Shown here: positions 1 through 35,130 of the stretch, in pieces
Layout of the letters: each line of letters starts with the position of its first letter
How positions within the stretch are numbered: position 1 is the stretch's first letter
Assembly (NCBI GenBank): GCA_947630195.1
Contig: CANRGQ010000003.1
Span: 1-35,130 of the forward strand
From: an uncultured Bacilli bacterium
Lineage (GTDB): Bacteria; Bacillota_I; Bacilli_A; RF39; UBA660
Length of the DNA: 35,130 bases
Direction of reading: 5' to 3'
Notes under the pieces: model-generated
Databases searched by the model: none
What the model was told of the DNA's origin: nothing
The model's input: the letters and a program-made list of their open reading frames with translations, nothing else
Translations under genes and position numbers: made by a program

Positions 1-30
1 TAAATTTAATATAATATCTTCTTTATTCAT
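1..30 (-). CDS. 5' end of a gene running off the window (MNKEDIILNL...), first cargo gene of the putative second secA-associated cassette
   Basis: ATG at 30 with AGAAAGGA SD about 10 nt upstream; frame open to the window edge. Confidence 0.6.
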   Translation of the reverse strand, partial: MNKEDIILNL

Positions 31-106
31 TTTCTTTTGTTCCTTTCTACATACATTATATCATATATGTATGTTAAAAGGAACATACTTTTTGCTTTTT
101 TCCTAA

Positions 107-153
107 AAATTAAAAAATGTTAACATAATTTATTCGTTAACATTTTTTAATTT
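107..153. terminator. AT-rich 18-bp inverted repeat, probable bidirectional terminator
   Basis: AAATTAAAAAATGTTAAC (107-124) / GTTAACATTTTTTAATTT (136-153), 11-nt loop. Confidence 0.55.
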
Positions 154-181
154 CAAATGATTTTTTAGTTTTTTTAATTTT

Positions 182-203
182 TTTGCAAACAATTTGCAAA
201 CAA
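182..203. repeat. 11-bp tandem direct repeat TTTGCAAACAA x2, candidate integrase arm-type site of second cassette
   Basis: Copies at 182-192 and 193-203, 89 bp beyond the stop of the duplicated secA end; same position as the AACTTATCTAA x2 repeat relative to the real secA stop (83 bp). Confidence 0.6.
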
Positions 204-267
204 AATTCATTATTTTCCTGCTTCTTTAGTAATTTTTATATTTTGTATTTTGTATTTGATATAAATT

Positions 268-283
268 CCTTTATTTATAAGGG
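268..283. repeat. Imperfect palindrome CCTTTATTTATAAGGG downstream of duplicated secA end
   Basis: Counterpart of CCCTTATTTTATAAGGG at 2622-2638, similar spacing from the stop codon. Confidence 0.55.
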
Positions 284-291
284 ATTCAAGC

Positions 292-336
292 CTACTTTCC
301 ACAACAGTTTTTATACTTTTTACCACTCCCACAAGG
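292..336 (-). repeat. Duplicated, synonymously recoded 3' end of secA (PCGSGKKYKNCCGK*), displaced att-site copy
   Basis: Encodes exactly the last 14 aa + stop of SecA (2648-2692); 8 of 15 codons differ, all at third position; no start codon or upstream secA sequence. Confidence 0.9.
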
Positions 337-457
337 TGATTAATTAAAACAACCAAGTAATTTTTTCCTTTTAAATTGGGCTTTTTTATCTAAACATTTT
401 AATATATTATGTTTAAATTGCAATAAAGTAATGTTTATTTTCTTACAATAAAGTTTA

Positions 458-480
458 AACTTATCTAATAACTTATCTAA
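458..480. repeat. AACTTATCTAA x2 (458-468, 470-480), candidate arm-type site at distal end of islet
   Basis: Identical 11-mer also doubled at 2544-2565, same orientation. Confidence 0.7.
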
Positions 481-486
481 AAAATT

Positions 487-1794
487 CTAATTATTATGGT
501 TATTCCACTTTAGTTGTCTTTTTAATGCAACTTCAATATATTTCCATGTTTCTTCATTTGATAATCTAGCAAGAATAAATGGGTGCCTTGTATCTAAAAA
601 AATTTTTTTAAAATCTTCTATTGTATATTGATTCTTATCTAAAAATTCTAATACAAGACCTGAATGAATTTGGGATATATAATCATCCATTGTAAATTTT
701 CTAAAACTATCCCCTTCTTTATCTAATTCAACAACTTGAACATCTCTATAAACAATTTGAGTTAGCAAATCTAAAGCAATATCACTTTTATTCTCATAAT
801 TAGCTATCTCATACATCGTTACATATTGTTGAATTGCTAGTTGTAAGCATCTTATAGCATTAAAATTTTCTAATACTCTATCGGTTTTGTTTCTTTTAGA
901 GGCTATAATAAAAATCTTATATCCTGTGTTATCAAGATCTGAAGCTACTTTATTTGCAAATTGCCACATAATATCCCTAACACTAACACTTTTATATTTA
1001 ATTTTCTCAAAATCTGTCATATATTCGCTATATACAAATTCGTTCTTTTTCATTATTCTTTCAAAAAATAATATTTCTCTTATTTTTTTATCATAGTCTT
1101 CAAAATCTTTTAATGTTTTGTCACTTAATTCTAATTTTTCTTTACTGTACATATCAGTTCTAATATAGATCTTGTTATTACAATTTGGACATTTTCTATT
1201 TACTTTTATTTGTTTGTCTAAAATACAACCACAACTTATGCAAGCATTATTACTTAAGCTTTCTTTTGCTTCCTTTAAATTGAATGCACAATTTCTAATA
1301 TAATCATAATATTCTTCATCAAAATATTTTAATTTTCTTTGACTATTGTTGTTTGAAATGTCTATTATTTTAGTTTTATTCCCCTTTTGATTTTCATCAT
1401 TATTAATTTTACTATTTATATCGTTAAGGATAATATTTAGTTGTGGATCGCAACAATGACCATATGAATCTTTAATATTTTGTTTTAATTCTTGTATTTT
1501 TTTCTCTCTGTCATCTTTATCTTCAATCCTATTAATTTCTTTTAATTTTTTATAATATGTATCATTTAATTGCTCATAAATTCTTTTTTGAAAAGTTTCA
1601 AAACTATCAACATGTAATTTCGAATATTTTTTTTCTAGCTCTTTTAATTGTCTGAAATATGACATCATAATTTTGTCAGATAAAACATATTCTTTAAAGG
1701 TGTCGTATCCTTTTACATTTTTTTCGTTCAATTCATTTATCTGCTTCATTAAAGATTTATATTTTTTCAAATATATTGAATCAAATAATCCCAT
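487..1794 (-). CDS. Hypothetical 435-aa protein with coiled-coil-like N-terminus and a C4 zinc ribbon
   Basis: ORF with AGGTG SD; CISC-x13-CPNC motif (CISCGCILDKQIKVNRKCPNC). Confidence 0.8.
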   Translation of the reverse strand: MGLFDSIYLKKYKSLMKQINELNEKNVKGYDTFKEYVLSDKIMMSYFRQLKELEKKYSKLHVDSFETFQKRIYEQLNDTYYKKLKEINRIEDKDDREKKIQELKQNIKDSYGHCCDPQLNIILNDINSKINNDENQKGNKTKIIDISNNNSQRKLKYFDEEYYDYIRNCAFNLKEAKESLSNNACISCGCILDKQIKVNRKCPNCNNKIYIRTDMYSKEKLELSDKTLKDFEDYDKKIREILFFERIMKKNEFVYSEYMTDFEKIKYKSVSVRDIMWQFANKVASDLDNTGYKIFIIASKRNKTDRVLENFNAIRCLQLAIQQYVTMYEIANYENKSDIALDLLTQIVYRDVQVVELDKEGDSFRKFTMDDYISQIHSGLVLEFLDKNQYTIEDFKKIFLDTRHPFILARLSNEETWKYIEVALKRQLKWNNHNN

Positions 1795-1833
1795 TAAATC
1801 ACCTACTTTTGTTATTTATTATATCATAAATAC

Positions 1834-2454
1834 TTAAAAATCTATCATACAGTTTCCAACAATCCAAAGTAATTTGCTATCATAAATTTTATTAAAGTCT
1901 TCAAAGTTAAATCTTGTAATTCTATTATAATACGGATAATTAATCTTATCTTCATCTGAAATGCAATTTTTTATATCTTTTATGAGCTTGGCAAATAATA
2001 TATTTATCTGTTTTAGCAAATTAATTAATTCATTTGCTTCAATTTTAATAGTTTCATGTTTAATCTTAAAATTAAACTCAAAATAACAATATTTTCCACT
2101 TGCAGAAAAAGTTCTTTTTATTTCATGCATTTTATGTTCATATTTATTTCTAATCTTTCTTATTTTATCTAATATTTCATAATTGTTTTCTAGTATTTTA
2201 TTATAATCAAAATATAGATAAGAAATATTTTCTCTATATTCTAATAGTCCATCTGAATTTATACATTTTAAAACACCATTAGTGATTGAATAAGGAACTA
2301 ATCTAGGAATATCTTGTAGTATATCCAATATCTCCTTATGACTAGATTCATACTTAATAGATACATTAGTGCCACATAACTTTATCAATTTTTGATTTAA
2401 TATATATAATGTTTCAATATATCCAGATAAAGAATTAGCAATTTCAATATTCAT
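1834..2454 (-). CDS. Hypothetical 206-aa helical protein with HEPN-type R-x4-H motif (putative RNase/defence effector)
   Basis: AAGGAGG SD; KIRKIRNKYEH contains R-N-x3-H (2134-2151); family call from the motif only. Confidence 0.6.
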   Translation of the reverse strand: MNIEIANSLSGYIETLYILNQKLIKLCGTNVSIKYESSHKEILDILQDIPRLVPYSITNGVLKCINSDGLLEYRENISYLYFDYNKILENNYEILDKIRKIRNKYEHKMHEIKRTFSASGKYCYFEFNFKIKHETIKIEANELINLLKQINILFAKLIKDIKNCISDEDKINYPYYNRITRFNFEDFNKIYDSKLLWIVGNCMIDF

Positions 2455-2543
2455 ATTATACCTCCTTTAGCTTCACTATTATTGAACAATATCTTTTTTT
2501 CATAATAAATTTAATATTTTTTCATATGCTAATAAAATTTAAA

Positions 2544-2565
2544 AACTTATCTAAAACTTATCTAA
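2544..2565. repeat. AACTTATCTAA x2 (2544-2554, 2555-2565), candidate arm-type site at secA-proximal end
   Basis: Perfect tandem 11-mer matching 458-480. Confidence 0.7.
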
Positions 2566-2621
2566 TCGCTATTTTCTATTAAAAAATACCTAAAAATTGG
2601 AACAAGAAAAAACTCGTTTTT

Positions 2622-2638
2622 CCCTTATTTTATAAGGG
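2622..2638. repeat. Palindrome CCCTTA-TTTTA-TAAGGG after secA stop (terminator or recombination accessory site)
   Basis: 6-bp inverted repeat; homologous copy at 268-283. Confidence 0.55.
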
Positions 2639-2647
2639 TTTGCGAGT

Positions 2648-5134
2648 TTATTTGCCACAACAATTTTTATATTTCTTACCACTACCACATGGACATGGAT
2701 CATTTCTTCCTACTTTAGTAACTCTTTTGGGAGCACTTTTAACTGTTTCTTTACCGTCATTAGCAACTCCTTTTAAAGTTTGTTTTCTTTCACTATTTTG
2801 ACGAACTTCGGCTTTAAGTAAGAATTGCGCCGTTAAATCTTCAATCTTAACAAGAAGACTATCAAACATTTCAAATCCTTCCATCGTATAGGCTTGGATT
2901 GGATTTGTTTGACCATATCCTCTTAGAGAAATTCCTTCTTTTAAATGTTCCATGGCACTCATATGATCTACCCAGTTAGAATCAATTATTCTTAAAGATA
3001 TCGCTTTTTCAAATTCATTCATAACTGGCGTATCAATCATTTTCTTTTCATAATCAGAAATAATTAATTTATAAATTTTTTCTCTTAATTCTTCATCATT
3101 TAAATCTTTAACATCTTTTAATTTTAAAGCATCATTTTTAAGATAGTTAGCATTAACATATTCAACTAATTCTTTTTTGTCATCTTCACTAATACTACCA
3201 TCTTTAGAATAATGACTTTCAATTAAATTAGTAATGGTATTTTTAAATACCCCAAGAATATTTTCGTGAATACTATCACTATCTAAGATTTCATTTCTTC
3301 TATTATAAATAATTTCTCTTTGTTCATTTAAAACATTATCATAATCAAGTAAAGTCTTACGAATATCGTAGTTATTACCTTCAACCTTCTTTTGAGCGGT
3401 TTCAATACTCTTAGTTAAGGCTTTAGAACGAATAGCTTGCATTTCTTCAATACCAAGTCTTGCGAGCATATTTCTTATACTTTCCGTACCAAATCTTCGC
3501 ATTAAGTCATCTTCAAAAGAAACAAAGAATTGACTTTTACCTGGATCTCCTTGACGACCGGCACGACCTCTTAATTGGTTATCAATACGACGGGACTCAT
3601 GTCTTTCCGTACCAATTACACAAAGGCCTCCAAGTTCCTTAACGCCTTCACCTAACTTAATATCGGTACCACGACCAGCCATATTGGTTGCTAAGGTAAT
3701 CGCCCCTTTTTCTCCGGCTTTCGCAATAATTTCCGCTTCTCTTTCATGGTTTTTGGCATTTAAGACTTCATGTTTTAATCCCGCTTTTTTAAGTAAACTA
3801 CTTAAATATTCATTGGCCTCAACAGAGATAGTACCAATCAAAATTGGTTCACCAGTGGCATGTATTTCTTTAACATAATTAATAATCGCATTATATTTAC
3901 CTTTACTAGTAGCGTATACTAAATCAGCATAATCTTCTCTAATAACTTCTTTATTTGTTGGTATTTCAATAACATACATGTTATAGATATTTCTAAATTC
4001 TTCTTCTTCGGTTTTAGCAGTACCTGTCATACCAGCCAATTTTTTATACATTCTAAATAAGTTTTGGAACGTAATCGTCGCCATTGTTTTAGTTTCTTCA
4101 TTAATAGTTACATTTTCTTTTGCTTCAATGGCTTGATGTAAGCCATCACTAAATTGTCGCCCAAACATTAAACGACCGGTAAATTGGTCAACGATAATAA
4201 CTGCATCATCTTGCACTACATAATCAACATCTTTTTTAAACCCATAATTGGCTTTTAAAGCTTGATTTAAATGGTGTACTAAAGCCGTATTATCTAAATC
4301 ATATAGATTTTTTAAATTGAAATAACTTTCAATTTTTTTACTACCTTCGGCAGTTAAACTAACATTTTTAGTTTTAACATCAATATCATAATCTTCTTCC
4401 TCTTTTAATCTTTTAACGGCTCTATCAGCTTCCACATAAAGATTTTTAGAGTTCATTCTACCCCCACTTATAATAAGCGGAGTTCTCGCTTCATCAATTA
4501 AAATAGAGTCAACTTCATCGATAATACAGAAGTTAAGTGGTCTTTGGACTCTATCTTCACTTCTTACGACCATATTATCTCTTAAGTAGTCAAAACCAAT
4601 TTCATTATTAGTGGAATATAAAATATCACAATTATAAGCATCTTGTTTTTCTTTTGGGCTCATTTCTCTTAAGTTGATACCTACAGTTACCCCTAGTAAA
4701 TCATAAACCGGTCTCATCCATTCCGCATTACGAGTTGATAAGTATTCATTGGTTGTAACAACATGAACACCTTTACCTGTTAAAGCATTAACATATGCAG
4801 GCAAGATAGTGGTTAAGGTTTTACCTTCACCAGTTTTCATCTCGGCTATATTACCATAATGGATAGCAAGTCCTCCTAGAAGTTGAACATAGAACGCTTT
4901 CTCTCCAATCGTTCTATAAGCGGCTTCTCTTGCTAAAGCAAATGCTTCCACTAAGATATCATCTAAAGTTTCACCTTTAGCTAATCTTTCTTTAAATTCT
5001 TCTGTTTTCTTTTTAAAATCGGCATCCTTTAATTTTTGCATATCTTCATCTAAAGCCACAATTTTATCGGCAATGCCTTCAAACCTTTTTAATTCTTTAT
5101 ACTCACTATTTAATAGTCTTTTTAATAGTCCCAT
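2648..5134 (-). CDS. secA: Preprotein translocase subunit SecA
   Basis: MKTGEGKT, DEVDSILIDEARTPLIISG, TNMAGRGTDI, RRIDNQLRGRAGRQGDPG, C-terminal SEC-C GRNDPCPCGSGKKYKNCCG. Confidence 0.99.
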   Translation of the reverse strand: MGLLKRLLNSEYKELKRFEGIADKIVALDEDMQKLKDADFKKKTEEFKERLAKGETLDDILVEAFALAREAAYRTIGEKAFYVQLLGGLAIHYGNIAEMKTGEGKTLTTILPAYVNALTGKGVHVVTTNEYLSTRNAEWMRPVYDLLGVTVGINLREMSPKEKQDAYNCDILYSTNNEIGFDYLRDNMVVRSEDRVQRPLNFCIIDEVDSILIDEARTPLIISGGRMNSKNLYVEADRAVKRLKEEEDYDIDVKTKNVSLTAEGSKKIESYFNLKNLYDLDNTALVHHLNQALKANYGFKKDVDYVVQDDAVIIVDQFTGRLMFGRQFSDGLHQAIEAKENVTINEETKTMATITFQNLFRMYKKLAGMTGTAKTEEEEFRNIYNMYVIEIPTNKEVIREDYADLVYATSKGKYNAIINYVKEIHATGEPILIGTISVEANEYLSSLLKKAGLKHEVLNAKNHEREAEIIAKAGEKGAITLATNMAGRGTDIKLGEGVKELGGLCVIGTERHESRRIDNQLRGRAGRQGDPGKSQFFVSFEDDLMRRFGTESIRNMLARLGIEEMQAIRSKALTKSIETAQKKVEGNNYDIRKTLLDYDNVLNEQREIIYNRRNEILDSDSIHENILGVFKNTITNLIESHYSKDGSISEDDKKELVEYVNANYLKNDALKLKDVKDLNDEELREKIYKLIISDYEKKMIDTPVMNEFEKAISLRIIDSNWVDHMSAMEHLKEGISLRGYGQTNPIQAYTMEGFEMFDSLLVKIEDLTAQFLLKAEVRQNSERKQTLKGVANDGKETVKSAPKRVTKVGRNDPCPCGSGKKYKNCCGK

Positions 5135-5220
5135 AATCCACCTCGCCTTTTATTATAACACGACTTCCTAGAAAATAAAATTAAATCAGCAAATTTTATT
5201 AAATGAACAAATAAATTTAG

Positions 5221-5248
5221 TTGACTTATTGAATTATAGTGCTATAAT
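5221..5248 (+). promoter_or_regulatory. SigmaA promoter for the downstream ORFan
   Basis: TTGACT-16bp-TATAAT with extended -10 TG. Confidence 0.7.
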
Positions 5249-5276
5249 ATACCAACAAAGAAAGGGGAAAATAGAA

Positions 5277-6176
5277 ATGGACAACCAACAAAAATCTAAA
5301 TTAAATGAAATAATCACTTTATTAATTTTAACGACAGCTATTTTATCAGGAGCTATATTTACACTAAATAAATTAGATTCTAACAACAAAAAGGTAAAAT
5401 TGTCCAAAAATGATGATGTAAAAAAAATAACATCAGAAACAGAGGACTCTTTAGGTAAGGAAGATGTCTTTATAAGTGAAGATGAAGTTGACTATCAAAA
5501 ATTGGCAGCTAATTATGAAAAATCTTCACCATCTCAAAGTTTGGAAGACCAAATATATGATACAGAAAAATATTATATTGTATATAAAAATGGCTTACCA
5601 AAATTATATTATCTTAAAGAACCACATTTGATTTATGATTTAAATGATAAAAATGAACAAGAATTTATCAGAATTTATTGTGATGATACACCAAAATTTG
5701 ATAAAAAAGAGATAGTTAGTAGTTATGCTATAATTCCATGTCAAAAAATTATATCTTTAGATACATTTAATAATGAAACTTATGATTTTTTAAATAATGG
5801 CGAAAAAGTAGATAATTATCTTGATAACAATTATCAATATCCTACTACCTTCTATACCTATAATTATAATCTATTTGGAAAAAAACAAGAAAATGACTAC
5901 ATAAAAGAAGATTTAGGTATCTTTAAATTTATTAATGATTTAACTGGCGAGGTAGAATACCATATAGGTTATCAAGTTTCTTTCATGGGTGTTAAAGAAG
6001 AAATTCCTTATATCTATGACATAAAAGATAACCAAAATTATCGTTTACCTGATGTTGGTACTGTAGAATTTATAAGTATTAAGGATTATTGGGAAGAAAA
6101 AACAATCACCGCAAATAAAGCAATGGAAATTTTAAATGACTACATTAATAATCCGCAAAAAAATTTAAAAAAATAA
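5277..6176 (+). CDS. Hypothetical membrane-anchored protein (~299 aa)
   Basis: Start moved to ATG 5277 (AAGGGG SD; the ORF-track TTG lies inside the promoter); single N-terminal hydrophobic helix IITLLILTTAILSGAIFTL. Confidence 0.75.
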   Translation: MDNQQKSKLNEIITLLILTTAILSGAIFTLNKLDSNNKKVKLSKNDDVKKITSETEDSLGKEDVFISEDEVDYQKLAANYEKSSPSQSLEDQIYDTEKYYIVYKNGLPKLYYLKEPHLIYDLNDKNEQEFIRIYCDDTPKFDKKEIVSSYAIIPCQKIISLDTFNNETYDFLNNGEKVDNYLDNNYQYPTTFYTYNYNLFGKKQENDYIKEDLGIFKFINDLTGEVEYHIGYQVSFMGVKEEIPYIYDIKDNQNYRLPDVGTVEFISIKDYWEEKTITANKAMEILNDYINNPQKNLKK

Positions 6177-6194
6177 ATAATATAATCTAAAAAC

Positions 6195-6767
6195 CTAACA
6201 AGGTTTTTTTGTTTTTAACTTTATTATATACCAAATGCCCACTATTATGCTGCCAAGGAAGGCCACAAGCATATCTTCCATTGTATCAAAGACCCCAGTA
6301 GTTAAATGATGTTGCACATCCATCTTTAATATTATATCGGCCCCAAACTCCACAAATTCCCAAAGAGATGATGCCATTAAACTAAAACAAATGATAAATA
6401 AAACATTAAACCACATATTTTCTCTTTTATAAACTTTGAACCAGTTTAAAACTTCAATTCCCAGAATACTTGTAAGAATACCGGATGCAAAATGGGCTAA
6501 AACATCATACCACCAAAACATATCATAAAAACTTAAAACACTTCCTAAAAATTGAACCAAGAAAATAAAAATAATATAAATCAGTTCCCCTTTAGGACTT
6601 ATCTTAAGTCTAAATATATTCCCTATTATTTTTGGAAAACATAAAACAAGTAGCATTGAAGCACTAGCAATTACTCTATCATAGATATTATTATAAATAA
6701 AATATCCCATAAATATTAAAGATACTACACTAATAAGTATTATTAGAAAATTATTAAACTTCTTCAT
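6195..6767 (-). CDS. Multi-pass membrane protein, DUF2238/YjdF-like
   Basis: Start ATG 6767 after GAGGTG; motifs WWYDVLAHF, SLWEFVEF, DTMEDM; about 5-6 hydrophobic segments. Confidence 0.7.
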   Translation of the reverse strand: MKKFNNFLIILISVVSLIFMGYFIYNNIYDRVIASASMLLVLCFPKIIGNIFRLKISPKGELIYIIFIFLVQFLGSVLSFYDMFWWYDVLAHFASGILTSILGIEVLNWFKVYKRENMWFNVLFIICFSLMASSLWEFVEFGADIILKMDVQHHLTTGVFDTMEDMLVAFLGSIIVGIWYIIKLKTKKPC

Positions 6768-6832
6768 TCTACACCTCTTAAATATAAGGATAATTATATC
6801 AAAAAAATCTAAATAACGCATTATAAATCATC

Positions 6833-6861
6833 TTTACTTAAAAATTATCCCATGTTATAAT
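6833..6861 (+). promoter_or_regulatory. SigmaA promoter for 99-aa ORF
   Basis: TTTACT-17bp-TATAAT with TG extension. Confidence 0.6.
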
Positions 6862-6880
6862 AACAAACCGAGGTGAGATA

Positions 6881-7180
6881 ATGAAAGAACTAATTAATAA
6901 TATTGAAATTTTAGCTAATCAAGTTTTAATTACTTTAAAGAAAGATAAAGTATCTTATAAAGAATTTAACATTGCTTATGAAACATATTTATATATTATT
7001 AAATTAAAAGAATATTCTAATGAATTAGTAGAATATGAAGATTCTATAAGAAATCTTTTAATAAATGCTAAGGTTTCTTCTAAAGAAGAATTAGAAATGA
7101 TTTATGTCGGACACATAAAAAGAGACTTACAACCAAAAGAAGAAGAACAAAAAATACCTTGCCTACCATTTAAAAAATAA
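6881..7180 (+). CDS. Hypothetical 99-aa protein
   Basis: GAGGTG SD, own promoter, ends at a terminator. Confidence 0.7.
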   Translation: MKELINNIEILANQVLITLKKDKVSYKEFNIAYETYLYIIKLKEYSNELVEYEDSIRNLLINAKVSSKEELEMIYVGHIKRDLQPKEEEQKIPCLPFKK

Positions 7181-7210
7181 AAATCTACCACGCGGTAGAC
7201 TTTTTTATTT
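7176..7210. terminator. Bidirectional intrinsic terminator between 99-aa ORF and hpf
   Basis: TCTACC-ACGC-GGTAGA stem (7184-7199) flanked by A-run and T-run. Confidence 0.75.
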
Positions 7211-7732
7211 AACATTAATAATTCCGTATTTATTATCTTTTCTTTTATAAATAACTGATACACATTCTTCATCTGTATTCTTAAAAACAAAGAAATCGTG
7301 ATTTAAAAGATTCATTTGTAAGATAGCTTCTTCTTCATCCATTGGTTTCGTATCAATATCTTTTCTTTTTATGATATCTAACTCTTCTTCTGGCTCACTA
7401 TCAAAATCAAAACTCATTTCGGGTATTTCATTACTCGTATATCTTTTCTTAAGTCTTGTTTTATTTTTTCTTATTTGACCTTCTAATTTATCCACTACCA
7501 AATCAATTGAGGCATATAAATCTTTATCAGATACTTCGGCTCTTAAAATAAACTTATTTAATGGTATAGTTACTTCAATAGTTTGTAAATTATTCTTACT
7601 TCTAATTAAGACTTTGCAATCAATATTGTCGGCATTCTCATAATACTTATTTAATCTATCTAATTTTTCGGTAATATAATCTTTGATAGATTTTGTTACT
7701 GTTAATTTGTCCCCTCTAATAGTATATTTCAT
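7205..7732 (-). CDS. hpf: Ribosome hibernation promoting factor, long form (HPF/RaiA)
   Basis: DLYASIDLVVDKLEGQIRKNKTRL and KPMDEEEAILQMNLLNHDFFVF; lies upstream of secA as in Bacillus; ATG 7732 preferred. Confidence 0.95.
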   Translation of the reverse strand: MKYTIRGDKLTVTKSIKDYITEKLDRLNKYYENADNIDCKVLIRSKNNLQTIEVTIPLNKFILRAEVSDKDLYASIDLVVDKLEGQIRKNKTRLKKRYTSNEIPEMSFDFDSEPEEELDIIKRKDIDTKPMDEEEAILQMNLLNHDFFVFKNTDEECVSVIYKRKDNKYGIINVK

Positions 7733-7802
7733 GTTTATCACTCTCCTAACTTAATTTTATCATAAGTTAGTTAAAATTACTATTCTTTAAAAGAAAAAAC
7801 TA

Positions 7803-8015
7803 TTAAGCAATAGTTTTTTGTTGTTCTTCAACTTCAATGGCTTGTAAGCCTTTTGGAGTTTCTACTAATTTAAAGTTAACAAGGGCTCCTTCATTTAAAG
7901 TCTTATAACCATCTTTGATAATAGCTGAATAATGAACAAAAATATCATCTAAGTTTTCATACTCAATAAATCCGTAACCTTTTTCGTTATTAAACCATTT
8001 TACTTTTCCGTACAT
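7803..8015 (-). CDS. csp: Cold-shock protein (CspA family)
   Basis: [24 protein letters not shown]; ATG 8015 after GAGGTGG. Confidence 0.95.
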
Positions 8016-8080
8016 CGGTCCACCTCTTTTCTTCACAATTTCATTATTCCATAAGAATACTCCTCCTGCAAGAAAAATCG

Positions 8081-8097
8081 TGCGACAAAATTCGACA
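8081..8097 (-). promoter_or_regulatory. Tandem Spo0A boxes in csp leader
   Basis: TGTCGAA (8097-8091, consensus) and TGTCGCA (8087-8081) 10 bp apart, just downstream of a TTGAAA-16-TATTAT promoter (8148-8121). Confidence 0.55.
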
Positions 8098-8184
8098 TAT
8101 TTTTTATACGAGACTATCTAATAATATCAAAATATGAAAATCTTTCAAGGCCTTTTTAGACCTTTTTTCATACTTGACATATAT

Positions 8185-8775
8185 TTACTTAAGGATAGTT
8201 TTAGCGATAATTAAATTTTCACTATCCGCATAATAGTAGTAATTAATATTTAATTCTTCTAGTAAATCTATTACTTCTAAATAGTTTTTACCATATATAT
8301 AAAACTTTTTATTCTTAAATTTCTTTAAGATATCCCTTATAAACTCTTTCGTAAAATTATCATAATCTAAATTTAAAACTTTTATCTTACCCATACCACC
8401 CAAATAAGTAATTCCAAGATAACTATAGTTACTTCTAATTAAAATATCATTTTTCTTTAATTTGAAATAATCTATTTCATTTTTAAAAGTAATCTTTTTA
8501 TAATTTAAAACTTCTAAAGATTCTTTAATAATTCTTTTATCTTCTTTGGTATAACTATCATTTATAATAACTAAGATATTACTACCAAAGAAATTTTTAT
8601 TAAGTTTATTATCTTTAATTATTTTACTATATTTTTTAATAAATTTAATATGATCAATAATATGACCATACTTTAAAGTACCTTTATAAGGAATACTTTT
8701 AATTAGTAAATCTTTTTTGGTATTATATAAGTTAATATAATCATCTAAATATAAAATGTTTTCCAGCATATTCAT
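8185..8775 (-). CDS. Hypothetical 196-aa protein, possibly a degenerate MreB/Mbl-like actin-fold protein
   Basis: Intact ORF; pattern similarity by eye (LKYGHIID...NILVII...TKEDKRIIKESL...KKITFKNE) and position downstream of spoIIQ. Confidence 0.6.
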   Translation of the reverse strand: MNMLENILYLDDYINLYNTKKDLLIKSIPYKGTLKYGHIIDHIKFIKKYSKIIKDNKLNKNFFGSNILVIINDSYTKEDKRIIKESLEVLNYKKITFKNEIDYFKLKKNDILIRSNYSYLGITYLGGMGKIKVLNLDYDNFTKEFIRDILKKFKNKKFYIYGKNYLEVIDLLEELNINYYYYADSENLIIAKTILK

Positions 8776-8796
8776 TTAAAAAATTCCTAAAAGGAA

Positions 8797-9438
8797 TTAA
8801 TTTTCATTATAATCAGTTATTTTACTACCTATAACACTTTCCGGATTTACTAATTTATTATTATGATATACTTCAAGTAAGAATGTTTTTTTATCACTTT
8901 CGATTTCATTATTTTTGGCACTACCAAGGATAGTTTCCGTTGTTATTTCCTCATCTTTTTTAACACTTATATTATCAAGTCCATAATAATAAGATTTTAA
9001 ATTATTTTGGTGTTCTATAACAATACATTTACCAAAAAATTCATCTTCAATAATATCGGTTACTTTACCATTATAGATGCTTCTTACATCAAAGACTTCA
9101 TCACTAGCATATAAAATACCCGTATTAGGTAAATAAGTATTTTCAAAATAAATTAGACTATTTTGTTGTAATTCTTCACTTTCATCCTTGCTATAATAAT
9201 GCACTTTAATATCAGCAGCCCCATCCATAATTGGTTTGGTAATATCACTTACCACATTAGTTTCTTCTTCTAATACAGGAACATCATCATTGTTATCAAG
9301 TATTCCTGTTCCATAATCATAATCTTTATTAGTTAAGGCAATATCTCTTCCCATAAAGATTACTCCTACAAAAATAGTGATTGTTATTAGTAAATATAAA
9401 GTTGGTAAGACAAAACTTTTTAATTTTCTTCTTTTCAT
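8797..9438 (-). CDS. spoIIQ: SpoIIQ-like membrane-anchored M23/LytM protein lacking Zn ligands
   Basis: N-terminal TM (VLPTLYL...), NTYLPNTGILY, IVIEH, LVNPE; follows spoIID; sigmaF-type promoter. Confidence 0.8.
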   Translation of the reverse strand: MKRRKLKSFVLPTLYLLITITIFVGVIFMGRDIALTNKDYDYGTGILDNNDDVPVLEEETNVVSDITKPIMDGAADIKVHYYSKDESEELQQNSLIYFENTYLPNTGILYASDEVFDVRSIYNGKVTDIIEDEFFGKCIVIEHQNNLKSYYYGLDNISVKKDEEITTETILGSAKNNEIESDKKTFLLEVYHNNKLVNPESVIGSKITDYNEN

Positions 9439-9456
9439 TTTCCACCTTCCTACTTA

Positions 9457-9486
9457 AAGTATGAACGGTTTTTTTAATTCTTATAC
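9457..9486 (-). promoter_or_regulatory. SigmaF-type forespore promoter of spoIIQ
   Basis: GTATA-15bp-GTTCATACTT; same layout upstream of spoIIR. Confidence 0.65.
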
Positions 9487-9487
9487 T

Positions 9488-10387
9488 TTAAATAGTGGAA
9501 AATTCAATATTTTGATAATAATATTTTAAAATATCTTGATAATTATATCCCTCACTGGCCATACCATTAGCTCCATACTGACTCATGCCAACCCCATGAC
9601 CATAGCCTTTCGTAGTTATCAAATACTTATCATTATCATTTGTAATTGTAAAATCCGTACTTCGTAAATCTAATTTTTTTCTAACCTCGGTTCCCTTAAA
9701 AGTAACGCCATTTATCGTAATCTTATTTACTCTTCCCGTTTCACTTCTTTCAATATTTGCAATATTTATATTATCACAACTAATATTTAATTTCGTACAT
9801 ATTTCATTCTTTGTAAATTCTTTAGTTACCTCAAAATTTTTTAAATCACTTTCATAATTTGATTCCACACTTTGTAAATAATCTCTGTCACTGGCAAAGA
9901 CTAAACTACTTTTTTCGGTATACCCATTACTCATGGCAAAGTAGTAAGCTTCGATTACTTCACCATCGTAAGTCATAACTTCTCCTTTGGTATTATCGAC
10001 AGCTAATTTTACTTTATCATAATACTTATTAAAATCACTTCCCCATTTAGTTTTCATTTCATCAACAGTAATATAACTTTGGTTAGAAACGTCTGTTACT
10101 ACATCAAAATCACCCGTACTAGTATTGATTTTATAGATAGCATAAGTTCTGGACGCGACGGCTTGAGCCTTCAAAGCTTCTTCATTAAAAGATGCCGGCA
10201 TTTCAGCGGCCACAACTCCCACAATGTAATCTTCAATATTTAAAGTTTTAAGTAAATTATTTTTATCTTTAACTACAATCTTTTTACTAGCTTCCGTATT
10301 AAAAAAAGTAGTAACTTCTCTACTACTTACATATACCAATACAAAACTTAAAATTATTACTACTATTAGTAAAATTTTATTTTGCAT
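9488..10387 (-). CDS. spoIID: Stage II sporulation protein D (lytic transglycosylase)
   Basis: GVVAAEMPASF, EALKAQAVASRTY, GYGHGVGMSQYGA. Confidence 0.95.
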   Translation of the reverse strand: MQNKILLIVVIILSFVLVYVSSREVTTFFNTEASKKIVVKDKNNLLKTLNIEDYIVGVVAAEMPASFNEEALKAQAVASRTYAIYKINTSTGDFDVVTDVSNQSYITVDEMKTKWGSDFNKYYDKVKLAVDNTKGEVMTYDGEVIEAYYFAMSNGYTEKSSLVFASDRDYLQSVESNYESDLKNFEVTKEFTKNEICTKLNISCDNINIANIERSETGRVNKITINGVTFKGTEVRKKLDLRSTDFTITNDNDKYLITTKGYGHGVGMSQYGANGMASEGYNYQDILKYYYQNIEFSTI

Positions 10388-10399
10388 AATTTTTCTCCT

Positions 10400-10585
10400 T
10401 TATAAATTTAAAAAATCTAAAACAAAATTTGTGAGTAAATAAGACATCGCTATACTCAAAGCCATAATAAGTAGTTTAGCCTCTACTACTTTATTTTTCT
10501 TCATTATCTTTTCAAAATTTACTCCCGAAAAGATAAAGATACTTAAGAATAAAAATATAGCATAGAAATATATTCTATAGTTCAT
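10400..10585 (-). CDS. ywzB: DUF1146/YwzB family small membrane protein
   Basis: Two TM segments, NFEKIMKKN loop, YLLTNF end; ATG 10585 after GGAGA; syntenic. Confidence 0.75.
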   Translation of the reverse strand: MNYRIYFYAIFLFLSIFIFSGVNFEKIMKKNKVVEAKLLIMALSIAMSYLLTNFVLDFLNL

Positions 10586-11030
10586 TATATTCTCCATTTT
10601 CATAATCTATGATTTTACTAACTCTTTTTAAGTAACGATCAATGTCTGCTGGTTTAGTCGAAATAAAAGTATCAACTATTTCTTTAGCTAAAGGTAGTCC
10701 TAAATTGGCTCCAATGGCTAAAACATTGCAGCCATTATGGTTTTTACCTTTAAAAGCATCATCTGTACTCGTGGCTCTTACACATCTAATACCTTTTACT
10801 TTATTCGCCGCAATACTCATACCTACCCCATTACCACAAATAAGAATGCCTAAAGCCCCTGGTGTTCTACTAACTAAATCTCCCAACTTAAATGCAAAAT
10901 CAGGATAATCATCTAACTCACTATTTTCCATTCCTATTTCTTCAACATTAATTCCGTTGTTACTTAAATGTTTAATTAAATCTTTTTTTAAATCTACTCC
11001 TAAATGATCACAAGCCATATATAAAGTCAT
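10575..11030 (-). CDS. rpiB: Ribose-5-phosphate isomerase B (RpiB/LacAB family)
   Basis: CDHLG, DYPD, GILICGNGVGMSIAANKVKGIR, HNGCNVL. Confidence 0.93.
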   Translation of the reverse strand: MTLYMACDHLGVDLKKDLIKHLSNNGINVEEIGMENSELDDYPDFAFKLGDLVSRTPGALGILICGNGVGMSIAANKVKGIRCVRATSTDDAFKGKNHNGCNVLAIGANLGLPLAKEIVDTFISTKPADIDRYLKRVSKIIDYENGEYNEL

Positions 11031-11110
11031 TTAATCACTCTCCTATATTAATTATACCAAATAATCAAGAATAATTTTTATTTTATTTTAAATTTGACAT
11101 TATTTATATA

Positions 11111-11890
11111 TTATACCGCTAATGGTTTAGTTAATTCATTTATATTTTGTTTTATATTAGTATAATAGTTTTTAATTTTACTTAATATTTCTTTCTTATC
11201 GTTATCACTAATCTTCGCTTTTTTCTTATCAATATAATAAGGCATCTTGATTCTTCTCACACTAACATTGGCTAAGTTTTCTATTTTAACAGTCCCTAAC
11301 TTTTTATATTCTAAATCATAATGATAGAAATATTTATCACTTTCTCTTTTACTAGTAATAGGTATAACTGTCCACATCTCTTTATCATTTGAATAACGCC
11401 ACAATATCGCTGGTCTTAACTTTCTCAGTTCATTTCCTATATTATAGCCAAAATCAATCCAACAAATATCAAAATTATGATAACTATACTTATTTATTTC
11501 TTCTTTTTCTTTTATTATTAACTCTAATTTATCTTTGCACCATTTCACATAAGATAAGCCATTATTATCATTTTTTGTGTGTCTATTAATAAAATCTAAT
11601 AAATACTCTTTGGTAATTGATATAACACTCTTTAATTCTTTATCTTTAACTTTAACCATTTCTTTATTTAAAATCATTCTTTTTTCCACAATACTATTAC
11701 TATAATCATTTACTTCACTCGGACTTGCAAACTTATTAATTGAGGGAATATATACCCTTCCATACCCATCAAAATCATATACAGGAACCCCTACAAAATG
11801 ATTAAAAGATATCTTATATAAAACTAATATCCATTTTATTTTATCATTTTGATTCACTTTCCAAATTTCTTTTTCGCAAATTATAGCCAT
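11111..11890 (-). CDS. PemK/MazF-like endoribonuclease-domain protein with N-terminal extension
   Basis: DICWIDFGYNIGNELRKLRPAILW, VIPITS, VSVRRI; ATG 11890 after GAGGTGG preferred; no MazE-like gene adjacent. Confidence 0.8.
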   Translation of the reverse strand: MAIICEKEIWKVNQNDKIKWILVLYKISFNHFVGVPVYDFDGYGRVYIPSINKFASPSEVNDYSNSIVEKRMILNKEMVKVKDKELKSVISITKEYLLDFINRHTKNDNNGLSYVKWCKDKLELIIKEKEEINKYSYHNFDICWIDFGYNIGNELRKLRPAILWRYSNDKEMWTVIPITSKRESDKYFYHYDLEYKKLGTVKIENLANVSVRRIKMPYYIDKKKAKISDNDKKEILSKIKNYYTNIKQNINELTKPLAV

Positions 11891-11967
11891 ATATATCCAC
11901 CTCACTTTCTGTTAGTAATTTAATCTTATCACACAAATTTTTGTTTGTAAAGCAAATTTGATATATA

Positions 11968-11996
11968 TTGCAAAATTTTAGATATTATGCTAAAAT
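11968..11996 (+). promoter_or_regulatory. SigmaA promoter of putative antitoxin RNA
   Basis: TTGCAA-17bp-TAAAAT with TG extension; no SD-led plus-strand ORF downstream. Confidence 0.65.
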
Positions 11997-12002
11997 GTAT
12001 AT

Positions 12003-12119
12003 GTCAAAAGAAATTTACATAAAATAAAAAAAGGGAAATACTTAACTTGGCTCGTTGAGTACTTACCTTAAAAATTTAGGGTTGTACTTGATCTTGGATG
12101 GTTGAGTACTTATTTTTTT
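12003..12119 (+). ncRNA. Putative type I antitoxin antisense RNA (~115 nt)
   Basis: Promoter at 11968-11996; terminal hairpin GUACUUGAUC/GGUUGAGUAC (12084-12109, three G-U pairs valid only on + strand) followed by U-run; overlaps toxin mRNA 3' end. Confidence 0.55.
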
Positions 12120-12199
12120 ATTATCATAAATAATAATGATGAAGTTAACAGGAAGATAATAAGTATTAATGAAGTGATTAACAAATCCTTTTTCTTCAT
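12110..12199 (-). CDS. 29-aa hydrophobic peptide MKKKDLLITSLILIIFLLTSSLLFMIIKK, putative type I toxin (absent from ORF track)
   Basis: AAAGGAGG SD partly within a CTTTCT-TTAT-AGAAAG hairpin; single TM with basic ends; own promoter; flanking inverted repeats. Confidence 0.75.
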   Translation of the reverse strand: MKKKDLLITSLILIIFLLTSSLLFMIIKK

Positions 12200-12266
12200 A
12201 ATACCAGCCCTCCTTTCTATAAAGAAAGTAGGCAAGTACTCAACAGTTAAGCATTTCCTAACATTA

Positions 12267-12295
12267 ATTATATATCATAATTGAAACTATTACAA
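12267..12295 (-). promoter_or_regulatory. SigmaA promoter of the peptide gene
   Basis: TTGTAA-17bp-TATAAT. Confidence 0.7.
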
Positions 12296-12347
12296 GCGAA
12301 CAAATCCTGTTTTTTTTATAAAATAAAAAGAGTAAATTCCTTTGCTC

Positions 12348-12557
12348 TTAGTTAGCTTTATCAAAGCCATATTTTTTATTAAATTTTTCAATATTTCCAG
12401 TTTTCTTTGCTTTTCCTTGCGCACCAGTATAGAATGGATGACATTCACTACAAACTTCAACATGAATTTCATCTTTTACTGATTTAGTTTTAAATGTTGC
12501 TCCACAAGCACATTTAACTGTACAATCTTTTAATTCTGGATGAATATTTGCTTTCAT
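12348..12557 (-). CDS. rpmE: 50S ribosomal protein L31 (zinc-binding type)
   Basis: [29 protein letters not shown]. Confidence 0.97.
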
Positions 12558-12630
12558 TATTTCTCTCCCTTCGCCATACTATTCTTATAGTATAGAAACT
12601 TTTTCGTTCTTTAGTATTATACCATATTTT

Positions 12631-12873
12631 TTAAATATCGCAAGACTCTTCCTTAATTTCTTTTTGTGGTTGTCTAATTCTTTTCCGAGAAATGATTTGA
12701 CTTTTTCCGAAATTTTCCTTATCTTTTTCGATATTTTCATCTTCTAGCTCTTCAAAAGACATCTCACTTGGTAAGATTTTGGCTTCATTAATTTTAAATG
12801 CTGCCACTCCCAGTAAAACACTTACTAATAAAACATTAGCCACTAATCTTTCTTTAATACTTATACTATCCAT
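12631..12873 (-). CDS. Small single-pass membrane protein (~80 aa)
   Basis: ATG 12873 after GGGTGG; TM LVANVLLVSVLLGVAAF then charged tail. Confidence 0.55.
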   Translation of the reverse strand: MDSISIKERLVANVLLVSVLLGVAAFKINEAKILPSEMSFEELEDENIEKDKENFGKSQIISRKRIRQPQKEIKEESCDI

Positions 12874-12922
12874 AAAACCACCCGTGCTTAATATCTTAAC
12901 ACATTTGGCATTATTTAACAAC

Positions 12923-13606
12923 TTAAATCGAATGAATTATAACTTCGGCGAGTTCTTTATGCCCTAAATAGTTATAGTAAAAGCTATTCTCACTGGCAAA
13001 AAACTTTTTATTTAACATTAAATCAATAATATTTATGAATGTTAAATCATATTTAAGAGCCATATTACTTACTTCGGAATTTAAAATAATGGCATTACTT
13101 TTACTTAAATATTTATTTTCATAAAAACCAATAACGACTATTTTGGCTTCACTTATTTTTTTAATTTCTTGAATCAAAGTTTGATAATACTCTAAAAATT
13201 CCTCTAGTTCTTCTTTGGTTAAATCATTGGTCATACTCATCTTAACAAGTTCTTCTTCCCCCATATTAATGATTACTAAGTTAGCCTTATGAATATCTTG
13301 TTTAATGGTTAAATCAGTTTTTTTATCTATTACGTTATTATTTAAATCCGCAAGTAATTCTTCTATTTTATAATTTTTCTTCACAAAACTCGTATTATAA
13401 GATTTTAAATTATTTTTCCCTTCTAAATATTCTTTTAAATAGTCATTATAACTAATCCCATCAATATTATAATAAGTTTCCCCACTTGAAGTGCCATCGC
13501 CAAGTGACACTATTCTTAACTTTTCTTCTTTATTAAAAAAATAAATAAAATACGCAAGTATTATACTAAGTAAAATAATAATTATTAACTTATAGAGTCT
13601 CCGCAA
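12923..13606 (-). CDS. Membrane-anchored SGNH/GDSL-fold protein with degenerate catalytic motifs
   Basis: N-terminal TM; block I SLGDG, block III NMGEEEL, block V NSFYYNYLGH. Confidence 0.75.
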   Translation of the reverse strand: MRRLYKLIIIILLSIILAYFIYFFNKEEKLRIVSLGDGTSSGETYYNIDGISYNDYLKEYLEGKNNLKSYNTSFVKKNYKIEELLADLNNNVIDKKTDLTIKQDIHKANLVIINMGEEELVKMSMTNDLTKEELEEFLEYYQTLIQEIKKISEAKIVVIGFYENKYLSKSNAIILNSEVSNMALKYDLTFINIIDLMLNKKFFASENSFYYNYLGHKELAEVIIHSI

Positions 13607-13643
13607 GTAAATACCCCCAAAATAAAATGTAGACTATACTACA

Positions 13644-14897
13644 TTATATTTCTTCAATATCTATTTTAGCACCCACATTACTTAATTTATGGATGATATT
13701 TTCATATCCTCTTAAGATATAATCAATATCATAAATCATCGTGGTACCTTCCGCAATAAGGCCGGCTAAGATAAGGGCTGCTCCTCCTCTTAGGTCAGTC
13801 GCGTTTATTTCGGTTCCTTTTAAAACACTTTTGCCTTTAATCTCGGCTTTTAAACCATCAAGTTTAATGTCCGCTCCCATCTTTTGTAAATATGGGTAGT
13901 GTCCTACTCTATTTTCCCAAATAGTTTCTTCCATATGACTTACACCTTCCGCTTGGGTAAGTAAAACACTCATTGGTTGACCAAGATCTGTTGGAAAACC
14001 TGGGTATACTAAAGTCGTAATATCTACCGGTTTTAAATGTTCACATCTATTTAAAGTAATAGAATGACCTTCTATTTTATATTCCACACCCATTTCTTTT
14101 AATTTATTAAGTAAAGCTGCATTATGTTCCGGAATAATCCCCTCTACACAAAGGTTATCCCCAAGAAGGGCTCCCATTAAAATGTAAGTACCAGCTTCAA
14201 TTCGGTCCGGAATAACTTCTATTTCCGCACCATGTAATTTTTCTACTCCATTAATGGTAATAGTATCCGTTCCCGCTCCTTTAATATCGGCTCCCATTTT
14301 ATTTAAGAAGTCCATTATATTAATTATTTCCACTTCTTTCGCCGCATTTTTAATAACAGTAGTACCTTTAGCAAGGGTAGCGGCAAACATAATGTTAATC
14401 GTGGCTCCAACTGAAGCAAAATCTAAAGTTATTTCAGCACCTTTTAAATCTTCCGCATCTAAAATATATTTATGGCCTCTTTTGGTAACTTTAGCCCCCA
14501 TCGCTTTAAATCCTTTTAAATGTAAATCAATAGGTCTACTTCCTATATTACATCCTCCTGGAAAATACATCTCGACATGTTTATATTTACCAAGTAATAC
14601 TCCCATAAAATAATAAGAGGCTCTAAGTTTAACACTTAACTCTTGACTAATTAAAACATTTTTTAAATTAGTCGTATCTATCTTTATTGTTTTACCATTT
14701 TGTTCGATATCACAATTAAGTAATCTTACAATATCAAATAAAGCATCTCTATCGGTAATATTCGGGACATTTTTAATGGTACTTACCCCATCTGCTAAAA
14801 GGGATGCGGGAATTAAGGCTACCGCACTGTTTTTAGCACCCCCAATAGAAATATTTCCTTTTAAAAGGTTTCCACCTTCAATAACAATTCTCTCCAA
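13644..14897 (-). CDS. murAB: UDP-N-acetylglucosamine 1-carboxyvinyltransferase, MurAB/MurZ-type
   Basis: GAKNSAVALIPA, KLRASYY, PGGCNIGSRPIDLH (catalytic Cys), YPGFPTDL, ATDLRGG; near rpmE as in Bacillus. Confidence 0.93.
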   Translation of the reverse strand: MERIVIEGGNLLKGNISIGGAKNSAVALIPASLLADGVSTIKNVPNITDRDALFDIVRLLNCDIEQNGKTIKIDTTNLKNVLISQELSVKLRASYYFMGVLLGKYKHVEMYFPGGCNIGSRPIDLHLKGFKAMGAKVTKRGHKYILDAEDLKGAEITLDFASVGATINIMFAATLAKGTTVIKNAAKEVEIINIMDFLNKMGADIKGAGTDTITINGVEKLHGAEIEVIPDRIEAGTYILMGALLGDNLCVEGIIPEHNAALLNKLKEMGVEYKIEGHSITLNRCEHLKPVDITTLVYPGFPTDLGQPMSVLLTQAEGVSHMEETIWENRVGHYPYLQKMGADIKLDGLKAEIKGKSVLKGTEINATDLRGGAALILAGLIAEGTTMIYDIDYILRGYENIIHKLSNVGAKIDIEEI

Positions 14898-15038
14898 AAA
14901 AACACCTTCTTTTATTAACCTAGGCCCTTTACTATTATTTATGTTTTAATAGTAAATTTTGTGAGTAAATAAAAACAAATAATAGTAGTTTATATTTGTT
15001 TATATACCTAACCGAGTTATTCGGTTTTTCCTAAGATT

Positions 15039-15067
15039 ATCATACTTTTTTTAAAGGCATTTGTCAA
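15039..15067 (-). promoter_or_regulatory. SigmaA promoter of murAB, giving a ~135-nt leader
   Basis: TTGACA-17bp-TATGAT. Confidence 0.65.
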
Positions 15068-15084
15068 TAAAATTAAGATAATTT

Positions 15085-15252
15085 TTAGATTAATAATGTA
15101 TATTTAAGATATTCATAAAAACTTAATTCATAAGGACTTAAAATATCCTTAGTTAAAAAGCTATTAATTATTATGTATCCAAGGATAACTTCAATTAAAA
15201 AGAGGATTATATTTATTATAATAAAAGTTCTTTTTGATATGTATTTAGGCAT
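15085..15252 (-). CDS. Unannotated 55-aa membrane protein MPKYISKRTFIIINIILFLIEVILGYIIINSFLTKDILSPYELSFYEYLKYTLLI
   Basis: AGGTGA SD 5 nt before ATG; open frame in very AT-rich DNA; one TM; co-oriented with neighbours. Confidence 0.55.
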   Translation of the reverse strand: MPKYISKRTFIIINIILFLIEVILGYIIINSFLTKDILSPYELSFYEYLKYTLLI

Positions 15253-15292
15253 CATTATCACCTAAATACATATTGATATATTATTTCTTATT

Positions 15293-15829
15293 TTATGCAA
15301 ATAAATGCATAATTCCTAATATAAATAATAAAACTATCCCAAAGATATTACCATATATTCCCAAGACTTTACTACTGTATTTACCGATTAATAAACCTAA
15401 ATAAGTAATGAGTCCGGCACACATACTAAAGATAAATCCCGCCATTATAACATTATCTGTTATGGCACTTAAACCAAGACCTGTCGAAAAACTATCTAAA
15501 CTTACCGATATACTTACTAAAAACATATTAATTACACTTAAATCAAAATTATCTTTTTCTTTACTAAATAAACTTATTACCATTTCAATACCTATTAGTA
15601 AAAGAATTAAACCCAGTAATATATTTACTTTGATATTTAAAAAGTTAACTATTTTTTCTCCCAATATATTTCCTATTATAGGCATAAAGAAATGCATTAT
15701 ACCGACCATTAAACTAAATATTAATATCTTTCTTTTACTTATATTAAAAGAACCAATAGATAAACTAATAGAAAAAGTGTCCATAGATAAAGAAATCCCA
15801 ATTAAAAATAAAGATATTATTATAGACAC
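15293..15829 (-). CDS. mntP: MntP/YtaF family membrane protein (putative Mn efflux; YwlD position)
   Basis: Duplicated LSMDTFS / VSLDSFS motifs, about 6 TM; follows spoIIR. Confidence 0.8.
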   Translation of the reverse strand: MSIIISLFLIGISLSMDTFSISLSIGSFNISKRKILIFSLMVGIMHFFMPIIGNILGEKIVNFLNIKVNILLGLILLLIGIEMVISLFSKEKDNFDLSVINMFLVSISVSLDSFSTGLGLSAITDNVIMAGFIFSMCAGLITYLGLLIGKYSSKVLGIYGNIFGIVLLFILGIMHLFA

Positions 15830-15857
15830 TTAAATCACCTAATTAAATATATTTATT

Positions 15858-16361
15858 TTATTTAAATTTATTAATTACTTCGCTTACATAAAAACTATAT
15901 TCAGCATTACTTAAATCACTTTGTTCATCTAACAAACATAAAGGAGGAAATAATACACACCACCAATTATGCCCTAAACCTTTACCTAAAGTTATAACTA
16001 AACTTTCATAATTACCTTCATCATATTTATAGCCTTTATAGTATTTCTCAGGAAAATAATTATCCCCATAACTTATCCCATAAGTAATATCATACTTCTC
16101 TAAGATACTATCCACATTACTTATGTTATTTTTTATTAAACTTCTCGCTTCACTTATATTTTTAGCTTTACTTACAACTTTAAATAACTCATCTTCTACT
16201 TCATCTTTTATTTTATTTTTTAACTCTTGATCTTCTAATTCATCACTATTTGCTATAATTCTAAATCTAATTGCCTCACTTGGTATTAAAACATTTTCTT
16301 TATTACTTATAAATAAACATACTACCACAATGACAAATAATATAACTATACCTTTTTTCAT
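15858..16361 (-). CDS. spoIIR: Stage II sporulation protein R
   Basis: IRFRIIANSD, FPEKYY, GNYESLVITLGKGLGHNWWCVLFPPLC. Confidence 0.95.
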   Translation of the reverse strand: MKKGIVILFVIVVVCLFISNKENVLIPSEAIRFRIIANSDELEDQELKNKIKDEVEDELFKVVSKAKNISEARSLIKNNISNVDSILEKYDITYGISYGDNYFPEKYYKGYKYDEGNYESLVITLGKGLGHNWWCVLFPPLCLLDEQSDLSNAEYSFYVSEVINKFK

Positions 16362-16376
16362 ATATCCACCTAGTTA

Positions 16377-16406
16377 CATAATGAACATATTATTTGTTTT
16401 TTATAC
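16377..16406 (-). promoter_or_regulatory. SigmaF-type forespore promoter of spoIIR
   Basis: GTATA-15bp-GTTCATTATG. Confidence 0.6.
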
Positions 16407-16472
16407 AAAAAGAGAATGAGTTTTATTTTATTTATTCTCACTTTCTATAAATACATAGATTATAAAATTTCG

Positions 16473-16556
16473 GTGCCGGTAATATTTTATATAAATATAT
16501 ATAATATTCTTCTACCGGCACGCCTTTAATTTTCGCCATATGGCCGCCTTGGGCGA
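16473..16556. repeat. GC-rich hairpin cluster directly after the 394-aa gene
   Basis: GTGCCGGTA (16473-16481)/TACCGGCAC (16513-16521) around a self-complementary AT stretch; GCCATATGGC and CGCC-TTG-GGCG hairpins within 16535-16555. Confidence 0.7.
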
Positions 16557-16558
16557 TA

Positions 16559-17743
16559 TTATGCATTATTCTTAGTTGTGATTCTAAATGGGTCAGTTGC
16601 TGTACCTGCACCCGTTAAATTTATCGCGGATTGAAGATAGAAGACAGGTCGAACCGCATACGCATAGTCGATAAGATACCACCACAAGCCGCCGTTCGTC
16701 TCTACACACCACGCCTCGTAAGTGCTGCCATCTCGGCCCCTGTAGTAGCCATACCTAGACATGGTCCATTCATTTAAAGAATTTCCACTTAATGTTGAAC
16801 TTGTGCTCCATCCATTTTTTACATATAACCAACTACTTGTTCCAGTACTTGCATTATTAAAATCTGTAGCATACATTAAAGCAACTTTATTTGCTGCACT
16901 TTGACTTGTTTTTGGTTCTACTGTTCCTGGTGTACTTGTTTGGTCTGCATTATACCATTTTTGACTTGTTACTATACTGTCCCAATATGTTCCGTTTGGT
17001 TGTTTGTTTTTTATGTTTGTATTATACCATGATGTTACATGACTTTTGGTACTTGATGAATCCCATTTAATATCACTAGTGTAATTACTATACCATACTT
17101 GACTTGTACTAGATGGTGTTGCCTTGATTAATTTTAATTGATCTTTTTTTAATCCTAACGTATTATCATCTGCTGAAGTTATCCCTATTATTCTAAACAT
17201 ATATTTATCTGGTGTTTTTAAACACTCATCTTTATCGGTTGTTCCAAAACATATATAATTATTTGTTACGGCTGTGGTTGTCCCTTTATATCTATACATT
17301 CCATCCACTGCAGAAGTTAAGTTTAATGTTGAACCTTTTGTTTCTTCTAATGCTTGTAATAAAGGTCTACCTTTAGCAAAGTATAAGGTACAATAAATAC
17401 TATTTTTAGTATCTATTGTGGCATGATAAGTTGATAAATCAAAATGCAGTATATTTGTATAATCTATTTCTTTTCCATCACTATCTGTACATTCAGCTCC
17501 CACAAATCCGTGTGTTGTGGGACTTGGCCATGAATCTCTATTATCTGCTTCATGCCATTCATCATCTTCACTATCTTGTACCCATATCGCTATTGATTTA
17601 TCATTACTTAATATATTATTAGTTTCTATTTCTTCTATCTTATTAGGTTTAGTATTTAAAGTTCTTATTATATTATAACTTTCTCCTAATATTAAAATTC
17701 CTACTATAATTATGATTATTGTTAATATTTTATCTTTCTTCAT
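16559..17743 (-). CDS. Membrane-anchored surface protein with C-terminal CLec/DUF6273-like domain, putative DGR target
   Basis: N-terminal TM; YRYKG...NNYICFG...FRIIG core; C-terminal EWTMS...AWCV...G...AVRPVFYL...GAGTATDPF. Confidence 0.75.
   Translation of the reverse strand: MKKDKILTIIIIIVGILILGESYNIIRTLNTKPNKIEEIETNNILSNDKSIAIWVQDSEDDEWHEADNRDSWPSPTTHGFVGAECTDSDGKEIDYTNILHFDLSTYHATIDTKNSIYCTLYFAKGRPLLQALEETKGSTLNLTSAVDGMYRYKGTTTAVTNNYICFGTTDKDECLKTPDKYMFRIIGITSADDNTLGLKKDQLKLIKATPSSTSQVWYSNYTSDIKWDSSSTKSHVTSWYNTNIKNKQPNGTYWDSIVTSQKWYNADQTSTPGTVEPKTSQSAANKVALMYATDFNNASTGTSSWLYVKNGWSTSSTLSGNSLNEWTMSRYGYYRGRDGSTYEAWCVETNGGLWWYLIDYAYAVRPVFYLQSAINLTGAGTATDPFRITTKNNA
16641..16760 (-). other. 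Putative DGR variable region (VR)
   Basis: 66/120 G+C (55%) versus 35/120 (29%) in 16771-16890 of the same gene; many NNC/NNT codons between fixed GCG TGG, AAC GGC and GCG GTT CGA CCT anchors. Confidence 0.6.
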
Positions 17744-17758
17744 TTTGTTTTCTCCCTT

Positions 17759-18578
17759 CTATTTACTAAAGTAGGCATAACAAGTATTTGGCCCAGTAGT
17801 ATCTATATGAAAACCTTTTGATATATCGTATGTAAATGTTGTACTTGCTTTTTTACTTTTACACTCATAATTTGTCATAGAATAACCATCTGGTACTTGA
17901 TTATATAATTTATAAGTTTTGTCATTATATTTTCTATCCCCTGTTGCATCTTCTATATAAGCATAAATAATTACATCTGATAATTTATCTCTATCATAAT
18001 AAAGTCGACATACTACTTGCGTAGGTTTTGCTTTTTCAGTATATTCAATATGAACTGTTCCATCTTCTTTAATAGTATAATTATCATAAGTTGCATCTCC
18101 TCCGGCTGCAGGATAACAATTAGATTTATCTCCATTTATTTGATATCCACTGGCGGGTACATATTTACTCTCTTTATATTTGTTAGCATTATCAGGCATT
18201 TGGGTATAAAAGATTATATTAACATCGGTATTTTTATCTATTGGACCTTGTTTAACTGATTCCCCTTCACCAGCAAAGTTTCCTACTTTGGATGTAAATA
18301 TAGGGACTGGAGCCATTTCATAATTATAGTAAGCATGGGTTTTATTAATTGTCACATTTATTAGTAACAACGCAAAAAATACTAATACGAATATTCCTAA
18401 TATTAGTTCTTTATTTTTTAATTTTTCTTTTATATTATAAAGTTTATCTTTAAAGTTATTTGGTATGAATACTAAAGATATTAAGGTGTTACAATAACCC
18501 CCCCCCGATTTGGGTATTTAGAACTACTAATGTAAGTATTGCTACATATAATACTATTCTTTTAATTTCTTTCTTCAT
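17759..18578 (-). pseudogene. Surface protein gene frameshifted at a G9 tract (phase-OFF contingency gene; 272 aa if G8)
   Basis: AGAGGT SD + ATG 18578 gives MKKEIKRIVLYVAILTLVVLNTQIGGGLL*; the frame of ORF 17759-18370 is open back to the tract and closed just above it (TAA 18520-18518). Confidence 0.75.
18498..18506 (-). repeat. Poly-G9 homopolymer, slipped-strand phase-variation tract
   Basis: Nine consecutive C on + strand in very AT-rich DNA, located at the frame junction; G8 or G11 restores frame. Confidence 0.8.
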
Positions 18579-18747
18579 ACTCTTACCTCTTTTATATTAT
18601 TAATTATTATTTATATTTTTATACTTATGTTGTAAATACCGAATATTAATTACAAAATAAAAATAATATTCTTCTACCTTACATTTAAATAATATAATAT
18701 TTATTCTATTTAGTCAATACAGAAAAACAAAAAATTTCTTCTAGAAC

Positions 18748-18776
18748 TTGACATATACCGAGTATTCCAATAAAAT
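18748..18776 (+). promoter_or_regulatory. SigmaA promoter for 439-aa ORF
   Basis: TTGACA-17bp-TAAAAT. Confidence 0.75.
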
Positions 18777-18799
18777 AATATCTCATATAGGAGGACAAA

Positions 18800-20119
18800 A
18801 TGGAAAAAGAAGGAAAAAAGATAGATTCTGATAGATTTCATAAAATATATAGAATACCAAATATTGATACTCATGGGGAATATTTAACAATTAGAAAATT
18901 TTTAAAGAAGGATTTTGACTCTTTACCAAAATTAGATGATTTTATTAATACATACATGAATAATTATAATATATGGCACGAAACCGATGAGGAAAGAGAA
19001 GCTAGAGCCAATCGAGAATACAACCGAGAAATTGATGGCTATAATTTTTATAAAAAGAATTTACTTACAGCAATTAAAAAAATCTTAGAAAAAGATGAAA
19101 ATGAAATTTTAGATAATGTGTATGTTAAATATATTCATTGTATATATCCAGATGTTACTACAAGACCTGAATCTTTTGTAAGATTACCATATTATGAACG
19201 AAATAGAAATATTAGAGATAGACATGGCATTTTAATTTTAAAAACTAAGGATGGTAAATCAGCAATTTTAGATGTTATTCATAATCCTTATGCCTATAAT
19301 CAAAATAGCAAAAAGAATTTAAAGATAAAAAATATTCTCAAATTTGCCAAATATGAGTATAAACCATTACATCCCAATCCTGATAAAAGAATTCCTGTAA
19401 TTGCTCATAATTTAGAAACTAATTTAGAAGGCTTAATTAATTATAAAACATGTCAAATTGAAAATGAAAAATTTGATAAAATATATTATAAACAAAATAA
19501 ATTATTTTCTGGTTATCTCCTATTAGTGGGAGAGAGAAATGGAAAACTTGGAACCACAGATGGCTATGTTCCCCCAAAATTCGATGATATAAATGGTGTT
19601 ATTAGAGTAAATTATTATGAAGTTCCAAAAGATACTCCTTGTTATATAACTACCTTAAATGGTAAAGAAGGCGCCTATTTTATTGGTAAAAGAGGCCACT
19701 ATAGATATGTTGATAACGGACTTCATGAACGGACATTTGCCCAAACCAGTTTGAAAAAAATTATAATTCCTAATTTCTTTGATAAGGTTATCTTATTAGA
19801 TTTTAGCCCAATTTGTCATCCTAATCATACAATGGAAGAATTTATTTCTAATCCAATTTTTAAAGTTGTTCTTAATGGCAAAGAAGGAATATATTTAGGT
19901 GGCGAAAAGAAATTTTTAGCCCCTCCTATCTTTGATATTGATGGTATATCTAACTATGATTTAGATAATCAAACAATTGAAGGTTATATTGATGGTATTC
20001 ACCATATTTATCAAAATGGTATCTTAAAAAGAATAGAAACTGTTGATTTAACTATTTCAGATGATACTAAAGAATCATTAAATATATTTATTAATAAAGT
20101 TCGAAAAAGAACTAGATAA
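18800..20119 (+). CDS. Hypothetical 439-aa protein with C-terminal WG/KWG-like beta repeats
   Basis: AGGAGG SD; repeated NGKLG..YVPPKFDDI, NGKEG..IIIPNFFDKV, NGKEG..LAPPIFDI. Confidence 0.7.
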   Translation: MEKEGKKIDSDRFHKIYRIPNIDTHGEYLTIRKFLKKDFDSLPKLDDFINTYMNNYNIWHETDEEREARANREYNREIDGYNFYKKNLLTAIKKILEKDENEILDNVYVKYIHCIYPDVTTRPESFVRLPYYERNRNIRDRHGILILKTKDGKSAILDVIHNPYAYNQNSKKNLKIKNILKFAKYEYKPLHPNPDKRIPVIAHNLETNLEGLINYKTCQIENEKFDKIYYKQNKLFSGYLLLVGERNGKLGTTDGYVPPKFDDINGVIRVNYYEVPKDTPCYITTLNGKEGAYFIGKRGHYRYVDNGLHERTFAQTSLKKIIIPNFFDKVILLDFSPICHPNHTMEEFISNPIFKVVLNGKEGIYLGGEKKFLAPPIFDIDGISNYDLDNQTIEGYIDGIHHIYQNGILKRIETVDLTISDDTKESLNIFINKVRKRTR

Positions 20120-20125
20120 AACACT

Positions 20126-20158
20126 AAAAAATAGCAATTTTATAATTTGCTATTTTTA
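20126..20158. terminator. Bidirectional terminator between convergent genes
   Basis: AAAAATAGCAA...TTGCTATTTTT inverted repeat. Confidence 0.7.
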
Positions 20159-20177
20159 TATTAAATACATTATTATT

Positions 20178-21380
20178 TTATACAATAACACTACTAATTG
20201 GTATTATATCGTGAGTATCAGTTAATTTTTTAACATTTTTTTCATTACAAATAATGCCACCTTTACCAACATTTTTTAAATTTTTTATTTTATTAAAAGA
20301 AGATATCATACTTACATTAACATTATCTCTATATTTAATTTCAAAAGGGTGATATATATTATCATAGTCTTTTATTATTAAATCTATCTCATTACCATCT
20401 TTATCTCTATAATAACTAAAAGTATTTCCTAAACTATAATTACTATTAGTTTTTAACATTTCCGAAATAATATAATTTTCAAATAAAAAACCAAAATTTG
20501 TATAATCAGTTAAAGCTTTTTTTGTATTTATTCCTAGTAAATATGTGCACAAACCACTATCCATAAAAATAATTTTTGGTTGCGATGTTATTCTTTTTAA
20601 TTCTTCTTTTCTTAAGGGATAAATTAATTTTATTATACCCGTAGCCTCTAAGATGCTTAACCAAGATTTTACTGTTTTATTATCTTTTCTTGTATCTCTT
20701 GCAATACTAGCATAGTTTAAAACTTGACATGCTCGTGAAGCAACAGATACTAAAAATGTATAAAATGCATTTAAATCTTCAATTTGTTTCAATTCTCTTA
20801 TATCTCTTTCTAAATATAAATTAACATAGCTAGAAAAAAAGTATTCTCTTTTAATATTTTGAGTTAAATATTCAGGCATCCCCCCTTTTAAAATTAAATC
20901 TAGTAGTTTATCTTTTGATATTATATCTCTATTAGTAAATTCCTCTAAATCATAAGGTGGTAATTTACTTTTACATAGTTCTCTATTAGTAAATGATGTC
21001 ATATCGAGAACACCCATTCTACCAGCAAGTGACTCACTAACATTTTTCATTAATTCAATTTTTTGAGAACCTGTTAGCCAAAATAATCCTTTCTCTTTTG
21101 TATTATCACAGGCTATTTTTATATATGAAAGTAATTTTGGAGCATATTGAATTTCATCAATTATCATTGGAGGTTTATAAATACTCAAAAATTCTTTCGG
21201 ATTTTCATTAGCCAGTTTTCTAATTTCTAAATCGTCTAATGTTACATATTTTCTTGCTTTTTCTTTTATGTTTTTTAAAAAAGTTGTTTTTCCTACTTGT
21301 CTAGGGCCTGTAATTAAGACGGTTTTAAACATTTTATTATATTCCAAAAACACTTCTTCAATATTTCTTTTTAAATTCAT
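20178..21380 (-). CDS. AAA_14 ATPase with DUF4143 and C-terminal PD-(D/E)XK-like domain
   Basis: GPRQVGKTT, IIDEIQYAP, LTGSQ, ESLAGR, GGMPE, EIDLII...PFEIK; start 21380 or 21392. Confidence 0.88.
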   Translation of the reverse strand: MNLKRNIEEVFLEYNKMFKTVLITGPRQVGKTTFLKNIKEKARKYVTLDDLEIRKLANENPKEFLSIYKPPMIIDEIQYAPKLLSYIKIACDNTKEKGLFWLTGSQKIELMKNVSESLAGRMGVLDMTSFTNRELCKSKLPPYDLEEFTNRDIISKDKLLDLILKGGMPEYLTQNIKREYFFSSYVNLYLERDIRELKQIEDLNAFYTFLVSVASRACQVLNYASIARDTRKDNKTVKSWLSILEATGIIKLIYPLRKEELKRITSQPKIIFMDSGLCTYLLGINTKKALTDYTNFGFLFENYIISEMLKTNSNYSLGNTFSYYRDKDGNEIDLIIKDYDNIYHPFEIKYRDNVNVSMISSFNKIKNLKNVGKGGIICNEKNVKKLTDTHDIIPISSVIV

Positions 21381-21491
21381 AATAATCACCATTATTAATA
21401 TAACATTTTTTATATATTATGTCAAATTTGGAATTAATTCCATTTTAGACAAAAATTGGCTAATTTGGAATTTAAAAAATAAAAAGATGCT

Positions 21492-22001
21492 TTAATTAAC
21501 ATCAATTTTATTAACAATTAATTTCGTAATTATTTTAGCTAGTTTAATATTATTATCATCTTTTTTATTACTGATAATAATTACGAGGCCACTACAATCA
21601 ATGGAAGTTATAATAGGTATGACACTAAAGTAAGCATTAGTATTAAAGTCATTCTCTAAATTTTCACTGGTATAAGATTCTCTATTATCAATTAAACTTT
21701 TATACTTTTCATTTAAAGTAGTATTATTTAACTCTTTTAAATTACTACTAGTGGCTATAATCTTTTCTCTATCACTAATAATAACTCCCACATTACAAAT
21801 ATCATAAATTATATTACAAAGATTTTCACTTATATCTTTAATATTTTCAACCTGGGAATATTTTTTAATAATTATAGCATTGTCTGAAGTATATATTTCT
21901 AAAGGTTCACCATCTCTAATACCTAAGTTATATCTTATTTCTTTCGGAACTACAATTCTTCCTAATTCATCTATTCTTCTAGTAATTCCACTTTTAATCA
22001 T
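21492..22001 (-). CDS. spoVT: Stage V sporulation protein T (AbrB-like + GAF)
   Basis: GITRRIDELGRIVVPKEIR...IRDGEPLEIY; GAF-like C-terminus; directly after mfd. Confidence 0.88.
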   Translation of the reverse strand: MIKSGITRRIDELGRIVVPKEIRYNLGIRDGEPLEIYTSDNAIIIKKYSQVENIKDISENLCNIIYDICNVGVIISDREKIIATSSNLKELNNTTLNEKYKSLIDNRESYTSENLENDFNTNAYFSVIPIITSIDCSGLVIIISNKKDDNNIKLAKIITKLIVNKIDVN

Positions 22002-22021
22002 TTACTACCCACTCCTTTTTA

Positions 22022-22050
22022 TATTGTAGGTAGTTTTTGGTATTTTATAC
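22022..22050 (-). promoter_or_regulatory. Possible sigmaG promoter of spoVT
   Basis: GTATA-17bp-TACAATA. Confidence 0.4.
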
Positions 22051-25000
22051 TAATTATCTTTAACCGCTAAAAGAAGTTTTACTAAATAGTAGATATAATG
22101 TTCTGGTAAGCCTTTATAAAACAAAGTAATAATAATATTTTTATGGAGATATTTAATATTAAATTTAGTTGAGATACTCATAGTTTCAAATAGTAATTTA
22201 TCTCCTTTAATATTATTAGATACTTCTTCTGGTAAAGTAATTTCCACAAAACGGTCAGTTTTATTAATTCTCGTAATATTTAACATTTTACATAGATTAG
22301 TAAACCACTCTTCATACATATAAACTTCCATATCACTATCAATTTTTCCGAATCTATCTTCTAGTTCGGCTTTTACTTCTCTTAATTTTTCTAAAGAGTC
22401 AATTTCATTAATCTTTTGATGAATTTCAATTTTAATATCTTCATCGGATACATAGTCATCTTTAATATGAGTAGATACTTCAATTAAGTTTTTATTATCG
22501 GTATCCTCTTCTTCCACATATTCGCCCTTAGCTTTTTTTAGCTCGTCTTCAATTAGTTTCATATACAAAGATATTCCTACCGAATCCACAAATCCTGCTT
22601 GATCACTACCAAAGATATCACCAGCTCCTCTTATCGATAAATCCCGCATCGCTATTTTATAACCACTTCCAAGTTCCGTAAATTCTTTAATGGCTTGGAG
22701 TCTTTTAACGGCAATATCATTTAGCATCTTTTGTTTATTGTATAAAAGATAAGCATAAGCAACCTTATCACTTCGTCCAACTCTTCCTCTTATTTGATAT
22801 AATTGAGCAAGGCCAAAATTATCGGCATCATAGACAATTAAAGTATTAGCATTTGCAATATCAATTCCATTTTCAATAATCGTCGTACAAATTAAAATAT
22901 CATATTCATAAGCCACAAAATCTTCCATAATTGTTTCGAGTTCTTCTTTACTCATTTTACCATGAGCTACTCTAATTCTAGCTTCCGGTACTAAAGTACT
23001 TATTTTACTTGCTATTTTATCTAAATCTTCAATCCGGTTATACAAAATAAATACTTGTCCTTTTCGAGATAATTCTTTATAAATAGCATCTTTCACTAAC
23101 AAATCTTGTTCTTCAATGACATAAGTTTGAACAGGATACCTATTAATTGGAGGTGTATCTATAATTGATAAATCTCTTAAACCCGATAAAGCCATCTTTA
23201 AAGTTCTTGGAATTGGGGTCGCTGATAAAGTTAGAACATTAACATCATTTTTATATTCTTTAATTTTTTCTTTATGTTTAACGCCGAAACGTTGTTCTTC
23301 ATCCACTACTAAAAGACCTAATTTAGAGGGTTTAATATCATCACTTAAAATCCTGTGAGTTCCCACTAAAATATCTATTTTACCCTCACTTAAAGCACTC
23401 AAAATATATTTGCCTTCTTTAGAAGTTGTAAAACGATTAAAAAGACGGATATTTACCGGAATATCTTTAAATCTTTCACAAATTACATTGTATTGTTGCT
23501 TAGCTAAAATCGTCGTTGGACACAAGTACATTACTTGATAGTTATTAATAACCGTTTTAAATATAGCTCGCATAGCCACTTCTGTTTTCCCAAAACCAAC
23601 ATCCCCACAAAGAAGTCTATCCATAGGAACTACACTATCTAAATCATTTTTAATCTCGGCAATGGCTTTAGTTTGGTCTTTAGTCTCTTCATAAGGAAAA
23701 GAGGAAGCAAAAAGACTTTCTTCTTCATAATCTTGATAAGCAATTCCTTTAATACTAGCTCTTTTTTGGTATAAATCTAAAAGTTCCTTCGAAATATCTT
23801 TAGCTTTCGCTTTAATATAAGTTTTTGTCTTGGCCCAACTTGCCGAATTTAGCTTATTAATCTTTGGTTTTATCCCATCTTTACTGGAATATTTATATAT
23901 AGAATTTATTTTTTCAACGGGAATATATATTTTATCATTACCTTCATATAAAAGTTGAATATAATCTTTTTCTAAACCATCTTTGGTTAAAGTAACAAGC
24001 CCATTATAAATACCTATGCCATGATTTAAATGGACAACATAATCGCCTTTTTCTAAATCATTATAACTTTTAATCTTTTTGCCAATATGTAAGTTATTTT
24101 TATATTTAGGCATTTCTTTTAAAGATGAGCCAATATCATATTCGGATACACAAACAATGTCATTAAAAATAAATCCTTTATTAATTCTTTTTTTAATGAT
24201 ATTAGCCTCTGGTATTAAATTTTTAATAGTTTTAACTTGTTTATCTAAGGAAAGATAAAAATAAACCTTTTTCTTTTCTTTTTGCCACCGATAATAAGTA
24301 TCTTTTAAAAGTTCAAAGTTTTCATTAAAACTAGGTATTTCTTTGGCTACAATATCCGTTGGATTATTAATGTTATCAATATATAGTTCAAATTTAGGAT
24401 TAATGTCTTCAAGATTATACATGTATTTTTCTGTTTCATTTTGTTTCTCTTGATATTCTAAGATTTCTTCCGATAATTTTTTATAAGCCACCATTATTTG
24501 ATCTTTATTTAGATAAACGACAATACCCTCATTTGAGTAATCATATAAAGAACTCTTATCAGTAGTTTCTACTTCCGTAAATGGTTTTAAAGTAATTTCT
24601 TTGATTTCTTTAATAGTTCTTTGATTATTTTCATCAAAATAACGAATAGATTCAATGGTATTATCAAACATTTCAATTCTTATTGGGTGTATTTCATTAA
24701 TGATATAGATATCGATTATAAAACCTCTTAAAGAATATTCACCAGATGTAGTTACTAATGATTCTTGTTTATAACCAAAGTCCTCCAGAGTGTTTATAAG
24801 ATTGTTTCTATTTATTTCGGTATTAACTTTTAAATTATAACTATTTTGACTACTTATACTAGGTAGATATTTTAAATATCCCATTAAGTTAGTAACAATA
24901 ATCATCTTTTTGTTTTTAATTTTTTCCAAAACATTTAATCTACCTAAACTAAATTCTGGTGACATTGCCACAACTTTAGAAGTAATAAAATCATCCATTG

Positions 25001-25208
25001 GAAATAATTCAACATCTTCCGTATGGGTTTTTAAAGCATTATAAACTTTATTACTTTCATATAAATTACTTGTTACTAAAATAACATTTTTATTTTCTTT
25101 TTTAAATAATTCTAGCAAGTAAAAAGCGATTAACTCATTTGTTAACCCATATGTCACAGCATTATTTTGAAAGTTAAAAAGTTTATCAAACGGCATATTA
25201 TCCTCCAA
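22050..25208 (-). CDS. mfd: Transcription-repair coupling factor
   Basis: GDYVVHLNHGIG, GDVGFGKTEV, VDEEQRFGV, SATPIPRTL, QIRGRVGRS; start may be ATG 25196. Confidence 0.97.
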   Translation of the reverse strand: MEDNMPFDKLFNFQNNAVTYGLTNELIAFYLLELFKKENKNVILVTSNLYESNKVYNALKTHTEDVELFPMDDFITSKVVAMSPEFSLGRLNVLEKIKNKKMIIVTNLMGYLKYLPSISSQNSYNLKVNTEINRNNLINTLEDFGYKQESLVTTSGEYSLRGFIIDIYIINEIHPIRIEMFDNTIESIRYFDENNQRTIKEIKEITLKPFTEVETTDKSSLYDYSNEGIVVYLNKDQIMVAYKKLSEEILEYQEKQNETEKYMYNLEDINPKFELYIDNINNPTDIVAKEIPSFNENFELLKDTYYRWQKEKKKVYFYLSLDKQVKTIKNLIPEANIIKKRINKGFIFNDIVCVSEYDIGSSLKEMPKYKNNLHIGKKIKSYNDLEKGDYVVHLNHGIGIYNGLVTLTKDGLEKDYIQLLYEGNDKIYIPVEKINSIYKYSSKDGIKPKINKLNSASWAKTKTYIKAKAKDISKELLDLYQKRASIKGIAYQDYEEESLFASSFPYEETKDQTKAIAEIKNDLDSVVPMDRLLCGDVGFGKTEVAMRAIFKTVINNYQVMYLCPTTILAKQQYNVICERFKDIPVNIRLFNRFTTSKEGKYILSALSEGKIDILVGTHRILSDDIKPSKLGLLVVDEEQRFGVKHKEKIKEYKNDVNVLTLSATPIPRTLKMALSGLRDLSIIDTPPINRYPVQTYVIEEQDLLVKDAIYKELSRKGQVFILYNRIEDLDKIASKISTLVPEARIRVAHGKMSKEELETIMEDFVAYEYDILICTTIIENGIDIANANTLIVYDADNFGLAQLYQIRGRVGRSDKVAYAYLLYNKQKMLNDIAVKRLQAIKEFTELGSGYKIAMRDLSIRGAGDIFGSDQAGFVDSVGISLYMKLIEDELKKAKGEYVEEEDTDNKNLIEVSTHIKDDYVSDEDIKIEIHQKINEIDSLEKLREVKAELEDRFGKIDSDMEVYMYEEWFTNLCKMLNITRINKTDRFVEITLPEEVSNNIKGDKLLFETMSISTKFNIKYLHKNIIITLFYKGLPEHYIYYLVKLLLAVKDN

Positions 25209-25226
25209 AATTTATTACTTTATCTA

Positions 25227-25754
25227 TTACTTTTCAATATTACCATCAATAAAATTCTCGATTAATTCATTAAATTTAGGAAAGTTACTTTCAATTAATT
25301 TTAATTCTTCATCTGGTATTTTAGCTAAAACATATTTATCGGTAGGCATTAAACTATTCTTACCAATACCAACTTTTATTCTTAAGAACTCTTCACTAGA
25401 TAACTCACTTATAATTGATTTAATTCCATTATGGCCTCCCGATGAACTATTTTTCTTAACTTTATAGGTACCAACTTTTAAATCTAAATCATCTTGAATT
25501 ACTAAGATATCCTCAATTTTTATTTTATAAAATTTAACGACTTTACTTACAGCCATACCGGATAAGTTCATATAAGTAAGAGGTTTAATAAATATAACAT
25601 CTTCGCTATTTACCTCGGTGCTATAGAAATTACTTTCCATTTTATTTTTCCAATCAACTTTACCTAAGTAATTATCTAAAACCATAAATCCAATATTATG
25701 TCTGGTATTTTTATATTCTCTTCCAGGATTACCTAATCCTACTACAAGCTTCAT
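25227..25754 (-). CDS. pth: Peptidyl-tRNA hydrolase
   Basis: GLGNPG, TRHNIGF, KPLTYMNLSG, GGHNGIKS. Confidence 0.97.
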   Translation of the reverse strand: MKLVVGLGNPGREYKNTRHNIGFMVLDNYLGKVDWKNKMESNFYSTEVNSEDVIFIKPLTYMNLSGMAVSKVVKFYKIKIEDILVIQDDLDLKVGTYKVKKNSSSGGHNGIKSIISELSSEEFLRIKVGIGKNSLMPTDKYVLAKIPDEELKLIESNFPKFNELIENFIDGNIEK

Positions 25755-26473
25755 ACTTCCTCCTTAAATATATCTTGATAAGTAGTCCTTCCTTCAATAC
25801 TCACGGGATTACTTATTTTTATACCCATTTTACTATTTTTAATACATCTTACTAAAACCATACTAGGTTTATTTTTATCTTTAGTTTTAATAAGTTCAAT
25901 ATTTTTAACATTTAATTTATACTTATTACCTAAAATAATTATTTCATCTAATCTTTCAAGACGATGAATTAGATAAAACTCCCCCTTACTATTTAAGTGT
26001 TCACTTGCAATTCTAAAAATATCATCAAGAGTAACTAATATTTCATGGCGGGCTATAGCAAGAGGTTCAAAATCATTAGTATAACTTTTTTCATCCACCT
26101 TAAAATATGGGGGATTACAAGTAATTATATCATATTTTTTTAAACCTTTGATAGTTTTAATATCTAAAATATTACTATTATAGACAGTTATTTGATGGTC
26201 CAGTTTATTAAATGAAATGCTTTTAGCTGCTAAATCATAAATGTCTTTTTGAACTTCGATGGCCTCGATATTTGCTTTAGTTTTTGTTGATAATATTAGA
26301 GGTACTGAAGCATTACCAGTACACATATCTAATATTTCTTTAGTCCTATTGGTAATTTTTACATATTCCGCTAGTAAAATAGAATCTATTGAAAATTTAA
26401 AATGGGTATCATATTGATAAATTTTTAAATCATAATCATATAAATCATTCAATACTATCTTCGATGTTTTCAT
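25751..26473 (-). CDS. yabB: tRNA1(Val) adenine37-N6 methyltransferase (YabB/TrmN6 family)
   Basis: FSIDSILLA, LDMCTGNA, CNPPYF, IARHE. Confidence 0.9.
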   Translation of the reverse strand: MKTSKIVLNDLYDYDLKIYQYDTHFKFSIDSILLAEYVKITNRTKEILDMCTGNASVPLILSTKTKANIEAIEVQKDIYDLAAKSISFNKLDHQITVYNSNILDIKTIKGLKKYDIITCNPPYFKVDEKSYTNDFEPLAIARHEILVTLDDIFRIASEHLNSKGEFYLIHRLERLDEIIILGNKYKLNVKNIELIKTKDKNKPSMVLVRCIKNSKMGIKISNPVSIEGRTTYQDIFKEEV

Positions 26474-27233
26474 TAAAATCTACTTCTTCTTTATTACTAC
26501 CCACTAAAACTTTACATTTACGATTTAAAACGTCCACACTGACAACCGAACCTTCGCCACTCGGTGTATTAATAGTATCACCAACATTCGGAAGTCCCTT
26601 ACTACATTCTAAATAATTATCATCTTCATATTGTAAACAGCATAAAAGACGACCACATAAACCATTTATTTTAGATGGATTTAAAGCTAAATTTTGATTT
26701 TTAGCCATATTCATCGAAATAGCGTCAATATGATTTAAGAATCTAGAACAACATATTCTGCCGCCACAAATACCAATACCCCCAATTTCTTTAGCTTTAT
26801 CACGGGCCCCAATTTGGCGAAGTTCAATTCTTGTGTGATATATTCCTGCTAGTCTTTTGGCAAGTTCCCTAAAGTCTACTCTTTCATCAGAAGTAAAATT
26901 AAATAATAATTGGGTTCGATCAAAAGTAAACTCCGCACTTAAAACATGCATATTAAGCCCTAAAGTTGCCACTAAACTTTTACATTTTTCTAAAGCGCCA
27001 CTAGCTTCATTTAAAAGTTTTAAGTATTCTTCTTTATCTTCTTCTTGGGCATATCTAATAATATTTTTATAACTATTTTCTTCTTCATCAGTGGAGATAA
27101 TACCACTAATCTTGCCATATTGTAGACCCTTTTCTGTTTCAACAATTACATAATTCCCACTTTTATAATCATCATTACCATTAAAATAATAACTTTTACC
27201 TTGTTCTTTAAATTTAACACTATAAACTTTCAT
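26445..27233 (-). CDS. ricT: PSP1-domain protein RicT/YaaT
   Basis: RVDFRELAK, TRIELRQIGARD, GICGGRICC, GLCGRLLCCLQYE. Confidence 0.93.
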   Translation of the reverse strand: MKVYSVKFKEQGKSYYFNGNDDYKSGNYVIVETEKGLQYGKISGIISTDEEENSYKNIIRYAQEEDKEEYLKLLNEASGALEKCKSLVATLGLNMHVLSAEFTFDRTQLLFNFTSDERVDFRELAKRLAGIYHTRIELRQIGARDKAKEIGGIGICGGRICCSRFLNHIDAISMNMAKNQNLALNPSKINGLCGRLLCCLQYEDDNYLECSKGLPNVGDTINTPSGEGSVVSVDVLNRKCKVLVGSNKEEVDFNENIEDSIE

Positions 27234-28098
27234 TATTAATGGCCTCCATTTCTATTACAAACTTATCTAGTAACAAATCTAAATTAACATTATAAGTTAA
27301 CTCTTTCAAATAGTCTATTAATAAATTAACTTTCTTTTTTAGATTATTTATATTTAATTTATCTAAGAATAATAAATTATCCTTTATTTCTTTACCAAGT
27401 ATTTTATTATTCAAAGCTTCTTTATATTTTTTTAAAGCCATTTGCATTAAAATTTTAATGTCATCCTTGGTATATTCTCCTAGACACTCTTTATTATACA
27501 AGATTAATTTACTTTTTTCCATTTCTATTTTTGTTAAATAGTCATTTAAAGTATCTAAATAATTATTATATTCCTCTTCATTAAGTCCTAATTCTTCAAA
27601 ATCACTATTGGTAAAATTTACATCAATATTTTGACATCTACTTACAATAGTGGAAATAACATTATCTTTATTATTAGTGATAAAGAAACCTATAACATCT
27701 CCATCGGGTTCTTCTAAGAATTTTAACATTGTATTAGCGGATTCCTTATTCATCTTTTCGGCATTCTTGATTATATAAATATTTTCCTTAGTATATTGGG
27801 AATCTTTCGAAAATAAATATTTAAGTTCTAAAATTTGTTCTTTTTTAATAAAGGTTCCATCTGGCTCAATTACTTTTAAACTAGGAAGATTATGAACATC
27901 AATTAAATGACATAAAGAACACTTATTACAATTATCCACATATTCATTAACGCAAAAAATGTTCTTTATAACTTTTAAAAGAACTTCATAACATTTAGCA
28001 ATATTATTAGTTGATATCAAATATGCATGAGCTAATTTTTTATCGTGATAATATTGAATTAAATTTTCTAAAGCACTACTTTCTATACTTACCTCCAA
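27220..28098 (-). CDS. holB: DNA polymerase III delta' subunit
   Basis: HAYL, CNKCSLC, ANTMLKFLEEP, TIVSRCQ; precedes yaaT. Confidence 0.9.
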   Translation of the reverse strand: MEVSIESSALENLIQYYHDKKLAHAYLISTNNIAKCYEVLLKVIKNIFCVNEYVDNCNKCSLCHLIDVHNLPSLKVIEPDGTFIKKEQILELKYLFSKDSQYTKENIYIIKNAEKMNKESANTMLKFLEEPDGDVIGFFITNNKDNVISTIVSRCQNIDVNFTNSDFEELGLNEEEYNNYLDTLNDYLTKIEMEKSKLILYNKECLGEYTKDDIKILMQMALKKYKEALNNKILGKEIKDNLLFLDKLNINNLKKKVNLLIDYLKELTYNVNLDLLLDKFVIEMEAINNESL

Positions 28099-28284
28099 TT
28101 ACAAGATATAGAGAATAGCAAATAGTGATAATAAACCAGGTACTCCTAAAAAGGAAGTAACAGTTATAGTTGAAATATTTATTGGTAAATAAACCCCAAC
28201 ATTTTTAAGCATTATATTAATACCATAGATAATTCCAAATGCAAATACTACTCTTTTTAAGATTATACCTAGTTTATTCATCAT
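28099..28284 (-). CDS. bofA: Pro-sigmaK processing inhibitor BofA family
   Basis: PINISTITVTSFLGVPGL motif; small TM protein after recR; start 28284 or 28281. Confidence 0.8.
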   Translation of the reverse strand: MMNKLGIILKRVVFAFGIIYGINIMLKNVGVYLPINISTITVTSFLGVPGLLSLFAILYIL

Positions 28285-28303
28285 AATATCACCCACTAAA
28301 TTT

Positions 28304-28319
28304 TATTTCCCGGGAAATA
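28304..28319. promoter_or_regulatory. Noc-binding site (NBS)
   Basis: Perfect palindrome TATTTCCCGGGAAATA, matches Bacillus NBS consensus; intergenic. Confidence 0.85.
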
Positions 28320-28322
28320 TTT

Positions 28323-28925
28323 TTATTCCGAAATCTTTTTGCGATCCTCTAATGCCTTGTCTAAAGTTATAATATCTAAGTAATCAATTTCCGCTCCCAT
28401 TGGAATGCCATATGATAATCTAGATATTGTAACATTTTTCTTTTCAAATATTTTTTTTATATAAAGAGTTGTGGTTTCTCCTTCAATTGTAGATTTTAAT
28501 GCTAGAATTAATTCCGGATTTTCAGCTTCTTCAACTCTTTTTACTAATGATGATATATTAATATCTTCAGGTCCAATGTCATCCATTGGGGATATAAGTC
28601 CATTAAGAACATGATATACTCCTTTATAATTACCAACTTTTTCAAAAGAAAAGACACTTTTATAATCTTCAATAACACATATTAGATTTTTATCTCTTGT
28701 ACTATCACTACAAATATTACATATATCATTTTCGGTTAATTGTCCACATATTTGGCAATTTTTTAATTTAGACTTGGTATTTTCTAATACCTTAGCCATA
28801 TCTTTTAAATCATCATCTTTTAAATCGATGGTTGCAAGAGCCATTCTTTCGGCAGATTTATCGCCAACGCCAGGCATCTTTTTATAAAAATTAATTATTT
28901 TTTCTAATGTTTCTGGATATATCAT
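28323..28925 (-). CDS. recR: Recombination mediator RecR
   Basis: MPGVGDKSAERMA, CQICG..CNIC, YHVLNGLISP, EGETT, GIPMG. Confidence 0.97.
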   Translation of the reverse strand: MIYPETLEKIINFYKKMPGVGDKSAERMALATIDLKDDDLKDMAKVLENTKSKLKNCQICGQLTENDICNICSDSTRDKNLICVIEDYKSVFSFEKVGNYKGVYHVLNGLISPMDDIGPEDINISSLVKRVEEAENPELILALKSTIEGETTTLYIKKIFEKKNVTISRLSYGIPMGAEIDYLDIITLDKALEDRKKISE

Positions 28926-28927
28926 AA

Positions 28928-29227
28928 TTACATTAACCCATCTAAGGCCCCAGCATATTGACCTAATTTTTCATTCATGGCTTTACTTATTTTAAGTAAG
29001 GCATCTTTACTGGCAATTAAATACATATCTTCTAATATTTCTTTATCTTCCTCAGATATTGGTCCTTCCTTGGTTATCTTAACACTCTTTACTTCTTTTG
29101 AACCAGTATAAGTTATTTCTACCCATTCACTTTTACCCACAAATTCTGTTTTTTCTAACTCCTCTTTTTTAGCTGTTATTTCTCTTTGAATTTTTTGGGC
29201 TTGAGCCATTAAATTTTGCATATTCAT
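28928..29227 (-). CDS. ybaB: YbaB/EbfC nucleoid-associated protein
   Basis: NMQNLMAQAQKIQ, EDKEILEDM; between dnaX and recR; ATG 29227 after GGAGGTG. Confidence 0.9.
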   Translation of the reverse strand: MNMQNLMAQAQKIQREITAKKEELEKTEFVGKSEWVEITYTGSKEVKSVKITKEGPISEEDKEILEDMYLIASKDALLKISKAMNEKLGQYAGALDGLM

Positions 29228-29240
29228 ATAATTCACCTCC

Positions 29241-30806
29241 TTAAATTATTTCTACTTTATCTTTATCAAAAACATCATTTATTTCGGTTTTTGATTCCAA
29301 TACTTTTTCTTCAATGTATTTATACTCTTTTTTATTTTTTAAATTAGTAATGTATTTTTCTTTTTCTTGATTCCAACGGTCTTCGCCAATAAACACTAAT
29401 TTATATTTTCCAATATTTTCTTTTTCGATATCATTTTCTATTTCTAAAGACATTTTATTAGCCATATCAACATTATGTTTATTATTAGTAGTTAAAATTA
29501 GATAGGAAGTTGAAGCCGCTACTACATTACTATCTTCTAATACGGCTTTTGTTTTACCATTATTAGAAATAGTTAAATAATTCTTTAAATCTTTTTTAGC
29601 TTGTTCCAAAGCTGTTTTTTTGGCTTCAACAAAACAATTATTAATTCTAATATTTATAAATTCTTCTAAATTATCATTTATACTACTTTCTATCTTATTT
29701 TCATCAGTATCGGTTTGATTATTTTCAATATATTCTTCTTTTTTTACTTCTTTTTCAACACTAGATTTTTTTATTTCTTTATCAGTATTAAAATATTCTA
29801 ATAAAATCATTTCTAATATGGTATAAGAATCAACATTAATATTTATTTTAGATAAACTATCAGCAAGACTTAATATCATATTTTTATAATCAGTAAATTG
29901 AAGTCTGTTATATTGACCATTTATTTTATAATTTTTAGCTTTATTACTTACGACATCGATTATTTTCTTGATTAAACTTTTATAATCAACCGCTCTATTA
30001 CGATATTCATTTACCAGATTTAAAAATTTATCAACATCATTATCCTCAATAGTTTGAATTAAATCGTTAATACCTTTTTGCGAAATAGTTTTAATTTGTT
30101 TTTCAATTAAATCTAAAGTTATTTTATCAGCATTTTTAGATAATTGATCTAAAAGACTTAAAGCATCCCGCATGCCACCTTCCGAAAGATAAGCAATTTC
30201 CTCTAAGGCATCATCATCAATATTTATATTTTCCAACTTACAAATTTCTTTTAATCTTTTAACAATATCGCTAACTTTTATCTTTTGAAAATCAAATCTT
30301 TGACATCTTGATAAAATAGTAATTGGAACATTTTCAATATTAGTAGTAGCTAATATAAATATTGAATGTGCTGGTGGTTCCTCTAATGTTAATAACAAGG
30401 CGTTAAAAGCACTTGTTGATAACATATGAACTTCATCGATAATATATACTTTATATTTACCATTTGTCGGAGTTAATTTAACATTTTCAATTAATCCTCT
30501 TATTTCATCAACACCATTATTTGAGGCCGCATCAATTTCTATAATATCGGGATTATCGTGAAAATTTGTACAAAAATCACATTTTCCACATGGCGAACCA
30601 TCAACAGGCTCTAAACAATTTATGGCTTTCGAAAACACCTTTGCTGTTGTTGTTTTTCCAGTCCCTCTAGGTCCAGAAAAAATATAAGCATGGGATATAT
30701 TGTTATGAATAATTGAATTTTTTAATGTTTTAATTATATAATCTTGACCAATAATATTTTCAAAATCATCAGGTCTATATTTTCGATATAGTACTTTGTA
30801 TTTCAT
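29241..30806 (-). CDS. dnaX: DNA polymerase III gamma/tau subunit
   Basis: LYRKYRP, GPRGTGKTT, EIDAASNNGVD, IIDEVHML, SRCQRFDF. Confidence 0.97.
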   Translation of the reverse strand: MKYKVLYRKYRPDDFENIIGQDYIIKTLKNSIIHNNISHAYIFSGPRGTGKTTTAKVFSKAINCLEPVDGSPCGKCDFCTNFHDNPDIIEIDAASNNGVDEIRGLIENVKLTPTNGKYKVYIIDEVHMLSTSAFNALLLTLEEPPAHSIFILATTNIENVPITILSRCQRFDFQKIKVSDIVKRLKEICKLENINIDDDALEEIAYLSEGGMRDALSLLDQLSKNADKITLDLIEKQIKTISQKGINDLIQTIEDNDVDKFLNLVNEYRNRAVDYKSLIKKIIDVVSNKAKNYKINGQYNRLQFTDYKNMILSLADSLSKININVDSYTILEMILLEYFNTDKEIKKSSVEKEVKKEEYIENNQTDTDENKIESSINDNLEEFINIRINNCFVEAKKTALEQAKKDLKNYLTISNNGKTKAVLEDSNVVAASTSYLILTTNNKHNVDMANKMSLEIENDIEKENIGKYKLVFIGEDRWNQEKEKYITNLKNKKEYKYIEEKVLESKTEINDVFDKDKVEII

Positions 30807-30859
30807 GATGCAATTCCTTTCACCTTTAATTATACCATATTAAAGATGATTTTTTACCA

Positions 30860-31264
30860 TTAATCACGCAAATTTTTAAAAAAGTTATCAATTAATTTTT
30901 GATATTTTAATTTTAATTCATTACAAATGTTTGTTTGTATAAATATATGATTATCTTTACTTTGACTTAATAGATAATAAACATTATTTATTCGACATTC
31001 TTTAATTATCATTTCACACATTTTGCAAGGTTCTAAAGTAACGTACATATCACAATCATTAAGACGCCAATCTTTTAATTTTTTTTCCGCCTTTTGAATT
31101 GCTTTTATTTCGGCATGACCAAGCACATTACATTTTTTTTGACGATTATTATACGCCTTACTAATTATTTTATTATCTTTAACTATAACAACTCCTACTG
31201 GTATTTCTTTTTTCTTGTATGCTTTTAGTGCTTCTTTATAAGCTTGCTCCATATATTCTATCAC
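30860..31264 (-). CDS. tadA: tRNA adenosine(34) deaminase
   Basis: EIPVG, HAE, WRL, YVTLEPCKMC; upstream of dnaX; start uncertain (31273/31264/31252). Confidence 0.85.
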   Translation of the reverse strand: MIEYMEQAYKEALKAYKKKEIPVGVVIVKDNKIISKAYNNRQKKCNVLGHAEIKAIQKAEKKLKDWRLNDCDMYVTLEPCKMCEMIIKECRINNVYYLLSQSKDNHIFIQTNICNELKLKYQKLIDNFFKNLRD

Positions 31265-31280
31265 TATTATCATCTCCACT

Positions 31281-31358
31281 AAAAAAGCACACACAAATAG
31301 GGACTGATGTGGCTGCTGTCTTCCAACTCTGACCAGGTTACAGTATATTTGTTGTGCA
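31281..31358 (-). ncRNA. ffs: Signal recognition particle RNA, small (4.5S-like) form
   Basis: GGUCAG-AGUU-GGAA-GAC-AGCAGCC helix-8 motif; termini GCACAACAAAUA / UAUUUGUGUGUGC pair; U-tail; TTGCAT-17-TATTAT promoter upstream. Confidence 0.85.
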
Positions 31359-31402
31359 TTATGATAATAACATATTTATTTGTATTATGCAAATTATCAC
31401 AA

Positions 31403-31418
31403 TGTTTCACGTGAAACA
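31403..31418. promoter_or_regulatory. parS site
   Basis: Perfect TGTTTCACGTGAAACA. Confidence 0.93.
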
Positions 31419-31600
31419 TTAAACAATTAGTTATAATTTTTATTTTAATATACAATATTGTATATATTATTAAATTTAAAACATTGTAAACATTATACAT
31501 TCTCAATATATTTAAATTTTTTGTGTTATTCAAATTATAAAATTAAAATATTTTTTAAAATAATATTTATAATAATATTTTTATTAAAAAGAAAAATCAA

Positions 31601-31616
31601 TGTTTCACGTGAAACA
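31601..31616. promoter_or_regulatory. parS site within a 30-bp palindrome (31594-31623)
   Basis: Perfect TGTTTCACGTGAAACA flanked by AAATCAA/TTGATTT. Confidence 0.93.
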
Positions 31617-31630
31617 TTGATTTAAAAGCT

Positions 31631-31646
31631 TATTTCCCGGGAAATA
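31631..31646. promoter_or_regulatory. Noc-binding site (NBS) abutting gyrA stop
   Basis: Perfect TATTTCCCGGGAAATA. Confidence 0.85.
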
Positions 31647-34160
31647 TTATTCTTGAGTTTCATTAGTTGAAGATTCTTGTTCAATCTCTTTGTCATTTGA
31701 TTGTTCAATGGATTGTTCTTCAGCATTATTTTCTTCTTCATTATTAATATGATCAACAACACTAACTGTAGCAACTAATTGATTATCTCTTAATGATATT
31801 AGTCTTAAACCTTGAGTGACTCTACCAAGCGTTGAAATTTGGTTAATTGGTAATTTAATTGTGATACCAGCATTTGTCATAATAACAACATCCTTATCAT
31901 CTTCAGCCACTTTAGCAGCTACTAAATTTCCATTCTTTTCAGTAACGTTAAGAGCAAGTACTCCTTTGCTTCCCCGTTTTGTTTGTCTAAACCCACAAAC
32001 TTTTGTACGTTTACCGTAACCCTTCTCTGTTACTAGTAAAATGACAGAATCTTCTGAAACGACTTCAGAACAAATACATTCGCCACCACTTAAATTAATA
32101 CCTTTAACACCAGCGGCTGTTCTACCCATGGCTCTAATTTCAGCTTCAGAGAATTTAACCATTCGACCTTTATCGCTACCTAAAAGGACTATATCATTAC
32201 CAGTCGTCTTTTTAACATCTAAAAGTTCATCATTATCTTTTAAACTAATACATAATTTACCCGTAGTTCTAATGCTATCAAATTCACTGATAATCGTTTT
32301 CTTAACAATACCTTTTTTAGTGGCAAATAATAAGTATTTATATTCTTCATCTTTATTTATTTTTAATACTGAGTTTATCTTTTCATCTTTTTCAATTTGT
32401 AATAGGTTAATTACTGGTATACCTTTAGATTGACGACTAAATTCTGGTATTTCATAACCCTTAATCCGATACACTTTACCTTTATTAGTAAAGAACATAA
32501 TATAATCATGGGTTGATAAATTAATTAGATGTTCAACATAATCTTCATCATTAGTCGTAAGCCCTTTAACACCCATTCCCCCACGGTTTTGGGTTCTAAA
32601 GGTATCATTAGCAGTTCTCTTAATATAACCTTTATTAGTTAAAACTACCATAATATCTTCTTCAGGTATTAAAGATTCATCTTCAATATACTCAATTGCT
32701 GTCATATCAATTTTTGTTCTTCGTTCATCAGCATATTTTTCTTTTATTTCTAATAATTCATTCTTAATTATTTCTAGAACTTTATCACGAGATGCTAAAA
32801 TGCCTTTTAATTCTTCAATCTTTAGGAGTAATTCTTTTAATTCTTCTTCAATCTTGGCTCTCTCTAAGCCCGTTAAACGACGAAGTTTTAATTCTAAAAT
32901 GGCATCAGCTTGTACTTCTGTTAATGAATACTTATTCATTAAAGTTTCTTTAGCTATAACATCTGTTTCAGACTCCCTTATAATCTTAATAAAATCGTCT
33001 AAATTATCAAGAGCAATCTTATAACCCTCTAAAATATGTACTCTCTTCTCAGCTTTATCAAGTTCAAAACGCGTTCTTCTAATAATAACTTCTTCTTGAT
33101 AATTAATATATTTGGAAATTATATCTTTTAAACCAAGCGTTCTAGGAACTTTATTATCAATCATTAAGAAAATAATACCGTAATTTACTTGGAATTGCGT
33201 ATGTTTATATAAATTATTTAAAACAACTTGCGGATTAGCATCTTTCTTTAAAGTAATCGTAATTTTAATACCATCTTTTAAATCCGTATGATAATCAGCA
33301 ATACCATCGATTACTTTGTTATGAACTAATTCGGCAACTTTAGTTTTAAGTTCTGATACATTAACACCATAAGGAACTTCATCAACCACAATATAGTGTT
33401 TACCATCTTTTTCTTCAATATTAGCTTTACTTCTTATAGTAATGCTACCTCTTCCAGTTTCATAGGCTTTTTTAATACCACTGTTACCAAGAATTATACC
33501 ACCAGTTGGAAAATCTGGTCCTTTAATATATTGCATTAAACCATCAGTATCAATATCAGGATTATCAATATAAGCGACACATCCATCAACAACTTCGCCT
33601 AAATTATGCGGAGGAATATTCGTAGCCATACCAACGGCAATACCCATTGTACCATTAACTAAAATGTTAGGAAATCTTGATGGTAATATTTCTGGTTCTT
33701 TCTCTGATTCATCGAAGTTTGGTATGAAATTAACCGTATCTTTGTTAATATCTCGAAGTAACTCCAAAGAAATTTTAGAAAGTCTTGATTCGGTATAACG
33801 CATCGCTGCAGCACCATGACCAGCAATATTACCAAAGTTACCATGGCCATCTACTAAAGTATTTCGATAGTTGAAATCTTGGGCCATTCTAACCATAGCT
33901 TCATAAATACTTGAGTCTCCATGAGGGTGATATTTACCCATTACATCTCCCACAATACGGGCTGATTTTTTATGAGGTTTATCAGGAGTATATCCAGATT
34001 CATACATTGACCATAAAATCCGACGATGAACAGGTTTTAAACCATCTCTTAAATCTGGTAAAGCCCGAGAAATTATAACACTCATAGAATATTCAATAAA
34101 TGATGATTTAATTTCATTAACAATATTATTTTCTTCTAATCTATCTCTACTATGATCCAT
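31647..34160 (-). CDS. gyrA: DNA gyrase subunit A
   Basis: [29 protein letters not shown], GyrA-box QNRGGMG. Confidence 0.98.
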
Positions 34161-34169
34161 AAAAACCTC

Positions 34170-35130
<961 letters not shown>

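Follow-up and report, generated by a model that had tools for sequence, protein, structure and literature searches.

The 3′ end of secA very probably serves as an attachment site for tyrosine integrases, and cassette 1, a 2356-bp unit that follows the gene in the genome examined here, was inserted there and probably moves, or once moved, by means of an integrase of another element. The window, that is, the whole stretch of 35,130 nucleotides analysed, comes from a metagenome bin of 87 contigs and 1.17 Mb that is 81% complete; its position 1 is position 1 of the contig, which ends 290 nt past a second, orphan copy of the secA tail. In the mechanism that we propose, the site used by tyrosine integrases would begin at the TGTGG in the Cys-Gly codons of secA and reach as far as its stop codon. 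An element would arrive as a circle with a site of its own that holds a recoded copy of the remaining SecA codons and also brings a terminator and short arm-type (integrase-binding) repeats on each side. After integration secA would remain intact with its end now made of element DNA, the original tail would be displaced downstream as an orphan, and head-to-tail arrays would grow by repeated entry.

The secA gene (2648..5134, minus strand) encodes 828 aa with Pfam domains SecA_DEAD, SecA_PP_bind, P-loop_SecA, SecA_SW and SEC-C, and its product is 85-99% identical in 23 genomes of the same genus. The last 14 codons and stop (2648-2692, minus strand) recur at 292-336 on the same strand. This recurrence, 2356 bp away and with the same peptide, had been pointed out from the letters alone, and both a repeat search (293-336 versus 2649-2692, 44 nt, 84% identical, spacing 2356) and translation bear it out: read on the minus strand, both copies encode PCGSGKKYKNCCGK and a stop. 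The further claim that 8 of 15 codons differ at third positions only is also correct. Every change is synonymous, TAG versus TAA being counted, and the probability that eight differences by chance all hit the 15 third positions of 45 is P = 3.0e-5. Direct repeats of the secA 3′ end thus flank cassette 1; secA keeps its full length and an undamaged SEC-C motif, its reading frame restored by element DNA. The secA-attached tail is the copy supplied by the inserted unit, and the orphan, with TGTGG at 329-333, is the displaced original end. SEC-C-type motifs occur in the 1.17-Mb assembly in these two tails only. Damaging changes are found in 11/61 orphan tails against 1/77 secA-attached tails, which we count in favour of selection acting on the attached tail to keep the end of SecA.

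The sequence-only reading had described a like layout after both stops. A hairpin does follow each of them; however, folding finds it strong and followed by a U-run after the secA-attached copy (-14 kcal/mol, z -4.15) and weak after the orphan (-4.9 kcal/mol, z -1.0). The terminator hairpin after secA was detected by folding only: a simple terminator scan found none, promoter-like sites were fewer than in shuffles, and Rfam on positions 1-3000 returned solely one sub-threshold miRNA row, on a hairpin.

A relative from the same genus, G046, has secA joined directly to the DNA that here follows the orphan copy, which identifies the 2356-bp unit as an insertion. The G046 secA tail and downstream sequence match the orphan side of the window at 93.8% (137/146) and the secA-attached side at 72.1%, and the homology on the orphan side continues at 94% for 107 nt beyond the stop. 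The same picture emerges when the cassette of G010 is compared with the empty site of G001 (87.8% against 78.0%), so that an unoccupied site is at hand for both insertions. Relatives carry different genes after secA, and further tails and matching repeats are present in many genomes. The TGTGG shared by both junctions, which the earlier reading had noted at the centre of the distal 7-bp spacer, is where the crossover maps: once past TGTGG, the secA-attached tail of G010 no longer agrees with the empty-site tail of G001, while the orphan tail of G010 equals the G001 tail letter for letter. In the window the corresponding secA-proximal TGTGG (2685..2689, minus strand) marks the probable crossover region. 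An inverted repeat matching at six of nine positions, also proposed at the distal junction, did not hold up; it is weak, and no such repeat is consistent across the junctions of this genome's type that were compared.

Two other origins of the duplicated tail can be weighed against these comparisons, and both have next to no probability. If 292-336 were what is left of a separate gene encoding a protein with a SEC-C tail, unconnected with the insertion, it would have counterparts, as other proteins do end in SEC-C tails (for example, a 334-aa protein in G001). However, the in-frame codons just ahead of the copy are TCA and, before that, TAA, a stop two codons upstream, so no gene runs into the orphan tail; the sequence past its stop is the post-secA DNA of G046; and its junction lies at the same TGTGG as in other genomes. 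The other possibility is a chimera joined at the repeated tail during assembly, for which the fragmentation of the bin and the commonness of the tails among organisms of these samples might speak. Against it, single contigs of other runs span both junctions: the 13.3-kb contig X6, from another study's run, covers window positions 292-2733 with 38 differences and one gap and is unlike the window beyond both ends, and pieces from X1, which may be the source sample, cover 283-870 and 2158-2759. Window parts left uncovered in some runs were kept out of the evidence. The same architecture is moreover present in dozens of other assemblies.

Cassette 1 consists of two genes between two complete arms and has no integrase. 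Its left arm (2455..2647, minus strand) opens with the terminator hairpin (about 2610-2649, plus the U-run), followed by TTAGATAAGT x2 (2545-2565); it is about 80% identical to, and colinear with, the arm beside a prophage-type integrase in loci L188, L184 and L189, and it is also found after secA in G055 and after the 334-aa SEC-C protein of G001. The right arm (337..486, minus strand) has TTAGATAAGT x2 (459-480) and a third, degenerate copy (386-394) before the junction. It agrees with the right arm of an integrase-bearing element in L117 at 27/27 nt, and at 81% over 115 nt, and arms of this type (recognised by the reading 'KKLxGCFNILP') flank other cargo in eight loci. The sequence ACTTATCTAA has copies at 459 and 471 in the right arm and at 2545 and 2556 in the left; the repeats of this genome lie at +82 and +92 after the stop and at -152 and -139 before the junction.

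Cargo gene 1 (1834..2454, minus strand) encodes 206 aa, possibly a HEPN-type protein, as suggested by an Atlas lead to HEPN_LA2681 that scores only 0.89 and by an RNKYEH (Rx4H) motif visible in the translation. The 435-aa product of cargo gene 2 (487..1794, minus strand) has cysteine pairs resembling a zinc ribbon; it has 15 unnamed homologues in a large protein set, the window's own protein included, and one real relative (26% identity) in 401 genomes of the family. Neither protein reached threshold with a family in Pfam, PADLOC or PHROGs, and weak SspC, TetR and PNPase rows were rejected as below cut-off. No integrase similarity was found in 337-2647 and its near surroundings, nor any integrase remnant in cassette 1: the unit is flanked by att sites and lacks recombination and transfer genes, as is typical of a cis-mobilizable element (CIME).

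A second unit, of the TTGTTTGCAAA class, begins after the orphan tail and is cut by the contig end. Its left arm (31..291, minus strand) contains the weak hairpin, TTGTTTGCAAA x2 (182-203) and hairpins at 107-153 and 38-85, and leads into the start of the next cargo gene (1..30, minus strand; MNKEDIILNL...). The assembly has the motif TTTGCAAACAA at 182 and 193 only. The same motif pair is present in both arms of the G048_C3 and L147 units and also ahead of integrase genes whose N-termini are of several types.

Tails close together in tandem, on the same contig and strand, were found in 9/42 genomes of the genus and 10/50 sampled genomes of the family, and in 0/351 genomes from other families of the class. 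The idea of a cargo hotspot at secA is well borne out, since the genes downstream vary among relatives: tail-to-tail units carry other cargo there, and G020, with a SecA 99% identical, nevertheless has different genes downstream. In 12/23 relatives of the same genus the contig breaks off within 2.3 kb after secA. Among 42 tail-to-tail units, 35 are integrase-less, two hold remnants (a 66-aa N-terminal piece in the RhuM unit of G008 and integrase pieces in G021) and five have a full integrase gene; as the loci were picked via tail, integrase or motif, these proportions are not population frequencies. The earlier description of the units as integrase-less therefore applies to the 35 without integrase similarity, but many units at the site do carry one, and tail-to-tail units have integrase-bearing neighbours in L117, G474, L091, L098 and L100. 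ORFs of at least 100 aa are oriented 52:1 in the direction of secA, and 23/35 integrase-less units have a single such ORF, so that the arrays are co-oriented and mostly of single-gene cassettes, as in integrons. A left arm of ~200 nt and a right arm of ~175 nt are common to cassettes whose single gene is of the SDR, NUDIX, methyltransferase or GNAT kind; among the cargo are acetyltransferases, a phosphotransferase, NUDIX enzymes, Fic/DOC and SMODS-SLATT genes.

Integrases occur at the site in relatives. For one tyrosine-integrase family, the SecA tail lies 209-338 nt upstream of the gene in 77/80 loci, and in 60 of those 77 it forms the end of an open frame that exceeds 60 codons. Pfam assigns Arm-DNA-bind_4, Phage_int_SAM_3 and Phage_integrase to these proteins; relatives stand at secA tails in records titled Bacilli, Tenericutes, Erysipelotrichaceae and Clostridia, and in G041 integrase-bearing units occur in tandem. 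In the 81% complete assembly under study, none of the secA-associated integrase kinds was found, a Xer-like gene and a three-recombinase cluster being weak matches; a phage-type integrase found in 129/401 family genomes was likewise not found there.

Arm-type repeats are present in the left as well as the right arm and keep fixed distances from the core, as in lambda attP. That they are cassette-specific, another element of the sequence-only reading, agrees with the finding that the left and right arms of a unit share a motif in 18/26 units, against 121/642 cross-unit pairs. The motif differs between unit classes and changes along with the integrase N-terminus, a co-variation that is not independent proof of binding because motif and integrase are inherited together; we regard the arm repeats as putative binding sites of the integrase N-terminal domain. 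The cassette 1 motif, TTAGATAAG x2, was found in 49/401 family genomes (reversed control: 0), and its class spans 44/214 genera with varied cargo. In L184/L185, L188 and L189, TTAGATAAG x2 lies between the tail and a convergent gene for a 387-aa prophage-type integrase, L184/L185 being provirus records with a cI/Cro-type module; the far end of these prophages, sought by tail pattern, did not turn up in the contigs concerned. In 80 loci, no type-1 or type-2 integrase had a TTAGATAAG arm upstream, and 26/48 genomes with TTAGATAAG repeats, including one that is 96% complete in three contigs, have no type-2 integrase match at E <= 1e-10. The prophage-type integrase adjacent to TTAGATAAG is, we infer, the best candidate mover of cassette 1.

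Stacking of the cassettes and their mobilisation in trans had been suggested together. Insertion, stacking and arms are supported by comparison; mobilisation is the conditional part, as the assembly has no matching integrase and no circle or excision product was seen, so that cassette 1 would be, or would once have been, mobile either in trans through an integrase supplied by another element or in cis by co-excision with a neighbouring element. No contig of four runs joins 337 to 2692 or forms the back-joint of a circle, though contigs drop rare forms. A joint of 482 to 2553 in X8 was rejected as a repeat artefact, its 22-letter side being the repeat itself. A NUDIX cassette is first in the array of G010 and second in that of G004, 91.9% identical over 716 nt.

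The integrase-less units might instead be immobile relics, only autonomous elements having integrated and their integrase genes having been deleted later. The remnants in two of the 42 units are in keeping with this, as are the repeats of element 2 in L117, which differ between its two arms as expected after deletion between neighbours, the many cassette-bearing genomes without a matching integrase, and the lack of an excision product in contigs. Yet 35/42 units show no integrase trace, arms are conserved around unrelated single genes, the same cassette occupies different array positions and, as in X6, lies between different flanks, and the TTAGATAAG class is spread over many genera with varied cargo; on balance we consider relics unlikely. 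Far less probable still is homologous recombination or gene conversion after DNA uptake, acting via secA and the tails with no site-specific recombinase. In its favour, many organisms of the same samples have conserved tails, with depth spikes at both, and whole blocks after secA differ between close relatives; but such exchange would leave no second copy of the tail behind, the two repeats agree at just 84% over some 45 nt, nearly all loci of the integrase set have a dedicated integrase at the site, and arm repeats keep fixed distances from the junction. Integrase-mediated insertion of cassette 1 at the secA tail remains our preferred reading.

The secA array is a new form of known site-specific accretion with integron-like features. 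Lambda attP has a short core at the crossover with arm-type direct repeats on each side, bound by an N-terminal domain of the integrase. The secA units likewise have a core at the crossover and two or three direct repeats per arm at fixed distances, and the integrases of the site have the arm-binding domain (Arm-DNA-bind_4); unlike lambda, the site is carried by integrase-less units, and part of it is coding sequence that restores an essential protein. Integrons form arrays at a single site from mostly single-gene, co-oriented cassettes that enter proximally, with the integrase beside the site and attC palindromes as cassette ends. Similarly, the secA arrays consist of mostly single-gene, co-oriented cassettes at one site, entry being possible at the proximal position, and their cargo comprises small modifying enzymes as well as toxin-like and defence genes. 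However, no integron-type integrase lies next to the secA site (ORFs upstream of secA are unrelated by ORF and Pfam analysis); the units apparently end not in attC palindromes but in arms of ~175-200 nt with direct repeats, each cassette bringing, besides a coding tail, about 375 nt of lambda-like arm sequence; and as a terminator follows secA, expression of the cassettes from a common upstream promoter is unlikely. SCC elements at rlmH (orfX) have repeats that carry the end of the gene, form multi-element arrays and include recombinase-less members (pseudo-SCC in composite islands), but rely on serine recombinases (Ccr) and short sites lacking arm-type repeats. The secA units share with them the 3′ end of a conserved gene, arrays and elements without their own recombinase, and differ in their enzymes, here tyrosine integrases that possess an arm-binding domain. 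Integration of SCC at rlmH is stated in PMC13739063.

The closest parallel is accretion of CIMEs and IMEs, as treated in PMC5357655 (citing Pavlovic 2004 and Bellanger 2011) for the CIMEs of ICESt1/ICESt3 and for streptococcal IME tandems at the 3′ ends of rpsI, rpmG and rplL. There too, conserved protein genes are targeted at their 3′ ends by tyrosine integrases, units accumulate head to tail as they recombine with an att site already in place, and some units without recombination genes are thought to move with a neighbour (PMC5357655). Here, by contrast, the target is the secA tail, most units are ~1-kb single-gene cassettes with full-length conserved arms and not decayed islands, cargo is co-oriented 52:1, and the arm repeats are class-specific. 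Dehalococcoides islands also use the 3′ end of a single-copy essential gene, ssrA (PMC3146451). They are larger, and with an RNA gene as target they can do without a recoded protein tail. No report of the secA 3′ end as an attachment site, or of frameshifted tyrosine integrases, was found in the full texts of an open-access library.

We put forward more tentatively, and at somewhat less than even probability, that the arrays constitute an integron-analogous capture platform that evolved independently from lambda-type integrases, in which two-armed single-gene cassettes, each bearing a SecA C-terminus in recoded form and an arm code specific to its class, are stacked co-oriented behind secA across one family of uncultured gut Bacilli and moved by integrases borrowed from prophages and integrative elements. 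Since those elements use the same site, the cassettes would be parasites of their integrases. The attachment site itself would add the tail of an essential gene to the known landing sites of mobile DNA, one that, being conserved by protein function, gives access to a wide range of hosts. Small cassettes with a complete lambda-like site but no enzyme stand between decayed islands and integron cassettes, and the matched integrase N-termini and arm motifs form a natural series on the evolution of arm recognition. Given cargo such as acetyltransferase, NUDIX, Fic/DOC and SMODS-SLATT genes, the secA site may serve as a hotspot of accessory and defence genes in these reduced, ~1-Mb genomes.

In the host genome, secA (2648-5134, minus strand) has the complete set of SecA domains, down to the SEC-C zinc motif at the C-terminus. 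The final 14 codons plus stop (2648-2692, referred to here as the tail) are repeated at 292-336 (44 nt at 84% identity in a repeat search, with a spacing of 2356 bp), and both copies translate to PCGSGKKYKNCCGK followed by a stop. Eight of the 15 codons are unlike, every change being synonymous and at the third base; the computed probability that eight differences would all fall at third positions by chance is 3e-5. An in-frame stop lies two codons upstream of the distal copy, which is therefore part of no gene and is here called an orphan tail. No third SEC-C motif was found in the host assembly, searched over its whole 1.17 Mb (87 contigs, 27% G+C).

The 2356-bp unit between the two tails, cassette 1, carries two minus-strand genes, encoding proteins of 206 and 435 aa, neither of which matched a family at threshold in Pfam, PADLOC or PHROG. 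The 206-aa protein (1834-2454, minus strand) has an RNKYEH (Rx4H) motif, and a language model gives a weak lead to HEPN families; together with its zinc-ribbon-like 435-aa partner it may form a toxin or defence pair. ACTTATCTAA occurs twice near either end of the cassette (459 and 471; 2545 and 2556), and two copies of TTTGCAAACAA lie past the orphan tail (182-203). Position 1 of the window is the contig start, and the array is seen only to there on the left. Between the TTGTTTGCAAA pair and the next gene start there are inverted repeats at 107-153 and 38-85, one a perfect 18-bp repeat with an 11-nt loop and the other an imperfect repeat of 19 nt.

In G046, a genome of the same genus, secA runs straight into a tail and 107 further bases that are 93.8% identical (137/146) to the orphan side of the host, as opposed to only 72.1% identity with the secA-attached side. 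G046, whose contig ends there, thus represents the site without cassette 1 and, on this sequence comparison, cassette 1 is an insertion. A second relative, G010, has a one-gene NUDIX cassette between secA and an orphan tail. This orphan tail and the secA tail of G001, where the site is unoccupied, agree at every base, and the secA-attached tail of G010 departs from the G001 type starting at the base after TGTGG, which places the exchange at or beside TGTGG. The remaining 12-13 codons must then come from the element, and this is why the tail is recoded yet identical in protein. Damage to the motif is seen, across related and hence non-independent genomes, in 11 of 61 orphan tails versus 1 of 77 secA-attached ones, a tendency given without a formal test; tails would thus tend to decay after displacement.

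The end of secA is a hotspot. In the 23 genomes of the genus where secA was matched, SecA is 85-99% identical throughout, but the downstream content varies by genome. G020, whose SecA is 99% identical, has another gene set downstream and no orphan tail within 8 kb after secA. The contig ends less than 2.3 kb past secA in 12 of the 23, a pattern to be expected from strain differences or repeats. A search with a degenerate tail pattern picks out 9 of 42 genomes of the genus as having two or three tails on the same contig and strand. Among 401 genomes drawn from the class, close tandem pairs are present in 10 of the 50 that belong to this family, the host included, and in none of the 351 genomes of other families, where the sole two same-contig pairs are 85 and 235 kb apart. 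A 36-nt tail shared without change by four of the family's genera recurs in one genome of a different family, which would fit a tail travelling on an element. The sequence-only reading had proposed that integrase-less cassettes, each bringing along a SecA tail and arm repeats of its own, accumulate at secA; the unoccupied sites in G046 and G001, the differing genes after secA across the genus and the tandem tails all bear this out.

Over all fetched loci we delimited 42 complete tail-to-tail units, scoring an integrase as a match of 140 aa or more; the loci were picked by tail, integrase or motif, and unit counts describe this sample only. Thirty-five units are without an integrase, two have a remnant and five have an integrase. 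The integrase-less units are 220-7318 bp long, with exactly one ORF of 100 aa or more in 23 of the 35; three units of 220-265 bp have none. ORF orientation favours the secA direction by 52 to 1. Four one-gene cassettes, with SDR, NUDIX, methyltransferase and GNAT genes, have in common a left arm (the unit DNA after a tail) of ~200 nt and a right arm (that before the next junction) of ~175 nt. Further cargo comprises RhuM, APH/choline kinase, peptidase S51, ORF6N with Fic/DOC, and SMODS with SLATT_4. Units of 264 and 265 bp in loci L043 (G021 C9) and L066 (G043 C1) consist of arms only and resemble empty cassettes. A RhuM-family gene, a common secA neighbour in the genus, has tails on either side in L032 (G008 C3, tails 2-3); a 66-aa remnant of an integrase N-terminus follows it, which marks this seemingly native neighbour as an old, decayed element. 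On the minus strand of L062 (G001 C14), a full CPCGSGKKYKNCCGK tail forms the end of a 334-aa protein other than SecA and is followed by a left arm of the cassette-1 kind; a homologue is plain cargo in a G677 cassette. The G001 arrangement represents a secondary attachment site within a further SEC-C gene, or else a cargo gene joined to the site.

In most units the left arm has a short motif in one to three copies, 50-100 nt past the stop, and the right arm has the motif again, usually as a pair at 11-13 nt spacing, 123-165 nt before the next junction; repeat number differs among units. This is the two-arm repeat layout of the arm-type sites of lambda-like integrases. In fixed windows, an 8-mer is common to a unit's own arms in 18 of 26 units versus 121 of 642 arm pairs from different loci. 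The motif varies by class (TTGTCCAC, TTGTCTAC, TTGTGTGCA, TGTTCGCA, TTGTTTGCA, TTGTTCCCA and others) and tracks the N-terminal sequence of the neighbouring integrase. With the motif and the integrase gene linked on a single element, their co-variation alone would not prove binding. Cassette 1 belongs to the TTAGATAAG class, whose paired motif was found in 49 of 401 genomes of the family and in 44 of 214 genera (reversed control, 0). The typical TTAGATAAG unit has a spacing-11 pair after the tail and, 0.7-8.9 kb on, a spacing-12 pair before the next tail; all units in 15 fetched TTAGATAAG loci lack an integrase. Five consecutive TTAGATAAG copies at 11-nt spacing are seen in G747 C41, and an orphan tail with an internal stop in G771 (L178, C7).

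Three kinds of integrase were found at the secA tail. Type 2 (420-441 aa; Arm-DNA-bind_4, SAM_3 and Phage_integrase domains) lies directly after the tail in the secA direction. One-genome-per-species contigs gave 194 relatives; in 77 of the best 80 a tail lies 209-338 nt upstream, and two of the three loci without one are too short to show it. Sixty of these 77 tails close an open frame of >60 codons (800-930 where the locus is long enough), 10 belong to loci that start at or near the tail and seven are orphan tails. These loci come from gut metagenome bins whose records are titled Bacilli, Tenericutes, Erysipelotrichaceae or Clostridia bacterium, and from Clostridium sp. CAG:914. Type 1 shares the domain set of type 2, but its gene is broken at a run of eight A (TTA AAA AAA in frame), and the protein continues in the -1 frame in all four copies from three genomes and two genera: L051 (G041 C18, two copies), L035 (G018 C40) and L158 (G378 C1). 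Such a split would be compatible with programmed -1 frameshifting on a slippery heptamer, or with a phase-variable tract; ORF1 by itself would be the predicted arm-binding part. In G041 two type 1 units of ~4 kb each stand in tandem after secA. The phage-type integrase (387 aa, 24-27% identical to type 2) is convergent with secA, adjoins genes for a cI-like protein (HTH plus peptidase S24) and a Cro-like protein, and is present in two IMG/VR records, one classed as a provirus.

The right arm of cassette 1 is identical at 27/27 positions and at 81% over 115 nt to that of an integrase-bearing element in CAG:914, whose left arm has another motif. The left arm of cassette 1 is ~80% identical to, and colinear with, the arm between tail and phage-type integrase in L184, L188 and L189, with the order stop, hairpin, U-run and repeat pair in common; the L189 and L184 integrases are only 53% identical. 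This arm homology makes the prophage lineage of these loci the best candidate supplier of an enzyme for cassette 1. As had been proposed, cassette 1 has no integrase of its own, and the phage-type enzyme was not found in the host assembly. The far arm of the TTAGATAAG prophages was sought and not recovered. Host contig C17 has three tyrosine recombinase genes in a row (710-3120) on a short contig, unrelated to the secA site.

In G010 the NUDIX cassette takes the first place behind secA, in G004 the second (91.9% identity over 716 nt), so another cassette entered between it and secA. A 13.3-kb contig from a rabbit-gut run of a different study (X6) spans window positions 292-2733 with 38 differences and one gap and is unlike the window beyond both ends; cassette 1 therefore sits between other flanks there. 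Neither an excised site nor the circle suggested as a check was present among the contigs examined.

No open-access paper that we found names the secA tail as an attachment site. Among systems already described, those that come closest are the tandem accretion and cis-mobilizable elements known from streptococci, where the 3' ends of protein-coding genes are the target (PMC5357655), and SCC arrays at rlmH. The earlier inference stands in its main lines: units equipped with a SecA tail and arm repeats build up at secA, and cassette 1 has no integrase. The secA site, however, is not integrase-less as a whole: several autonomous elements, one of them a prophage, use it. Cassettes may move not only in trans but also in cis, together with a neighbour, and some may be relics, because two of the 42 units retain integrase remnants.

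Follow-up and report, generated by a model that had tools for sequence, protein, structure and literature searches.

Among the described relatives of the locus reported here are DGRs with more than one target. The Treponema denticola DGR is described as serving TvpA and seven remote targets, with leftover targets persisting where the core DGR has been lost. Nine DGRs are reported for Thiohalocapsa PB-PSB1, and a Stenotrophomonas DGR has been credited with two template repeats (TRs) and six variable regions (VRs) in DUF1566 proteins. In the relevant survey passages the number of targets per DGR is no higher than eight (Stenotrophomonas) or, for non-adjacent ones, seven (Treponema), and that of TRs is given as 'two or more'; template libraries are not described in those passages and may be described elsewhere. 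Under 'Architecture D', Wu et al. (2018) placed MSL-type DGRs, in which avd and a reverse transcriptase (RT) are accompanied by a small MutS-like ORF and which include the Legionella DGR. The stem-loop that follows the IMH in BPP-1 is described as helpful, not strictly required. Pairing with the primer strand has been proposed as the basis of IMH function (Naorem et al., 2017), and the pairing described below is therefore not put forward as a new idea.

The window analysed in this study is the whole stretch of 35,130 nucleotides at positions 1-35,130 of contig C3 in GCA_947630195.1 (hereafter G000), an assembly of an uncultured Bacilli bacterium of UBA660. This assembly of 1.17 Mb consists of 87 contigs and is 81% complete, so that all counts are lower bounds and gene adjacency is mostly unseen. 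Templates were also compared from two sister genomes, G020 and G052. Eight sequencing runs contain only 0.20-0.39 of the sampled words and so say nothing about variability, about the strain or about its habitat.

The target gene and its operon

The initial annotation of the window drew attention to a sudden rise in GC content within an AT-rich gene, and this is borne out by the composition of the region. The segment 16641-16760 has a GC content of 0.55 compared with 0.292 at 16771-16890, and the peptide claimed for it is encoded by the 394-aa ORF of Table 1. Among 3501 sliding windows of 120 nt across the 35-kb window (mean GC 0.269, sd 0.063), the highest value belongs to the one starting at 16641, and all eight with a GC content of at least 0.50 start between 16591 and 16661.

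The target is a putative membrane-anchored lectin-fold protein, in which an N-terminal hydrophobic helix (residues 3-28) is followed by a beta domain and a C-type-lectin-like domain (approximately residues 125-394) that carries the VR. Its AlphaFold2 model (mean pLDDT 88.0, pTM 0.83) was best matched by VIA-align to a Thomasclavelia ramosa IgA peptidase (9qa6_A, Z 15.9, 201 aligned, residues 126-394), followed by the Legionella Lcl C-terminal domain (8q4e_A, Z 7.8), Treponema TvpA (2y3c_A, Z 5.8) and many C-type lectins (Z 5-6.5); a Z below 8 is weak on its own, yet the whole list is of the lectin fold. The modelled VR is predicted to sit in the C-terminal, ligand-binding part of this fold, in agreement with the earlier assignment of a DGR-type VR to the C-terminal end of a lectin-like protein of the C type.

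No Pfam or NCBIfam family matched the target protein above threshold, and PF19789 (DUF6273) gave no match to it at E up to 1. A precomputed PF19789 match is present in some of the 120 homologues listed, so the protein is related to DUF6273 but not filed as a member. The protein forms a singleton cluster with its nearest relative 70% identical, and a PDB sequence search with the target-family profile returned a best E of 0.22. Within G000 the family gave 29 matches at 28 loci, which at about 1.2 kb each occupy roughly 3% of 1.17 Mb, a measure of the share of a very small genome that would be given to programmed surface variation.

The stop codon of the gene upstream lies 15 nt before the target ATG, and the gene pair is kept in G020, where, at locus L024, a 202-aa ORF directly precedes a 371-aa family member. 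The short leader ORF further upstream contains a poly-G tract. A tract of G8 or G11 would carry the leader into the frame of 17759..18517 to give 272 or 273 aa, while with G9, as found in the window, it stops; the G9 leader is thus read as an 'off' state. Eight poly-G leaders were recognised in G000, of which six have G9 (29-31 aa), one has G11 and reads through (273 aa) and one has G10 at a contig end. Judged from these reading frames, a predicted poly-G on/off switch heads the target operon.

Table 1. Positions of the target gene and associated features in the window
Feature	Position	Strand	Description
GC-rich 3' UTR element	16472..16557	minus	begins 1 nt past stop codon; subfamily of paralogues
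Target gene	16559..17743	minus	ORF, 394 aa; GC island at 3' end
IMH-like 3' flank of VR	16633..16646	minus	TGTCTTCTATCTTC on coding strand; exact complement of primer strand GAAGAUAGAAGACA
VR core	16648..16756	minus	109 nt, AGGTATGGC (RYG) to GCGGTTCGAC (AVR); encodes RYGYYRGRDGSTYEAWCVETNGGLWWYLIDYAYAVR
Upstream gene	17759..18370	minus	203 aa from TTG start; frame open to 18517
Short leader ORF	18489..18578	minus	AAGAGG upstream; MKKEIKRIVLYVAILTLVVLNTQIGGGLL followed by stop; G9 tract 18498-18506

Hairpins had also been described directly after the stop codon, and these are present. The 3' UTR element comprises two small GC hairpins and a long hairpin (arms 16472-16481 and 16513-16521), and a 136-nt RNA covering them folds at -33.7 kcal/mol (z = -3.07), a value equalled in 2 of 200 shuffles. 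Their suggested role as a DGR feature did not hold. The hairpins begin about 75 nt beyond the IMH-like flank, and directly after that flank neither hairpin nor cruciform was found (DNA fold of 16556-16640, -4.6 kcal/mol, z = -0.01). Sibling targets sharing the same hairpins had been anticipated: 16 further VRs were indeed found, but the 5' motif of the element occurs at only six places in the genome (C3, C5, C8, C19, C47 and C85), with the long-hairpin motif at five of them (not C19), and for the VRs most similar to templates (C37, C41 and C10:20917) no hairpins were seen in the 150 nt past the frame stop. The hairpins were therefore rejected as a DGR element.

A remote reverse transcriptase module and its template cassettes

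The window contains neither an RT nor a template, as had been stated previously: the three RVT_1 matches in G000 lie on C27, C28 and C4, and the sole nhmmer match on C3 is the VR itself. The RT with an Avd-like gene and the TRs were found on contigs of the same genome other than C3, in keeping with the proposed remote DGR, and any diversification of the target must consequently act in trans.

The gene order on C4 is TR cassette, MutS-like ORF, Avd-like ORF and RT, with the TR about 500 nt upstream, at C4:1293-1623. The RT has 374 aa, lies about 850 nt past a TR and directly follows the Avd-like ORF, which it overlaps; it scored 66.7 bits against RVT_1 (cut-off 29.6), and its best named NCBIfam match, to a group II intron RT, reached 94.6 bits, well short of the cut-off of 300. 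Its IGNMTSQ motif resembles the signature of DGR RTs. The Avd-like ORF was aligned with NF033474 (DivGenRetAVD) along positions 2-104 of a profile of 104 (E 2.2e-8, 34.4 bits, cut-off 80) and PF22296 (bAvd) at E 2.3e-6 (28.5 bits, below the cut-off of 40). The MutS-like ORF, upstream of the Avd-like one, gave only a faint MutS_I match (E 0.063, 13.9 bits) below the curated cut-off. All five relatives checked have one RT match per genome and 6-14 cassette matches each.

An nhmmer search over G000 recovered 13 TR cassette matches (nine complete and four cut by contig ends) and 17 VRs. None of the nine complete TRs has an in-frame start codon, and AAC/AAT makes up 33% of their codons compared with 5% in VRs. 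Adenines, 24% of template bases, take 143 of the 214 scaffold mismatches between VRs and TRs, whereas the same procedure applied to C, G and T gave 30, 39 and 40. Compared block by block with the TRs, VR_C37 shows 14 differences at A and none elsewhere, and all nine mismatches between C12:21411-21478 and C37 fall on A. By these counts the TRs are non-coding templates whose VR differences fall mainly on template adenines. Alignment of whole-length VRs with single TRs yielded no clean adenine-only pair; the trimming kept a non-homologous 5' stretch, which inflated the non-A counts. A neighbouring TR was rejected as the cognate of the adjacent VR in C19 (unit lengths 85 vs 94 nt) and also at L060 and L063 of G020.

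The cassettes share a layout of -10 box, leader, TR, 3' domain with the primer strand, covarying hairpins and terminator, and each looks like a complete DGR RNA gene. In the proposed structure 99.6% of cells pair, compared with 42-49% when partners are slid, and nine pairs show compensatory change, with a covariation score reached by none of 500 shuffles. Three cassette-bearing loci had no match in Rfam at an E threshold of 0.1.

The window VR is bordered 3' by a flank (16633-16646, plus strand) that has ten exact 14-nt matches to cassette 3' domains. The complement of this flank to the primer strand is thus 14 nt long, the longest of the 17 VRs. The VR targets form a graded series of 8-14 nt, reaching at least 11 nt in 15 of 17, while all nine complete TRs have 7 nt. 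The window VR accordingly has an IMH-type 3' flank of the kind that distinguishes VR from TR.

Origin of the variable region in the window

The TR-cassette profile matches the window VR at C3 16784-16637 (E 3.7e-10), and the VR core has a GC content of 0.56 and an A fraction of 0.20, compared with TR means of 0.48 and 0.31. That the GC-rich tip is the VR of a chromosomal DGR acting in trans is the reading preferred here, and the probability that this particular VR is still being rewritten is put at about 0.6. The VR was almost certainly made by a DGR at some time. It would be highly improbable for the island to have arisen without one, through horizontal transfer, gene conversion between paralogues or selection for Gly- and aromatic-rich codons. 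The approximately 28 family loci could exchange their 3' ends, and a close relative of the target gene in G020 has a different, non-VR C-terminus, indicating that tips are exchanged by recombination. Against this, the limits of the island are exactly those of the segment with homology to the templates, which are non-coding and rich in Asn codons and of which one adjoins the RT and Avd-like gene, and across the family the differences are strongly specific to adenine as described above.

A more serious competitor, although less probable than the preferred reading, is that the VR is a fossil, written once by a DGR whose template has since been lost or diverged, and now subject to ordinary mutation. 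The expected template differing almost only at adenines was not found: the nine complete TRs of G000 include no adenine-only cognate (8 non-A compared with 15 A differences) and none with a first loop of the same length (33 nt). Among the non-A differences, several lie at template-invariant third codon positions and are silent (GTG>GTA, CGC>CGA), which looks like ordinary drift since the last rewriting. The VR L060 of G020 has the 33-nt loop and the ATC/ATA-GAC codons in common with the window VR and is visibly decayed (GC 0.50), so the lineage of the window VR may be old; decayed-looking tips also occur elsewhere in the family (C1, C22, C32 and C14, maximum GC 0.39-0.43). The GC content of the window VR (0.55), however, ranks near the top of the 25 family 3' ends and is as high as in the VRs closest to templates, and its flank keeps the longest primer-strand complement. 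Blocks of this VR also match sister-genome templates with few non-A changes. Against 28 TRs of G000, G020 and G052 the blocks differ by 1 non-A and 3 A, 1 and 6, and, in the last block, 3 and 3, with 1 and 2 for part of the first loop, although picking the best of many TRs for each block necessarily makes the non-A counts smaller. The final 21 nt of the first loop are identical to the first loop of sister-genome templates L037 and L049 but for the changes A>C, A>G and T>G, and the central scaffold differs from template L040 by 1 non-A and 3 A. Given the incomplete assembly, in which four cassette matches are cut by contig ends, the cognate TR may simply be missing. The initial interpretation therefore stands as to a DGR-type VR, a remote DGR and sibling targets, but not as to a cognate TR or hairpins belonging to the DGR.

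On the preferred reading, of a VR that is probably still being rewritten by a trans-acting DGR, the homing steps that we infer start from the RT, Avd-like ORF, cassettes, VRs, adenine bias, fold and complementarity found in this study. The C4 RT would copy TR RNA into cDNA, misreading adenines, and the cDNA would anneal to the coding strand of the target while remaining attached to the RNA primer strand. The primer strand would pair with the sequence immediately 3' of the VR, at 14/14 nt for the target gene, and the cDNA would replace either the whole VR or only its 3' part. Such rewriting would change the ligand-binding face of the membrane-anchored protein.

A broader proposal is offered more tentatively, namely that the RT/Avd/MutS-like module serves at least a dozen autonomous template-RNA genes spread over the genome and that the VRs are block mosaics, built by partial 3'-anchored homing or by switching between templates under the guidance of their common RNA primer strand. 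A combinatorial choice of cassettes would then be added to adenine mutagenesis, with poly-G switches on the same operons, as programmed surface variation in a reduced (~1.2-1.4 Mb) gut Bacilli lineage.

Comparison with described DGRs

What appeared to be an 'orphan' composition island becomes an annotated part of a working-looking DGR. Unusually, the system combines one RT with roughly a dozen template-RNA genes that stand alone and with about twenty target genes. One enzyme module with many template RNAs and targets of graded complementarity (8-14 nt) offers a natural experiment for DGR biology, making it testable how cDNA finds and enters its target, through the primer-IMH pairing of Naorem et al., and whether mosaic VRs arise when several templates each contribute by partial homing.

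The BPP-1 DGR (mtd VR1, avd, TR, spacer, brt) likewise shows adenine-specific differences and a C-terminal VR in a lectin-fold protein. In the BPP-1 record checked here, the primer strand pairs at 9 of 10 positions with the VR flank and at 6 of 10 with the TR flank, so that in both systems the VR flank is paired better than the TR flank (11-14 nt compared with 7 nt in G000). The DNA stem-loop directly after the BPP-1 IMH has no counterpart directly after the G000 flank. BPP-1 also has one TR between avd and brt and one adjacent target, whereas the templates of G000 are scattered and autonomous, with at least 17 VRs.

As far as the published passages describe them, other systems share further traits with G000. 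The MutS-like ORF with avd and RT of Architecture D resembles the set of MutS-like ORF, Avd-like ORF and RT on C4, although the MutS_I match there is faint. Thiohalocapsa PB-PSB1 and Stenotrophomonas resemble G000 in having many diversified lectin-fold targets per genome, but the multiplicity in Thiohalocapsa comes from several RTs, unlike the single RT match in each of the five relatives checked here. The Treponema denticola DGR is similarly chromosomal and acts in trans on many remote paralogous lectin-fold targets; Treponema isolates, however, have one TR type and an HRDC accessory, while G000 has 9-13 different TRs with MutS-like and Avd-like ORFs.

The target gene and a remote enzyme module

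The peptide quoted in the initial annotation forms the C-terminal end of an ORF at 16559..17743 (minus strand, 394 aa), and the GC-rich tip described there was borne out, with a GC content of 0.55 at 16641-16760 against 0.292 at 16771-16890. Among 3501 sliding 120-nt windows over the 35-kb window (mean GC 0.269, sd 0.063), the maximum lies at start 16641, and the eight that reach at least 0.50 all start within 16591-16661. The window is an entire contig (C3) of a genome of 1.17 Mb in 87 contigs, which is 81% complete and has 27% GC.

As the annotation had stated, neither a reverse transcriptase (RT) nor a template cassette lies in the 35-kb window, according to a Pfam RVT_1 search and a cassette profile search of the genome. 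Its proposal of a remote diversity-generating retroelement (DGR) also held, with a template repeat (TR), a MutS-like (MSL-like) ORF, an Avd-like ORF and an RT on contig C4 of the same genome. The Avd-like ORF covers positions 2-104 of 104 in the DGR Avd model NF033474 (E 2.2e-8, under the curated cut-off) and matches bAvd with E 2.3e-6, while the 103-aa ORF before it shows a faint MutS_I match (E 0.063). With the order TR, MSL-like, Avd-like and RT, the module corresponds to the class named MSL ('Architecture D') by Wu et al. (2018; PMC5758913). The target gene is a further DGR target of an already known type.

Features of the enzyme module and of the target operon
Feature	Location	Strand	Description
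RT	C4:2473-3597		374 aa; RVT_1 match
Avd-like ORF	C4:2103-2489		128 aa; overlapped by the C4 RT; NF033474 and bAvd matches
Template cassette	C4:1293-1623		upstream of the enzyme ORFs; non-coding, AAC/AAT-rich; reads RYGYNSSNDWYNAWNVNTDGNLNNNNVDWTTPAVR
Upstream gene	17759..18370	minus	target gene starts 15 nt after it
Leader ORF	18489-18578	minus	AAGAGG in front; G9 at 18498-18506

The RVT_1 search gave three matches in the genome, on C28, C27 and C4. The C28 RT (locus L010, 1261-2292, minus strand) scores 219.6 bits against the retron St85 model (cut-off 235), has small ORFs on either side and is possibly a defence retron. The C27 RT (locus L009, C27:11975-12643) scores highest of the three with RVT_1 (144.7 bits), has an open frame of 431 aa and is, by score and length only, probably a group II intron protein.

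An AlphaFold2 model of the target protein (pLDDT 88.0, pTM 0.83) predicts a helix at the N-terminus (residues 3-28), then a beta domain and a domain of about residues 125-394. Structurally, model residues 126-394 match the Thomasclavelia ramosa IgA peptidase best by far, over its N-terminal region (9qa6_A residues 32-308; Z 15.9, rmsd 3.2, 201 aligned, 14% identity); the C-terminal domain of Legionella Lcl (Z 7.8), many C-type lectins (Z 5-6.5) and TvpA (Z 5.8) were also matched. At the sequence level the family profile found no PDB match (best E 0.22). The scaffold of RYG, AW, G.L and AVRPVFYL is conserved in 95 homologues and the residues in between are not. The hydrophobic N-terminus, taken on its own, suggests a position at the cell surface.

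Template cassettes and mosaic-looking variable regions

A profile built from six full cassettes, the stand-alone genes for DGR template RNA, found 30 places in the genome, comprising 13 cassette matches and 17 variable regions (VRs) within genes, that of the window among them. Nine of the cassette matches hold a complete TR and the other four are truncated or cut at contig ends. The complete TRs contain 31% A and 33% AAC/AAT codons, against 18% and 5% in the 17 VRs. All nine lie outside ORFs, with no in-frame start and a stop 34-46 codons past RYG. The target family itself occupies 28 loci (29 matches in tblastn with the window protein, E at most 1e-5), and 20 of the 25 3' ends examined have a GC peak of at least 0.49 over a gene body of 0.28-0.35; those on C1, C22, C32 and C14 peak at only 0.39-0.43 and look decayed.

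In an alignment of 21 cassettes (two from this genome, 19 from the sister genomes G020 and G052), an invariant TATAAT-like box, ahead of which the sequence is not conserved, precedes in this order the leader (AUAGGUAAUCUUGAUAUAG), the TR, a 3' domain some 130 nt long, and a hairpin with a T-run after it. RNAalifold predicts an 11-bp duplex of the leader with the 3' domain, a 7+3-bp duplex of the TR 3' flank CCUUCUAU with the downstream strand AUAGAAG, and three local hairpins. In this structure 99.6% of cells pair, compared with 42-49% for slid partners; nine pairs show compensatory changes and the covariation score was reached in 0 of 500 shuffles, although neither long-range helix varies, so that covariation neither supports nor opposes them. 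The order of template:primer duplex, a few nt, upstream:spacer duplex, stem-loop and adenosines is that of the Bordetella DGR RNA as presented in passages of a preprint (bioRxiv 10.1101/2023.10.23.563531). No Rfam family matched three cassette-bearing loci at E up to 0.1. Judged from their sequence, the cassettes appear to be complete DGR RNA genes. The cassettes at C4:1293-1623, beside the RT, and C67:4621-4936 carry the primer strand GAAGAAGCGAAGAC instead of GAAGATAGAAGAC, implying weaker pairing with both TR and VR flanks.

Self-chosen anchors divided the TRs and VRs into five parts (three fixed scaffold blocks, two loops of variable length), and each VR block was compared with whichever same-length TR block had the lowest number of non-A mismatches. 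Of 214 scaffold mismatches, 143 fall at template A, which makes up 24% of scaffold bases; identical minimisation for C, G and T gave 30, 39 and 40. An independent self-BLAST screen yielded pairs such as C12:21411-21478 with C37, with 9/9 mismatches at A. Block by block the C37 VR is a perfect mosaic (0 non-A, 14 A), combining a C16-type first loop with a second loop and last scaffold of C12 type, and alignment to individual TRs found none that fits it. Similarly, two VRs of G020 improve from 6/16 (non-A/A) with the best single TR to 1/14 by blocks (L062) and from 7/21 to 2/16 (L050). Since block-wise choice among many TRs reduces non-A counts by construction, a mosaic origin is something we infer; the pattern may come from partial or serial homing, template switching, paralogue exchange or unassembled TRs.

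A cassette is often located 140-570 nt downstream of a target VR, with both oriented the same way (L060 and L063 on G020 contigs C18 and C28; C19:19103-19749 in this genome). Such a neighbour was ruled out as the cognate of the adjacent VR in these three cases, as lengths and non-A positions differ.

A G020 gene (L024 1551-2666, contig C3) has 87% DNA identity to window 17129-18695, which covers the leader region and the upstream gene together with the 5' part of the target gene. The G020 gene differs from the target gene at the C-terminus, where it has no RYG...AVR scaffold. The opposite flank of the target gene corresponds to a different G020 contig (L025, 95% identity). From these sequences, tips or whole genes of the family seem to have been exchanged or relocated.

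Fit, flank and operon of the window variable region

Evidence on the current activity of the window VR (core 16648-16756, 109 nt) points both ways. Its GC content of 0.55-0.56 is at the level of the VRs nearest the templates. Over its final 21 nt the first loop is identical to that of templates L037/L049 apart from three changes (A>C, A>G and T>G); the 12 extra nt 5' of this stretch might, speculatively, reflect a 5' junction placed out of register at a repeated GGC. The central scaffold differs by 1 non-A/3 A from template L040, in which the otherwise odd GAG is present, and the second loop from L041 by 1 non-A/6 A. Against activity, no TR has a 33-nt first loop like that of this VR. The remaining blocks differ from the TRs of the genome by 8 non-A/15 A, the non-A changes are partly silent (GTG>GTA, CGC>CGA), and the decayed G020 VR L060 (GC 0.50) has the long loop and the AT(C/A) GAC codons in common with it.

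The flank also favours current activity. On the coding strand, TGTCTTCTATCTTC (16633-16646) is an exact 14-nt complement of the cassette primer strand, the longest among the 17 VRs (three have 13 nt, eleven 11 and two 8), while all nine complete TRs have 7 nt. In passages of Naorem et al. (2017; PMC5703328) the BPP-1 RNA primer pairs more with the VR-type 3' flank (IMH) than with IMH*, and unequal primer pairing is proposed as the basis of directionality; in the BPP-1 record, spacer 47-56 taken as its reverse complement agrees with the VR at 9/10 positions and with the TR at 6/10. In both systems the primer strand pairs better with the VR flank than with the TR flank, and by the model of Naorem et al. 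the flank of the window VR would be a fully competent homing site. The spacer between CGCC and AGCC varies from 0 to 5 nt across templates and is constant in VRs, so the last few nt before the flank are probably not transferred, which would excuse the window CGA and CCT codons there.

The hairpins noted after the stop exist, as a GC-rich 3' UTR at 16472-16557 that starts directly after the stop (fold -33.7 kcal/mol, z = -3.07), but their reading as a DGR element did not stand, the motif being subfamily-restricted. It occurs at six places in the genome (C3, C5, C8, C19 with the first half only, C47 and C85), was not seen in the 150 nt downstream of the frame stops of C37, C41 and C10:20917, and no hairpin was computed directly 3' of the flank of the window VR. 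The element has an invariant 8-bp stem (GUGCCGGU/ACCGGCAC) enclosing an AT-rich loop of about 30 nt and follows 5-6 family genes. Most simply it is the 3' end element of one subfamily, and it may act as a terminator or stabiliser.

The leader heads a two-gene operon ending in the target. With G9 it is out of frame and stops after 29 aa; G8 or G11 would let it continue in the frame 17759..18517 to a total of 272 or 273 aa. Seven of the 13 G/C runs of at least 8 in the genome lie within 1,500 nt upstream of a family gene start. Eight leaders of this kind occur in the genome: six carry G9 ('off'), the one on C68 carries G11 and is in frame ('on'), and the last, which lies at a contig end, has G10. 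Divergently oriented to the operon is an ORF of 439 aa (18800-20119, plus strand) for which Pfam gave no match up to E 1.

Relatives and known systems

Cassette matches were found in 18 of the 42 genomes of the genus, this one included, and each of five relatives checked has exactly one match to the C4 RT (78-100% identity) and 6-14 cassette matches. The named records encoding this RT are metagenome-assembled genomes titled uncultured Bacilli and one 'Mycoplasma sp.'. At the level of titles and passages, the DGR literature gave no mention of template libraries. The passages describe a maximum of eight targets per DGR and, for non-adjacent targets, a maximum of seven, as well as a Stenotrophomonas DGR with two TRs and nine separate DGRs in one Thiohalocapsa genome. 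The system described here is a variant with one RT, dispersed self-contained template genes, 17 or more targets, mosaic-looking VRs and poly-G switches.

Follow-up and report, generated by a model that had tools for sequence, protein, structure and literature searches.

A likely slipped-strand poly-G switch in a leader module of surface-protein genes, preceding a putative remote DGR target in an uncultured Bacilli bacterium

Homopolymer slippage leading to ON/OFF phase variation is a textbook mechanism. The G-tract pilus switches of Bifidobacterium breve UCC2003 (bbr_0113a/b and bbr_1889a/b; PMC9187656) resemble the locus described here in that the first gene of an operon, here termed the partner gene, has a G run near its 5' end, within the coding part. 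In both cases the operon belongs to a surface structure of a gut commensal, the default state is OFF, and a one-base change joins two ORFs (PMC9187656). As that paper describes them, the B. breve switches occupy one or two loci per genome, serve sortase pili and exert polarity on downstream genes (PMC9187656), whereas here a common leader module sits on at least eight paralogs, no Rho was found in the genus and a DGR target lies downstream. Campylobacter jejuni (loci cj1139, cj0031 and capA; PMC3401435, PMC6321876) offers another likeness, namely a low-GC genome in which nearly all long G runs are switches. Its phase-variable tracts are described as having a modal length of nine and single-base steps (PMC3401435), with 53% at G9 and 26% at G10 (PMC6321876). 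However, the C. jejuni tracts belong to varied, mostly unrelated genes, while here the tract travels as a promoter-leader module in one family and, unlike in C. jejuni, MutS and MutL are present. In the account of PMC3401435, mismatch-repair-proficient meningococci show lower rates.

Regarding sequence diversification, cellular DGRs (Architecture D; Treponema denticola tvpA; PMC5758913, PMC4891356) share with the present system an RT with Avd-like and MutS-like neighbours, an adenine-biased VR at the C-terminus of a CLec fold, remote targets, some non-A changes and in-frame indels. The 2017 DGR survey gives a maximum of seven non-adjacent targets and describes MSL-type cassettes (PMC5758913), and DGR activity in trans and remote targets were already known (PMC10907252, PMC4891356). 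Compared with that survey, we count 29 target-family matches and nine complete templates, all but one at a distance from the RT, and slippage switches accompany some members of the family. The Bacteroides type V pilus tip adhesins (bioRxiv 10.1101/2024.11.15.621889) are similar in placing a DGR target right behind structural partner genes in a gut bacterium, but these pili are lipoprotein structures of Gram-negative bacteria, and their DGR is carried in cis on ICEs; the terms "phase vari" and "invertible" are absent from the main text of that preprint. Finally, in the tapA-sipW-tasA system of Bacillus subtilis, TapA donates its N-terminus to TasA (PMC10151520). The likeness consists of SipW-type peptidases and TasA-like "ATFAYF" secreted proteins in our genome, and of a disordered N-terminal strand that follows a T-x-A-Y motif in the partner, as it would in a strand donor (PMC10151520). 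In contrast to that system, the partner has two small beta-grasp-like domains rather than a TasA/Ig fold, and the strand likeness is not significant.

The switch mechanism itself is known, and it is the setting that is unusual: a common slippage-switch module over a large DGR-diversified adhesin family, with many targets and many stand-alone templates for one RT. Our literature searches returned no combination of a slippage switch and a DGR, nor any account of phase variation or of a DGR in RF39, although supplementary tables of DGR surveys could list such loci.

The leader module and its G9 tract

The window (the whole stretch of DNA analysed, 35,130 nucleotides) is contig C3 of assembly G000, which measures 1.17 Mb at 27% GC and is 81% complete. 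Genes around the cassette include spoIIR, mntP, spoVT, mfd and gyrA/B. By protein comparison, relatives of the encoded proteins are from uncultured Bacilli, and the best-matching sample runs are rabbit gut metagenomes; run X1 contained several pieces of 165-288 nt with zero differences from the window. No RNA run was among the listed runs matching the window.

All features of the cassette lie on the minus strand. An SD sequence, AGAGGT (18585..18590), with AGAGG before the ATG in all eight copies of the genome, precedes an ATG at 18578, from which 24 codons (MKKEIKRIVLYVAILTLVVLNTQI) lead into a G9 tract (18498..18506, C9 on the plus strand; also read in contigs of runs X1 and X4-X7) followed by TTA TTG TAA. 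The tract begins 72 nt past the ATG, which makes it a mononucleotide run of at least eight in the 5' coding region, and the OFF-state product is by translation a 29-aa leader peptide (18489..18578) ending in GGGLL-stop. The frame read downstream stays open over 252 codons, from 18517 to its stop at 17759, and the partner gene in this frame (17759..18505) consists of a linker, an ancestral hydrophobic signal segment, a THA motif followed by YY, an N-terminal strand and a pair of small beta domains. The stretch from the ATG through the last sense codon measures 817 nt, and the two parts are in frame at G8 or G11, which by arithmetic would give 272 or 273 aa, respectively. The ATG of the target gene, at 17743, sits 15 nt beyond the partner stop. 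The original prediction had described an SD-led start running into G9 and stopping two codons later, a single protein at G8 or G11 (272 aa at G8), and a partner ending 15 bp before the target, all of which agrees with these coordinates. Its remark that the 203-aa ORF called by the program lacks an SD-led start was also borne out, as this ORF begins at a TTG inside the second hydrophobic segment, without an SD. Two N-terminal hydrophobic segments had been proposed as well; both are present, but the first is only moderately hydrophobic (19-residue Kyte-Doolittle maximum of 1.6-1.7 in two natural ON copies) and is an add-on.

The left edge of the module is a sigma70/sigmaA-type promoter-like site, TTGACT-17-TATTAT (18689..18717, 10/12 match), found in a scan whose sites were overall no commoner than in shuffles; the site is conserved in the sister copies listed. 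Across the copies listed, homology extends from this site through the SD, leader and tract into the linker. The switch, noted first at this locus, is not specific to it: the module is common to at least eight loci, mostly OFF, and the suggestion to look for similar G-tract leaders elsewhere yielded eight copies in this genome and 26 in three species. The partner family of G000 has 30 members with a T(H/Y)A(Y/F)Y motif. Among these, seven have a visible tract, one lies on a contig that begins one base past the tract, one is cut, and 21 lack a G run and have an SD-ATG of their own immediately ahead of the second hydrophobic segment. As 21 of the 30 members are leaderless, the second segment is the ancestral signal and the leader an addition that brings the switch. 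The eighth tract of the genome, on C36, is cut off from its gene. At fusion loci (C2 in G000, and frames of 540-652 codons in relatives), leader and N-terminal strand are joined straight to the lectin. The leader-tract pattern was not found in 150 other genomes drawn from the family. A scan over all species returned 24 matches, 17 in two uncultured Bacilli assemblies and seven in unrelated taxa, which were left out of the 26-copy tally, and a metagenome pattern scan returned 118 stretches, with none leader-like among the matches listed.

A motif resembling TTCGGTATTTACAAC is located between the promoter and the SD (window ~18628-18642, minus strand); whether or not they carry the leader, nearly all partner genes have it. 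Leaderless partner genes often have a short divergent upstream gene, XRE regulator-like by eye. Divergent from the cassette of the window is a 439-aa ORF (18800-20119, plus strand) without a Pfam match, which has a strong promoter-like site (11/12) at 18748-18776 and a 97%-identical copy in G020.

Long G runs are concentrated in few contexts. G000 has 13 G/C runs of at least 8 and none of length 7 by whole-genome count, and the 13 comprise eight in the leader and five between -35 and -10 boxes (TTGACA/TATAAT). Geometric extrapolation predicts 0.05 to 6 such runs, depending on the ratio chosen; the count alone is moderate evidence, and the common contexts are a stronger sign. Long G runs are present in 35 of 42 genomes of the genus. 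The five promoter-spacer G8/G9 runs of G000 (C1:21264-21272, C57:8010-8018, C11:3221-3228, C59:1393-1401 and C76:23-31; spacer 18-19 nt) precede TasA-like gene pairs and surface proteins of 470-490 aa. Other multi-copy G9-G11 elements, L013 (G042) and L014 (G043), have 17 and 23 matches listed, respectively, with differing flanks; one of the two is apparently non-coding and one lies a few codons past an ATG.

Tract lengths, in-frame alleles and competing readings

The tally of tract lengths covers 26 copies, i.e., 8 in G000, 12 in G020 and 6 in G052, those of the relatives being taken from the best matches listed. G9 occurs in 22 (85%), G10 in two, and G8 and G11 in one each, which leaves two copies in frame; the downstream frame is open for 243-652 codons in every complete copy. 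Length differences are seen between close counterparts: the G000 paralog on C68 is G11 and ON while its 96%-identical counterpart in G020 (L202, P0217) is G9 and OFF, and G9 on C10 of G000 corresponds to G10 at L197 of G020, the two having an upstream flank in common. At four orthologous sites (C2, C14, C42 and one flanked by C29), each species read shows G9. In-frame alleles exist in G000, G052 and other assemblies. At the protein level, P0210 (270 aa) and P0211 (205 aa) of public assemblies are identical over their overlap and P0208 is another in-frame form; three of ten protein clusters contain both full-length and short forms, although the choice of the gene caller could also explain short forms such as P0211. 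In other species the same gene family has its G run elsewhere: of the 25 upstream regions read for G001, G008 and G055, six contain G8/G9 within the promoter spacer, and one of the four read for G010 bears a G10 within the n-region of the signal.

At the locus itself, one X1 contig spans the tract with G9, and 10 of the 32 records listed for X4-X7 span it, all gap-free and one with at least 31 letters on each side. G8, G10 and G11 were not seen at this tract among the X1 and X4-X7 records listed, which are contigs and as such lose rare variants and merge paralogs. A branch at the tract suggested by contig ends at 18506 was rejected, since a variant at 18476, one word length off, accounts for these ends. 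The expected range of tract lengths (G8 to G11) was found among paralogs and relatives, whereas the contigs listed for the locus, from five samples and two studies, are G9 throughout. Taken together, the occurrence of G8, G9, G10 and G11 in paralogs and relatives and the natural ON proteins support well the phase-switch reading put forward originally. The G9 share of 85% is tighter than the 53% of C. jejuni and would fit a slower switch or selection for OFF. The mismatch-repair frames are intact (MutS 855 aa, MutL 580 aa), and the switching rate may therefore be low.

Several other readings of the tract should be weighed. G9 could be an assembly homopolymer error for a true G8 and an intact gene, given that homopolymer calls may be unreliable, as noted for B. 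breve (PMC9187656), and that many copies lie at contig ends. This is extremely unlikely, being largely refuted by the recurrence of G9 across contigs and assemblies: 6 of 8 copies in G000, 16 of 18 in the two other assemblies, and the contigs of all five samples. Alternatively, the tract could be a fixed recoding signal, where +1 ribosomal frameshifting or transcriptional slippage would yield a low level of full protein from unchanged DNA. The prevalence of G9 in the tally and in every contig listed would agree with this, as would a leader region that folds somewhat better than shuffles (z -2.18, 5/200). Nevertheless, we consider recoding improbable, since G8, G10 and G11 alleles occur and the same family elsewhere has promoter-spacer G runs, which are able to act at the DNA level only. 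Furthermore, the genome has tRNA-Gly(CCC), which means that GGG is no starved codon, and no structure above shuffles was detected 3' of the tract (z 0.51).

The absence of a second lesion from every complete downstream frame also speaks against a dead paralog, in which an ancestral leader frameshift would have been fixed and spread by gene conversion with the G run incidental, and so do the in-frame alleles in several assemblies and the location of 13 of 13 long G runs in leader or promoter spacers. Such decay appears quite improbable, even though most copies are out of frame and the leader codons are under weak selection (by a rough count, a pairwise dN/dS of ~0.6 upstream and of 0.47 immediately downstream). 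It is very unlikely, too, that the 29-aa membrane peptide is a functional product or regulatory leader and that the partner is made by re-initiation further down: the peptide ending in GGGLL-stop is indeed the default product of 22 of the 26 copies, but leader copies lack the ancestral SD-ATG before "IKEKL", and the TTG/GTG starts left to them are located within the signal segment, with no SD.

We therefore favour the slipped-strand reading, building on what was read directly, i.e., the frame logic, the module copies, the lengths of 8-11, the in-frame proteins, the RT-Avd cassette, the templates and the adenine bias. The G9 tract is likely a slipped-strand ON/OFF switch, now OFF, belonging to a module that precedes at least eight surface-protein genes, and the lectin tip encoded downstream is likely rewritten by a remote DGR. 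Replication slippage would gain or lose one G, such that in most cells the majority of leader copies would be OFF and a few ON. The ON protein would be exported via its second, ancestral signal segment. One consequence for annotation is that OFF alleles are entered in databases as short, signal-less proteins.

A probable remote DGR target and its putative adaptor

The gene downstream of the partner (16559..17743) encodes 394 aa; its product has a membrane segment at the N-terminus, a single small beta domain that is a homolog of those in the partner, and a predicted C-type-lectin-like domain. Its VR (16650..16756) is adenine-biased relative to stand-alone template repeats elsewhere in the genome. 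Against the best template, on contig C35, differences fall on 18 of 34 A but only 12 of 67 other positions (p=4.7e-4, neutral scoring), the latter comprising C 4/19, G 6/28 and T 2/20. The 15 complete VRs of the genome differ at 234 of 448 A versus 145 of 973 other positions; 14 of the 15 reach p<0.01, that on C32 is unbiased, and one further VR is truncated. Even the best of the nine complete templates leaves 12 non-A differences and a 6-nt indel in the window VR. Lacking a clean match, this VR may be old, mosaic, or served by a missing template, in an assembly that is 81% complete and has further templates cut at contig ends.

The RT, of 374 aa, lies on contig C4 together with one template, one Avd-like gene and two MutS-like genes. 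The Avd-like gene matches NF033474 at E=2e-8 and 34 bits, below the 80-bit cut-off, and the two MutS_I-like genes are weak matches with scores below cut-off. No TR or RT was found within the window, where a repeat scan gave weak AT-rich pairs alone. The nine complete templates (~270 nt, on nine contigs) have conserved flanks and a -10 box, with more of them cut, and eight of the nine are distant from the RT. The target has 29 matches in G000 (tblastn), and 17 of the 42 genus genomes contain similar template units or VR matches. Two other RTs of the genome were rejected as the DGR enzyme, that at C28:11113-12144 being retron-like and that at C27:11729-12991 belonging to a group II intron. As to the distribution of templates, ten units (C4, C12, C16, C19, C35, C39, C50, C59, C63 and C67) are conserved in both the 5' and the 3' flank and have a -10 box each, and only the C4 copy adjoins the RT; G020 has at least 14 near-full-length template matches.

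The structure model of the target (pLDDT 85.9) is CLec-like, with a match to the N-terminal part of 9qa6 (Z 15.5; 201 residues at rmsd 3.1); next come numerous C-type lectins and TvpA, at Z 5-7 (2y3c at Z 5.5), and the best fimbrial fold match is 4eps at Z 7.1. The tip of the target is thus predicted to adopt a CLec-like fold at the C-terminus. With its adenine bias, the RT-Avd-like cassette and this model, the downstream gene behaves as the DGR-like target it had been called. The idea of two layers of variation in one operon needs a correction, as the DGR machinery is remote and serves ~29 paralogs from many stand-alone templates. Right after the target stop, an inverted repeat, GTGCCGGTA...TACCGGCAC (window 16473-16521, minus strand), is common to the C8, L197 and L208 cassettes, among others, and might serve as a terminator or as a homing hairpin of the DGR.

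The target is probably also made when the partner is OFF, because a search of 42 genus genomes, of which 18 reach at least 90% completeness, found no Rho and the gene has its own SD; the region of this SD is no more folded than shuffles (z 0.27). Hence OFF probably removes the partner only, unlike the polarity invoked for B. breve in PMC9187656. The switch would accordingly govern the partner and not the lectin, save at the fusion loci, where leader and lectin form one gene.

The partner model (pLDDT 70) has 32 disordered N-terminal residues followed by two small beta domains. Its best fold match, a weak one at Z 3.6, is to SraP/MucBP-type domains, and Foldseek with this model returned nothing at E<=0.001. 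Pfam and NCBIfam hold no family for partner or target (one paralog is weakly DUF6273), sequence searches of solved structures returned nothing for either protein, and the Atlas has no entry for their sequences. The small domains of the partner are homologous to the N-terminal domain of the target (E=6e-4). A model of the partner-target complex scored 0.51, versus 0.00 for the best of three controls; among solved pairs 116 of 157 attain this mark and among mismatched pairs 2 of 215, with 18 of the solved pairs and both of these mismatches at <=0.60. Contact agreement between runs was at least 0% and partner pLDDT at least 65. The model thereby lends weak support to binding of the target lectin by the partner. 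The G020 cassette with the closest partner (93%) has a near-identical target N-terminus and a different lectin part, which fits pairing via the small domains, and the lack of both small-domain sets at fusion locus C2 is as expected if these domains only link the parts. The mature partner might serve its cognate lectin as an adaptor, by way of the homologous small beta domains.

Maturation may involve a SipW-type peptidase. The THA motif (18332..18340), before YYNYEMAPVPIFTSKVGNF, is a putative SipW-type cleavage site with A and Y invariant in 69 homologs, and the ON protein would be cut between THA and YY. The genome has two SipW-like peptidases (TIGR02228 matches over cut-off), and family cassettes lie directly upstream of SipW-like genes on C10 of G000 and C3 of G020. 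The SipW-signal model TIGR04088 had no match in nine partner proteins scanned and weak matches in 15 of 99 TasA-like homologs. TasA-like proteins with G9 promoters are present in the genome, and the profile match between partner and TasA-like proteins (E=0.13) is not significant; a fibre in which the partner strand joins TasA-like proteins is a lead only.

On the side of diversification, the remote RT and stand-alone templates would rewrite the lectin tips. A broader reading, which we offer tentatively and hold to be rather doubtful, is that one RT and some ten or more template RNAs rewrite ~29 lectin tips in trans, while poly-G leaders and promoters pick which adaptors are made and so which lectins are mounted, possibly by strand donation onto TasA-like fibres with G-run promoters of their own. 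Should slippage switches over a DGR-diversified adhesin family be real, as the main reading has it, the bacterium would vary both the adhesin partners that it makes and what they bind, and a gut commensal with a 1.2-Mb genome would unite a choice between ON and OFF, the shuffling of cassettes and targeted hypermutation within a single gene family. It would also offer a natural system for studying how the cost of hypermutation is limited and how templates and targets pair in trans.

The surroundings of the cassettes differ between species. Junctions are seen at window positions 16407 and 18730, with L215, L216 and L219 as further loci concerned: in G020 and G050, the DNA past 18730 continues into a HAD-metS region and the cassette is absent. 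The spoIIR gene of G020 is preceded by DNA corresponding to C66 of G000 (C66:2285-2355), and G000 has the reciprocal joins; the joins at 16407/18730 may reflect either a real translocation at the cassette or a mis-join. For the G020 cassette L202, the same site is empty in G000 (C32:3467-3474), with flanks overlapping by 8 bp. Judging from such sites, cassettes come and go between species.
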